Notes: a model not told the origin generated them from the sequence alone. DNA of 64,000 nt from Basidiobolus meristosporus CBS 931.73 (GCA_002104905.1 MCFE01000168.1:81672-145671), one strand, 5' to 3'. Shown: positions 1-64,000, numbered from the stretch's first letter. Numbers and translations are program-made.

Positions 1-524
1 AATCGCCTCTGCAGTGGGATGGAAACTTTCAAAACTCATACCAAGGAGAAGGAAGTACACTCCTGAATGGTATACTCTCGCTGAGCTTTACTTTCTAATC
101 AATGAACAATAATTATCGAACTCATCTAATCTTAACTCAAATATACACATTATAATGGCAATTCTATTCATAGATTAATCAAAAGCTCGCCTTGAACACA
201 TACCTACATCTTTCTCCAATGGAGAGAAAAAAATTGACAGAAATTCGCGATCACGTGGAAGATCAAGGAAAAAAGGGTACTTGGATGCATGGACAGAGTA
301 ACGAATTCGATGGGATGGGGGACTCGGGGGTCTGCGATAAAACTAAGCGAGATGTGGAATTAGGCTTCCCCCTTTTCCGATAGTGGATTTTTTGCCCTGT
401 GTAAGATAAGCGTAAGTGATCGATTTCGTTAGCGTAGTTTATATTAGTTGGATGGATGGACATCATGAATGCATCCGATATATATGCTCTTCATTAACAG
501 ACCTCTTCTTTCAGTCACACAGTC

Positions 525-1178
525 ATGTCTGCCGCTAACAAGATCGTCAAGCCCGCCGGCGCTGCTCCTGCTGATGAGACCGAACTTTTGGTCGCCCAAG
601 CCATCTTCGACTTGGAAAACAACGTCCCTGAGTTGAAGAAGGACCTCCGTCCTCTCCAAATCTCCGCTGCCAAGGAGGTAACTGCTTCGTTTGAAATTCG
701 CTCAGTATAAAAGAGATCAGCAATTAACATGAGGTTTGAACACTAGATTGAAATTGGCGCTGGTAAGAAGGCCATCGTTGTCTTCGTCCCCGTTCCTTTG
801 TACAAGGCCTTGACCAAGGTTCAACAAAGACTTACCCGCGAATTGGAGAAGAAGTTCTCTGACCGTCACGTCTTGTTCCTTGCCCAACGTCGTATCATGC
901 GCAAGCCCACTCGCCGTTCCCGTGCCAAGCAAGCTCGTCCCAGATCTCGTACCTTGACTGCTGTCCACGAGAAGATTCTTGACGATGTCGTTTTCCCTAC
1001 CGAGATCATTGGCAAGCGTACCCGCGTTAAGGTTGATGGTAGCAAGGTCACCAAGGTTTTCCTCGACAACAAGGACTCCGGCTCCCTTGAGTACAAGCTT
1101 GATACTTTCTCTGCTGTTTACAAGAAGTTGACCGGTAAGGATGTCGTTTTCGAATTCCCTACCCAACAACTCGAATAA
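525..1178 (+). CDS. RPS7: 40S ribosomal protein S7 (eS7), 2 exons (525-677, 747-1178), about 194 aa
   Basis: MSAANKIVK...[16 protein letters not shown] joins [17 protein letters not shown]...[30 protein letters not shown]...[15 protein letters not shown] across a GT(678)-AG(746) intron; typical eS7 motifs. Confidence 0.98.
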
Positions 1179-1404
1179 ATTTTCCCGCCACACACTGGAA
1201 AGTTTCTCTTGTTAGAAAAGAATACTACCAAGTAGATTCTTTTTGTGATAGCTAATCTAAATAAACATTTAATCAACCAGAAGCTCGTGAATTGGAACTT
1301 GTTATTTTTGCAGACTGCGGGTCCGTTGCTCATTGCTTCATCTTTATTTTAGGGGGTATGGGAAAACTATCTGAGTATTTCAAGCAGAACTGGGTTGGAC
1401 AAAT

Positions 1405-1740
1405 TCATAGCTCGCCACCGTGAACATTTTGTATGTTATTGAATAGTTTGGCTTCTCTGACCTCACTGACCTCTGAGATATGTTCATCTTGTCTGAAATT
1501 CGCAGCCAAGATGCTCGGCATGTTGGCGCTGAAGCCTTTCAAAAGTGTATCGAATTTGGAGCGAATGCTTCCTCCATTTTCAAGAACCTTTTGCTCTAAG
1601 ACCTCCTGGTATCCTGCGGGGGCTGTTTCTTTCAGTTCGACGATAAACTTTCCAAGATTCGACATGACGGCCTGTTCGTACGCAAATGCAAAACTGTAGC
1701 AGAGTAGAGCAATAGGTGAGAAAAGAAATATCTTAAACAT
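1405..1740 (-). CDS. Small, predicted secreted peptidase inhibitor I9 (subtilisin propeptide-like) protein, 111 aa
   Basis: Hydrophobic N-terminus ending in AFA (signal-peptide-like), then FIVELKE...GGSIRSKFDTLLKGFSANMP...EHISEVSE, which matches the I9 pattern (YIV.LK...GG.I...Y...L.GFSA.L). Confidence 0.8.
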   Translation of the reverse strand: MFKIFLFSPIALLCYSFAFAYEQAVMSNLGKFIVELKETAPAGYQEVLEQKVLENGGSIRSKFDTLLKGFSANMPSILAANFRQDEHISEVSEVREAKLFNNIQNVHGGEL

Positions 1741-3846
1741 ACGTCTTGAATGACTCTTGGCATATGAACTGCCCGGCTTTTGAGGCTACGACCATACACT
1801 GTGAAACCAAATACATGCATGACGTGTGTTCGATTGGTAGGTGAACTGCAGTTATTCAGACCTCTATTCGAAAACCATATTCAGAATAGAAAGTAAGAAA
1901 TGCACCACAGTTCATCGTTGTGCAAGTGGTGTGATTAAACCGGTATTTCTGACTAACTTGAATTCTGAGAATCCTTTCAACCCGTAAATTGGCAGCTTTC
2001 ATAAAATTGATCGATTCGATTAATGGATTCATGACAGGTTTGAGTCGTATAGCAGGATGACCTGAATCGTCAATCAGGTGTTTTGTTACGGATGGGTTGG
2101 GCGGACTCGCTTAGTGCATTCTAATTTTCGGTTTCCGGGTAGAATCTGTTGTTATTGAAATGTACTTTAGCAATATATCCCTGAATGATCAGCCTAGTTA
2201 CAACTTATATAGGAACCATTTTAATCTTTCAGCCATCGTGTAACCATGGTGTTTTCTATGTAGCGCATGTTTTGGGCGGATATTTAGAGTCACAAACATG
2301 TAAAGAGCTTTGGGCGTCCTGTTATTGTGGTGTTGCAAGACCGCATCCCTGTGGAGCGCCTACACAGGCGCTATAGCCCTCTGTACTGCGCTGGTTTTCG
2401 AATGACAACCTCGGGTGTGGCGGTTCTTAAGATTTCTGGAGAATGGAAATTCCGCGCGGTTAATTACACATGGTTTAGAAAATTCACCATTCATTCTAGA
2501 AAGAGTGGTGCCATATTCTTCTATAGGTATGTATCCAGGAATTTAAAAACTCTTTTTAAACTTTATCAGTATCCAGACTGCAAGTGCAATCTGCCTGACC
2601 ACTTACCAGAAGAACCAAACCCCTTTGCACCATTATCCACTCGGGATACCATCGATATGCACACTTTGTTATCTATAATATCCAGTAAACGCCCCTTCAA
2701 ATTCTATCGAATGTAATGTTTCATCACCATGACGAGCTCACGGATATCCCAGCTAAGAAAGGTAAATCCACAGAATGGCTGGAATCCATAAACTTCAAAG
2801 TTTGGACTCTGAGTGAAAAGAGTGTCACAGTCTATTCAGCCATTGATTCCCCAAGTGACTGATTTTCGAGTGGCAAAATGCAGCCATTCCAGAGAAGGTG
2901 CGATTCACGACGGTCTAGTCAAATCATTAGTCGGGGTTGTAAGGTTGATGTGAGCTGAGCAGCGTTTATCCATTGTTATTACAGCCATGTGGGATCATGT
3001 TTACCAAGGCCAAGCCAATAAACAGGTGAATATGGGTTGATAAAATATTAATTTGGGTATTTCGTGCGGAATTGGCCGTTTATAACACACATGATCCGGA
3101 ATATAAATAAATAAGTTGATTCTAGAGCAATACGAAACGGTCGATCCCACAAAATATGAAACAAACGATCGTCGCAGGGAATTGATATCCTGTTGCTTGT
3201 CTCTGATCAATCAGGCCCATCAGGACACTCAAAACATGGCAGAAATATAGACAAAAGTGGCCAGAAATATGATCGGATTCCACTGATCAGCTCATAAACG
3301 CTTCCCCGCAACCTATTGGAAGCCATGATTGCATCAGGGCCAGATCTATATTTTGATATTGAAGTTAGGTATATCACCGATACTTTAGGTTTACAGGTGA
3401 CCTACCTCTGCGTTCTACACCTCAAGACTAGCAGGTGCTGTGCTGTACTTTAAATAAAGTTCAAGTGGTTTGTGCCGTTCTCACGCAAATAGTAGCTAAC
3501 GGCCGTAGAGTCTACTCATGTGCAACCTGATTCAATCATCCACCCCGGTTATGTTACTTGTGCGGGCAACAAATAACCGAGGTGGGATCAACGGAGCATG
3601 GAAACGCTGGAGCTTGATCCATTCCGATTCAGTTTATATAAACTGAGTCTTATTGAGTGGATCATGCTATGCCTCATCCCCAGTGACATGGGTCTGTTTT
3701 AAATCAGGGCCGCATTCCATAAAAAGATTTGTACCCCGAGGCTGAGTATAAAATAAATCCCACCGACTTGTCGTTCAATATTGCAGTAGACTATCTGTTC
3801 CTGCGCAATAGGTTCTTTTGTATCCATTCATTCCCGACCTCTCACA

Positions 3847-4773
3847 ATGTCTACTAAAGTTTGCCGATCCGCTGAAGTGTCAGATATGCCTTTGCCATCA
3901 CCTCCTCACAAACTTCGTAAGACTCAAAGTATGTGTCTTTCCCGGGAGGAGTTTCTCTTCAGTGACGTTTGCAAGCGTGCCACACTGGACGCTCATGGCC
4001 AGCAGCACTCCATTCCGTGCTTTGACAGCAAGGAGGACACTCTGAAGCGTATATGTCCTGAAACGTTGCAGCGTGTTCTTTCGGGGGAATTCGAACAAGC
4101 CTACGAACAGCTCGTTGTAGTCGATTGCCGTTTTCCCTATGAATATGCAGGAGGCCACATCAAGGGAGCCATCAATCTCAGCTCCAAGGACGAATTGGAA
4201 AAGCATTTTCTGAACAATTTTGAATTCAGTAAACGAACAGTGATAATCTTTCATTGTGAATATTCATCACAACGAGGCCCGAGAATGGCGCTTCATCTGC
4301 GAAGCCGGGACAGGGAACTGAATGCAACCGAGTACCCCAACCTGTTTTTTCCTGAACTGTATATACTTGACGGTGGATACCGCAACTTTTATTTCCAGGC
4401 CAAGCAACTCTGCATCCCTCAGAACTATGTTGAGATGAATGACGAGCAACATATGCTTGAGTGTAAATCTAGAATGATGCATTTCAAAGAAAGCTTCTCC
4501 TCCCGTCGTAGCAAGTCTAGATCTCCGAGCTGGTCTCAAAGCAAATCTAGCGAGTGCCATTCCTTGTTGGATAGGCAGCCAGTTCGTAGAGCTTCTCTCC
4601 TTACTCGTCTTCGACCATCACTCTCATCGTCTGGTCAACCATTGAATCTGGCGCCCATGATCCCGTTGATTCCCCGACGTCATCTCCCTAGAATGATGAC
4701 GAATGAACCAGAGAATGTTGTTGCCGCTCCTGTTCTGAGCCAGACACCCAACTCGATTTACATTTCCCCATAA
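3847..4773 (+). CDS. cdc25: Cdc25/Mih1-type M-phase inducer phosphatase (rhodanese fold), intronless, 308 aa
   Basis: VVDCRFPYEYAGGHIKGAIN, catalytic HCEYSSQRGPR (HCX5R) and YPNLFFPELYILDGGYRNFY. Confidence 0.95.
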   Translation: MSTKVCRSAEVSDMPLPSPPHKLRKTQSMCLSREEFLFSDVCKRATLDAHGQQHSIPCFDSKEDTLKRICPETLQRVLSGEFEQAYEQLVVVDCRFPYEYAGGHIKGAINLSSKDELEKHFLNNFEFSKRTVIIFHCEYSSQRGPRMALHLRSRDRELNATEYPNLFFPELYILDGGYRNFYFQAKQLCIPQNYVEMNDEQHMLECKSRMMHFKESFSSRRSKSRSPSWSQSKSSECHSLLDRQPVRRASLLTRLRPSLSSSGQPLNLAPMIPLIPRRHLPRMMTNEPENVVAAPVLSQTPNSIYISP

Positions 4774-5774
4774 GCCGCACACAAAGCCCTGAGTCACTGA
4801 AGCAGCCTGTACCATAGCATACCATGAATTGATCGCAGTATAACCGCAAAATCTTTTAAAAAACCTAGAATCAACCATACCGATGTATATAGAATCAAAA
4901 GAATAAATTTTGAGACTGTCATAGTAAACACTTTTTCGGATATCCTTCGAGAATATTTAGCCAGGGGAATGCTAGACCATCGTAGTATCAGCCTTGAAAT
5001 GACAATGAACGAATCAGGCTGTCATGGATATAGTCCCAGCTTTTACCTGGGCTGGCTCTTAGAGAGTACCAAGCCGGAGTTACACCAGCGATGTACTATC
5101 TGGTCAAACTTGAACTGTATTCAGATATCAGTACATGATCAACGTGTAACCTGAGCCCAGTATGACCAACTGAATACTACCGTAAGTTGAATTGTTTTGA
5201 TCCTAGCTACATATGGCTTTTCTGTGGTATTTTCCAGGGAACCCAGTCAAAATGTGTGGCGAAAAATGATAAGAATGAAGTAAGGCTGTTGTCAAGGTGA
5301 CGTCGGGGATATAAATGTAGGAAAATTCCATTAGCGTGCTGTTTTGAGCTGATTAATTTGTGGGATTGGCTCCACTCACATTCTGGAAACTCTTCGAGGA
5401 TTTTTATGAATCCATGTAGCCATCCAGCTTCTAGATTGTCTCCTCCACTTTTTGGATTATTTTGAGCCGGTGTTTTAAGCATTCAATTTCAGCAAATTTT
5501 CATCTCTGAGGTGACACAGCATTTTCAATACAATGACTGATTTTAACAAATAAAGTTTAAATAGATGCGAGTTAAGGCTGAAATGTATGGGTGCAGGGTT
5601 CAACCCGTTCCATACCCTACACAATATGAACATTTATCCCTGCTTATCAGATAGAGCGAGTGGGAAGATCTTCACCTACTAATATCGCTGTATTTGAATC
5701 ATCTATGGACTAATTGTTTGTGTTGAGCATGTGTCATTCTCTCCTGTGTTTGCAGACCACTTGGTGGTGGATCG

Positions 5775-8351
5775 GTGTTAGTTACTCTAACTTTTGTATT
5801 AAACGTATTTGATTTTTCAATTAATCACCAAGTCAATCAAACAATCAGTGACTATTTTTTGAAGAAATTTCATTCCTCAAGCAAAAACGGCATGTACTTC
5901 AATTGCGAAACAAATTTGTCAATTGGGAAATGGCCAAGCATGTCTCTGTTGAACCGTGCCCGCCTACTTCTAAATGGGCTAACCAGAGCTAATCTATCTC
6001 GGAATGCTTCCTATGGGCTACCAGCAAAGACTTCGAGTAGACGATATTTTTCTTTTTATCCTCCTGCATACATCATCAAAATATCGCCCATCGTGAAACC
6101 TAAGGCCAGGTCTGCGCTTTTGAGTTCCATTTCGCCCTTGCATAATTTTGAACAAGCTGTAAAAGCAAAGAATCCGGAAAACGCCTGGTCCTCTTTCACA
6201 AGAATCCTGATTACTCCCAACGAAAAGCTTATCAGCTCTACGCATATCTCCGGCCTTCTCGACATACTTCTAAGTAGTAAGAACAAGAAATTAACTCACG
6301 AAAGATGCGTCGCTTTGCTATCACACATGAAAAGGCTTCGTACCTCGTTTCAAACGGTTAGAGAGCATTTCCCACTCGTCAGATTCTATCTGTTTTTCGG
6401 CTACAAGGAGGAACTTGTAAATTTGATTCGGGTGTTGACAGAGAAATTTTCATTCTCCGAGAAAGAATGCAGCCAGTTGATATACCAGTTTGGAAGTGTA
6501 GATGTGAGGCAGGCTTGGACGTTTTATCAACACGTAAATCCAATTCTTATACTTGGTGAACAGCCATTGCTGGATCTGCTTTCTTTCGCTTTGAAAAATA
6601 ACGACGGCGTCATCATAGATGAGATAGGAGACTACGTATTCACGTCAGAAGCAGAGCCGAGTCGCCCGGTTTACCAAGCACTAGTACAAGCATACACTAA
6701 CTGCTGTACTCTGGATTCAGTGCTCAAATTATATCATAAGGCAGATAATAGCGACCTGTTGAACATCCGAGTTTTCAATATGTTCATCACCTTCTTCAGA
6801 AAGGCTATGCGATACGATCTATGTATCCATATGTATAACGAATTGACAAGAAGACACATCACACCAGACATCGTCACCTTGACATCTATGATGCAAGTCT
6901 ATGCTAGAAAACTGGACATCCAGAGCGCAGAGGCGATGCTGAAGAAGCTGTTCAAAGAGGGCCTCAGTCCTGACGTCATGACCTATACCACGCTTATCGG
7001 CATGTATGCAAAAGCATCTAAAATGGACAAGGCGTATGATCTAATTTCCGAAATGAAGAAGAATGGAGTGTCACCTACTCTACGTACATATACTGCTTTA
7101 CTTAATGGATGCTCAATATCGAATGATGTTGACGGTGCAATGAAAATATTCCGCCAGATGGAGGCCAGTGGGGTCCAACCTGATATCACAGCGTACAACA
7201 CACTTCTCCGGGCTTATTCAAAGCATCCTAATGATGACGAGATTCAGAAGATTCTGGCTGAAATGATCGAGCGAAAATGTAATCCTAACTCAGGAACGTA
7301 CAGCTTACTAGCACATTACTACTTGGAGCATGGCGACGAGGATAGAATAGATGAACTAGAAAGCAAGTTGCTGGATGGTGGCCATGTGGATGAATTGGCT
7401 TGTCATACTTTAGTCGATACTTACTTGGCCCTGTCGAATTGGAGCAGAGCCATCAAAGTGTACGAAATCATGAAATCGCGAAACCTCGGACCTCTTACCG
7501 ATATATACAACGCGATTTTAAAATCCCTGGCAAACGAATCGGAAGAAAGTCCGCTTTTGAAGTTCTTCCACGAAGGAGGCTCTACGCAGAACATCGTTTC
7601 GTTCAACATCATACTCAATTACTTCCGGTTACATGACAAAGTGAAGGAGCTCCAAGAGTCGTATGAGTCTATGGTTAGAAGTGGAGTGCGTGGTGATTTA
7701 ACGACATACAACATTCTGATCTCGGCCTATTGCAACGTTGGAGATCTCAACAAGGCTCTGAATGTGTTCGATAGCTTGGAATCCAAAGGAACCCAGCCAG
7801 ATCGGAGGATATTCAACACCTTACTTTCAGCATGCTTTAAGCACAACGAATCCAACCTTGCCTTTAGTATTTATCAGGCGATGTTGGATCAAAAACTTAC
7901 TCCCGACCAACACACACTGACGATTCTCATGGATCACTATAATCGTATTGGCGAGATGGAGAACGTTTTTCGAATCTGGGAGTTGCTGACTCGGGATTTC
8001 CCTAAAGAAACATTGAACACAAGCGTCTCGGTTCTGCTGGACTCTCTCGGCTTTAACGGAAATCTAGATACATTGAAGCATATGTGGGAGAAGCTGCGAG
8101 CAGACGGTTACATGCTAGATGAAAATAACTTCAGCTCATATATCGAGGCCCTTTGCCGATTTGGCGCGCATGATGACGCCATAAAGGTGTTGATGCACGA
8201 AATGGAGTCTATTCAGCCTAGTCGTAAGACATGCGAGCTTCTGCTGAAATCATTAGTCAGCTATCGACGTAAAGAGGACGTGGTTGAGGTTATGAACTTC
8301 CTCCGAACAAAGAGCCCAGAGATATACTCAGTGCTTGCCAAGATCTTATAG
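5775..8351 (+). CDS. Pentatricopeptide repeat (PPR) protein, probably mitochondrial; the true start may be the ATG at about 5892 or 5940
   Basis: Tandem 35-aa repeats such as PDIVTLTSMMQVYARK, PDVMTYTTLIGMYAKA, PTLRTYTALLNGCSIS, PDITAYNTLLRAYSKH and GDLTTYNILISAYCNVG; the Arg/Ser-rich N-terminus resembles a mitochondrial presequence. Confidence 0.93.
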   Translation: MLVTLTFVLNVFDFSINHQVNQTISDYFLKKFHSSSKNGMYFNCETNLSIGKWPSMSLLNRARLLLNGLTRANLSRNASYGLPAKTSSRRYFSFYPPAYIIKISPIVKPKARSALLSSISPLHNFEQAVKAKNPENAWSSFTRILITPNEKLISSTHISGLLDILLSSKNKKLTHERCVALLSHMKRLRTSFQTVREHFPLVRFYLFFGYKEELVNLIRVLTEKFSFSEKECSQLIYQFGSVDVRQAWTFYQHVNPILILGEQPLLDLLSFALKNNDGVIIDEIGDYVFTSEAEPSRPVYQALVQAYTNCCTLDSVLKLYHKADNSDLLNIRVFNMFITFFRKAMRYDLCIHMYNELTRRHITPDIVTLTSMMQVYARKLDIQSAEAMLKKLFKEGLSPDVMTYTTLIGMYAKASKMDKAYDLISEMKKNGVSPTLRTYTALLNGCSISNDVDGAMKIFRQMEASGVQPDITAYNTLLRAYSKHPNDDEIQKILAEMIERKCNPNSGTYSLLAHYYLEHGDEDRIDELESKLLDGGHVDELACHTLVDTYLALSNWSRAIKVYEIMKSRNLGPLTDIYNAILKSLANESEESPLLKFFHEGGSTQNIVSFNIILNYFRLHDKVKELQESYESMVRSGVRGDLTTYNILISAYCNVGDLNKALNVFDSLESKGTQPDRRIFNTLLSACFKHNESNLAFSIYQAMLDQKLTPDQHTLTILMDHYNRIGEMENVFRIWELLTRDFPKETLNTSVSVLLDSLGFNGNLDTLKHMWEKLRADGYMLDENNFSSYIEALCRFGAHDDAIKVLMHEMESIQPSRKTCELLLKSLVSYRRKEDVVEVMNFLRTKSPEIYSVLAKIL

Positions 8352-8879
8352 TTTGGATGGAAGTAATTGTACAGTGGACATGATTGCCAGATGCATAATA
8401 AATAAAATCACCGTTTGAACGTGGGTGGTGACTTTTGTTATTTATACCACCTACCGACTTTCAAGTGACTGCTTAATCCAAACTCTTTCATGCATCTCTT
8501 GATGTATTTATATGTCAGATCTATCGGTGCTGAGGATTGGTCATTGGCAGAGATTATCGAATCCAGCTTATTTAATGTATAATGTAACGAGTGGCTTGGT
8601 GCGAGTATACTTTTAGTGTATTTCCTGTTTCTCCACAACCTCCTACAGAGTGCATTAATCAATAAAACCGGAATTTTAATGACTTGCGCAGAAGTAATAC
8701 TCCATCATTCCGTTGGAAGTCCGCATTAAGTCCCTACTGGGATTTCTTTTATGAGATATATAAGCAAGTCTGAGAAGAGTTGAAATGTTTCCCTCTTCTT
8801 GTACTCTATAGTTGTCCTCATACCATATCATTGATGCCTTCATATTAACCCAATAAACCCAACTCCAACTTTAACAACC

Positions 8880-11800
8880 ATGGTAACGAGTATATGTCGT
8901 GTAGCGAGGCGCCAACTGTTGTTTATTCAATACTACGTTGCTTAGGGGTTTAACACGATACGTAATCTTGAAGTTATACTTCACCGTTGCTTTGACTCGA
9001 ATATTTCAGATTCGGAAAGAAAAGAAGCAGGTAACCAGGTAGAGCATGGCCTCAGTTGAGCATACACTATTTAACTTTCTGCCTACCTTCTCTTTAGAGA
9101 GCGCACTTTCCAAACACATACATAGCCCCGACAAGTTCCACGTTCAATGCACTTTTCTTCTACAACATGCTAGTTCAGATTTAACACGTATATTGACACT
9201 ATCCTTGTACGAGGTATTTGCTCAAGTTTCCTATAATGCGTAGAGTATCCACCAACTGTGTATATCACAGAATAGCGTCTTGGCGAAGTGGAATAATTTG
9301 AAGAACACGGTGAAGAAAGAAATAAGGGATTTTTTCTTTGAATTCCTTGCCTCACAGTACAAGAACCTTGTAGCCTATGTATCCGATAGAGTGATCAAGA
9401 CCATCACGAAAATAGCCCTTCTTGATTGGCCTCACAATTTCCCGGAGATGACCAGAAGGATCATCAAACTGATTACCGCTGCTACCACCAGAATTCCCGG
9501 GCTCAAATTGTTGGATAATATTACGAGTGAGTTTGCTTCAAAACGACCCAACACCACTGACAAACGGAAGCAAGAGATCCAAGAGACCTTTGGCCAGGAT
9601 ACCGGGAGCATAGTCAAAACCTTGGTGAATGTTCTTCGATCGAACTACAAGAAGGATTTCTCGTCCGCATCAATCCCTCGAAAACGGGCCAGGGAGATCT
9701 CCCCGATTGAAAACTCGTTTGTAGACGTGAATAACATGCGGTACTTACACATGACCAATATGTCGTCGAGATTCATGACCTTGCGCACTATGGTGAAGCA
9801 AAACAACCTCTTTGCCACCAATGTAACCAGCTCTCCAGCGTTAGATAATCATCTATCCGAGTCATTGAAGGTTAATAACCTGATCGATCCAGATAGCGAG
9901 AAGGTGTGCAAGTTCTCGTTAAAAGTTCTGACTCAGCTGGTACCTTGGCTCAACAACAAGGACGGAACCTTGGAGGCAGTAATGCATATAGTGCTCAAGT
10001 ACACTGGACTTAGCCAGAAGAAGAATCTTCGCTTGGCTATTTTGGCGATGGAATGCCTAAACAAGATCATGGAGAGCGGGTTCATTCCTGAAAACCCAAG
10101 ACCAATGATCGGGGCGATGATCAAATACATCGGTAAGATCGTGGAGCAACTAGGAACTTGGAGTCTTGATATGATGGAGAAGAACTTCGTGGTGTTATAC
10201 GAGATGTAAAGGTTTGTGTGAGGATCCCATCTGGCATAATGCTAATGGCCCTGTTGTTCTGTAGATATCGGGCGAAGTTTGTGGATTTTGTCAAAGCCTT
10301 CCTTGAGAACTATATGGCCAAGATGGATAATTTTTCGTGGCTTGGCTTTCAGAACGTTATTGACCAACTCGTCAAACATACATTAACCCAGGTAGAGTGC
10401 TACACGAATTCTTTTCGATTCCCTGGCTAAATTACCCTTGGTCCTGATTTCAGCTAAGGCTAGCTGACATGAGCAGCTTCCTGGACATCTGGAGCAAGCT
10501 ACTAGATGGCCTAGCCACTAAGCCCGACAAGGGGGTTACTTTTCCTGTAGAAGAGCAGAGTCCGATCAGAAGGTCCAGTCGTGTGTTTATTTTTTATATT
10601 GAGCAATTGTAATAATGCGCGTAATCAGCAAGTGCATGGAGCTACTAGCTGGTCTGCTAGAGAAGGTCAAAGAACAAGTATCCATACAGGATATCTTGGA
10701 TTTTAATTTGGAGAAATCTACGGTAGGAGCCGAGGCCAAAGAATCATCCCCACACCCCTAATAATCCCTGTCTTTAGGTGATAACAAAGTGTTATGATGT
10801 AATAGCAAAAGTATCCTCAGTATTCTCCGTTGGGCTCTTGGAGGAATGGGTACACACTCTCAAGCATATTATCGATGATAATGAATAACCGATTTGCCAT
10901 GCCCATCAAGTATTCATCGTTTACACAACAATTGGACCATTTGGAGCGGTTTCATTCGAAAGATCAACAGCCAGGTTGGTTTGCTCACATAGCCAGCCTT
11001 GCTTTAATGGAGAGAATAACCGTTCCATATTCGCAGGAGAAATCAACAAACTTTCCATCGACGTAAGTGAGGCTTCAGTTTCTGTCCGCGAAGGAGATAT
11101 GACTGACTTATTTGTTACTGACAGATTTGCGTGACGCTGAAAATATTCGAAAGGATTTCGGACACCTTGGTGAAGAACAGCTACGCATTGCCGTTTGTAG
11201 AAAAAGTGGTTTCTGTGATGAACCAACTTTCTGCTGAGCATCTGTACGAGATGCTGCCTCAACTGACTACCATGTTAGGCTGATAAATTGCTTACTCCCT
11301 GGATCAAGAAACTAATGAACATTTGTGTAGAATGACATCTATGTGTGCTTCACTAAAGCGTTTTTCAGAGTGGATGCGCGAGTACCAACTAATTAGCTTC
11401 GAGGATGGTACCTTGGTTGACCATTTCAGGCACCTCTACTCAGAGTTGACCAAAGTTGCCATCGATCTGATCAACTCTAACGTAAGTACACTTCGCACAA
11501 TGATTTAGCTTCTGATTAACTAAAAAGGTGAGAAAGGTCCTGAGAAACTCCGATTAGAGGCTTCAACTTTACTCTTATGGATCACCACGACCCTCCGCTC
11601 GGAAGAATTCTTCTCGCTCCCTATCGTCAAGAGTTTTTTGGACTCACTTACCGTGATGTCTACAAATTGGTCTATAAACGTGAAGGAGATTGTATACAAA
11701 GCCATCTCCAATAGTTTACTCTTGCCTGACCCGAATGTACCAGAAGGAGAGCAGGTCTACTTTTAGTGAAATGTGGTCAAGAAATGCAAGTGTCCAACAT

Positions 11801-13410
11801 TTATTTATTCTTAGAACTGGGACTCACGGCTGATCCGCTATTCCAAATTCATGCAAGACCTCATTGAGCCGGCATTCAGGCTAAGTCCAGCTAGCTCTGA
11901 AAGCAATCAAGGCTACTCCGAAGTAGATGGTAGCAATTTATTACATATGTATCGTATTCAGCCCAATTTTCTGATGTCATCCGTAGCAAAGCAGTGTATT
12001 CTCGACACATACAAGATTCTCTCCGGCCTTGTAGAGTCGATACGAACCGAAGGGTTTAATCCCAAGCGCGTACTTTTCGAAAGTTTGAGCGCTTTTCTTC
12101 CTTTGACAATAGAATATCTCGAGCTTTACATGCGAGAATATGGTAAATTTCCGAATTGCTACGCTTGTTGGACTTGTTCGTTGATGTTTTCAAAGACGTC
12201 CTGAGGGAAATCCTAGGCTTCCTGGTGGCTTTGTTCGACTCTTTGACTAAAGAAATCGGCATGGGATACGTCGGTGATGTAGCTATCATTCTCTTAGGAC
12301 CGTTTACACGAGATCAAATGGCTGCACTCTTAATGGATCGTGATAACTACGGCATTGGGGTTGTCAACATGTATAGTATTCATGGATGATGTTACGATAT
12401 AGCATTCATTAAAATCTCTTCATCTAGGTCCTTGAAAGTGCTGATCAAAGTAGTCGAGATTTGCGCCAGTAAATCCACCAAGTCGATCATCCCCGCTGTC
12501 ACGACTATGTGCCTGGAGAAAATGTACCCGGTGATTCTTGCTAGCCAACAGGTAACAGATGAAGAGGGTTGGTACACAATTATTCTGTGAGACTAAATAT
12601 TTGCGTGTAGTATGTTGGCGCCGAGTATGTCAAGCCGTACTTTTACCAACTCATATTCACACTCTTGTACGAGAATTTCGGTCTCTTCTTCCCATCTTCG
12701 AAGCCGAATTGGTTGACCGACTGGAGGAAAAACGACGGCTCCATAACCGATGAAAATCTGAAGAGGCTCTTTGAGGTAAATCATGATAAGTATTTGTAGC
12801 ATTCATGATCTCACCTTGCACTATTCAGATTATCACACAATCCTTCAGTAGCTCCAATCCATACATAATCAATCAGAATTTGAGAGCTCTGGAGACCCTT
12901 AATGAAACACATGGATTATTTGACAAGGTAGGCACAGATGCTCCTCCACCGGATTTGATTTATTTACCATCTCCATTCATAGGAACTATTTCAAAATGAG
13001 CTACTAAGGCCATTCCTGATTGCATTATTCACTCTACTCATGAATAGACCGCAGGAACATCTGAAGAAGGACATAATAGAGTTGGTCTGTAAGATGATCA
13101 CATCAAAGTACGAGATGTTCTCACTTGAGGTAGGAGGTTTCCATTTCTCATGGATTTCTGCATAATTCTAATTGAGAGTAATGCCTGCAGTTCCTGCCAG
13201 AATTCCTGGCCACGCGGACTGACATAAGTCAACGAGACCGTGAGAAACTATTAAGCCTTTTTCCAGAGAACAGGGTACATCTGATGATGCGTCACAGCTC
13301 TGGTGTCCGGTACTAATCTCACGATTGTTCAATAGGATCCAGCAAATAATCTGAAAGCACTCTACACATTTGTTCACGATGCTAGTTATTACCAGAAATC
13401 ACTCATCTAG
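8880..13410 (+). CDS. XPO6: Exportin-6-like importin-beta family karyopherin, multi-exon
   Basis: Spliced reading: M|GFNTIRNLEVILHRCFD...ERKEA|ESALSKH...|NSVLAKWNNLKNTVKKEIRDFF...KIALLDWPHNF...SEFASKRPNTTDKRKQEI...SEKVCKFSLKVLTQLVPWL...LAILAMECLNKIM. The C-terminus reads QSFSSSNPYIINQNLRALETLNETHGLF...FLPEFL...FVHDASYYQKSLI* (TAG 13408-13410). These blocks parallel animal XPO6 as recalled. Internal exon boundaries are only partly resolved. Confidence 0.8.
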
Positions 13411-13699
13411 CTTGAAGTGTACTGTAAATACTTTTAACTCCGTGCTCGCTTAATACCTGTAATTTTCCTCCGTTTGGTTTACCATTAACTTTGGATACCA
13501 TTTCCCTACCAGAAGTTACCACTCCTTAACCCACACGTTTACCTTTATTGCTATATTTCACAGATATAGATATCTAACCTCTAGAATTGCTCATTTGCCA
13601 ATAAACATCGGGCTGGCGAACAGCAAGTAGTAGAAACAACATGAAGTCGTTGATGGAGAATGCAATGATCAAGCAGTATAGGGTGCCGTCTACTCTGAC

Positions 13700-15001
13700 T
13701 TAGAAGTCATTGACAACCTGAAGGCAACGATTTTTGAAATAGTCACACCTTTCATCGGATTTTGAATTGAACATCTTTACCAAAGAATTCGAATTCTCCT
13801 CACTCTCCCTATGATGAAGAATGTTAGCTGGACCAAACTCGAAAAATCAGCCTAGGCATAAGAACCATTACCAGGCCACTTTCACCCCTTCAGAATCTAG
13901 TAAGCGACTGCATGTAGACCAGCTAAAACGTATGATGTTGGGATAACCAAACACTGGATCAAGGTTGCTTTGAAGCCAGGCAACAGTTTTGGGATCTGGG
14001 GAAATAATTGAGGTCAGATCTTTGTTGACGTTTAGGCCACCAAATCACACCACGCACCTGACGGATATCCAGAACCAAATTCTCTAGACACGTTCTCTAT
14101 ACCGGATTCTGCAAAGACCCAGTCTTTCAGGACGTGATCTCGAGTAACCTGGATAGTTGGGAGTGAGCTTTTCTAGATGTTATGGATTCACTCTTACAAA
14201 AATGAGTATTACCTTCGCGCATATACTGGCGGCACTAACAATAGGATATAAGCTATCCGCCTTTTTGGCTACAGTGATTTGGATGGCAGGAAAGATTTCT
14301 TGTAATTTACGTTGGTAAGCATCAGGCGGTCCAACAGTATCGATATACACCTAGAATAGGTGAGCTTCTAATTCCCCAATAATTCCCACATTCTTGCCAA
14401 TTACCTCAGTTACATTGACTCCCTTCTTCAATGTATCTCTAATCAACTGAATAGTAGTATCGTGAGCCTGCGAGTTTAGATTATATTTACTCCTACAAGG
14501 AAACCTTTAGCTTCTAGCAAAGAAATCAAGTGCTCGAGCGGAGTATTTACTTTCCTAGCATTCCGTGAGAGATGTCCTGTGGCGAGAGGACTCGGACACT
14601 CCAGCCGATGAACTCGGAATTCTCATTTATGAGAGCTAGGTGTTCTTCACGCTTCTCTTCTATCAGGGTTTTTGAATCTGCCACAACGGAACCTTTTAAT
14701 GGAACGCTCGTGCGGTCTTACATGAGCCTTTGGTCTTACCAACAAAACCCAACTCCTCTATTTTTTCTTTCATGGACAAAGGACAATAGCATATACCATA
14801 CACCATTGGACCTATACAGAGAAACACTGAGTCGGTTTGACGTCCTATATCCTATTCAATAATATTATTACCCAAAACTGGGCCTCTTCCGGCCTCATCC
14901 ACCCCTAGAATGCAGGGGATTTTTGCTTCCCGTTGAACTATCTCGGGAGGAGGAGTAGCATAGGTATACGACTTCAACAGTGGTCCTTCGGGGAGTAACA
15001 T
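13700..15001 (-). CDS. RNH201: Ribonuclease H2 catalytic subunit A, multi-exon (not represented in the ORF track)
   Basis: Read on the minus strand: MLLPEG...[14 protein letters not shown]; [21 protein letters not shown]...[21 protein letters not shown]|TRD; FGSGYPS; [16 protein letters not shown]; ends [16 protein letters not shown]. Confidence 0.95.
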
Positions 15002-15699
15002 GGTTCAGAAATGCAGAAAAATATGAAAGAAATTGGGTGGAATTAGAATGCTACATAAAAGCAGTCCTAATCAAAACAACAGTTATTTGGGATATGTAAA
15101 TATAGAGTGGATGGTAATCCGGAAGATACCAAGTGTTCGAAAATAAAATATTATGCTATATCTCACACCGCTCACCATTCGTATTCTGGAATTTCTAAAT
15201 CAGCTGATTGTGGGAAACCGTCGATTTTATTACTCCGGGTCTATACCGAAATCCACGTAAGTCGAAGTGACCTTGACTCACACATTAGTATGAAATGTTT
15301 GACCTCGTGGTACCTTGATAGAGACCACGATTGTCTCTATTGGGTAGTATGTTTTTGATAGTGTATAGATAAATATGGTTGTCATGATAAAGGATGGTAA
15401 AATTGCGTTAGTAGGTGAGAATTTCTATATTAAGGAGGGATCAGAGAAACGGCAGAATTATTGATTGGATGTACGTCAGATAAGCTACTTCCAATCAAAC
15501 TCCGAGAGGCAACCACAGCCACTTAAAGTTTCCAGAACCACATCACGTGTGTGATAGAGCAAACGGCTATCCGAGTATTGATGGTAGGCCCCAGAGAAAT
15601 GAAGAGATTTAGGGAAAATGCTCATAAAGTTCGAAGAGTTCCATTGCTGTATCATCTCTCTTTTACTTTCGATTTAGCTATAGAAATAGAGATACAATC

Positions 15700-17221
15700 A
15701 TGAACGCCTTTAATGCTCTTCGTTTGTTAGTCAACCCTGTTAGTAAATCATTGTCCGTTGGTAGAGGTCTATCTGTTCGTGCTTTATCCAACACTGCTTC
15801 CAGAAGCTTCGCTACTGCTGAGAACGAATCGATAAAGAAAGATGCACAAACCGCTGAGGGTCTTTCAGCCGCCGCTATCCACTCCAACGGCCCAGCCCGT
15901 AATGACTGGACTAGAGAAGAGATTCAGGCTATCTATGATTCTCCATTTTTAGATCTTCTTTTCCACGCTGTAAGTATTTTCTCGGAAAGGTAGACTAAAA
16001 AGAAGAACTGACTTATGGAAAACTTCATAAATATCTAGGCCAAAGTTCATCGTGCCAACTTCAACCCTCGTGAGGTGCAGCAAGCCACCTTGTTAAGCAT
16101 CAAGACTGGTGGCTGTAGTGAAGACTGTTCCTACTGCCCTCAATCTTCTCGTCATGAAACTGAGGTGAAGGCTTCCAAGTTACTGGAGCGTGACGTTGTT
16201 CTTGATGCTGCTCGCAAGGCCAAGAATGCCGGAAGTACCCGCTTCTGTATGGGTGCTGCCTGGAGAGAGGTTGGTGGGAAAAAAACCAACTTCAACAATA
16301 TATTAGATTACGTAAAAGAGATCAGGTATTGGGTTGATTTTTCATGTGATAGTCATACAGCTCTGACCTGGTTTGAACTTCATTAGAGGAATGGGTATGG
16401 AGGTCTGTTGTACTCTCGGAATGTTGGACGAAGCTCAAGCCAAGGCCTTGAAAAATGCTGGCCTCACCGCTTATAACCATAACCTTGACACATCCAGAGA
16501 ATACTACTCCAAGGTACTGTTGTGACGTCAACGTATGTTACACATGCATGGTAATCTGATTCCATAATAGATCATCACTACTCGTACCTACGATGAGCGT
16601 CTCGAGACCATTGCTCGTGCTCGCGAAGCTGGTATCTCTGTATGTTCAGGTGGTATTATTGGACTCGGAGAATCCGAGGATGACCGAGTTGGTTTGCTTA
16701 CTACCCTAGCAACTCTTCCTGCTCACCCCGAGAGTGTCCCAATCAATGCCCTTCTCGCGGTTAAAGGAACTCCATTAGAAAACCAAGAGGTAAAGATGAT
16801 TCAATGATCGTATTCCCTTCGACCTCATTCATAACTATTGTCTGTTTAGCCTGTCAAAATATGGGATATGGTTAGAATGATCTCCACTGCTCGTATTGTC
16901 ATGCCCAAATCCATGGTTCGCTTGTCTGCCGGTAGAGTTCGGTTCTCTCAGCCTGAGCAAGCACTTTGCTTCTTTGCAGGGGCCAACTCAATCTTCACTG
17001 GCGACAAGCTGCTGACTACACCCAACAACGAATTCACTGATGATCAACTCATGTTCCAAACCCTTGGTAAGTCGTATCTCCCCTCTGGTGATACAAATCT
17101 AGTATGCTTACACTTCTGAAAAGGTCTCGTTCCCAAGCCCCCCAAATTCGAACAAAGCTCATGCAGCGGAGGCTGCAGCCACTCTGACGCTGAGCCAAAA
17201 CAGGCCGATGCTGCCAATTGA
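15700..17221 (+). CDS. BIO2: Biotin synthase (radical SAM), multi-exon, with a mitochondrial-type presequence
   Basis: [16 protein letters not shown]; [20 protein letters not shown] (CxxxCxxC); RFCMGAAWR; YNHNLDTS; [11 protein letters not shown]; [10 protein letters not shown]; RLSAGR; [16 protein letters not shown]. Confidence 0.98.
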
Positions 17222-17912
17222 ACAGTGACAGTTTCATAAATGTAAAAGCACATCTGTACACAATTCATTTTACTGTGTCATCCCAATTTATCATCCCACA
17301 TCATTTAGTACAATCATTCATTTCTCTCCAATATAATCGAAAGCTCCGCCGTTTATTTAACTTATCATGTACCTTGGCTGTGGTCGAAAAAAGTGAAATA
17401 AATAAACCGCAGGTATTCTCGGATCCGATGCTCTGATGTAATAGTCAAATTAATGAGGCTTATTCTGGAATCCTGAAGACTGTCATGTGTTACCTCTCTC
17501 GTCGCTATGAATGTTGCCTGGAAAATACCGAAACGCCGTCTGGTGGTCCGGAGTCCAAAAAAAGTCAAATTAATTTTGGTCAATCATCAATTTATGCTAT
17601 ATTGGGGCCAAGAGTTTTCACAGCCTTGGTTCACTAACCAAGGTCCTCACGTCACCAGTGCAATGATTCAGTTAGCAATCCGCTTCTTCCCCACACTGAT
17701 CGCTATCGCATTGAAGGTGGAGTCAAATGTAGGAGATTAGACAGTTCCCATTGATTAACAATAATTAACTCATGCGATATTGTTGACATATGCGCTATTG
17801 TTGATTTGCAGCTCTTTTGTGAGCGTCCATCAACCTGATTGTGAAGGCGCCAGAGGTGTATTTAAGGCCACTCTCTGCGAGGTGATTTTCCAAAGTTCAG
17901 TCGTTCTCTCCC

Positions 17913-19236
17913 ATGGCCAGCATTAGGAATACCTGTCTTTTACTTTGGACATCCCTTGTGATATTTGCATCTGGTCACACAGCCCAGATCAATGTCAACC
18001 TTCCCAGATCACTAAGCTCAAAGCCGAGCGTTTGCACGAGCACGCTCATTGCAAATGGGAACCTCATCGACACCAAGACCAAGAAATCCTGGCTGGCAGA
18101 TATCCTAGTCAGAGACGGGCGTGTGGCGGCGATCAAAAAGGCTGGGTCAATCCCTAAACACCTTGCTTCCCAGGTGGTCGATGCCACAGGGCTATTCGTT
18201 ACTCCTGGTCTAGTGGACCTTCATACCCATATTTACTGGGGGGCCACATATTGGGGAATAGAGGCTGATCCTGTAGCTGCGCGAAGTGGGGTTACGACCT
18301 GGAATGACGCTGGTAGCAGTGGCGCATATACTTTTCCCGGACTACGTAAATTCGTAATCAACCAAACCCGTGCGAGGGCTTTCGTGTTCCTTAATATTGC
18401 CGCGCAAGGGTTGACCTCGCGCATCTTACGAGTTGATCAAGGCCAGTGATGTGGCTGATGTGGAGCTGGCGCTATGGACAATTGGTAACAATACTGATGT
18501 TATCAAAGGAATCAAAGTGCGGATGGATTCCGATGCAACCTCCGGCTCAGGTTTAGAGGGGTTGAAGCGGGCTCGCCAGGTTGCTGACAAGACGAAGCTT
18601 CCCATCATGGTCCACATCGGTCATACTCCTCCTGTAATTGAAGATATCGCAGAATACCTCGGCAAAGGCGACATTTTGACCCATTGTTTCAATGGACATG
18701 AGAATCGTTTAATAGACAATAGCGGAAAATTACGGCCAGTTGTCCATACGTTGAAGAGTAAAGGAGTCCATTTTGACATTGGCCATGGCGGCGGTAGCTT
18801 TGACTACACTGTGGCTGAAAAGATGATTGCTGACGGCTTCATGCCCGATTCGGTGAGCTCTGATTTACACCAGATCTCTACTCTCGGTAGTGCACAAGAT
18901 CTCCCGACCGTTCTTTCCAAGTTACTCAACCTCGGGATTCCTCTGGAAGAGCTTATCGCCAAGGCTACTTTGGTTCCAGCAAGAATCATTGGTCATCCCG
19001 AACTTGGCCGTCTACAGGTGGGTGGCCCGGCGGATATAGCCATTTTCCGTCTTGAGCATGGTCAATTTCATTTCACCGACAATGCGGGGAATAAACGCAA
19101 TGGTACCATGAGAATTGTAAATACTCACACATTCAGGGATGGCATACCCATGCCACACGTTGAGGCCGAGCCTGCTGCTTCCTGGGCGATTAGGGATGCT
19201 GGTGTGGTGTCTGGAGTGAAGCCTCCAACTATGTAG
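17913..19236 (+). CDS. Amidohydrolase-superfamily metallohydrolase (COG3964/PRK09237-like deacetylase or dihydroorotase-like), intronless, with an N-terminal signal peptide and one frameshift at about 18423-18426
   Basis: ORFs 17913-18449 and 18433-19236 join into about 440 aa if one base is removed. Metal-site motifs: PGLVDLHTH (HxH), GVTTWNDAGS, GIKVR (carbamylated Lys position), MVHIG, DILTHC, FDIGHG and SSDLH. Confidence 0.85.
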
Positions 19237-19412
19237 CCAACCCTCTCGATCTGATATCATCAATATACCCTAACCAAAAAGTGAATCTTCGTGGACAACT
19301 TTATGTAATTTCTGTTGTGCTGAATGAACCTCCACACCTTAGTGTCATACATAAGAATGTCTATACACTAGTCTGTCAAAATAATAAACGTAAATATTAC
19401 ATGTGTACAATG

Positions 19413-20211
19413 CTAGAGGTAGCCTTTCCCGTGGCACACTGAACAAACAGATGGCGCCAGGGTGTTGGCTAGGCTAGATATGATGGAGAATTGATTGGGA
19501 CGGTTTTGGCCTAAACCCGAACGGATTAGTTACTCGAATTCAGCAAAGTTTGGTGGTACTCTGTGTATCTCACTTACCCTGACACTTGTAGCATGGTCGG
19601 CCTTTAACAACATAAACGCCGGGCGCAATCATGGTTCCTGGCTGGTTGGCAGCTGAGTTGATTAATTGTTGTCCATACGGACAGTGTGTGCAGAGCTTTC
19701 CTGGTCGTTTCCAACCGCGATTGTCACAGTAGCCACATACGAAGTTAGGATTGAACGGTCCAGTTGGTGGAACGATTGAGTAACTGCCGGGTCTTATCTG
19801 GTTGTATCCAGCTATAGGCTGTTGAGGGGCTGAGGGCCACTGCTGCGGATATTGCGGAAAAGGTATTGGTGGAATGCTGGGCTGTATGGCAGTGTTATGT
19901 GGAGGGTTGGCGAGGTAGCCGTTTGGCGTTATTGGCCTATATAGATTACTACCAGGGGAATAATAGGACGTAGTTGAGGTTGAAGGCCCCGGTTGGTAGT
20001 TTTGTTGAAAGGCTTGTGTTCGAGGAGGTTGAAACTGAGGGTTAGCTTGCGGGGATGCATTTCCGTATGGCGAGGGTGTGGCTAAATTTGGGCGCACACC
20101 TTGGTCTGCAATAATTTCATGCTGTTCAGGGAAACGTGTGTATGGCGGAGGTGGCTCAGAAGGTGTTGTTTCGTCATTCAGATCTTGGGAGAGTTGCTGG
20201 TTTGTATTCAT
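19413..20211 (-). CDS. Pro/Gln-rich protein with a PPPY motif and four CxxC pairs (Hua1-like, DnaJ-type Zn-finger); intron 19511-19577
   Basis: EPPPPYTRF; CGYCDNRG, CTHC, CYKCQG|GQ and, after splicing, CSVCHGKGYL* (TAG at 19413-19415). Confidence 0.75.
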
Positions 20212-20540
20212 GACTTCAAGTTCATAATTTTTGGGATTCTGACTTTGTTATATCTGCGAAAGCATGCGTTGACTAATTAGGACAATGCCAAGCATGGCTT
20301 GTGTATCCACGTGATCCAAGGTCACGTGGATCTATTGTTGGTGTAAATTGAATTCTCGAAGATCAAGGACTTTGGATTTAATATCGATTGTATCTACATA
20401 CAGTACATTGGCCGTGTATGATGGGTGAATGAGTATAATAGAGATAGGTTAAATGCCAAGTGAACAGTTGGAGAGAGGAGATATGCAAAAGAGAACAAAG
20501 AAGTGGTTGGTATAGTGAAATTCTATATGGGGCCAACTTG

Positions 20541-22224
20541 TTAGATCTGGCGAACCAACACCTGCATCTTTCTAAGAACAGCAACAAAAACGCCGGCGGC
20601 AAGGATCGTCGAGAACCCTGCTACCATGGAGAAGGCATATGGGTTGTCCTCATAGAAAGAGGTCAAATTCATACCAAAGAGACAGGCCACAAACGAACCT
20701 GCCCCCAATCCAAGTGTTCCCATGGTGATTTTCAGTTCAAGTAAGAGTAGGTTGTTCCGCTGAGAATCGAGTATAATATTAACAATATCCTCGGTGGTTT
20801 TTGTATTAGCGCTGACTGCTGCGACTGTATTCGCAATTTCCTCCACTTGCTTTAGGTAAGTCTCCAACAAAAGCTCCACATCGTCGCTTTGCGACGCTAG
20901 GTTCTGCAGGCCTTCTTTTTTGGCTGTCAAATACATGGCCTCCAGATCCTCATCTAAATCGCCGCTTATCAATACTCTGCACGAATGCTCCAGTAAACAG
21001 GCTGGGTACATACCTTGCTCTAGCACTTCTAAGATGGCATCTCTAATGTTCAAGGTACGCTGTTCAAATTTGGAAAGGCGCTTAGAGTACTGCAATAATT
21101 CTTTCAGCTTGTCTCTGTCGATGGACTCTTCTAGATACGAGAGTAGATTGGTGACCAAGCTAACAAGCACCTCCATCTCGCTTTGCAACGAGCTAACCAC
21201 GCTAATCATTATCGCTTCCAGTGCCCTGAAAATAACCTGTCGTTAGCGCGATTCTCCTGAAAGTCCCGAATATAAAATACCTGAATTCGAAGGCGAGTTG
21301 GTGATCTTTATTGCTCTGCGCGCTTAGTCGTTCCTGCAGGTCGTAGATGAAAATCGATTGATTGTAACTATCGCTGGATCCATATGAATCGAACAACACG
21401 ACTGCATCCGCTTTGATCAACGCTCTGATGTGAGCAAGGTGAACCAGAATGGCCTCTTTGCGCACCAAGATGGCTGGCATTTGATTCACGAAATTACTAT
21501 CGATCTTGAAAACGTACAGGCCGATACTTCATTAGAATCTTTCACGCTTGCATCATTCCATGTGACATGATCTTTACCTTTCTAAGGTCACGCGCCTTTG
21601 AATTGAAACCAAGCAAGAAATCGCGTATATAAGTATGCAGACAAGAAAAGGAGAGACTGGATGGCCGGACACTATACCTGTAGTCCATGCTGTTTTGGAT
21701 TGTGAGAAAACATCCGGGTTTAGTAGGGGAGTCGAGGGGACGCTCACGAAAACGAACATCGTACCTGAGTACACAATTCGAGCTTTGAAAATTCACCAGC
21801 TGTGATTTTTACGTTTCCTCTATGGTCAAATTCTGTACCTTGAATATGGTGTGAACAAAAGAATCTTTAAGAAAGCCGGTATTCGAGTCACTATACATTT
21901 CAGCTTCAGCTCGTTAGCCTGGTTACTGGCAGGGGTAGGTATAGGTCTAACTGGGAGGTTTCGTCTATATGTCGTTTTAGCAGAAAAGAAGGAGGTGTCG
22001 GGGCGGGAGTAATTGGCCGTGCGTTGCTTTTGTGCTTGCAAGATGCGTCCGAGCATCGTTTGCGGTCTTTTGGAACGATCGGCAGAGAAGAAGGAGCGAG
22101 ATGCTGCACACGAGGTTCTAGCAGAAAGGAATACCGTTTGTGCACTGGCTGGCCCATATCGGCCCATAGGCTTTGCCCAGCATGTAACTTGACTAGTGAA
22201 AGTAGTCCGTAGGACTTTAAACAT
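20541..22224 (-). CDS. MRS2: Mitochondrial Mg2+ channel, Mrs2/Lpe10 (CorA family), multi-exon
   Basis: PAILVRKEAILVHLAHIRALIKADAVVLFD; LAFEFRALE; ELLLETYLKQVEE; ILDSQRNNLLLLELK; LFGMNL (GMN signature) followed by a TM helix; presequence-like N-terminus. Confidence 0.95.
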
Positions 22225-22744
22225 GAAGCTTACTTTGAGGAATAAGGCAGGCCAGTTGGTAAAAGAAGATATGTGGGAGTATTAGGATGTGTCCTCTGAA
22301 AGTATGTACAGAGAATCACTGAGTGTGCTGTCCAAAACAAGTCCGTACAAAGTAAACTCTCGTCCAAAATAATATATAGCCAAATGTTAGCCGTCTTCAC
22401 AATCCGATTTGTAGCTTTGGACCAGAAGATAAGTTTTTTCGGACGATTTTTTTGTTCAACCTTCTGCGGATTAATCAAACCTTAGGGAAACTAGTCATAA
22501 ATATTGCTCATCAATTTGCGGGTCCACATACTCGTATTCAGCTGGAGGGAGTACACGTTTGCCGAAAACCAATGTATTCTCGAATAGATGTCACGTTACT
22601 CACCTTGATTTGGAATTCCGATAACCTCGAGCTCTCGGATGATGAATACCAAATGGCTGTCAAGCTCCGCGACAGGTACTTTAAATACCAAGGTGTCATA
22701 CTCATAAAATCTAATCTTGTTCAGCATTGGATAAGCTCCCCATA

Positions 22745-25560
22745 ATGGCCTATCTACCGAAACGTTTTCTTCCCCATCAGATATTTGCTGCAAACACCGA
22801 CGTTGGGAAAACCATTTTCTCCACTGCCTTATGTCGCGGTGTTGCTGCAAGATATCCCAACAGTTCTATCTACTATCTCAAACCAGTTCAAACTGGTTAC
22901 CCTGTAGATAGCGACGCCAGGTACAGATATAGGAATACTAGCGCTATGACTGCCCACCTTAACCCTTCAGTGTTCGTTGTTCAATGAATCCAGGCACGCC
23001 AAGAAATTCTGCCCTAGAATCACTGCTGCAGACACACTGTACACTTATAAGGATCCCGTCAGCCCGCATATAGCGACTACTACTGTGAGTCTTCTTTATA
23101 TATCTGTATTCCTAGGCTTTATGCTCGCATTGGCTTATCCGCTTTTGCTTGAATGAAAATACAGCCCCCTTCGGATGTTAGTGTGCTACAATCCGTTCGT
23201 ACCAAAATCGAAGAATATGCGAAAGAGAGCAAGGGAAAAGACGCTTTCATGTTCCTTGAAACCGCTGGAGGTACAGAATAGCAAAATCTTTTTTGTGTGT
23301 AAGAGCAACTGATTTGACCTCGTATTTGTAGGAGTAAACAGCCCCGTCATGTCAGGTTGAGTAATACACAATATCAATTGAAGTCAGACTTCACGGACTG
23401 ACCCATTTCTATTGTAACTCTTGTTCTGAATACTAGGAACGTTACAATGCAATTTCTATCGTCCATTACGGCTTCCTACCCTACTTGTCGCCGATTCGAA
23501 ACTTGGCGGCATTTCTACTACCTTATCTTCCTTCGAATCGCTACACGTCCGTGGATATGACGTGAACACTGTATTGTTATTTGAGGATGACAGCTGGAAG
23601 AACAATGAATTTTTGGCCAAGCAATTACCGGAAGATATTCGGGTGTTTTCAATCCCCTCCCCTCCGGCTCGTCAGCCCAACAGAGATGATACCATGGAGA
23701 TGAGCCAGTACTACGCTCAGATAGACGAGGTCTTCAAGAATGTTGCAGAGCATCTAAAGGATAGAAGCGATGAGAGAATCACGCGATTGATGGAGATGGA
23801 GGCCAAAACAAAGGATGTGATCTGGTGGCCTTTTACTCAACACCACAACGTGAAGAATGTTACAGTTATCGATTCTGCTTGCGGTGATATGATGGTCACA
23901 CTAGACCCTAAAGCCAAGGACTCCAAGGAGGACTCTAATCTGTTTAATGAGAAGTTTGATGGGTGTGCCAGCTGGTGGACTCAAGGTCTTGGACATGGAT
24001 CCCCTTCTTTGAGCATGGCTACTGCGCATGCTGCCGGTAGATATGGCCACGTTATAGCTCCCGAATGTACTAATGAGCTGTCGCTCTCATTGGCCGAGAA
24101 GCTAGTTGGTACAGTTGGTAAGGGTTGGGCTCAGCGCGTGTACTATTCGGACAATGGAAGCACTGCAACTGAAATTGCACTGAAGATGGCGCTTAGACAC
24201 ACCGCCAATAAGCATCAGCTATCCAGTAGCGCCGAGAAGAGTGAGGACATCGAGATCATTGGATTAAAGGGAAGCTATCATGGAGACACCATAGGTGCCA
24301 TGGATGCATGTGATCCCAATGTTTACAACGGCACCATTCATTGGTAAGAGTCTGTATGCGGCATTTATCCAGCAGTCCGTTCTTTTCTAAATTGGCAATC
24401 AGGTACCAACCTAGAGGCTTCTGGTTTGATCCACCCACCGTGTCCATGAAAAATGGTGTCTACAACATCCATGTCCCTGAGTCATTCAAGTGCAGCTCTG
24501 TTGGTGAGACTAATTTCTCCTCTTTGAGCGGAGTATTTGGTGATCGCTCCAAAAGCGCACTGGCTGATTTCTATCGATCATATATCGATAAGACCCTAGA
24601 TGGTCTCATCAAACAAGGAAGACGCTTCGGTGCCTTGATGATGGAGCCAATACTGATGGGCGCTGGGGGTATGATCTTTGTAGATCCTCTGTTCCAGAAA
24701 TCTCTGGTCGAGGCGGCGAGAGATCTACGATACACGGACACCAGCGACAAAGGTATTCCGGTGATTCTTGACGAAGTGTTCACTGGGTTCTGGCGTCTTG
24801 GAAGAAGAAGCGCAGCAGAGATTCTGGGCGTGGTAAGGATTTTTTGCAGAGTGCATGCCACCGCACCCGACTAAAACTATCTTCCCCTACAGAAACCCGA
24901 TATTGCCGCGTACGCAAAGCTCTTAACTGGAGGCCTTGTTCCTCTTGCGGTGACCTTGACTAGCGAAGAGATATTCAAATCATTCTACTCTCCCAACAAG
25001 CATGAAGCATTATTGCATGGGCACTCATACACTGCGCATCCAATTGGCTGCTCAGTTGCTCTCCAATCCATTAAGGAATACGAACAGAAGTACACCTCGC
25101 AATTAACCCTTCCCTCACATACATTGAATGAGCTTTCAGACAGGGATTGGTACATCTGGAATCCTGAGGTGAGCCCATCTTTTCTTACCAATGCTAGTAA
25201 TGATACTTATCACCATTCTTATGTAGACTGTGAAGCATATCTCACATTTACCCAATGTGCAAGGGGTTGTTTCACTGGGTACTGTTTTGGCCATTGAACT
25301 GAAGGATACTGAGGGAGCAGGTACATATTATTGATCAATGTGCGCAGGAGAGGCGATTCCTCTAATAACCAATGTCCACTGTAGGCTACACATCCAACGT
25401 ATCCAAAGAGTTTATCCAACACATCCGCAACATCGATGACTCAATTCAGGTGTTCGCCCGACCCCTGGGCAATGTTGTGTATGTAATGGGCTCAATTGTT
25501 ACCACACCCGAGCAGGTTAAGCAGCTGGAGAACACGATCTTGAGTGCATTGAAGCTCTAG
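22745..25560 (+). CDS. BIO3-BIO1: Bifunctional dethiobiotin synthetase / 7,8-diaminopelargonic acid aminotransferase (BioD-BioA fusion), multi-exon
   Basis: QIFAANTDVGKT P-loop; YLKPVQTG; ETAGGVNSP; LGGISTTLS; IWWPFTQH; FDGCASWWT; YSDNGSTATEIALKMA; SYHGDTIGAMD; DEVFTG; KPDIAAYAKLLTGG (PLP Lys); LLHGHSYTAHPIGC; RPLGNVVY. Confidence 0.97.
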
Positions 25561-26619
25561 GCCAGACTTCGCTCCGTATGCGCATCTAGAAAATGCACCC
25601 ATATATACCAGAGCTTTTACCATTAATGATTGCATTGCATTTGTCATTTGAATAAACACATCTCATCAGGGGAGATGAGAATCCAACCAGTAATGTTAAA
25701 CTTGCGTAGGGTAGGGTGGAGGATTCAACTTTATCAAGATGACCATCTAAAGGCTGATTTGTCACGTAAATAATAATGGCCCATTGTCGAAGCCATCATA
25801 ACAAGTTAGGAAACAATGTAAAGCGTGCTCTAACCGATTGTGATACCTACAGCTACTCCCCATGGCACGACAATTTAAGCTCATTTGTGATCAAACATGA
25901 GGTTTTAGCTATTTACCAAAATAGGCGAGGCAGCTGGCTTGACAACCCGTATATGGGAGTATTAATGCGATTGCTATGTAGCCCTTTATCACCCCTGCTC
26001 CTCGAATTTATTGGTTGGGCAGTGTTGTTAGCGGTGCATGTAGTTCATGAGCATTTAGTCTCCGACTAGTCTGAAAACTGCTGTTTCTGAAATGTACCTG
26101 AGCTAGTTGTGCCTTCAACCCAGACAGTCGACCGAACATTGGTAATGTTGGAAATGCAACCTTGGTTCAATATCCCCGACCTAAAATCCATATATTGAGT
26201 TCCATCTATGGAGAATTTCCAGTATTTTTTTGGCAATAATGTGGGAGCACGGCGGATCACCATAATACAGCCAACCAAGGTGATTGGCCTACACACTCTG
26301 CCACAATCAACCTGACAATATATCCATATCTATTGATCCCATTGACTATGGGCATGCTGGGATCCTAATGAACTCAAGATAATTAAGGAAAACCCCAATT
26401 TAGGAAGTAGCCCATTGCTTCTAACCTTTATCTCGCTTGCTTTTGTTCTCCACCATTGTTAACGGCTTGTACACCAAGTATTCCTTGCCTTATTCCCCAC
26501 TCTTTCTTACTCTTCTTTCACCCTTGGTTGAAGCCTTCACTTCTTCACTATTGTTAGTCTTCCCTGTGTTTCACACACCACTGGTTTCGGTGTACTGATA
26601 TCACGCTCTCGTTGTTAAA

Positions 26620-28144
26620 ATGAAGTACTCTAATTCTCTAACTGACCGTTGGGTAATTGAGAAGGAGTGAACCTTTGCCAAAGCGAATCTAAACTTTTCT
26701 CTCTCTAGCTCGGTACTTCGAAGTATGTTCGTTACTCCATGATGTCCTCGTTGCTCCAAGCTGTTGTTGTGTCGATATTGGAATTCATAGTATACATCCT
26801 TCACGAGCGGCAACTCAAATTATACAAAGCAGAAGAGGTCCTACCTAACGACAAAGCACTAAGCGTCTACTACATATTATTCATTATCTCGCAAATATTT
26901 CAGTTGATCCTCTGCTTGGATGCCGTGAGTATTACTTACTTTCAACCGACTACAATTTACAACTAATGGCTAACGTTGGTTTCCTAGACGTATAACAAGA
27001 ACACTATTCAAGTAATAGCCTTGGCAGTCTTCAATTTCCTATCATTGGGTTACTCGATCATACAACATATTCAAGCGCAGAATATCATCAACAGTGCGGA
27101 GTTCAAACAGAATTGGATTGGAAGCTACAGCAATACGTCGCGCAATCTAGAATTCGCCATCATTGCCCTGATGCTCTTGTTCTCCTTGAGCTTTGCTTAT
27201 CAAGCATACCAACTCTATCAAGAATACGGTTGGAGCATATACAAGAAAATCGGGGCTGATTTACGCATGAGATGTTAGTAGTTGTATCATCGACATGTCC
27301 AACTCCACTTTGATATTGACCCATTGTCTATAGCCATGTACAAAGTATACCAGATTCTACTTATGCTTTTAAAAGTGGACGTGTTTTTCCTGCTTGGCTT
27401 CTCTATTCAGTACCTCGTCCTTGTAATAACCGAGTCATCGATGAGTGAACTGATTGTCCATGTGACCGTTTCTCTAGGCGGTACTGTCTCCATGATGATC
27501 CTGTCTTTTTGGGCGGTACGTATTTACTTCGACAGCTACTTGATAGTCAGTATTTCTAACCTGAGCAACCCAGCTGCGCGCCGAAAATCGACTTGGAATC
27601 ATTTCGTTCATGTTAGCCTGTTTGATGACCATTGGATATCTAGTTTACAAACTAGTGATTATGTACACTGTCGAGGGCTATAGAGTCAGAGACTCTCCCA
27701 AGGAAATCTGCAAAAACCCTCCAAACAACCCTTTCCCTCCAGAGTGTGATCGGTTCGCCGGATCTCGCTATTTCTTAACCTTCTTTGGTAATTCAAGTGC
27801 TTTTTGGCTCCAGAGATCCCTGAACTAACCCGATGCAAATCATTTGTAGTTGTCGTATGCCTTTTGCTTCTGTTTGTATGTGGATCTGTATTTGCCTAAT
27901 GTACTCACCTACTAACCGTATTCTGCACAATAGGCCACCATAGTAGAAACATACAAAGCACTCCGTAACTTCGGGCAAGGCCTCAAACAACATAGTAAGT
28001 ATTCATGATGTTGAATGATTCAGCATGTGAACCGGTTTCTTATCATCAATACCACTTTCCCTAGTTAATCGCACTGCCGTCAACTGGAACGGAGCAGTCA
28101 ACCTGGAGAGCCCCGAAGCCCAGAAAAGATGGTCGATAGATTAA
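26620..28144 (+). CDS. Multi-pass membrane protein, UPF0658/Golgi-membrane-like fungal family, multi-exon
   Basis: Spliced hydrophobic segments: YYILFIISQIFQLILCLDA|..NKNTIQVIALAVFN; YQLYQEYGWSIYKKIGADLRM; YQILLMLLKVDVFFLLGFSIQYL; ends QKRWSID*. The start exon is inferred from ATG 26620 plus a GT-AG intron. Confidence 0.7.
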
Positions 28145-29163
28145 CGGATAAATAATGGATCCCCACTCATATGGCGGCGATGGGATTTTTCGCTTCACAA
28201 GCTGCGTTCTAAACACCCCCATGCTTTCCTGATGAACCGCTTTGTACATTTACTTCCAGATCTTTGAGAAGCGTAATATCTCTTCTGTCTCCCCCCCCAT
28301 TCCACCTTTTTCTCGACAGATGATAAAACCGAATTCGTCTTTTTTGATTGACCACCTTCCTTCAATGCATCGTATTTATTTCGATCGTGCACCGCAATAT
28401 CTCTCCATTCAAACCCATAACCCCCCCCCCCAGGATACGGATCCGTCTATTCGTTGATGATAAAGCGAACCTGTCACAGTACATCTCAACGTGGAATTCC
28501 ATCCCTTCGTAAACACCTAGAAACATCCCATACTCATGACCCTTTCATAGCTTCTACCTAAATCACTTGCAAACCCTACACATTTCAATGAAGAATTTTG
28601 CCAGAATTCACGCATGTGACAAATTTAGCCGAGAAACCTTTGGGGAACCAACCGGGAATGCAGAGTGGCTTATGAGCTGTGTAATGTGTACGATTGCATT
28701 TATCCAACTTATTCTCGGTTTGACAAATAGACCTGTGTGATAGGTGCGGGAGCAGTAGGTTGAGTGAGCCGGAGTCAATCATTTGACCGATGTATGTTCG
28801 TGATACGACATTCTCATCTCATCTGAACATATCAGATTCATGGAATAGGTTGTACTCATAGTGCCAGTCTTCGCATCCCTAGCCAATATTAAGGATTTGA
28901 CGTCCACCTTCATCAATCAACCTGGCAGAGGGAAATCCGGATTCCTGGTGGAGGAGGTATTCCCGAATGTCTCGAATGGAACTGGTCATCCAGCACGCAC
29001 GAAGTTGGGTTAATTTAAACAACCTGGAGCCCCGATCCGGCCTAAATCACAAACATACGGATTCCGTTTCAGAGGAAAAAAAACGCGTATCTCGCCGATG
29101 TAGAAAAATGATTTTCTTGCGTAAAGACAGCTCCCACAGCTCTTGTAGAGTAGTTTACCAAAA

Positions 29164-29541
29164 ATGAGCAAAGCCCCCATTCCCGAATTAAAGAAGTAAG
29201 TCGCGGTGAACGTTTCGACGTTTCGGAGGACATGAGGGACCTTTTGGATCTGCGAACTAACCTCACTTCTCCCCTAGATACATGGATAAACATCTGTTCA
29301 TCCAACTCAATGGCTCACGCAAGGTCACCGGAGTGCTTCGTGGTTTCGATCCCTTCATGAACATCGTGCTCGATGATGCTGTTGAGGAAGTTTCCTCCAC
29401 CGAAAAACACAACATCGGAATGGTGGTAGGTGTTTTCTACCTGTTGATCAAGATTTTGAGGGCGTTGTTTTACTGAGGTTTTCTCTTTAGGTGATTCGTG
29501 GCAATAGCGTCGTGATGCTGGAGGCGCTTGAACGAATCTAG
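29164..29541 (+). CDS. SNRPG: Small nuclear ribonucleoprotein Sm G; exons 29164-29195, 29278-29425, 29491-29541
   Basis: MSKAPIPELKK|YMDKHLFIQLNGSRKVTGVLRGFDPFMNIVLDDAVE...IGMV|VIRGNSVVMLEALERI*. Confidence 0.98.
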
Positions 29542-29836
29542 CGGGTTTTTCTCAATTCATATGTCACCTTTGGTGTCGTGTACATCTGTATGAAATAAAA
29601 AAGGACCTGAGCGAAACGCCGTGTAGAACTGACCCTGACATTGTTCCCTTCATGTTTTGACTTCTGAATGAGTGGATCTGGAGTATCAATGTTTATTAAA
29701 GTATCATTAGACCTGTCCCTGCTCACAAGAAACCTGGCCGCGAAAACAAAACCGGGGCCTATATCAAACAGGTGGGCATAAATGCAGGGAGTATGTGTGG
29801 AATGTAGAGTGGGGGATAATAGGGTCATTACAGTGT

Positions 29837-31416
29837 TCATCGAGTGGCCAGCCATTTCTCTCTGGATATGCTTCTCAGAACACCATGAGCCTTTTCTTGG
29901 CCAATCGTCGTCCATTCCCCGCCGTAACTATGGCCAGGATAGACCATGGTGTTGTCATCCAGGTTTCTTAGCACTTTTTGTAGCGAATGGAACATATCCA
30001 TTTTGCATGCGCCAGGAAGGTCTAAGCGGCCGCATGTCCCTAAGAACAGCGTATCACCAGAAAACAAGCGCGAATCGTTGACCAGCAAGCATTGACTACC
30101 TGGTGTATGCCCTGGCGTGTGTAGGAAGCGGACTATGTTTTCGGTGCCTAGCTTCAATTCAAAGTTATGTGTGGTAGGAACTATCCGACTTGGATTTATC
30201 TCGGGGTTCGATTTTCTCACGAAATGGATGTCCTCCTGGTGAATATATGCCCTGACGCTAGGCCATTTTTTTAGAATAGTTGAGAGCCCGGTCACTTTGA
30301 TCGGAAGCTGGTTGAACGGCGAGGGCGGTATGCCTAGATTCAAGCAACACAATGTTCGCTAGAGTTCTTGTGCTAGTGGATCAAGAGACGCCGCCTACCT
30401 CCCACATGATCAAAGTGATAGTGAGTAACCACCGCACCAATGCAAAGAAGCTTCTCGCGCTTGATGATCTGCATTATCCTGTGGGCATCCCAACACTAAA
30501 TAGAATGAAGATCAGCCTCTGAATGGAATCACACGCCAAATATCTCTGACGAATACACACAGCATCCACGACGATACAGAGCCTCGAATGGGCATCGGCG
30601 ATGATGTACACAAAATTTCGCATCTCCATAGCGTATTCGTAAATTTTGTTCTGAATTGGATTGAAGGAATGTGAATTGGGGATTGCAAAATCCTTCCCAG
30701 GCGAGAGCTGCATGATCAACAGGCCTAAACGGGAAAGCTGGCTGAGTTTGCGTGTCTCGTTATGCCTCGTAATGTTCGCCCATGGTTACCTTTCTCGTTG
30801 TCCTCGGCCATGTACTTGCATTTTATGAAGTTGGCTCTAGCCTCGACAAATGTGGGGTCCTTGCCAAAAGAAGATGGGAATCGTTAAACGGCCGTTCGTT
30901 TCTGTTCGGGGAGAGGCATCGCATTTACCAGTTCTATGGATCTTTTGTAGGTCTCCATCGCCTCTTTGTATTTCTGCAAGCAGTAAAGTGCCTCGGCCAT
31001 TTGGAAGTATCCCTGTTCGAGGTTGAGGAACTCTCTCTAAGTATCTGTTCATAGCAGGGTGGGCTTGACACTCAAGGTCTGTAGTAAATAACCCTTACTC
31101 TTCCCCAGTCTGGCTTTAGACCTACAACCACCTCGGCGTCCTTCACCGAATCCAACAAGCAACCAAAATGTAAATACGCTCTGGATCTGTTGAATAGGAG
31201 AAGGGCCAAGAAATCTCGGGCCCCAGGGTCCTCGGCCACTGTTTTAGTCTGCAGAAGTGCCAGAGTGTATTGGTCAATGGCCTCTCTGTACTGTCCCCGG
31301 CTCAAATGGCCATCACCTTGAGTCAATAGTCGATAGAGCGTGCCGTCTGGTGCGGAGGGTCTAGTCAAAGACATCGCGGGGACGATGTGTTCTGTTTGTA
31401 AATCTCTTAGCTGCAT
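29837..31416 (-). CDS. TPR-repeat plus metallo-beta-lactamase-fold (glyoxalase II-like) fusion protein, multi-exon
   Basis: TPRs: GDGHLSRGQYREAIDQYTLAL, LFNRSRAYLHFG...AEVVVGLKPDW and GYFQMAEALYCLQKYKEAMETYKRSIELDP. MBL: MRNFVYII, THYHFDHVGG (HxHxDH), HTPGHTPGS, FSGDTLF and VYPGHSY. GT-AG joins keep one reading frame across both domains. Confidence 0.85.
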
Positions 31417-32162
31417 TTATGAACAAGGTTAGGTACGGTTGTGGTTAGCGCCCCGCGCGTTCAAGTTGCTTAAAAGGATACGATGATTATCGACGTCCAG
31501 CAAAAGTAACGGTACACAAGGGGAAATCAGATTAAAATAGATGGAGACTCAATGCCCATCTCTCCTTACTCAACGGCCATGAGGCAATCCTGCTGAAACA
31601 AGAGTCCCCCGCTTGTGTTGCTGTTATTGGTTTCACTAGATCAGGTTAATATGATAGCTTGCATTCAGGAAATCAAAAAAAATTGAAACTTGGTTTCAAC
31701 GATAGGCTTCCGGGTTCGTTTATTGACATTATTATCAGAGCTGGAGAGTTGAAATGCGAGTCACAGTGGCTGAGTGGGCAAGACGACTCCCAACAATAAA
31801 AACAAATCTCGGTTTGCGGTTTGTTTGGCAAACCTTTGGAGTAACGTCCAATTGCCCTGTATCGTTGAGGAGGAATAATCGATAATAATTGCCGCGTCCA
31901 AGAATGCAATGGAGCCAATGATAGGATGGACACAGCTGGTAAATGATATATCTGCAAAGCGCCATGAAAATCCTCCAATCCAACCTACTAGTCCACGAAA
32001 TATTAGCTGGCTAACCACTTCATTTTGAGACCCTATCAATTTCCCTGTCTGTAAACGTCATCGAAACACATTTAGGTGTTTTCCGTCAATTTTCGCGCTC
32101 ACCATATCGCCCCCATCCATTGTACAACCCCTTCATAAAATCTTCCCTCTCTACAGTTAACA

Positions 32163-33335
32163 ATGAGTCCGCCTACAGTTGACATCCGTCTGGAAGATGA
32201 ATTTATCATATTCAACGGCACCTCCTCGGAATCAGTAGGATCTGTATTGCGTGGCGCCTTCGTTCTCACCTTCCCAGACAGTTTAAAAGTCAAATCGATC
32301 AAGCTTACCCTTGAGGGGAAACTACGCATATTCTGGCCAACTGGTATGTTGGGTTGATGATCTGCCTTTGCTGTTCCGATGATAACCAAGCTTTTCCCCT
32401 GACCTCTCACAGTATTGAAAACAGCCCAGGTGAAAAGTTACAGACAAAGGGTGTTTAGCCATAGTTGGACCTTTATGGAATCCACCCAATTCCTCTCTCA
32501 GACCATCCAGGCAGGAACATATACCTATGATTTCATGCTTCCCTTAAGCGGACAGCTCCCTGAAACCATCCACTCGCAACATGGAGGAATTGTATATACA
32601 CTCAGGGGTGTGGTCGAGCGCCCAGCATTTTGCAACAATTACGTTGTCGAAAAGGAGGTGGTCATAAAGCGATACGCGTCTCCTTCCAACACGGAGCTTA
32701 TGCATTCGACCATCGTCTCAGATGTTTGGAACGACAAGCTTTTCTTCGAAATATTCATCCCCACCGCGGGCTATGGTGTTGGGGAAACCATACCAGTTCG
32801 CTTTAGACTGCAACCGCTAAGCAAGGAGCTAAAACTACGTGGAGTGGGGTGTCTGCTCAAGGAATATGCAACATACAACTCACCCCTCATAGGGTTCTCA
32901 AAAACCACATCAAGACTCATCGATCAATCCTTGGATGATTTCTTTCCGGATCAAGAGGAAGCCTGGGGGAAAATGCTCTATTTTGTCGTCCCGAAGGACC
33001 CCAAAGCAGTTCAACCCGATTGCGAAACGGATTCCATCGTGGTGAAGCACAAGCTCAAGCTGAAAATTGAATTCGAAGAGCACCCCAAATGCATCCGTAT
33101 CATACTCGCCGCCGTTCCCGTAATCATAATCGCCAGCTCAGTAGGAGAAATATTCAACGAACTACCTAGGTACCAGGCCTCGTTTGAAAGACGCTTCTCG
33201 GTGGTTTCGTTGCCCCCAGCCTATGATGGCTCCGTCACAAGAAAGTCGGTCAGCGCCGGGATGCCCGGCATCCCATTACCTAATCGGCAGGCTCGTGGGA
33301 GTAGATCAGGCAGCTACTCTGTGTTGCAAAGCTAG
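32163..33335 (+). CDS. Alpha-arrestin (arrestin N and C domains) with PY motifs; one intron at about 32344-32411
   Basis: GSVLRGAFVLTFPDSLKVKSIKLTLEG; AGTYTYDFMLPLSGQLPETI...GGIVYTL; IVVKHKLKLKIEF; LPRY and PPAY motifs. Confidence 0.92.
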
Positions 33336-33750
33336 TCGTCACCGCTATTGGTGAAGTCTGCTTACTTACCGTGTTGTATAATGTAAAGTATGAATGGATA
33401 TAATTTATCTAGTAGAGTTTAGATCGATAGCCAGTAACTTTCATGAAATAAAGCCCTGTATCGACAAGCGCATGATGGCTTACCGAGCTGGACTATTAAG
33501 GGAATCGATGATTAGCCGAAACCTGCGAGGGACAGTCTATTTCGGGTGGAAGGTGGAGCACCGGCGCGTGACTTAATCGAGTGGAGAAGTTGCTTTCAAA
33601 CGCTTGGTTTAATGAATCTTTGGATCGAGCCAAAATTATATATACATGTATTTTACATTAAAACATTAATCACCTGAGGTGACATTACTACGTTAGAGGG
33701 GACGGGAATCCGAGTGGGCCGGATCGCCCGCTGAGCGCAGGTGGGTGAAT

Positions 33751-34317
33751 TTAGATAAAACAGAGTTCTGCCTTGTACTTCTCTAAAAATTCTTTGATAT
33801 CCTGGTCGTTGACCCATACGTTGTAATTCAATAGTTCAAGCAATTCTTTTTCCATTCTATTCACTTGTTGGGTGGTGAACACCCCCGAAATCTCCGCCAT
33901 GGTGCGATTGTTGAGTCCCTCGTCACCATATAAAAATTTGGACGCGACCAAAAGGCTGGCTAAAAAGATCCTGTGTGAGGTTCCGTACTCGCCTTTCGCC
34001 TTTGGTGGGAGTTTGACTTTTAATCGGTAAATGTACATCAGGGCAACTATGCCGGTGATGGCATCAATGCGGGAGCGTTCGGCCACTCGCTCAATAAATA
34101 ACAGTAGTTCGGGGAGGGTGATGTTGGTCATGGGGCGCGCTTTACAGTTGAGAACACTGCACATGGATTCCGCTGTGAAATCTGGAAAAGCTGCGTTAGA
34201 AATCACCTTCAACAAATATCTCGCAAGTATGCAGCTTCACTTACTTATTAATGTGTTGGGAATTGGCTTGTAGGCAGGGCAGTTGTTGGCTTGGGCGCGA
34301 TTAATGGCTGCAGTCAT
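33751..34317 (-). CDS. Pho85-type (Pcl1/Pho80-like) cyclin, 2 exons
   Basis: MTAAINR...TLI|NFTAESM...LPELLLFIERVAERSRI...ALMYIYRLK..LP...TSHRIFLASLLVASKF...VNRMEKELLELLNYN; the intron is GTAAGT...CCAG. Confidence 0.88.
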
Positions 34318-36246
34318 AGTTGATGTAGAAGAATATGAATAGTATACAAGTTGTGCTTGATGAAGGAGCAGTTGATATGAGCAAAAGAAATCTGTGACCG
34401 GACTAGGATTTAAGATGCTCGTGCAAGTGAGATGGGTGAAATCAAAATTCGATAGATGTACGTTGGTTTATTACAGGGATTAGGAATCCATTGCTGTCGC
34501 CGGCGTGCTTATAAGTGAATTTGAGGTGGATTGACCAGATAAGCGTGACCTAGTAAAAATTCACGTTACTGCGAAACCATTGGACACTAGCCACTTGTCT
34601 CGTGTCAAGTGATCTTATTTCAATCCAAAAAAATGGCAGAGCAGTCAGTATCACAGCAGTCTCAAATCTAAGCCAAAGATATGTGATCATTTGATGGAGA
34701 GCTGATATATCGATAAAGCGAGCCAATGGATATCCCTGATAGCTTCTATATCGATATCTACCATGTTCAAAGATGGATCAATCAACGGCTTCCATCGACA
34801 CCAATAGCCTTTATGCTGGAAATAGGAGTCTTCTGACCTGAGCTTTATTTGGAGTGTCCAGATGCGAATAGAAAGATTCATTGACCGACTTCATATAGCA
34901 ATAATTCAAATAAGTCCATATATAGACCAAGAAATCTGACAACCTCTGCCTTCTAGCAATTGACTGGAAACCGTGAAGTTGTGGCCTGCCATGGGGTTGG
35001 TATATCTGCCTTGTTAGTCGTGGGCTAGCTTCTCTTGAATAGTCAGTTGGAGTCGCATGTGATTTCGATCTTGATAAATATATGTCACGTTATTGTGCAT
35101 GGGCTAAATATGATTATCCGGCCCAATGATCCTTTGCTACCTGCAAAAGCGTAGAGTTCTGGCAAGATTTACTAGATAACTCCCGATACCTGTGTCCTGT
35201 GATATACAAACCGACAGCGAAAAGAATTCCATTCCCTTTTTTTTCGGAAACGGCAAGGCTCAGCTGCAGGATCACACATGTCCCGCACTCCAAGCGAACA
35301 TGAATTATTGCGCACCAAGTGAGTCCTCGGGTGCATATGCCTAGGTGAACAGCAAATCGGCAATTACCGTGGAAAGTGACACAACTTGGCGTTGTACCAT
35401 TCTGTGTGTTACTGTGGTTGTTTAAACAATGCCAGGAATTGAAACCATTTCAGGGTTTGAGGCTCGCCCACCCATGTATGACATTGATCGAAGTAGCCGG
35501 TTTTTCGCGCGGCCCCACTCTAATTGGCTCCATTGTCCGCTATTTTCTCACCCTAAAGCTCTTTTTTTTTTGTTTTTTATTACCAATTGAGTAAGAGGCT
35601 TTATCTCATATGATCATCTGATTTAATCAATCTGAAGCGGCAGTTAAGCCAGCTCCTAAACAGTTTATGTATGGGCTGGTCACCACTTGACATAACCAAT
35701 ACAGTATTGGTATAAATTGAAGTGCGTGGTTACAGCGCCATGAAGATGAACCCTTTTGGTGTCATGTTGCGTAGCAAATGGGTATATTATGTTAGGAATC
35801 CACTATCGCCAACATTGGCTGCTGGCCATCAGAATCCGGCGCTAGAAGAGGTTACCATGGCGGAGGATACAGTGGCTGACTGTACGCATATTTAAATGTA
35901 ATATATCGCTGAAGGCTCATTCGACCTGTAGGTTCTAAGCAGCTTGGTCACCGTTTCATTTGCTACGCTTTCGATAGAGGAACTCAACATATACATATAT
36001 ATGGCAGTTTTCCAGCGTGACATGATGATGGAATGGCTCTATAAATTGAATCTATGAGTTGGATTTATTAAATACCATTCATTTGAAAGTGATTATATAT
36101 AACCTAATCTATACATTTGGTGATTAACTAGGGGGTGAAGTTGCGAAAATTACAATAAAGGATGATTATGTATATATCGGTTGATTTTCGAGGAAGACTG
36201 CCAGAGTCGAACGTCGGGAGAAACGCGCGTCAGATGCTTGGTGCCT

Positions 36247-36702
36247 TCAAACCTCGATTTCAACGAATTTGGACGAGTTCATGGTACAGGTACCGGGCTC
36301 TTTAGTGATGAGTCGGGTAAGCTTGGACTTCATCTCAGCTTCGTCTTCGGAATCACTATCGCTAGAGACGGAGCCCTTCGTAAATTTCTCGGCCAACCAG
36401 GCTCTGTCGACTTGACATATCTCGGCAGGGAAATTACCCAACACCTTCATGGGGTCGCTCTCCAAAAAGCCGACGAAGTGGTCGTTGGCTTTTTCAACGA
36501 CACATATACGAGCGCCCTTCTCAAACACTAGAGGATTCTTGGTTCCTTTATCACCAGCGAAATTCTCCATCGCAACCACACAGCTGATAACTCGACTGGA
36601 GAAGGCGTTGATGGTTGTCATGCCTTTCTCGGACTGCCCGGGGCATTCGGGAACACGGGTATAGGAGTTTCTGGGCAAACAGCAAGCGAAGACTCTGAAC
36701 AT
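36247..36702 (-). CDS. Small hypothetical protein with a degenerate SH3-like domain and an acidic tail, 151 aa
   Basis: VVAMENF...LVFEKGARICVVEK...VGFLE...GNFPAEIC follows SH3 spacing (ALYDY..LsF.kGd.i.v...G.fP.ny); N-terminal FACC. Confidence 0.6.
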   Translation of the reverse strand: MFRVFACCLPRNSYTRVPECPGQSEKGMTTINAFSSRVISCVVAMENFAGDKGTKNPLVFEKGARICVVEKANDHFVGFLESDPMKVLGNFPAEICQVDRAWLAEKFTKGSVSSDSDSEDEAEMKSKLTRLITKEPGTCTMNSSKFVEIEV

Positions 36703-38387
36703 TATGAAAGTCAGATGTGAGTTGAATATTTTCGAGCTAAACCTGGAGCATGGAAGTTATATAGGTGATCCCAATCTACCAATATTCCAATTTTGGTAGT
36801 TCTCTTTAGAACCTCATTATATAAGACTGAGTATCTCAGTATGATCACCAATCAGCACCCCATAGGAGGGTAGACCTGGTCTTACGCTCATTGATCTGAG
36901 AAATTGGCCAATATGATGAGGCCCATATGACCATTGGAGGAACACAGAATAATCTTAATGGTATGAGTGAAAGAGATGGCGCAAATGTTGGGTAACCAGT
37001 GGATTTGCTAGGGCCTCGTCGTCAGCGGTAATGCAGACACAATAGCGTATTGTTCGATATGAAACGAGGACTACGAGGCTAGGGATTGTTGGAGATGTAA
37101 ATTGATCGGATTCGAAACTAGCAGTGCCACTCTACCCATCATCTTCATTAATGGCGATGTCTAATTCGAGAGATACAATCATGGGCACACAAATACTCTC
37201 ATTATCCATACTAGGATCATGCTAACGGGATATATATTTATATACTCCAGAGTTATTTTATCCATCTTGCCAAATGAGGCGATCAGTTGTTCTTAGAAGG
37301 TGAGCCCAGGATCGCGATCTTGCGACAGGTTCTGGTGCTGGTGTGCGAATGGTAAGATTAGGAGATGTTACACCGCTCACCTCTAATATAGTTAATTCGA
37401 ATCTAAACTTACACTCTGAATCACTCACGTATTATCCATTGGGTAATGGGGTTGCTCTCCATACTCCAGACTCGCGTGGATACCAGCCATACTGCTTAAA
37501 CCATCTAGTTCATGGTGATTTGCAATTCTCATCTAAATCCAATCAATCGTAATTAAGTTTATTCGCTGTTCCAAAAAGTGCCCCATTCACGCTACCAAAC
37601 ATTCCAGGCTGTATTTCACACAGGTGCAAGTTATTAATAGGTTTGCGATGATGGTCGATTTGGTTGATGGATGTGATATCATCTAATTTCATGGATATGG
37701 AATTCTTACGCCATTCTCCATGTAATCCCAGCGTTTCCCCTGATTAACCAAAAATACCGAAATTTCCATGTGTGATTCACCGCTGCATTAATGACTTCCC
37801 AGCACTCTAGGATACCACTGCTGTTGGGTTTGGTTTTGCCACAACTATTACATATCGGTGAAATTCACGTGCATAGTAAGGTCTTGACTTGTAGATTCCC
37901 AAGATATCCTGTTTGCTGCCGAAGTAACGGATAGAGCAGTGTATTGTATCGCTGACAATCATCACCAATATTTTGTTGAGCGCTATGTAACCTTTGCTGC
38001 GCTATACCTGAAATTCCATCTAAACCTATTATAGTTGGCTCCGGTTACCTTGGTATCTTTATGGGTTATCATCGAAATCATGGAATTCGGTTCGTCTGAT
38101 GAAACGAGATCACGTCTGAATTGATATTCATGGTGTCGTGTATTTGGCTACTCCTTCAGAAACACACATGCCTGTAGTCAATGGCATTTCGAACTATTGA
38201 GATGGTCTGCGCCTCGTTGAAGTGAAGATTGGCCCAACTCCAATTTACTATGTAACGATCCGCTGGTAATAGCCACTTGTGTCATTAACACTTTCATTTA
38301 ATGTCGCCGGTTTCTTCATATTTCACCGCCTTGAGCAGAGCAAGTATGATGTTACATAAAATTGCTTCAAAATCGCGCCGTCATACA

Positions 38388-38483
38388 AAATTCAATAAGA
38401 TGATTAACTCTTTCGATAAATTTCAATAAGATGATTAACTCTTTCGATAAATTTCAATAAGATGATTAACTTTTTCGACAAAT
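38388..38483. repeat. Three tandem copies of a 31-bp unit (AAATTTCAATAAGATGATTAACTCTTTCGAT)
   Basis: Read directly from the sequence; the third copy has two substitutions and there are no spacers. Confidence 0.9.
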
Positions 38484-38799
38484 CCTGGCCAACTTCTTTC
38501 AATGGATGACATCATAAATTCCAAGTCAGCAAAGGAATCTCCTAGTGTATCAAGTGATCTGGCCAAATATACTTCGTACAATATATCCTATTTCACATGT
38601 AAGCTTCAATCCATGATGTCTCAAAACGTAACGCTCACCTGCAAGTGAAATTCACAGCCTGGGAATATGTGATATATCAGCCAAAAGTGTGGTTCTGAGA
38701 TTTCCGACCGAAATTCGAAATACACCCACTAATGACCTAATTACCTGATGATTTCGAGGATGAAATCACAGGTTTCGTGCTTGTCAATGTTTCTTGCCA

Positions 38800-39640
38800 C
38801 ATATTTTCGGGCATATTTAGATAAAGTACTCTGCTATGTTGAGGTTTATTGTCATTGCTTGAGATTTTTGGCAACTGTTGGCATCTTCATAATTCCAAGA
38901 AATTGGTGAGCGTTTTATGAAATTCACCAAAGTCCAAAATGCCCTAAAATTGGCACAGCCGATGATAGGCTCTTTCTCGAAATCCACTCTAAGGTACAAA
39001 CACTATATCTCCGCAAAAATGCTGCACAAATACTATTGTAATTGAGAGTAAGAATCTGGAAATGATTTGGGGCATAATTGAGTAATGTATCATCCAAGCT
39101 ACTCATATATATACCAAAGTTTAAGTGGCATCGTGAACTAGCCATGTAAATAACGCTTAGGAAGGCTTCAAGAGCATATGTACCAGGTATTTCAAATTTT
39201 GTATCTGCACCTACTTGAGCACTTGGATCATAACTTAAGACCCAATTATTTCCTGCTCAAATTCTTTGTAAGGAATTACATTGAGAGCTTTCATTTTCAG
39301 GGTCCTTGACATTTTGGTAAACACTCCCTTGGTAGTTTGGCAAAGTGCAGCTATATGTATTAGTGCTGTGTTTCACCTTAATAAATTACAGGTGCATTTC
39401 ATGACATTCTTGTTATTTGCCAAGTCATCCACAATACACTTGTATCATACTTTAACAGGTTATGAATGCTCGAAATTGCAGAATTTTTATTTGTTGCTTT
39501 ATTAGGCTCAAGAAAAGTATTCATGCTTGTAAAAGAGCTTTGTAAAACCAATGATACAAGTGTTAGGAATTGATATACAAAGCTTAGTAAAGTCCAAGAT
39601 CTTTGATAACGTGGCCATCAGAGAACTTCAAATAATATCT
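38800..39640 (-). pseudogene. Decayed coding remnant, possibly a Mutator-like (SWIM Zn-finger) transposase
   Basis: A minus frame reads YKCIVDDL...MKCTCNLLR*NTALIHIAAL, which is CxC...HIAA-like and broken by TGA stops compatible with CGA>TGA decay. The region is CpG-poor. Weak evidence. Confidence 0.3.
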
Positions 39641-39763
39641 TATAGGTAAAGCTCTGCATGAGTAATTCATAGCTTAGCAATAAGCCAGGTAAAGTTCTGA
39701 TATATATATAAAAGCAGGTTGGGTTCAGATAGTAAAAAAGAGACAAATCTTACAAAAACTGCA

Positions 39764-40111
39764 TGTTGCAGGATTCTAGGGATTATCGCATCTGACTTGG
39801 AGAAATAGAAGATTGCGGAATATTTACAATATTACGAACCTTATTCTTGCCTAAATTCTTTATAAGGATTGACTCAGAATATTTTCACCTAAATGTTAAC
39901 CGCCTATGATGTCAGAATACTTAGAGTTATCCAAGAGCCTTAAGCTTTGTACCAACACTCCTGCAGTCTCTCTAAGCATACTATTTATGCTTGTTTTACC
40001 AAGACTATGCAGCAGTATCAGTACCACTTTTATATATATTAAATTATCAAGTGAACACCATGTCTACTTGCTCTCCCTATCACTTGAAATATCTCCAAGA
40101 CTCTCATAGCA
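39764..40111 (+). mobile_element. Diverged solo LTR of the same copia family as 52495-55637
   Basis: Starts TGTTG and is about 348 bp. It shares blocks such as TCTACTTGCTCTCCC.ATCACTT..AATATCTCCAAGACTCT with the LTRs at 52495 and 54935. No clear TSD. Confidence 0.65.
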
Positions 40112-43100
40112 TACTAAACACTGGGACTACCTCTCCTAATCCCCTCTGATATCTCTAAAACCTTTGCAATAATTACTTTATAAATATCATCATACGCTGT
40201 TATTATGCATCTGGCTATGCATAACTGAAAGTCATAGTATTGGCACTTACACCAAGTCTTAGGGAGCCATATCCTGAGTAACTAATCAAATATCCTGCAA
40301 ATAATGTATTTTGCACTTGATTGTTTGTATATTTAAAACTGAGCCGTTGAAGTATGAGATATAGCTTGTTTGCTCTAAGAGTACTTATGCATTGCAAACC
40401 CTTCCAAAAGCCACCAGGCTTAAGCATACAGCTTTCTAAAGTATTCCGTAAGAGGTTATGCTTTTATATCTATAAACTCCACCCGTGTGTAAATAACCTA
40501 CTTATCCAATAGGTTCAGAATTGGTAAATTATCTTTCTCCGAGCTACTCCAAGTCACATCCATGATCACACTGGTACTTTGAACAGAGGATTTTAACAAT
40601 TAAGCAGCAATTGTGCAACAATTTGCAGACTGCATCTCTTGTCAGTGGGCTAGCATATGAGCATATGATAAAAGTCATTTGGTATAATCACTAGAATGTG
40701 CCATTGACGATTAGTAAGAGTTTGTAGACCGATGCAAGATATTGCGCATCATCCATCTGAGCGTATATGCGGTTCCAAAGGCTCAAGGACAATACCTTAC
40801 AAAATGACTTTCTACAATGTTGACCAGGTATAAAATGTATAAACTATTGAATAACGAGATGCTAGATTAGTTATATCAATAAGAAGTTGCCAATACTTAT
40901 AAAAATGGCAGAGGTTCAAATGAAGCCTATTTCCCTTGAGATACTGGCTCACTACGCACAGAGAGCTATCATGTGAAGGCACATGTATTTATATCTTGTC
41001 AGATAGTCTGGTGACGTATAGATTACGGTAAATTCTAAGGATTCCGTAAAATAGCGACGGTCAAGTATGCCGCCAATGCTACGGTGAGAATATGTGATTG
41101 CATGTACAAACGATAGTGAAAACCGCCTCGGTTACCTATAAATTAACCAGAAAGAGCCAATGCATATCAAACAGAAGTGTATCATTGGTAGAAAAGCAAG
41201 GAACACTGAGCATACGTAGCTTGTGAGCATCAACGGTGGTGATTCCAGGTAGCAGACATCAATAAAGGCGGCAGCAGTTTGCTAATAAAAGGAGGCTTCA
41301 GGTTGACAAGTAGTTGAACCAACTGTCAGTGTTGGTTGAGGAGCAAAGTGCCTGTCACCTACTCCGATGCCGATTTCCACGGAAATTTCGATGGATTGAA
41401 GTGTTTAAACCTTGTGATCAATATCTGTATCAACCTGCGCATTATCGCTGATGCAATGAGTCGGATGTTCCTCATGGGTCGTATCCGCCAAAATTCAGAA
41501 GGGCTCTGGAGAGATAAAGTGGTCAATACGGTTTTACCTTGCGAAGTATCCGCAGTGAGCTTTAGGGATGCAGGAGCCCTACCTCTTTCACAGTGGTTTG
41601 TACTGTGTTGATCAGTCAAAGATTGAGTTTCGGACGTATCAGATGAATTGTAACACATTGTGTAACATTAGTTCAGTGGTCATGGTTCCCATCTTGCCAA
41701 AGTGGGAGAAGAACATTGACTTGGGACTTCCAACTCTTCCCCCTTTGCTGAGGTTGAATCTCTGTGTTGGACTGCTACTGCTCCTATATAGCTGATCAAC
41801 ATGATTTGTTGTTGTATTGGGAATCCATATGTTTCGTTTTGGAAATATCCATGATGATGCCTATACTGAGCAGCCTATTCACCTATACACTTGCTGAACT
41901 GATTTCCTCATGGTGCTTAGGATGGAACAATAGGAACAAACAAATTCAGTTTCATGCATCGTGACCATCCATTATTGGTTGATCACAGCCCATATTCAAC
42001 AAGAAACATATCATCATCATCATATGTGATCACAACATATCAACAAGAAACATATCTATTCATCCAAGTTAAAAATGGTTTCCACTCAACAATTCGACAC
42101 AAATCTGCAACCGATTCTGTATGATTTTTAAGAGACCCAGGGACAAGATGTCCCCACCTTGAGACCACTCGGATCACTGCTGAATCAATCAAAGGTCACT
42201 GACGTCCCAAGGGTGTATAGAGGACCTGATGGTAGGTTGCTGGAACGACCAGCGTCATTGCGCAGGAATGATCACACTAGATTGAATGAATTCAGATTCG
42301 GGATATTAAAGAGTTCAAGAGTCGTACACCAGCGGCAATAAACAGTAACATGTAATTGTATGAACCACACCGCATTATCTATGGGCGGGGTGAGAGATAT
42401 TTGAGATCGACTACTGTGATTACATCATCTTCAGCTATTCGGAGGATGAAAGTTGTTTTCAGCATGGCCTACACAACCCCCACCCGGCATTGTTGTCGAA
42501 TTACGCATCACCTATCCCGAGTACCAAGCATGGTCCCCCCAAAGGTTCGCATTGAAGCTACCGGTTACATACCAGCAGATCATCATTGAAGAATAGCAAC
42601 CCATGCTCGCGTAAGCCAGGGGGTTCCCTAGTTCCTTCACCTCAATTCTTCTATCACAAATCAAGCCTGGCATGTGGATCAACACATGTTTTTCCAGTCC
42701 AACTAACAGGAAAAGATATCGTGAGACAGTGTGTCTGATCCGAGCTATGATGCCTTTACTACTGATGGTAATTTTTCATTCTTTTGCGAGCATTGAATGC
42801 CGGGATTGATTGTTCATAACATGCTCTGGTGTCAGATCGGCCAATCAGAGACCTTCGGATTAGGGAGTGGTAAAAGGGCATCGAAGAATGGATCTTCAGA
42901 CATTCTGAGCATCCAAATCTAACAAGAATTCGTCTTTAGGACTCGAGATGGATATATATGTCCAAGTTAAATGGAACGTTTTGGTCCCGCTCATGGCCAA
43001 GTGGAAAAGAAGCCGCCCAGATACCAAATATGTTCAAGTTAAAAAGAACGGTGCTCAGTGCAACTTGAAGTCGTGATGCCAATGAGTCAGAGATCTTCTT

Positions 43101-43385
43101 ACTACGACAACGTGGGTGTGATCACGGTTTCTCCCATCCACTTGATCAGCGAGCAAGAGATTGAGGGGGGGGGTCAAGTGCCCAAGATAGCTGGCCACCT
43201 GTGACCTCATCGTACGTATATGTAGCAGCTGGAAATGCATGGAATTCGGTTGCAGGAGAATGCGCCGGGAGGTTTATTCGATGTATATACAGTGGATGGT
43301 GAAAAATAATTATGCAGAATAAAGGAAAATACACACGGATAACGATAAATATATGATACGTCTATGATACATGATGTGTTGATGC

Positions 43386-44399
43386 CTATTGAGTGATCTC
43401 GAATTTTGGGAAGACGGGCTTGGTTGGGTCGGACCCCGACCTGGTCCGTAGGCGACTGAGTAGGCTGCCCCTGGGAAGGGGTCCTCCTTTGGTAAGCTGG
43501 GGACGATGATACGGTGTCACGCCCCTGTCAATGAGAGAGGCTTTGACGGAGGATTCCCGAAGCCAGCTTACGGAGCGAGACCGTTGTCTTTTCATTGTGA
43601 AATTGGATTCGAATCGCATCATGCCATTTTTACACTCTAAATGGTACTGATTATCATTCATCTCGATGTAGTTTCGAGGCTCGCACCGATCCTTCTGGGT
43701 AGCGTAGAAATTGCGATAGCCTCCATCCAGAACATAGAGCTCTGGAAAGTTGAGTCTTGGGTAATTGGCTATGTTTAGTTCACGATCCCGATTTCGAAGA
43801 TACATGGCCCTATACAACCAGTTTAGTGGTCTGACTTTTCCGTGAATAAACCAATCAAGAAGTGCTCTTACATTCTTGGCCCTCTCTGGGCAGAGAACTC
43901 GCAATGGAAGACGACGATGGTGCGGTCGGTGCTTCGAGTGGCGCTGAAGAAGTGCTCTTCCAGCTGGGACTTGGTGTTGAGATTGACGGCCCCTTCGATG
44001 TGGCCGCCCTCGTATTCATAAGAGAACCGACAATCCACTATTACGAGATTGTCATACAAGTCCGTATACTTTTTCATGATCAAATCGTTGAGCTGGAATT
44101 AAGAAGGCTTCATGAGTCACTGTTCTGCGCAACATGGTCTTACGATAGATACATACAGTATCGGCCGAAATTCTCTTCAAGGAATCCTCCTTGCTATTAT
44201 GGCAAGGCAGGGTGTGATACTGCCCCGAAGGATCCAGTACAGCCGACTTATTGGTGTTGGTGTAGAGGAATTCCTCCCGACTCAAGCACATGCTTTGAGT
44301 CTTGCGAAGCTTTGGTTGTGGGGCGGATGCAAAGCCATGAGCATCAGGGGATAAGTGGAGTTGTGGTATGGGGGAGGCAATGGAGTGATTAGCGTTCAT
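43386..44399 (-). CDS. cdc25: Second Cdc25/Mih1 phosphatase paralogue; introns 44093-44156 and 43810-43871
   Basis: KLRKTQSMCLSREEFL; SADT|LNDLIMKK...IVDCRFSYEYEGGHIEGAVN; HCEFSAQRGPRM|AMYLRNRDRELN...FPELYVLDGGYRNFY. Confidence 0.95.
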
Positions 44400-46564
44400 G
44401 TTCAAGCAGAAGAACACAATGGCTCGAGAGGTGATCAGTGATTTATTTTGGTGGGAATGGCATTGGGCTTTTATAGGTCATGCACCTCCTAGCAATGCTA
44501 CCATTCCCTGCTAAGCGCTTGATGTTCATCCCACTATTATTAAGATCAGTGCTACTGCAGAGGGATCAGCATTCCTCAGAATCGACATCAAAGCATTGAA
44601 GATATCTATCGACAACCCCATAAGTCGATTTTTTCTGATTCCCTTGGGTTAGCTCAGCTGCTACACAGATCATTGTGCAGCGTACGATGTGCTATAGAAT
44701 AGAAATAGCTTGTATACTTTCGATTGATGCTGGTTGATAGACCTTGATTCAAGTGAATGGAATAGGGGAAGAGATTCTTTAAATTAAGAGTTTGGATCAC
44801 CGTCCACCTGTAGAACAGAGCATGCTCCCTTATTTTAGGTACAATGAACAAGTTTCAGTAAGGTCAACTCGGAAATTGCCCTCAACATTCAGGTGCCGCC
44901 CACCCATTAGGTATGCCAAAGTAGATTTATTGTCACAATATTGCCTAGTGTGATGCCTGCTGATTGGCCACCTACTTTTTCCTGGGGGTATGGATGTTTT
45001 CGAGCTGGTGTCCTGACGATACGCCTGATGAATGTGGATAATTATAGAATGATCCGCCTGGTGGTAATGAATGGATCCCAACACAGATCCGAGACTACCA
45101 CACTGAAGAGAATGGATCCAGAAATACTTTGATGCTTGCATTGAATATGACATAAATAAAGTCTCTCTTTGCCATATTTGGTGCTGGTCCCATGCTTTAG
45201 CAAAACAACCCATCCAGCAATGAAGGATTCCGTCGTTGGAGAATGAAATCATCAGCGATTGGTGATGGCCGGCTCGCTGAAGCTCTTGGTCTGCTGCAAG
45301 CAGATTTGTCATTTTTAATCATGAATTATCCTGGGCCCATGCTATGCTGTAATGTTTACATCGTTGGGAGGATACCTGTGGCAGGGCTAGACACCATCGC
45401 ATCACAGTGCTAAGGGTTTCTCAACATAGGGATTTCATTTCGCTAGGGTTACGGATTTACCATATATGGATCACAGTCAATCCACAGGGATTTTATGGGA
45501 TGCACCGGCAGGCCAGCCTGGCTTTTATAAGCTCTAATACATCCAATATGAGCCTATCGATCGGCTGATCGGGCTATCCAATGAACAAACCTGCCTGGGA
45601 GTCTCGGTTTAATTAGCTTTGTGGAGGATTAAGTAATGCTAAGGAAGATCATGGGAGGTACTTGATTCCATGGCAGTTCGAGCTGAGGGATAATCCAGCT
45701 GTTAGGTTGACGAAACACACCAATCAGGATCAGGCCTAATCCGTACAGTGTATACCATGGCCATTTCTCATCATATATCACTGCAAGTGATGGTGATGTC
45801 GCACATCAAGCTAGATCGCTAAGCCAGAAACGTTGCTCGTGCGTTAGCAGCTTCAATCGTGCAGAGTATGAGTGGTGCATATATGCCGGGATGCCTTTCC
45901 GAAGAATCCGTAGAATCGAGCAGTGGATAAGGCGGTTGATTGTCGATTCAATATATGAATGATTGGTAGAGCGGCGATTCGTTTTCATATGGCCATCCTC
46001 GTTAATTAATTTCTGGACTGCTTCGTTCAGCCAGTACTAGTGTTCGTATACTTGCAAACAGATCTGGATTTAACAGATTGCGGTTGGGTGGCTGGGGCCA
46101 AAGGAGGATCCATTGAGGCTTGACACCGTTCTTCTGCGACAAGCCTCCAGAAGAATATGAAATCCCTGGGAAAACTGGAACGGACAAGCGATACCCATCA
46201 CCAGATCCAACGCTGGCCTTATTGTGTCAGATGGCTCTTCATTGTTTGATTCCAATCAGATTCATAAGCGGTTTCCTCTTGTCCAACTCATCAACCTGAG
46301 CGGTAAAACAGAAACCGAGAGGTTTGGTATCTTATTACCAGTAGGTCTTGAAAAGAACATGTTCTTGAGAGTTTCAGTTTCTACCACTTCCTTCTGCTTC
46401 CCAATGAAATCACTCATATAATCTCTAAACATTCAAGACTTTACTATACAAAATTTTTATGCGAGGTTAGGAGACATCTTTCTATAATACAGAGAATAGT
46501 AAAACACAGAGACTCCGATTGGTGAGAGGGGTAAAAGGCAACAGGATAATGATCCTCGAGATAT

Positions 46565-49500
46565 TTAGAAAAGAATTGGTTTGGGCGATTCACTGGGCAG
46601 GTGGTGGGGCTTTCGAGTGCGTCTAATAAGCTCTACTTCTTCGTCAGTTTCGGTTTCACTATCATCTTCGATTACAATCGCTTCCACTGAGGCTGGTTGG
46701 GTACGTTGATTAAGGCTTTGAAGCGGCGGGAACGTGGACGGAGTTGGACTGTTTTTTATATGTATATCATCATCATCGCTCAATTCGATAAGAATGGTGT
46801 TCTGTATAGGGCGTGGGTAGTGTGACAAAGGCGCTCGATTTCCACGTGGCTCAGGGTCATCGTTGTTTAGAATGGTGTCTACGATGCTCATCTTTTGCGG
46901 GCGGCGAGTGGTCTGGAGTTTGGCCAGGCGGTTATTACCGGTCCATATGCATATAATACAATATCGATACTGACCACTTTAAAGCTCTGTTCTGAACGGT
47001 CAACTGGTCGAGAATATACAGGGCCTGAAGGGTGAGAGGAGTTGTAGTCAACGACAAGAGTTGGTGGTTTCTCATAATAGCCATCTAGTAACGAGAAATC
47101 TTTTGTTAGCGTTGCGATTTGGATACAAGTAAGTTAATGCCTACCTTTTCTTGGCATGTTGTTGGGCTCTGGTGAGTAGCTGTGGTCCTCAATTGGAGTC
47201 ATGGAAGGGGTGCAAGTGACTTTCTTGATGTACGGTCTACTTGTGTTTCTATTTCTGGAGGCTTGAGAGTTGGCTTCGATGAATCTTAATAGCTGCTGAA
47301 GTTGGAGGATTTCCTGCTCTAGGCGTATGCTCATCTTCTCTGCTTTGTACAAATAAAACTTTAGTTGATCAGTGTCGTCGACTGTGACATCCCTGGAGGC
47401 GATGAATCGGTTAATCTCTGATTTTAAAGCTGAAGCACCATTCACAATATCCATAAGTGGGTTTCTTTCCTCTGGGATAAATTCCAATTGATCGGCCTGT
47501 CGTAGAAGGTGGAGTAAATCATCTAGCTTCAACTGGCGTGCTTGTGAGACTTTGTCACTGGTTCTACATCCCGAGCATTGGAAAATCAAACTTCCATGGG
47601 AACATTTGGCATTTCCCATGGACAGACGGGAATAATAGCTCACATTATCTAATATACTGTATAATACATTGAGGGTGTTTGAATCGAGTGCACATGAGAT
47701 GAATACGTCTTGGAGAGAGTTCCTCCAGTTTTGAACAGCATCCGAAGAGCGAAGTAGCAGGTTGAGTTCATCAGTGTTGACCGAGATCTTCTCAAAACTT
47801 TCTATCATACGATGTAGTTGCTTCTCGGTGGGCCTCTGCTGTACATCGGGGTTGGTTCCTTGTTCAAGTAAGAGGCTTGCCTCTGTGGCTACTTTCTGCG
47901 TTGACGATATTATATCTCTCACCTTCGCTACCTGGTTGGGAGTGACGATGCTATACTGTGTCGCCTGTAAAAGCTCTCGAAGTCTGTCTAACGTAATTAA
48001 ATCCTGCTTCAAGGCTTCGGTACAACGTTTATCCCACTGAATGGCACTCTCCAAAGCTTCTTGTAGTTGATTTAGAATGACGTCATTTTCGGGAATTTCG
48101 TGTTCTTTGGCAGCGTTAACTAATTCCTTGGCCACATCAGTAGAATGAGGGTTGTCATGAGTCGCCTGGGCCGATCTATACCAATCTTTTTTGCGTATCA
48201 GATTCTCTAGCAGGCTTAATTCTTTAATGTTGACATCAAAAGAGCTGCCTAATGTGTAAAGTTTCCGAAGTTCCTCAATATCGGCATTCCCATCAGCAAC
48301 AACCGCATCCACTTTGCTTTTGAACCCTTGAATTTTCTGCTCCAGTTGGTCAAGAAATTCCACCTCGGGTGAGTTTAGATTCAACGCTGCTGCTTCTGAG
48401 ATCAACTCCGATATGTATGTATCATCAAGCGAAAACTCCGGGGAAATGACAAAGTCGCTGTGGTGACGCGAGATGACTTTATGTGCTTGGCCAGACCATT
48501 GTTCTGCTCGCTCGATGAACTGCTTCAAGTAAGCAGCCTCCTCAATCTCCACCGGTATGTTCTCCGCATCAACCAGTAAGACTTTAAGCATCTCGATGGA
48601 TGGTATAGGGTTGTTCAGTAAGGCATTTTGTAGTTTTCGGACCCATTCAACCGGTATGTCAGCACGTTCCTCGACCTTGCGGGCCATATCTTTTAACTCA
48701 TCATCAGACCATCGCAACCGAAAGTATTTCCGGATAGCTTCACATTCACATTGCTGCAATGACGGATTGATAAGTTAAGGAGAGCTAAGGTCTTTTTCTG
48801 TTTCACTCTAAATGTCATCAAATGGCAAAAGGATACGTGTTCAAAATGATCGGGGCACAGCGTGGTATTTCCACATTCGCAGCCTAGTGAGGACAGGTAG
48901 CTGAATGCGTGGCAGTACGAGCATTGGAGCGAGCTCATAGGATAGTCGGTTGAATCTATGACCTCCCGCAAAGGGCTTATATTTGCTCGGACTTCATTAC
49001 GAGATTCCAGTTCGCGATCAACCATCTCTCGCAAAGCATGTCTCAGCCTACACAAGAAGTCCATCAGTATCCTGCAAATTCGATGTCTGGGGAAGGCGGA
49101 GAAATATACCAGACGGCAGTGCGGATGCTTTGATCGTCATTAGCGATGGTGACCAATAAATTGTCATGGGAGAAGTATGGAGATTTACGGTATTCCTTGT
49201 AGCGGTTGACACAAGACTGGCCAAACCTGTGCCAATCACTAGTTGCAATATTGACTGACTCGCCTAAATTAAACTAGATGTCGCTGTTAGTTATATTCGT
49301 AATCTAGTCTATTGACACATCAGGATGCTATCCCACACAGGGGCACATATAGACTTACACCATGGCTGAAGGAAGCATGATACGATCCAGGAAATGTGAT
49401 AACAATCTCGCCTTGTTGCTGATCGACGGCAAATACTTCAACCGAGTTGTCGATCAGAACTTTGGGCGATATCATGGCATGCAGACAGAAAGGGAAATCT

Positions 49501-51367
49501 GCCTCCTGTTTCACGGAATTTGAGAGAAATTCTCGCGCCGCTGTTGTAAACTTCAACTCGTCGGATGCCGGTACACTATACCAGGTCTTGACTTCTCCAA
49601 TATGCATATAATCTACCAAATACGTACAATGAGGCTCTTGCCTCCAAGCAGAAGAGGAGAAACACATGCCAGCATTAAGACGAGGTGACACCAGCTCGGG
49701 AATGTTCGACTTGATATGTGAGAACAAGCAATCGGGAAGCAATGCTATCACATTGGGGTTCCAACTGAAAAACACGTCTTCTTCAGATGGATTTTTCTCA
49801 ACAGTAGGGAACCCACTAGAAGTTGGCAACATGCAAGGTAGAATAAGGTTAGTTAGCCAGGTTAATAAAGAATCATGAAATATTACGCGTCTTGATTATT
49901 TACCCTCCATACTGAGCAGTGGGCAGATTAGAGATATTCTCGATTTTCAAATCTTGATACCCATTTTCCATTACTTCCCAGAACTCCTCTTCTATTTCAT
50001 CTCTCGTGATTCGGTTCAAGCTCTTACGTCTCCCGTTCCTTTTATCCTCAAACCATTTTGCTTTGAACTTGTCCGCATCCTTCTGGAAAGTATACAGTGA
50101 TGCCACATCCCCTGACAAGCGAAAGCCCTCCACCTCGCCTAAACACTGTGGGCAAAACCAATCTGTTTTGGGGATCTTCTTCAAAGGTGGTCGAAGACAG
50201 TATATATGAAATCCTCGATTACACCCGTCGCAGAGCAACATGGACCCTTCATCATCGCCACTATTACACATCTCGCAAACCTAGGTTATTCATGTAAATG
50301 TACGACTCCAATGTAAGTGATGGCAATGACCTATACGTACAACATAATCTGGATCAGGTACGGTCTGGTCAAATGTGATATTTTGTGCCGCTGTATCTGT
50401 TAATAAAAGAGCGGTTACAAAGGGGTAAGAAGAAAATACACCTCATGAAAGGAAAATCACCTCGCTCTCGCCGATTTTTCCTCGATCTCTTGGAATTGGA
50501 TGTTGAATAATTACTGCTGTGGTCGCTGTTTATGCTATCAGTCTCGGGGTCATCGTGGATATGGTTCATTCGTGCATCGCCTGAGTCATCCAAGGGTCGC
50601 TTCAATGGTGAGCTGGATTCAGAGTTGCTTATGTGCAGCTCAAATGGCATCACAAATTTCGAATACATGGTTTTTAATGAATTGGACAACGAGGTGCAGG
50701 TCTTTCCTGAATAGTTCATTGCCCTTCCGACCTCCGCCCATTTCTTTTCAGTCGTCACCTATGATTGAAATAATGTTAGTCTGGCAGGCTAATATTGAAG
50801 CTAAAAGGCTGTACAACTTTTGAAAAGCCTCCTCTTTGTGCCACTTCGGTCCTCAGCTTATATAAGTCAACTGGTTTGTGGTCTAAGTGAGGCGGTTTAT
50901 ATATGGGTTGGCCGCTATCCGAATGATATTGGAACAGCTGAGCTATGTATTCCTCATTCTTCATAACCGGTACGGTGTCGGATTGAGAAGTTTTGACAGG
51001 ACGCCTTGCTGAAGACTGTTCGGGAGGCTGCAGAAATATCGTCTTGAGGAGGAACCAGATTTAGATTGGATTCACTCAGTCACGAAAAAACCAGGATTAC
51101 CTTAAGATTTAAATAAGTCTCTGGCGACAAAAGTTTAGGGGGCACAATTTTACAGATTCCAAAGTTTTCAGCGGAGGGCTGAATCTTTTTGATATAGTCG
51201 TAAGGGTTCGAGAATTCTTCTGTGGTCGGATAGAATGTAGGCGCTTCATTCAACTTAAACATCCGTGAGATATGAGTGGCTTTATCCTTGTCTTGGCCCA
51301 TAGAAGTGTCTATTCCGGGAGTTTTCTCAGCCCTCAAGTCTATATTACTAGACTTGGCTCGTTTCAT
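46565..51367 (-). CDS. KDM5-like: KDM5/JARID1-like protein (JmjN-ARID-PHD-JmjC-C5HC2-PLU1), multi-exon; the JmjC domain appears catalytically degenerate
   Basis: JmjN: [14 protein letters not shown]...[13 protein letters not shown]: [26 protein letters not shown]: [22 protein letters not shown]...WFCPQC. JmjC: [15 protein letters not shown]...KTWY...PGSYHASF. C5HC2: CSYCH...CECG...CPDH. The last exons splice through to the ORF at 46565-46891. Confidence 0.93.
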
Positions 51368-52494
51368 TTTTGTTGCTTATATCAAATATCAAATCCCTGG
51401 AAAAGAGTAAAGTAGCAGCGAAAACATGGCTGCTAGTGTTAAATGATAATATTTTCATCACGTGATGGCATCGATGGTCTTGAACTGCCGTTATCATTAT
51501 AAATAGGCCAATTTTAACACACAGAAAAAGCAGATATGTTGCATGTAACGAACATTATTGCATTCAAACCTTCCAACAGGAATTCAAAAAGCCCCCATTG
51601 AAGCTGAGGCTCTGTTGTTGCTGAGGAGCACTCTGCTTGAAGTACACTTGTCATTCAGCTAAATCCGAATTTTATTGGTCTACTGAGAATCGAAACAGCG
51701 GTCTCTTGGCCTCCTTTTAAAAAATTTCATACGTGGTGCATATTTCCGTCAATAAATCAAGTTGCGTGGTCATGTGCGGCAAAATTGAATCCCTTGGATG
51801 TATGAGAAGATTATGGATTGCTACATACCCAATGGCCAAATTTAATCTAAATCTATTTCGCAAGATCCAATTTATATTGCAATATATTAGCTTTTTGTTG
51901 CACACATATTTCTCATAGACCGTTGCGGGGCTTGAGTTTGCTAGTATCTCCGGTTATATTTGAAGCCTGGCCCACTTGGTAGTAGGCGATGGTTGGATGA
52001 TTATAAATATAGGAAAATCAAATTGAGAACCAGGCTCATGAAAATACAACGTAGAGGATCTATGCCTTGCATCCAAAAAGATAATTAACACTGGGATCCG
52101 TGTAACAAAAACCGGCACCAAGGGGCTGAGATGATTTTTTGCATCAACAACAAATGTTCTGAGAGGGTTACCACTAAATCTAGTAACTGGATCATACAAA
52201 GGTTACTTCTTGGTACAGCAATGCTAAACAAGAAGTCTAATGGGTTATTGTAGTGGTAGCAAACATCTTCAACAATTTGTGTGGCATATGATTGTGCATT
52301 GTGTTAGCATGTCAGTTTAAAACATATTTTCTCCAAGATACAATTTCAAAGCAATCTATCCATGGTTGTGGCAAAACAAACATATTGAATAATCTCAGTA
52401 AAGTTCTAACAGCATATGCATAAGATTTGGTATGCTTTAGGTAACTTAAGACTTCTTGTCCTATATTCCTGATATTTTAGTCAAATAATCAAAG

Positions 52495-52826
52495 TTTTGT
52501 AAAAATTTGTAATTCCACCTAAACATTCACCCAACTTAGTCACTTAAATTATTACCTTCAAGTCCTAGAGAACACCAACCAAGTTCCTTGGCAGGGATTT
52601 ACCTGGAATATTTACCCAGAACACAAAAATTAGATAAGTTGTCCAAAAAGCCCCAAACTTTGCACACATGTTCTTGGGACCTTCCTAAGCCTATTCTACA
52701 TGTTTGTTATGCCAAGATCATGTAAAAGTATAAATACTACTTTACATTCAATAAATCATTGAGTGAAAACCACATAATCTACTTGCTCTCCCAATCACTT
52801 ACAACATCTCCAAGACTCTTACAACA
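52495..52826 (+). mobile_element. Ty1/copia 5' LTR (copy A)
   Basis: Starts TTTTGTAAA (a decayed TGTTGTAAA) and ends TTACAACA; it is followed by a PBS and the gag start. Confidence 0.88.
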
Positions 52827-52838
52827 GGCTATGAGCCC
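52827..52838 (+). promoter_or_regulatory. Copia primer-binding site GGCTATGAGCCC (half-tRNAiMet type)
   Basis: Directly follows the LTR end and closely resembles the GGTTATG(A/G)GCCC PBS of copia/Ty5. A decayed copy, GACTATGAGCCC, sits at 55638. Confidence 0.75.
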
Positions 52839-52849
52839 CAAGCTGTCAC

Positions 52850-54800
52850 TCTGTGCAATGTCCACTACTGCTATTACTGGAATCTTTCCTTCTGCTGAAA
52901 AGTTGGATGGATCTAACTGTTGCAATATTCTCAGGGGTATTGGAAGTGATGTGGAGAACTAGAGGATTTACATGTTACTCACTTGTAGATTTATTGATTA
53001 AAAGTATGGTATCTATACTTTTGATAAAGTAGAGCAAAACAACATGTAGAGTTTGTTAAGGAAGGTCCCAAGTATATGTGTGCAAAGTTTAGGGGCTTTT
53101 GGGCAACTTTGAGAAAGATCATAATATGGGTACCAGATAATTTGATGAAAATATTCTAAGTAAATACCAACAAGAAATTTTGTCAGAGCAGAATACTAAT
53201 CCAAGAATAAGATCAATGTGACTAAGTTAGCAGGAATACTTAGGTGACAACTTAATAATTACAACACTAACTACCAAGTGTGGAAGGTGAAGATGAAGAT
53301 GCTGCCACAAGAAAGAGGCCTTTAAGATATTGTCATGGGAGAAGAATACCCTCTTAAAGATATGGGAGAGGAAGCCTAAAAGTTCCAGACAAAAGAACAA
53401 AGTGCCTTCAACTGCATTTGCCTTAATGTTAAAGACAAATTACTAATTCAATGCCCAAGAGCAAAAACAGCAAAGAATGCCAGGAAGGCATTAATACTGC
53501 AACAACAGAAGTTAGACTATTCATATCTGCACTAAATATGACCACAAACAAGGAATCTCATATGTAGTCTACTGACTCTGGAGCATCTCAGCACTTCACA
53601 CATCAAAAAGAGCTTTTACCCAATATCAAGAAATTCCAATTAAGAAGGTTTTCATGGGTGACAATGAAACATTTGATGCAGTGGGAGAAGGGGCCATCCA
53701 AGTAGGCCTTAGAAGCAGTGAAGGAAGCCATACTCTTACCTTCAAGGAAGTACTCTATGTACCAGATATAGCCAAGAACTTACTATCTATAAGCAAGACC
53801 ACTGCAGAAGGACTTGGTTTCAGCTTTGACAATTCTGGATGCAGGATCACTGATCAAAGTGGTGCCCATATTGCTTTGAGTATCAAAGATCAGAATATCT
53901 ACAATTTGACTTATATTTCATCATATCTGGAAGCCAATATAAGTAACTTAAATGAAGAAATACCAATGCTTTGGCATGGGAGATTTGGACACATCAATTT
54001 AGATTATTTGGATAAAATGATCAAAGATCAGCTAATTTCCAGAGTAAAAGCTGATCCCTCAGCTAACTTGGAGCACTGTGAGACCTACATATATGGGAAA
54101 CAAGTCAAACAACTGTTCAAGAGCTCTGGGTTAAGCTAAACTAAGAAAAAAATAGATATCACCCACTCAGATCTATGTGGACATATGCAATATTTATCCT
54201 TAGGTGGGATGAAGTATTAAATTACTTTTATCAGTTATAAGACAAGATACACACAGGTCTACTCTATGGAGAGAAAGGAAGAAGCTTTGTCTAAGCTCAG
54301 GGAGTGTAATGCCATGGTGGAGTGAGAAACTGGTGAAAAAATCAAGAAAATACTTTCTATCAATGGTGGAGTATATATCTCAAAACTCTTCATCCACTTC
54401 TGCAAAGTTCATGGGATAAAGCAAGAGACTACTGTACCCTACTCCCCACAGCAAAATGGAGTAGTAGAATGTGCAAACAGATCAATACTTCAGATGGCCA
54501 GATATATGATCCATGATCAAAAATTATCCTGTGGTTTTTGTAGGAATCAGTTGCCACAGCTGTATGCTTTAAAAATAAGAGTTTTAACAGAATACTTTGT
54601 AATTCCACTGCATTTGAAGCATAGTATGAATACAGACCAAGTGCAGAACATCTAAGAATATTTAGGTGTACAGCATATGCCAAGAAACTGCCCAGAAATG
54701 AGTCAAAATTTGAGCCAAAAAGTGTAAAATGCATATTTTTGGGCTACTGCAATGTCAAGCAAAGAAGCTGATCAAGTACAGGGATGTGTTGTTGGATGAA
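52850..54800 (+). pseudogene. Decayed copia gag-pol (gag N-terminus, protease-downstream region, GAG-pre-integrase, integrase remnants); no RT seen
   Basis: KLDGSN|YQVWKVKMKM; VLYVPDIAKNLLSISK; LWHGRFGHI; integrase-like remnants (..PQQNGVVE.. at about 54445-54470) with stops and frameshifts. Confidence 0.85.
52918..53266 (-). mobile_element. Inverted copia solo LTR (349 bp) inserted in gag; TSD CTAAC (52913-52917 / 53267-53271)
   Basis: TGTTG...CAACA termini, reverse-complement similarity to the flanking LTRs, and the gag frame resumes after the TSD. Confidence 0.9.
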
Positions 54801-54934
54801 AAATCAAAATTTTCAAAAAAAAAAGACATCAGAAGATGACAAAAATATGATCTCAAGTCCACCAATTGTCAGGATCAAATCAGAGCAAGATAATGAAAAT
54901 TTTTTTACTCCAGAGGACTCTATAACCATAGTTC

Positions 54935-55637
54935 TACTGTAAAATTTGTAATTCCACCTAGATATTCACCTAGCTTAGTTGCTTAGATCAATACTTTTGA
55001 ATCCTAGGGAATACAGACCAAACTCCTTGTCAGGACTTACTTGGAATTTTTTTCACCAAAATACCAGGTTCCCAGTGTTGCAAGAGTCTTGGAGATATTG
55101 GAAGTGATTGGGAGAACAAGTAGATTATGTGGTTTTCACTTAATGATTTATTGAATGTTAAAGTAGTATTTATACTTTTACCTGGTCTTGGCATTACAAA
55201 CACAGAGAATAGGTTAAGAAAGGTCCCAAGAACATGTGTGCAAAGCCTGGGGCTGTTTGGACAACTTTGAGAATTTTCATGTTTTGGGTACCTGGTATTT
55301 TGGTGAAAATATTCTAAGTAAATCCTGACAAGGAATTTGTTCAGTATTCTCTAGGATTTGAATGTAATGCTCTAAGTGACTAAGTTAGGTGAATATTTAG
55401 GTGGAAATACAAATTTTTACAACACCCAGAACATGAAAATTCTCAAAGTTGTCCAAACAGCCCCAGGTTTTGCACACATGTTCTTGGGATCTTTCTTAAT
55501 CTATTCTACATGTTTATTATGCCAAGACCATGTAAAAGTATAAATACTACTTTTACATTCAATACATCATTAAGTGAAAACCACATAATCTACTTGTCCT
55601 CCCAATCACTTCCAATATCCCAAAGACTCTTACAACA
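54935..55637 (+). mobile_element. Copia LTR (copy B, 349 bp net) interrupted by an inverted LTR; followed by a PBS and a gag stub (55670-55851)
   Basis: Homologous to copy A and ends TTACAACA; then GACTATGAGCCC and MSTTAITGISPSAKKLDGYNYPVWKVNMKMLLQESGLWDIVMG. Confidence 0.9.
55076..55424 (-). mobile_element. Inverted copia solo LTR (349 bp) nested inside LTR copy B; TSD CCCAG (55071-55075 / 55425-55429)
   Basis: TGTTG...CAACA termini with a perfect 5-bp duplication; removing it restores the host LTR. Confidence 0.92.
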
Positions 55638-56618
55638 GACTATGAGCCCCAAGCTGTCACTCTCTGCAATGTCAACTACTGCTATTACTGGAATTTCCCC
55701 CTCTGCCAAAAAGCTAGATGGATATAACTACCCAGTGTGGAAGGTGAATATGAAGATGCTGCTACAAGAAAGTGGCCTTTGGGATATTGTCATGGGAGAA
55801 GAATGCCCTCCTAAAAACATGGGTGAGGAAGCCTTAAAGTACCAGAAGTAAAACAAAGTGCTGTTAACTGCATTTGCCTTACCCTATGAAAAAAAATTTG
55901 GTCCCCCAGATGGATCCAATCCAGATCAGCCATTAGGATCCCGTTTAGAGACCAGCATAATACCAGCAGCTTGGAATTAGCAACCCTCTTACAATCTTAT
56001 GATGGGAGCACAACAGTGTTTTGCTAATTCAACTACCAAATAAAGGAATAAAACTTGGCAAGATTTGATTGGTGCTGTGACAGTAATTGCATAATATTTT
56101 TGCAGTCTTATTACGCTCTAGAACTATTTTGAGTGGATCCAACCAGCCAGTACAGCCAATTGCCTTATATGGCAAGAAACTTGACAGTATTTTGACAGCC
56201 TCACAGCAAGACTCTGATGGCATTATATTGGCAGTATGATGGCCTACAGCTGGTTCTGTATAATGCTACTGTACCAATTTACCAAATGGTGTTTCCTTTT
56301 TCTACCTCCCCTTGTGCAATTCATATATTCCACTGTAGAATCACCCCTTATTATTTGCTTACCCACTACTACCTTGGGTATTCCACATATAGTTTGAGTC
56401 AAAAAAAAACTATGGCCTCCTGCTTACTAACCTCTACAAATGCGCACACCTGCCACAATTGATATACTTCTATAACTTCAACTTTTTGGCTTTTTAGTGT
56501 GATACTTGCAAAGTTGCCATATACATTGTATTGCTGGTAACATATACATCTTGCAAACATATGCTTGGTTGTTGCCACTTTTGCCATGAATACCTCCTGA
56601 ATATCCACAAAGAGCTTC

Positions 56619-57861
56619 TGTGGTAATGGAAAGTATTCCATTACTACAATATCTCTAAACCAATATTGCACTCATTTCTTTATTTTGCTTTTTGCTATTG
56701 TAACACACAAGAGAAAGATCAAGAATTTCCAACTTTGAAGAGCAAATGCTCCAGACCCTGACAAGCAATCCACCCAAGAATATTATGTCATACAGAACAC
56801 GTAGTAGCCAACACATGTTTCATATTACAGCTCATTTGAAGCAGTACTTAAGGAGTTATGACCAAAAGAGTCCAACTATTATATATACTATGCCTTATTG
56901 CTAGGATTACTATGGTGACTTTGATTGCGTGTAACTTTTGAACCAGCCAATCAAATCACGTGTAATTTTCACAGGTGCTGCGCCTATGTCCGATCTGCAC
57001 CACTGCAAAATTTTAGCTTTGTATCACGTGTATTGCTTGCGCAATCGCCCAAAAACTTTGATCCTTCAAAATTTTCATATATATGACTTCCCCAGCTGAA
57101 AAATAAAGAGAGAGCCTCTCTTTCCAGAATCTCCACACTACGATTACAAGTTTAAAGGTTATAAGACTTCCCCTGCATCACTTGCACTGTTGAGTATTCT
57201 GACTTTGATCAGTACTACATCAGTAAAGAGACTGCAAAGCTCACAAGAATCCAATCTAAGTTCTACAAGAAACTACCACTTTTCTGTCAGAAAAGTCCCC
57301 TCTAAGAAGCCCCTTTACTCTAAAGACACCCCTTTAGACACCCCTTTAGTCTAAAGACCCCTTTAGAGACCCCTTTAAGAAACCCCTTTACTCTAAAGAC
57401 ACCCCTTTAGACACCCCTTTAGTCTAATGACCCCTTTAGAGACCACTACAAGAAGCCCCTTTACTCTAAAGACACCCCTTTAGACACCCCTTTAGGTCTA
57501 AAGACCCCTTTAGAGACTTCTACAACACACCCCTTTAGGTTAAAGGGGAGTTCAAAATTTCCATATTAGGAAATATTTTCTCAGAAAGGAAAGTGACTTC
57601 CAAATAAGGAAAGGTTACTATAAAAGTAAATAAGCCCATTAGTCGACAGAAGGTCAGAACACTGCTGTAGAAGTGATAAACACTGCCTACAGTATATTTT
57701 GAGCCCAAGATTGAGGAAATTAGTGAAAGTTATATCTTCTATCGGTATATCAAACTCCCAATAAACTATTTCAGTATTAGCATACTGGAAGTTGTTGTAT
57801 ATTGTTGATTAGCCTCTACATTGTAGAACAAGCCCCAAACTAATCATAATACAACACAACA
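56619..57861 (+). repeat. Gypsy 5' LTR (1243 bp) containing a CCCCTTTA-rich tandem array
   Basis: TGTGGTAATGG...ACAACACAACA; nearly identical to 62875-63968. Confidence 0.95.
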
Positions 57862-57867
57862 AGAATT

Positions 57868-57885
57868 TGGTGGAGGACCTGGGTA
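57868..57885 (+). promoter_or_regulatory. Gypsy primer-binding site TGGTGGAGGACCTGGGTA (consistent with tRNA-Ala)
   Basis: Starts with TGG 6 nt after the LTR. Its complement ends ...UCCACCA, placing U at position 70 and A at 73, which are tRNA-Ala identity features. Confidence 0.6.
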
Positions 57886-57928
57886 GTTTGAACCTTTCAC
57901 TATACAAGCATCAAGAAACGTTACAAGA

Positions 57929-59101
57929 ATGACCAATACACCACTCCCAGAGTTAATAGCCACTTTTAAAGGTGCCATTCCAGTAAAATTCTCAGGAGAG
58001 AATGTTACTGAGTTTCTAGAAGAGTTTAACAATATAGCTGCAGCATTTGAGCTATCACACAAGAACAAAATCCAGTTGTTTCCCTTTCTCTGTGAAGTTG
58101 AAGTATCAAGATTCTTACAAAGTTTGGACCCATTTAAGATATCTGTTGGCGCTAACTATAACTGGGACACTGCTCAACAAGCTATTTTAGCTGAATACCA
58201 AAAAGAAGCACAGTTTGTTACACTGAATGAGCTAGAAATGCCTTACGACAAGACCCAACCCTTGCAGAAGTACATTCAAAAGTTTGAGTCAAAAGCAAGG
58301 CATGTTGAAGCAGCTATTGGAATTCCAAGATTTTATCAAAGAAACTATTTTCTGATGAATATGCCTCCTGAAATACGTAATGCCATTAGCCACCAAGTTC
58401 AGGCTACAAGCTCCTACGACAATGTTAAACAAATGGTGTTAAACTATCTATCAGGGAGACAAGTCATGGATTCCATTAATATTCAAATGAAGATTTCCAC
58501 TCCAGCTAAACAAATTCTTCATCGTACAAATAACCCACAAAGTGATCAGGTTAATGAATTAATTGATGCATTAGGAAAACTGACGCTTAAGTTGGACTCT
58601 CAAAGTGTACCATCATCAAGCATCAACAAGGCAAGACCAGAAAATCCCAAAACAACCAGTAATTATCCACAGCAAACCAAATATTGTGTGTACTGTGAAT
58701 CTGCTGTGCATAGCCGTTATGGTTGTCAAATATTGAATATTGATATTGACAGTCATAAGGTTATGATTGATTGTTATGGGAAGATCTGTGATATTGCTGG
58801 AAACCCCTTGCCTATCAACAGAGGTTATGGTGGAATGAGGTCCTATGTACTTGCTCAAGAAGAATCAAGTAAAAGCACCAAGACATCAAATTTCATACAA
58901 ATCCAAAAGACTGCAGAAATTCCAAGCAATGAACGTTACATACTCACAATATCAGATCCATCAGGGCAGGTCCAAGAATATCTAATGGAAAAAGAGGAAG
59001 TTGAAGAGTTTAATTGCCTTATTGATAAGAGAAAGTATGTTTCTACAGAGAACAATCCTAAAAAAGTGTGTACCGAACAAAAGAAATCAGCCAATTGTTG
59101 A
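57929..59101 (+). CDS. gag: Gypsy Gag with a CCHC Zn knuckle, 390 aa
   Basis: KFSGENVTEFLEEF; CVYCESAVHSRYGC (Cx2Cx4Hx4C). Confidence 0.9.
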   Translation: MTNTPLPELIATFKGAIPVKFSGENVTEFLEEFNNIAAAFELSHKNKIQLFPFLCEVEVSRFLQSLDPFKISVGANYNWDTAQQAILAEYQKEAQFVTLNELEMPYDKTQPLQKYIQKFESKARHVEAAIGIPRFYQRNYFLMNMPPEIRNAISHQVQATSSYDNVKQMVLNYLSGRQVMDSINIQMKISTPAKQILHRTNNPQSDQVNELIDALGKLTLKLDSQSVPSSSINKARPENPKTTSNYPQQTKYCVYCESAVHSRYGCQILNIDIDSHKVMIDCYGKICDIAGNPLPINRGYGGMRSYVLAQEESSKSTKTSNFIQIQKTAEIPSNERYILTISDPSGQVQEYLMEKEEVEEFNCLIDKRKYVSTENNPKKVCTEQKKSANC

Positions 59102-62100
59102 AATACCAGTACAGCCAGAAACATCAAAAATCCAAAAAGAACACTTGCAACCTCAATCTAAGTATGATACTACTGCAATTACACAGAAAGTTATCGACAA
59201 ATTCTGGAAATCTCCATTTCCACAACTTACAAATCAAGAAATGTTCACCGCCATCAACAATCTCAGTCAACTACTACCAGAAATGGTTAAGCCTATGAAC
59301 AAAGATATCCTGAAGAATTATCAAGAACAGTCATCAACAACGTTATCAAGTGAACAACTACGATTTGAAGTGGAAAAAGCCTTTTACTCTATAACAACAG
59401 GAAGCTATGCTGCTACAATCAACAATGTTGAAGTGGAATGTGTTTTTGATTCTGGATCAGAAATCAATGCTATCACCGCTATGACTTTTGAAAAAATCAA
59501 ATTGCCATCGACAGAAGTTGACTGGAATATGAGAACTGCTACAGGTGCAACAGAGAAGATGCTTGGACTTTGTCACTCTGTACCAATTGAAATTGGAGGA
59601 ATCAGGGTTACTTCTCCCTTTTTCATTGTTGCCAATGGACCCACTTTTGAGGTATTGTTGGGACAACCATATGAGAGAAAATCTCTTCTACAAGCTGATA
59701 ATAGACCTGATGGAAGCTTATGGCTGACAATCACATCTGACGATCAAAAAAGAAGGGCAACCTTTTGTGCAGCAGAAGAGAATAATCCAAGAAATGCAGA
59801 CACCATTCCAGTACAAAACATACAGGTTCATAAGGATATTTTGTTTTATGATCAACACTTCATTCCATCAACAACAAGTAAGACAAATACTAAGTATAAG
59901 CCAGTTGCATTGAAAGCAAAGCCAGTATCTACTGGAATATCACCATCTGCCCACAACAATCCTCAAATGGAGCCTTTGCACAAATATGACAAAATCAGAC
60001 TCACAGAAGAGAAGCTCAAGGAGTTGGCTATTGGGACTACTCTTTCCACTGAGGAGAGAAGTCTCTTTTTGACTATGCTACAACGCTATGACAATGTCTT
60101 TGCATTTAATGATGCACAAAGAGGATGTTTATCCACAGAGCTATTTCCACCGGTTAAGATCCATACCGTTGAACATACACCATGGGCACTGAGATCATAT
60201 CCTATTCCCTCAAGATTACTGAACAAAGTAATTGAAATGCTACAATCAAGATTTCAAAGTGGAGTCATTGAATATAGCTATGGACCTTATCGCAATCCCT
60301 GGTTTACACCGTTGAAGAAAAATGGAAGTCTACGGTTTATTCAAGACGTACAGCATTTGAATAAGGTCACCATCAAAGATGCTATGCAACCACCCATACA
60401 ACATGAGTATATTGAGTCATTTACTGGATATCCTCTGATTACAACATTGGATCTTTATTCAGGATATGACCAAATACTTCTGGATCCTACCTCAAGAGAT
60501 TTCACCGCTATGGATACACCAATAGGACTCATAAGGATGACAAGAATTCCTCAAGGATGGACAAACTCTGTCCAAAATTATCAATGTGCAATGATTCAAG
60601 TTTTGGATGACTGTTTCCCTGAAATATGCCAACCATTTCTTGATGACATTGCAGTTAAGAATAAGTCCAGAGAAAAAGATACATCGCATGTCTTACCTCA
60701 AGTAAGAAGATATGTTTATGATCACATAAGCACAGTTGAGAGGGTCATGAAGAAACTTCAAGCTTCTGGTCTGACTGTATCAGGAGCCAAATGCAAGTTT
60801 GGCTACGACAAAGCAATCATTCTAGGTGAACTTGTTACTGAAAAAGGGAGATTGCCTGATCCTGCAAAACTTTCATCGGCACTGAATTGGAAGCCACCAA
60901 GGAATATTCATCAAGTCAGACAATTATTAGGACTTACTGGTCTATTCAGAATCTGGATCAAGAACTATGCTCAAATTGCTAAGCCACTGACTCAGTTATT
61001 ACAGAAAAACCAGAAATTTGAATGGCATGAAGAACAGGCAAATGCTATGTGACATTGCTTGAGTCATTATCAAAGCCACCTGTCTTAGCAGACTATAGAC
61101 TACAGTGTTATTGATTCACAACCAATCATTGTATCAGTTGATAGCTCTGGAATCGGGGTTGGTGGAATCATGATTCAAGTTTCAAAAGATCATCATCAAC
61201 AACCTTGCAAATATCTTAGCAGACTATTCAAAGGGAATGAGCTTAACTATCCATCTATCAAGAAAGAAGCACTGGGAGTACTCTATGTACTCAAAAAGCT
61301 AAAGCCATACTTATTAGGAGTACACTTCACACTGGAGGTTGATGCCAAGCCATTATTAGGAATGCTGAATAAGTTGGAGCTTTTGCCTGATCCTATTCTA
61401 GCACGGTGGATATCATACATCCAGATCTTTGACTTTACGCTGCAACACATACCAGGAGCCAATCACAAAGGACCTGATGCCTTATCTAGAAAGCAACCAA
61501 ATTCACCGTACTCAACTGATGATGATGAGATTGATGAGTTCCTTGAAAACACTAGTCTTGGATTCTCATTCAGACATATGATACAAAGCAATTATCAACA
61601 AATCAAGGAATTTCTTACATCACTCAAAGTTCCTGCTGATATTCCCACAAATCAACGCACAAATTTTAAAAAGAAGGCTCTGAAGTTTATACTGCATGAC
61701 GGCACACTTTTCAGAAAAAGCAAACATGGAGTTCCTCGACGGTATATACATAACAAGCATGATCAAGAGAAGATCATTCAAGAATTGCATGAATCTGAAT
61801 CAGGAGGTCATAAGGGAATTACATCAACATATGCAAAAATCTCCTTACGGTATTTTTGGCCAACACTTTACACCGACACAAAAGAATATGTGAAATCATG
61901 TATTCCATGTCAAAGAAGAGACAACCAAAAGATGCATGAACCACTTCACAGTATATACACATCTTATGCTTGGCAAATTGCACATGTAGATATTATACAT
62001 TTACCAAGGGCAACAGCTGGGTATAAGTATGTGGTGGACTGTTGTGATAACTTTACTGGTTGGATAGAGGCTAGAATGCTGAAACAAGCCAATGCAAAAG

Positions 62101-62866
62101 CAGTAGCAAGATTTCTCAAAGAAGATGTATATCTCAGACATGGTTCAGTTGGCACCCTTATTGCAGACAATGGAGAATGTGGATCTTATGAAATACAAGC
62201 ACTAGCAACAAAGCATGGAACCAAGCTTATACATACTACGCCATATCACCCACAAGCAAACTCACCAGTTGAACGTGGACATTCTGCTTTTGCAAACACA
62301 TTAGCAAAGCTTAGCTATGAAGAGCCCAACAAATGGGCAAATAACTTTCATGCAGCAATTTGGTCTGATAGAGTCACGGTTAAAAGAAGTACAGGGTATA
62401 CACCATTTTTTTTAATATATGGACATGAAGCTGTTTTGCCGATAGACATATCTTTTGAGAATTGGCTTACCCTCCCATGGAAACCAACAATGACAACATC
62501 AGAGCTATTGCTAGCAAGAGTACAACAGATTCAACAAGCACACACTCTGCAACAGAATGCAATAGAAAACCTGAAGAAATCCAGAATGGCTGGCAAGGAG
62601 TACTTTGACGCTCAAAATGCCTAAGAAAAACATTGTTAGAAGTAGGTGAGTTGATACTACTTCACAACACAAAAAGCCAAAGAAACAAGGCATCCAAGCT
62701 GGATATGCAATGGCAAGGTCCCTACAAGATCATACATGCAAACAAAAATGGATCTTACAAACTAGCAGAACTTGACGGTACACCACTTGCACTGACACAA
62801 CCTGGTAACAGATTGAAGAAGTTCCATATCAGAAGTAATAATGAGGGCATTATTTCTCAAAGTTAG
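59001..62866 (+). pseudogene. pol: Gypsy Pol (protease, RT, RNase H, integrase) with a compensated frameshift pair at about 61050/61095 and a frameshift at about 62620
   Basis: PR: VFDSGSEIN. RT: LRFIQDVQHLN, LDLYSGYDQI, IPQGWTNS, FLDDI. RH: VDSSGIGVGG, YPSIKKEALG. INT: HES..GGHKG...CIPCQ, HVDI, ADNG, ERGH. The GPY motif (WQGPYKII) lies in a shifted frame. Confidence 0.93.
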
Positions 62867-62874
62867 GGGAGACT

Positions 62875-63968
62875 TGTGGTAATGGAAAGTATTCCATTAC
62901 TACAATATCTCTAAACCAATATTGCACTCATTTCTTTATTTTGCTTTTTGCTATCGTAACACACAAGAGAAAGATCAAGAATTTCCAACTTTGAAGAGCA
63001 AATGCTCCAGACCCTGACAAGCAATCCACCCAAGAATATTATGTCATACAGAACACGTAGTAGCCAACACATGTTTCAAATTACAGCTCATTTGAAGCAG
63101 TACTTAAGGAGTTATGACCAAAAGAGTCCAACTATTATATATACTATGCCTTATTGCTAGGATTACTATGGTGACTTTGATCGCGTGTAACTTTTGAACC
63201 AGCCAATCAAATCACGTGAAATTTTCACAGGTGCTGCGCCTATGTCCGATCTGCGCCACTGCAAAATTTTAGCTTTGTATCACGTGTATTGCTTGCGCAA
63301 TTGCCCAAAAACTTTGATCCTTCAAAATTTTCATATATATGACTTCCCCAGCTGAAAAATAAAGAGAGAGCCTCTCTTTCCAGAATCTCCACACTACGAT
63401 TACAAGTTTAAAGGTTATAAGACTTCCCCTGCATCACTTGCACTGTTGAGTATTCTGACTTTGATCAGTACTACATCAGTAAAGAGACTGCAAAGCTCAC
63501 AAGAATCCAATCTAAGTTCTACAAGAAACTACCACTTTTCTGTCGGAAAAGTCCCCTCTAAGAAACCCCTTTACTCTAAAGACACCCCTTTAGACACCCC
63601 TTTAGGTCTAAAGACCCCTTTAGAGAACTTCTACAACACACCCCTTTAGGTTAAAGGGGAGTTCAGAATTTCCATATTAGGAAATATTTTCTCAGAAAGG
63701 AAAGTGACTTCCAAATAAGGAAAGTTACTATAAAGTAAATAAGCCCATTAGTCAACAGAAGGTCAGAACACTGCTGTAGAAGTGATAACACTGCCTACAG
63801 TATATTTTGAGCCCAAGATTGAGGAAGTTAGTGAAGTTATATCTTCTATCAGTATATCAAACTCCCAATAAACTATTTCAGTATTAGCATACTGGAAGTT
63901 GTTGTATATTGTTGATTAGCCTCTACATTGTAGAACAAGCCCCAAACTAATCATAATACAACACAACA
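62875..63968 (+). repeat. Gypsy 3' LTR (1094 bp)
   Basis: Preceded by AGTTAGGGGAGACT (PPT); same termini as the 5' LTR, with a shorter internal tandem array. Confidence 0.95.
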
Positions 63969-64000
63969 GATGTTTTTATTTTAGCTGTCAATAGCCTGAA

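Follow-up and report, generated by a model that had tools for sequence, protein, structure and literature searches.

The window analysed here is a 64,000-nucleotide stretch of the Basidiobolus meristosporus CBS 931.73 assembly (GCA_002104905.1, MCFE01000168.1:81672-145671), read 5' to 3' on one strand. At positions 17913 to 19236 (plus strand) it carries an amidohydrolase gene, for which the best protein match was a 100% identical 'amidohydrolase' of B. meristosporus CBS 931.73. Upstream lies BIO2, encoding biotin synthase (15700 to 17190, plus strand; Pfam Radical_SAM and BATS), with five GT..AG introns (15969-16039, 16323-16385, 16511-16569, 16787-16848, and 17065-17123). Downstream follow a convergent gene (19440 to 20211, low end approximate, minus strand; intron 19510-19576) whose P/Q-rich product ends in a Cys-rich tail and matches no Pfam family, a gene for an MRS2-like mitochondrial Mg2+ transporter (20541 to 22224, minus strand; Pfam MRS2-like), and a BIO3-BIO1 fusion of dethiobiotin synthetase and DAPA aminotransferase (22727 to 25300, plus strand; Pfam AAA_26 and Aminotran_3). 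The order is identical in Basidiobolus ranarum: BIO2, the amidohydrolase, a 228-amino-acid orthologue of the P/Q-rich neighbour, MRS2 in the same position, and a 760-amino-acid BIO3-BIO1 orthologue. A TATA-like element (gtatttaaggcc, 17858 to 17870, plus strand), located about 45 nucleotides 5' of the amidohydrolase ATG, is a possible core promoter as read from the sequence.

By open reading frame, letters 17913-19236 of the window hold the gene in two frames. Frame 1 is open from 17913 until a stop at 18447-18449; what remains lies in the +1 frame, from 18415 or 18433 to 19236. The first piece, up to residue 169, matched positions 4-128 of the NCBIfam PRK09237 profile, and the second, from its residue 8, matched positions 138-368. 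Only about 34 nucleotides separate the two matches, which leaves no room for an intron; an intron at the break was rejected on this spacing (profile positions 128 and 138) and on the continuity of RNA there. The B. ranarum orthologue reads uninterrupted across the break site (GLTSRTYELIKASD). In the window the R and Y codons are separated by four bases ('atct') instead of the expected three, and without base 18424 the codons are cgc-act-tac (R170-T171-Y172), as in B. ranarum SRTYELIK. The true coding sequence is the span without this spurious base (440 codons plus a stop, no introns).

Four public sequencing runs were compared with positions 15600-20300. Runs X1 and X2 are genomic (about 260-fold word depth) and possibly come from the assembly's own sample, yet they are separate reads; X3 comes from a different sample and is transcript-derived, because the five BIO2 introns and the single intron of the minus-strand neighbour are skipped in it. 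Base 18424 was omitted at full depth in X1 (264.9/264.9), X2 (258.4/258.4), and X3 (131.8/131.8), and the B. meristosporus assembly is PacBio based (PMC7466969); the extra T at 18424 (plus strand) is therefore a PacBio consensus indel error. An unspliced X3 contig over 17926-19509 shows that the gene is expressed and has no intron; the contig starts 13 nucleotides past the ATG, a position that does not define the transcript start. Further differences were a synonymous C>G at 18783 (all runs) and a G>T at 19084 (Ala to Ser, X3 only). The original prediction of an intronless gene beside intron-rich neighbours was thus right for the organism, in which the gene is transcribed unspliced next to a BIO2 with five introns, but not for a single open reading frame in the letters given, where the frame break had been missed.

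The two window pieces were searched separately, with the B. ranarum orthologue (P0002:21-460; counting from M21 gives it the residue numbers of the true window protein) as a proxy for fold and for the curated cut-off. Pfam returned Amidohydro_1 and Amidohydro_3, with a weak match to the EF_0837-like_N composite domain. On NF006689 (PRK09237), the pieces scored 133.0 and 271.4 bits separately, and the intact orthologue scored 421 bits, above the cut-off of 371. The intact orthologue stayed below the cut-offs of TIGR03583 (EF_0837; 289.1 bits versus 432) and NF009060 (PRK12394; 289.4 bits versus 442); judged from these scores, the protein is related to both families but a member of neither. We regard PRK09237-family membership of the Basidiobolus protein and the integrity of its gene as virtually certain.

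The nearest PDB structures by sequence were 8WZY, 2OGJ (Atu3266), 2ICS (EF0837), and 8JE0. A model of the B. ranarum orthologue (88% identical; pLDDT 90.3) aligned with 8WZY, 8JE0, 2OGJ, and 2ICS at Foldseek TM scores of 0.87-0.93, and the next structural matches, true dihydroorotases, had E-values 17 orders worse. The model has the fold of the amidohydrolase superfamily, a (beta/alpha)8 barrel plus a composite beta-sandwich built from the N- and C-termini; profiles, alignment, and model place this catalytic domain at 18042 to 19233 (plus strand). Predicted metal ligands are H104, H106, K201 (the carboxylated-Lys position), H234, H257, and D317 (true-protein numbering), in the motifs DLHTH, GIKVR, MVHIG, LTHC, and SSDLH. 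All six are present in the window's two pieces and invariant in a 56-sequence alignment, and the motifs align with those of 2OGJ and 8WZY, which assigns the protein by sequence to the binuclear-metal subtype.

After the HxH motif the protein reads H-T-H-I-Y-W-G; it does not have the substrate-binding Arg of dihydroorotases and does not belong with them, and dihydroorotase models matched the window pieces at an E-value of 1e-12 or weaker. That Arg is likewise absent from 2OGJ, with Trp81 in its place (PMC12524618). Dihydroorotase is the name that many sources give such proteins. Having an amidohydrolase barrel, the protein does not fit the biotinidases by fold either; known biotinidases belong to the nitrilase superfamily and use a Glu-Lys-Cys triad. 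A literature search found no paper stating a function for 8WZY or 8JE0.

Residues 1-21 (17913 to 17975, plus strand) form a predicted Sec-type signal peptide by composition: MASIR, then a 15-residue uncharged core (TCLLLWTSLVIFASG). The full layout is MASIR, then TCLLLWTSLVIFA, then A-S-G before H22, with cleavage predicted after A-S-G. A linker of about 22 residues (HTAQINVNLPRSLSSKPSVCTS; 17976 to 18041, plus strand) leads from the leader to the domain and is Basidiobolus specific by alignment, with low pLDDT. In the alignment this extension of about 43 residues is confined to Basidiobolus; neither the other fungal proteins nor the closest bacterial ones have it. In both Basidiobolus species the leader has a basic n-region, MASIR or MVNLK, followed by 13-15 uncharged residues as its core and closing with A-S-G or A-S-S, after which comes the divergent linker; identity between the two species is 48% in the leader, 50% in the linker, and 88% in the domain, so that it is the leader design that is kept. 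In B. meristosporus the sole Met ahead of the HxH motif (H104) is M1, and the frame offers no other start 5' of it; translation must therefore include the leader. Cys residues in the mature protein number 2 in B. meristosporus, 3 in B. ranarum, and 4-7 in the relatives counted. Residues 1-38 of the model are disordered with low pLDDT (below 50 in the leader), apart from a short helix at 10-16.

With its basic n-region, a core within the 7-15 range, and small residues at -3/-1, the leader has the features of a classical Sec signal peptide, and secretion appears likely. About a fifth of the collected relatives (approximately 50 of 222) carry an N-terminal extension, most of those inspected being twin-arginine (Tat) leaders, and the family is therefore not purely cytosolic. 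From the sequences, exported members are common in the family and the Basidiobolus leader appears to be an independent gain. The binuclear-metal motif set, the COG3964/PRK09237 assignment, and the hydrophobic leader of the original prediction were all borne out, and its proposal of retargeting for secretion gains support from the restriction of the leader to Basidiobolus and from its conservation of design in two species; its description of the family as cytosolic fits the leaderless closest bacterial and fungal relatives, but not the many Tat-type members.

Eukaryotic homologues were tabulated as the named matches among the best 120 of each of two amidohydrolase searches. Within these the only eukaryotes were Basidiobolus (two species), Umbelopsis (four), Hesseltinella, Gongronella, Halteromyces, Absidia, Calcarisporiella, Bifiguratus, and Jimgerdemannia, that is, Basidiobolus and five Mucoromycota lineages (Mucorales, Umbelopsidales, Calcarisporiella, Bifiguratus, and Endogonales). 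Hesseltinella, Gongronella, Halteromyces, and Absidia are Mucorales; Jimgerdemannia belongs to the Endogonales. The nearest GTDB species-representative genomes were almost all Chloroflexota or Thermomicrobiales (45-52% identity), and the best bacterial protein reached about 52-54%. In a 104-row tree the fungi formed a single clade (support 100/99) within Chloroflexota, and a Ktedonobacteraceae protein was among the members of its sister group (100/99). A smaller tree of 46 rows, 13 of them fungal, recovered the fungal clade at 100/99 and the Ktedonobacteraceae-like sister at 100/98, the fungal clade being nested in Chloroflexota/Thermomicrobiota. Basidiobolus groups with 11 Mucoromycota sequences in the 100/99 clade and with no bacterium. 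Horizontal transfer is thus indicated by supported nesting in a donor clade, physical integration, and a eukaryotic distribution limited, among the best 120 matches listed, to Basidiobolus and Mucoromycota.

The GC3 of the gene (0.49-0.52) falls within the range of its neighbours (0.42-0.55) and below that of the bacterial sister group (0.65-0.88); its base composition is ameliorated to the fungal host. Umbelopsis orthologues have four introns and that of Hesseltinella three, at least three positions being common to both, and the orthologues in Bifiguratus, Calcarisporiella, and Basidiobolus have none. One fungal clade, ameliorated GC3, and shared introns together argue for a single old transfer and not a recent Basidiobolus event, and we consider one old bacterial origin of the fungal gene highly probable.

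The surroundings of the orthologues offer clues to the substrate. A D-serine dehydratase-type gene (DSD; PF01168 and PF14031) and RidA adjoin the orthologue in Umbelopsis, Hesseltinella, Bifiguratus, Calcarisporiella, and Absidia, the order and orientation of the trio varying among these five genera. DSD is a native, broadly distributed fungal family, which argues that the foreign amidohydrolase was recruited beside native genes; co-transfer of DSD was rejected on the same distribution. On a Ktedonobacteria-like contig, RidA lies 17 nucleotides downstream of the amidohydrolase; the fungal and Ktedonobacteria-like RidA proteins are 39% identical, a level usual for the RidA family. Bacterial flanks were heterogeneous, with RidA in 3 of 88 flanking open reading frames by Pfam (6 loci by tblastn) and class-V aminotransferase or SelA-like PLP enzymes in about 5 of the 88, and no conserved bacterial operon naming a substrate was found in them. 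In Mucor, DSD is present with neither RidA nor the amidohydrolase beside it. For Basidiobolus and Jimgerdemannia, neither DSD nor RidA was seen near the amidohydrolase in the window or in loci L001 and L089, and no Basidiobolus DSD appeared among the best 120 of 163 matches.

By analogy, the DSD/RidA company suggests acyl-D-amino-acid-like substrates; small N-acyl or O-acyl carboxylates are our tentative choice of substrate class. Deacylation of an acyl-D-Ser would fit the weak activity of Atu3266 on N-acetyl-D-serine, reportedly the first substrate found for that enzyme by Ornelas et al. in 2013, with acetyl-(R)-mandelate said to be among its best. The Mucoromycota pathway may not apply to Basidiobolus, where no DSD/RidA partner was seen near the gene. 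That absence, together with the longest stem among the fungi (1.06 substitutions per site), makes a changed role in Basidiobolus likely, and from the leader this role would probably be extracellular.

Several other explanations were weighed against this reading. That the frame break is real, marking either a pseudogene or a gene rescued by an intron, would agree with the window sequence and with the public 386-amino-acid JGI/NCBI model (P0001), which splices GLR to IKVRMD; this false intron bridges the error and costs the model about 55 conserved barrel residues, the base is absent from all reads in three runs, and the RNA contig is continuous over the supposed intron. Comparison of the B. meristosporus gene with that of B. 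ranarum gave a pN of 0.068 and a pS of 0.73 (saturated), and the resulting dN/dS of about 0.03 places the enzyme under strong purifying selection. A pseudogene is ruled out by the reads and by this ratio, and a real break of either kind is extremely improbable. A contaminant or chimeric assembly, one of the refutations that the original prediction had named, has practically no chance of being correct: both are excluded by a 14.8-kb genomic contig that covers 15600-20300 at even depth and joins the gene to BIO2 on one side and to its downstream neighbour on the other. The RNA contig also runs into a neighbour with a spliceosomal intron, and the independent B. ranarum assembly has the same order. 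That the leader is instead a membrane anchor or an organelle-targeting sequence has in its favour that the B. ranarum model extends 20 residues further at the N-terminal side. Against either, the hydrophobic core, at 13-15 residues, is too short to cross a membrane in the usual way, positions -3 and -1 are occupied by small residues (A-S-G and A-S-S), there is one basic residue only, an amphipathic Arg-rich pattern is lacking, neither HDEL nor a hydrophobic tail is found at the C-terminus, and B. meristosporus offers no in-frame start upstream; we consider these alternatives unlikely.

Basidiobolus has been reported to have 2-5% candidate bacterial genes, mostly intronless (PMC7466969), and the amidohydrolase gene, intronless itself, could on that ground be a recent direct acquisition from a gut bacterium, as for many candidates of Tabima et al. 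2020. This is highly improbable given the position of Basidiobolus within the 100/99 clade with 11 Mucoromycota sequences, a best bacterial identity of just 52-54% or so, a GC3 equal to that of its fungal neighbours, and a syntenic copy in B. ranarum. The original prediction was accordingly correct in expecting a bacterial source, and its first-named guess of Chloroflexi agrees with the Ktedonobacteraceae-like sister, but the acquisition is old and shared with five Mucoromycota lineages, not specific to Basidiobolus. The route into Basidiobolus itself would be either vertical descent or fungus-to-fungus transfer. Transfer of the already-fungal gene from a Mucoromycota fungus, a variant of our preferred explanation, draws on the placement of Jimgerdemannia outside a 99/97 group that contains Basidiobolus and on rejection of Mucoromycota monophyly by the AU test (p = 0.009). 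Once the long-branched Jimgerdemannia is removed the test no longer rejects monophyly (p = 0.29), nor does it do so in the 104-row tree (p = 0.38), and Basidiobolus itself sits on its stem of 1.06 substitutions per site; we hold such a transfer to be plausible, though not the better bet. Biotin salvage, in which the secreted enzyme would free biotin from biocytin or biotinyl amides and the locus would combine synthesis with scavenging, had been raised from the placement of the gene in a biotin cluster. The gene does lie between BIO2 and BIO3-BIO1, in an order kept in B. ranarum despite saturated synonymous sites, and a secreted hydrolase would fit scavenging. Position is the sole evidence for it, however, and the interval also holds two unrelated genes (the P/Q-rich protein and MRS2), so that 'inside the biotin cluster' says too much. 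Among the loci examined outside the genus, no BIO genes were seen beside orthologues, five of which stand by DSD and RidA; no BIO family was among the 25 most frequent of 54 families in the 88 bacterial flanking open reading frames; and known biotinidases have the other, nitrilase-type fold. We therefore judge salvage very unlikely, and the placement, which is inherited within the genus, is probably coincidental, a possibility the original prediction had allowed.

The explanation we favour, and think somewhat more probable than not, is an old Chloroflexota-derived cog3964 hydrolase, DSD/RidA-linked in Mucoromycota and given a secretion signal in Basidiobolus. On this reading the gene product, 440 residues long, is a functional binuclear-metal hydrolase from the PRK09237/cog3964 branch to which Atu3266 belongs, and the gene passed once, anciently, from a Ktedonobacteria-like Chloroflexota bacterium to early 'zygomycete' fungi. 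In Mucoromycota the orthologue is leaderless and retained beside the native D-serine dehydratase and the RidA imine deaminase, which suggests a three-step route: an acylated D-Ser-like amino acid would be deacylated, the product dehydrated in a PLP-dependent step, and the resulting enamine or imine hydrolysed by RidA. Basidiobolus would have lost the DSD/RidA linkage and gained the 21-residue Sec-type signal peptide and the linker of about 22 residues, its copy evolving fast on the stem branch with all catalytic residues kept. The most likely site of action of the enzyme would then be the secretory pathway or the cell exterior, with small N-acyl or O-acyl carboxylates as the compounds hydrolysed. 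Speculatively, and with rather low expectation that all of it is right, the foreign amidohydrolase joined a D-serine-type catabolic trio in Mucoromycota and is secreted in Basidiobolus to harvest acylated D-amino acids or similar bacterial products in gut or dung; biotinyl amides, serving the biotin genes next to it, would be a less likely target.

These results correct the public record, in which a one-base error in the reference assembly has left a protein model short of about 55 catalytic-barrel residues. They also document a well-supported old Chloroflexota-to-fungus transfer, long retained in several early-diverging fungal orders, and point to two fates of one acquired gene: a DSD/RidA cluster in Mucoromycota and, as its leader suggests, secretory-pathway retargeting in Basidiobolus. 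The DSD/RidA cluster is also a testable lead to the natural substrate of cog3964 enzymes.

Among the closest known relatives, Atu3266 (2OGJ; NF006689) is alike in fold (TM 0.87-0.91), is about 33-35% identical, has the same six metal-ligand positions, and shares the absence of the dihydroorotase Arg; unlike it, the Basidiobolus protein is eukaryotic and has a predicted Sec signal peptide and a linker. EF0837 (2ICS; TIGR03583) and the 'novel amidohydrolases' 8WZY and 8JE0 have the same fold and ligands, 8WZY being the best match in both sequence and structure (E = 8e-41; TM 0.92), but the Basidiobolus-type protein falls below the TIGR03583 cut-off (289 versus 432 bits) and is not that equivalog. 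The Mucoromycota orthologues (Umbelopsis, Hesseltinella, Gongronella, Halteromyces, Absidia, Calcarisporiella, Bifiguratus, and Jimgerdemannia) belong to the same fungal clade at 45-53% identity and, unlike the Basidiobolus gene, encode leaderless proteins, five of them clustered with DSD and RidA, some with introns, and none near BIO genes. Tat-exported bacterial family members are likewise an exported form, but by the bacterial Tat route in place of the predicted eukaryotic Sec/ER route, which would be an independent gain. The transfers described by Tabima et al. 2020 (PMC7466969) are, like this one, bacterial-type, intronless, set among fungal genes, and host-like in composition; this gene differs in being much older, common to Mucoromycota, and derived from a soil group (Ktedonobacteria-like Chloroflexota) and not from the gut.

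In the reference assembly, the amidohydrolase gene (window 17913-19236) carries an extra T at window 18424 that is absent from all reads and causes a frameshift, and a C at 18783 where all reads have G, a synonymous difference. Because the assembly thus departs from the reads, the public 386-aa protein model is wrong. Run X3, which derives from RNA, departs from the assembly at 19084 by reading T for G (Ala to Ser), a change not shared by the genomic runs, which match the assembly; an allele or a strain difference between samples may explain it.

Convergent to the amidohydrolase, the reverse strand (19440-20211) encodes a P/Q-rich protein that is rich in Cys towards its C-terminus and matched no Pfam family. 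RNA revealed a terminal intron at 19510-19576, so the true stop lies elsewhere than at 19570, the listed open reading frame end. The transcript contig of this neighbor runs together with the amidohydrolase 3' end, and the two transcripts therefore overlap or abut. In both Basidiobolus species, the flanking biotin genes, BIO2 (window 15700-17190) and the BIO3-BIO1 fusion (window 22727-25300), are separated by 5.5 kb, a gap containing three unrelated genes.

Across five Mucoromycota lineages, the amidohydrolase, of bacterial origin, is kept in a cluster with a native D-serine dehydratase and RidA (loci L002, 9750-11973; L003, 9571-11654; L004, 711-2691; L088, 3417-5686; and L090, 8138-10271). 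To our knowledge, this cluster has not been described. Upstream of the Hesseltinella orthologue, at a distance of 3 kb, stands a TnpB/Fanzor-like gene (PF07282; L003, 4058-5089), and upstream of the Ktedonobacteria-like orthologue, at 1.8 kb, an IS605 OrfB gene (5034-6236 of the bacterial contig L005).

Annotated D-serine dehydratases of two fungus-gnat genomes, Bradysia odoriphaga (P0235) and Pseudolycoriella hygida (P0249), rank among Mucoromycota proteins, with 49-52% identity to Calcarisporiella; this placement could reflect fungus-to-insect transfer or contamination.

Among bacterial relatives of the amidohydrolase, many cog3964 proteins (P0030-P0036, P0040, P0041, P0097-P0104, P0116-P0120, and others) carry twin-arginine (Tat) export leaders, and from these leaders they are probably periplasmic enzymes.
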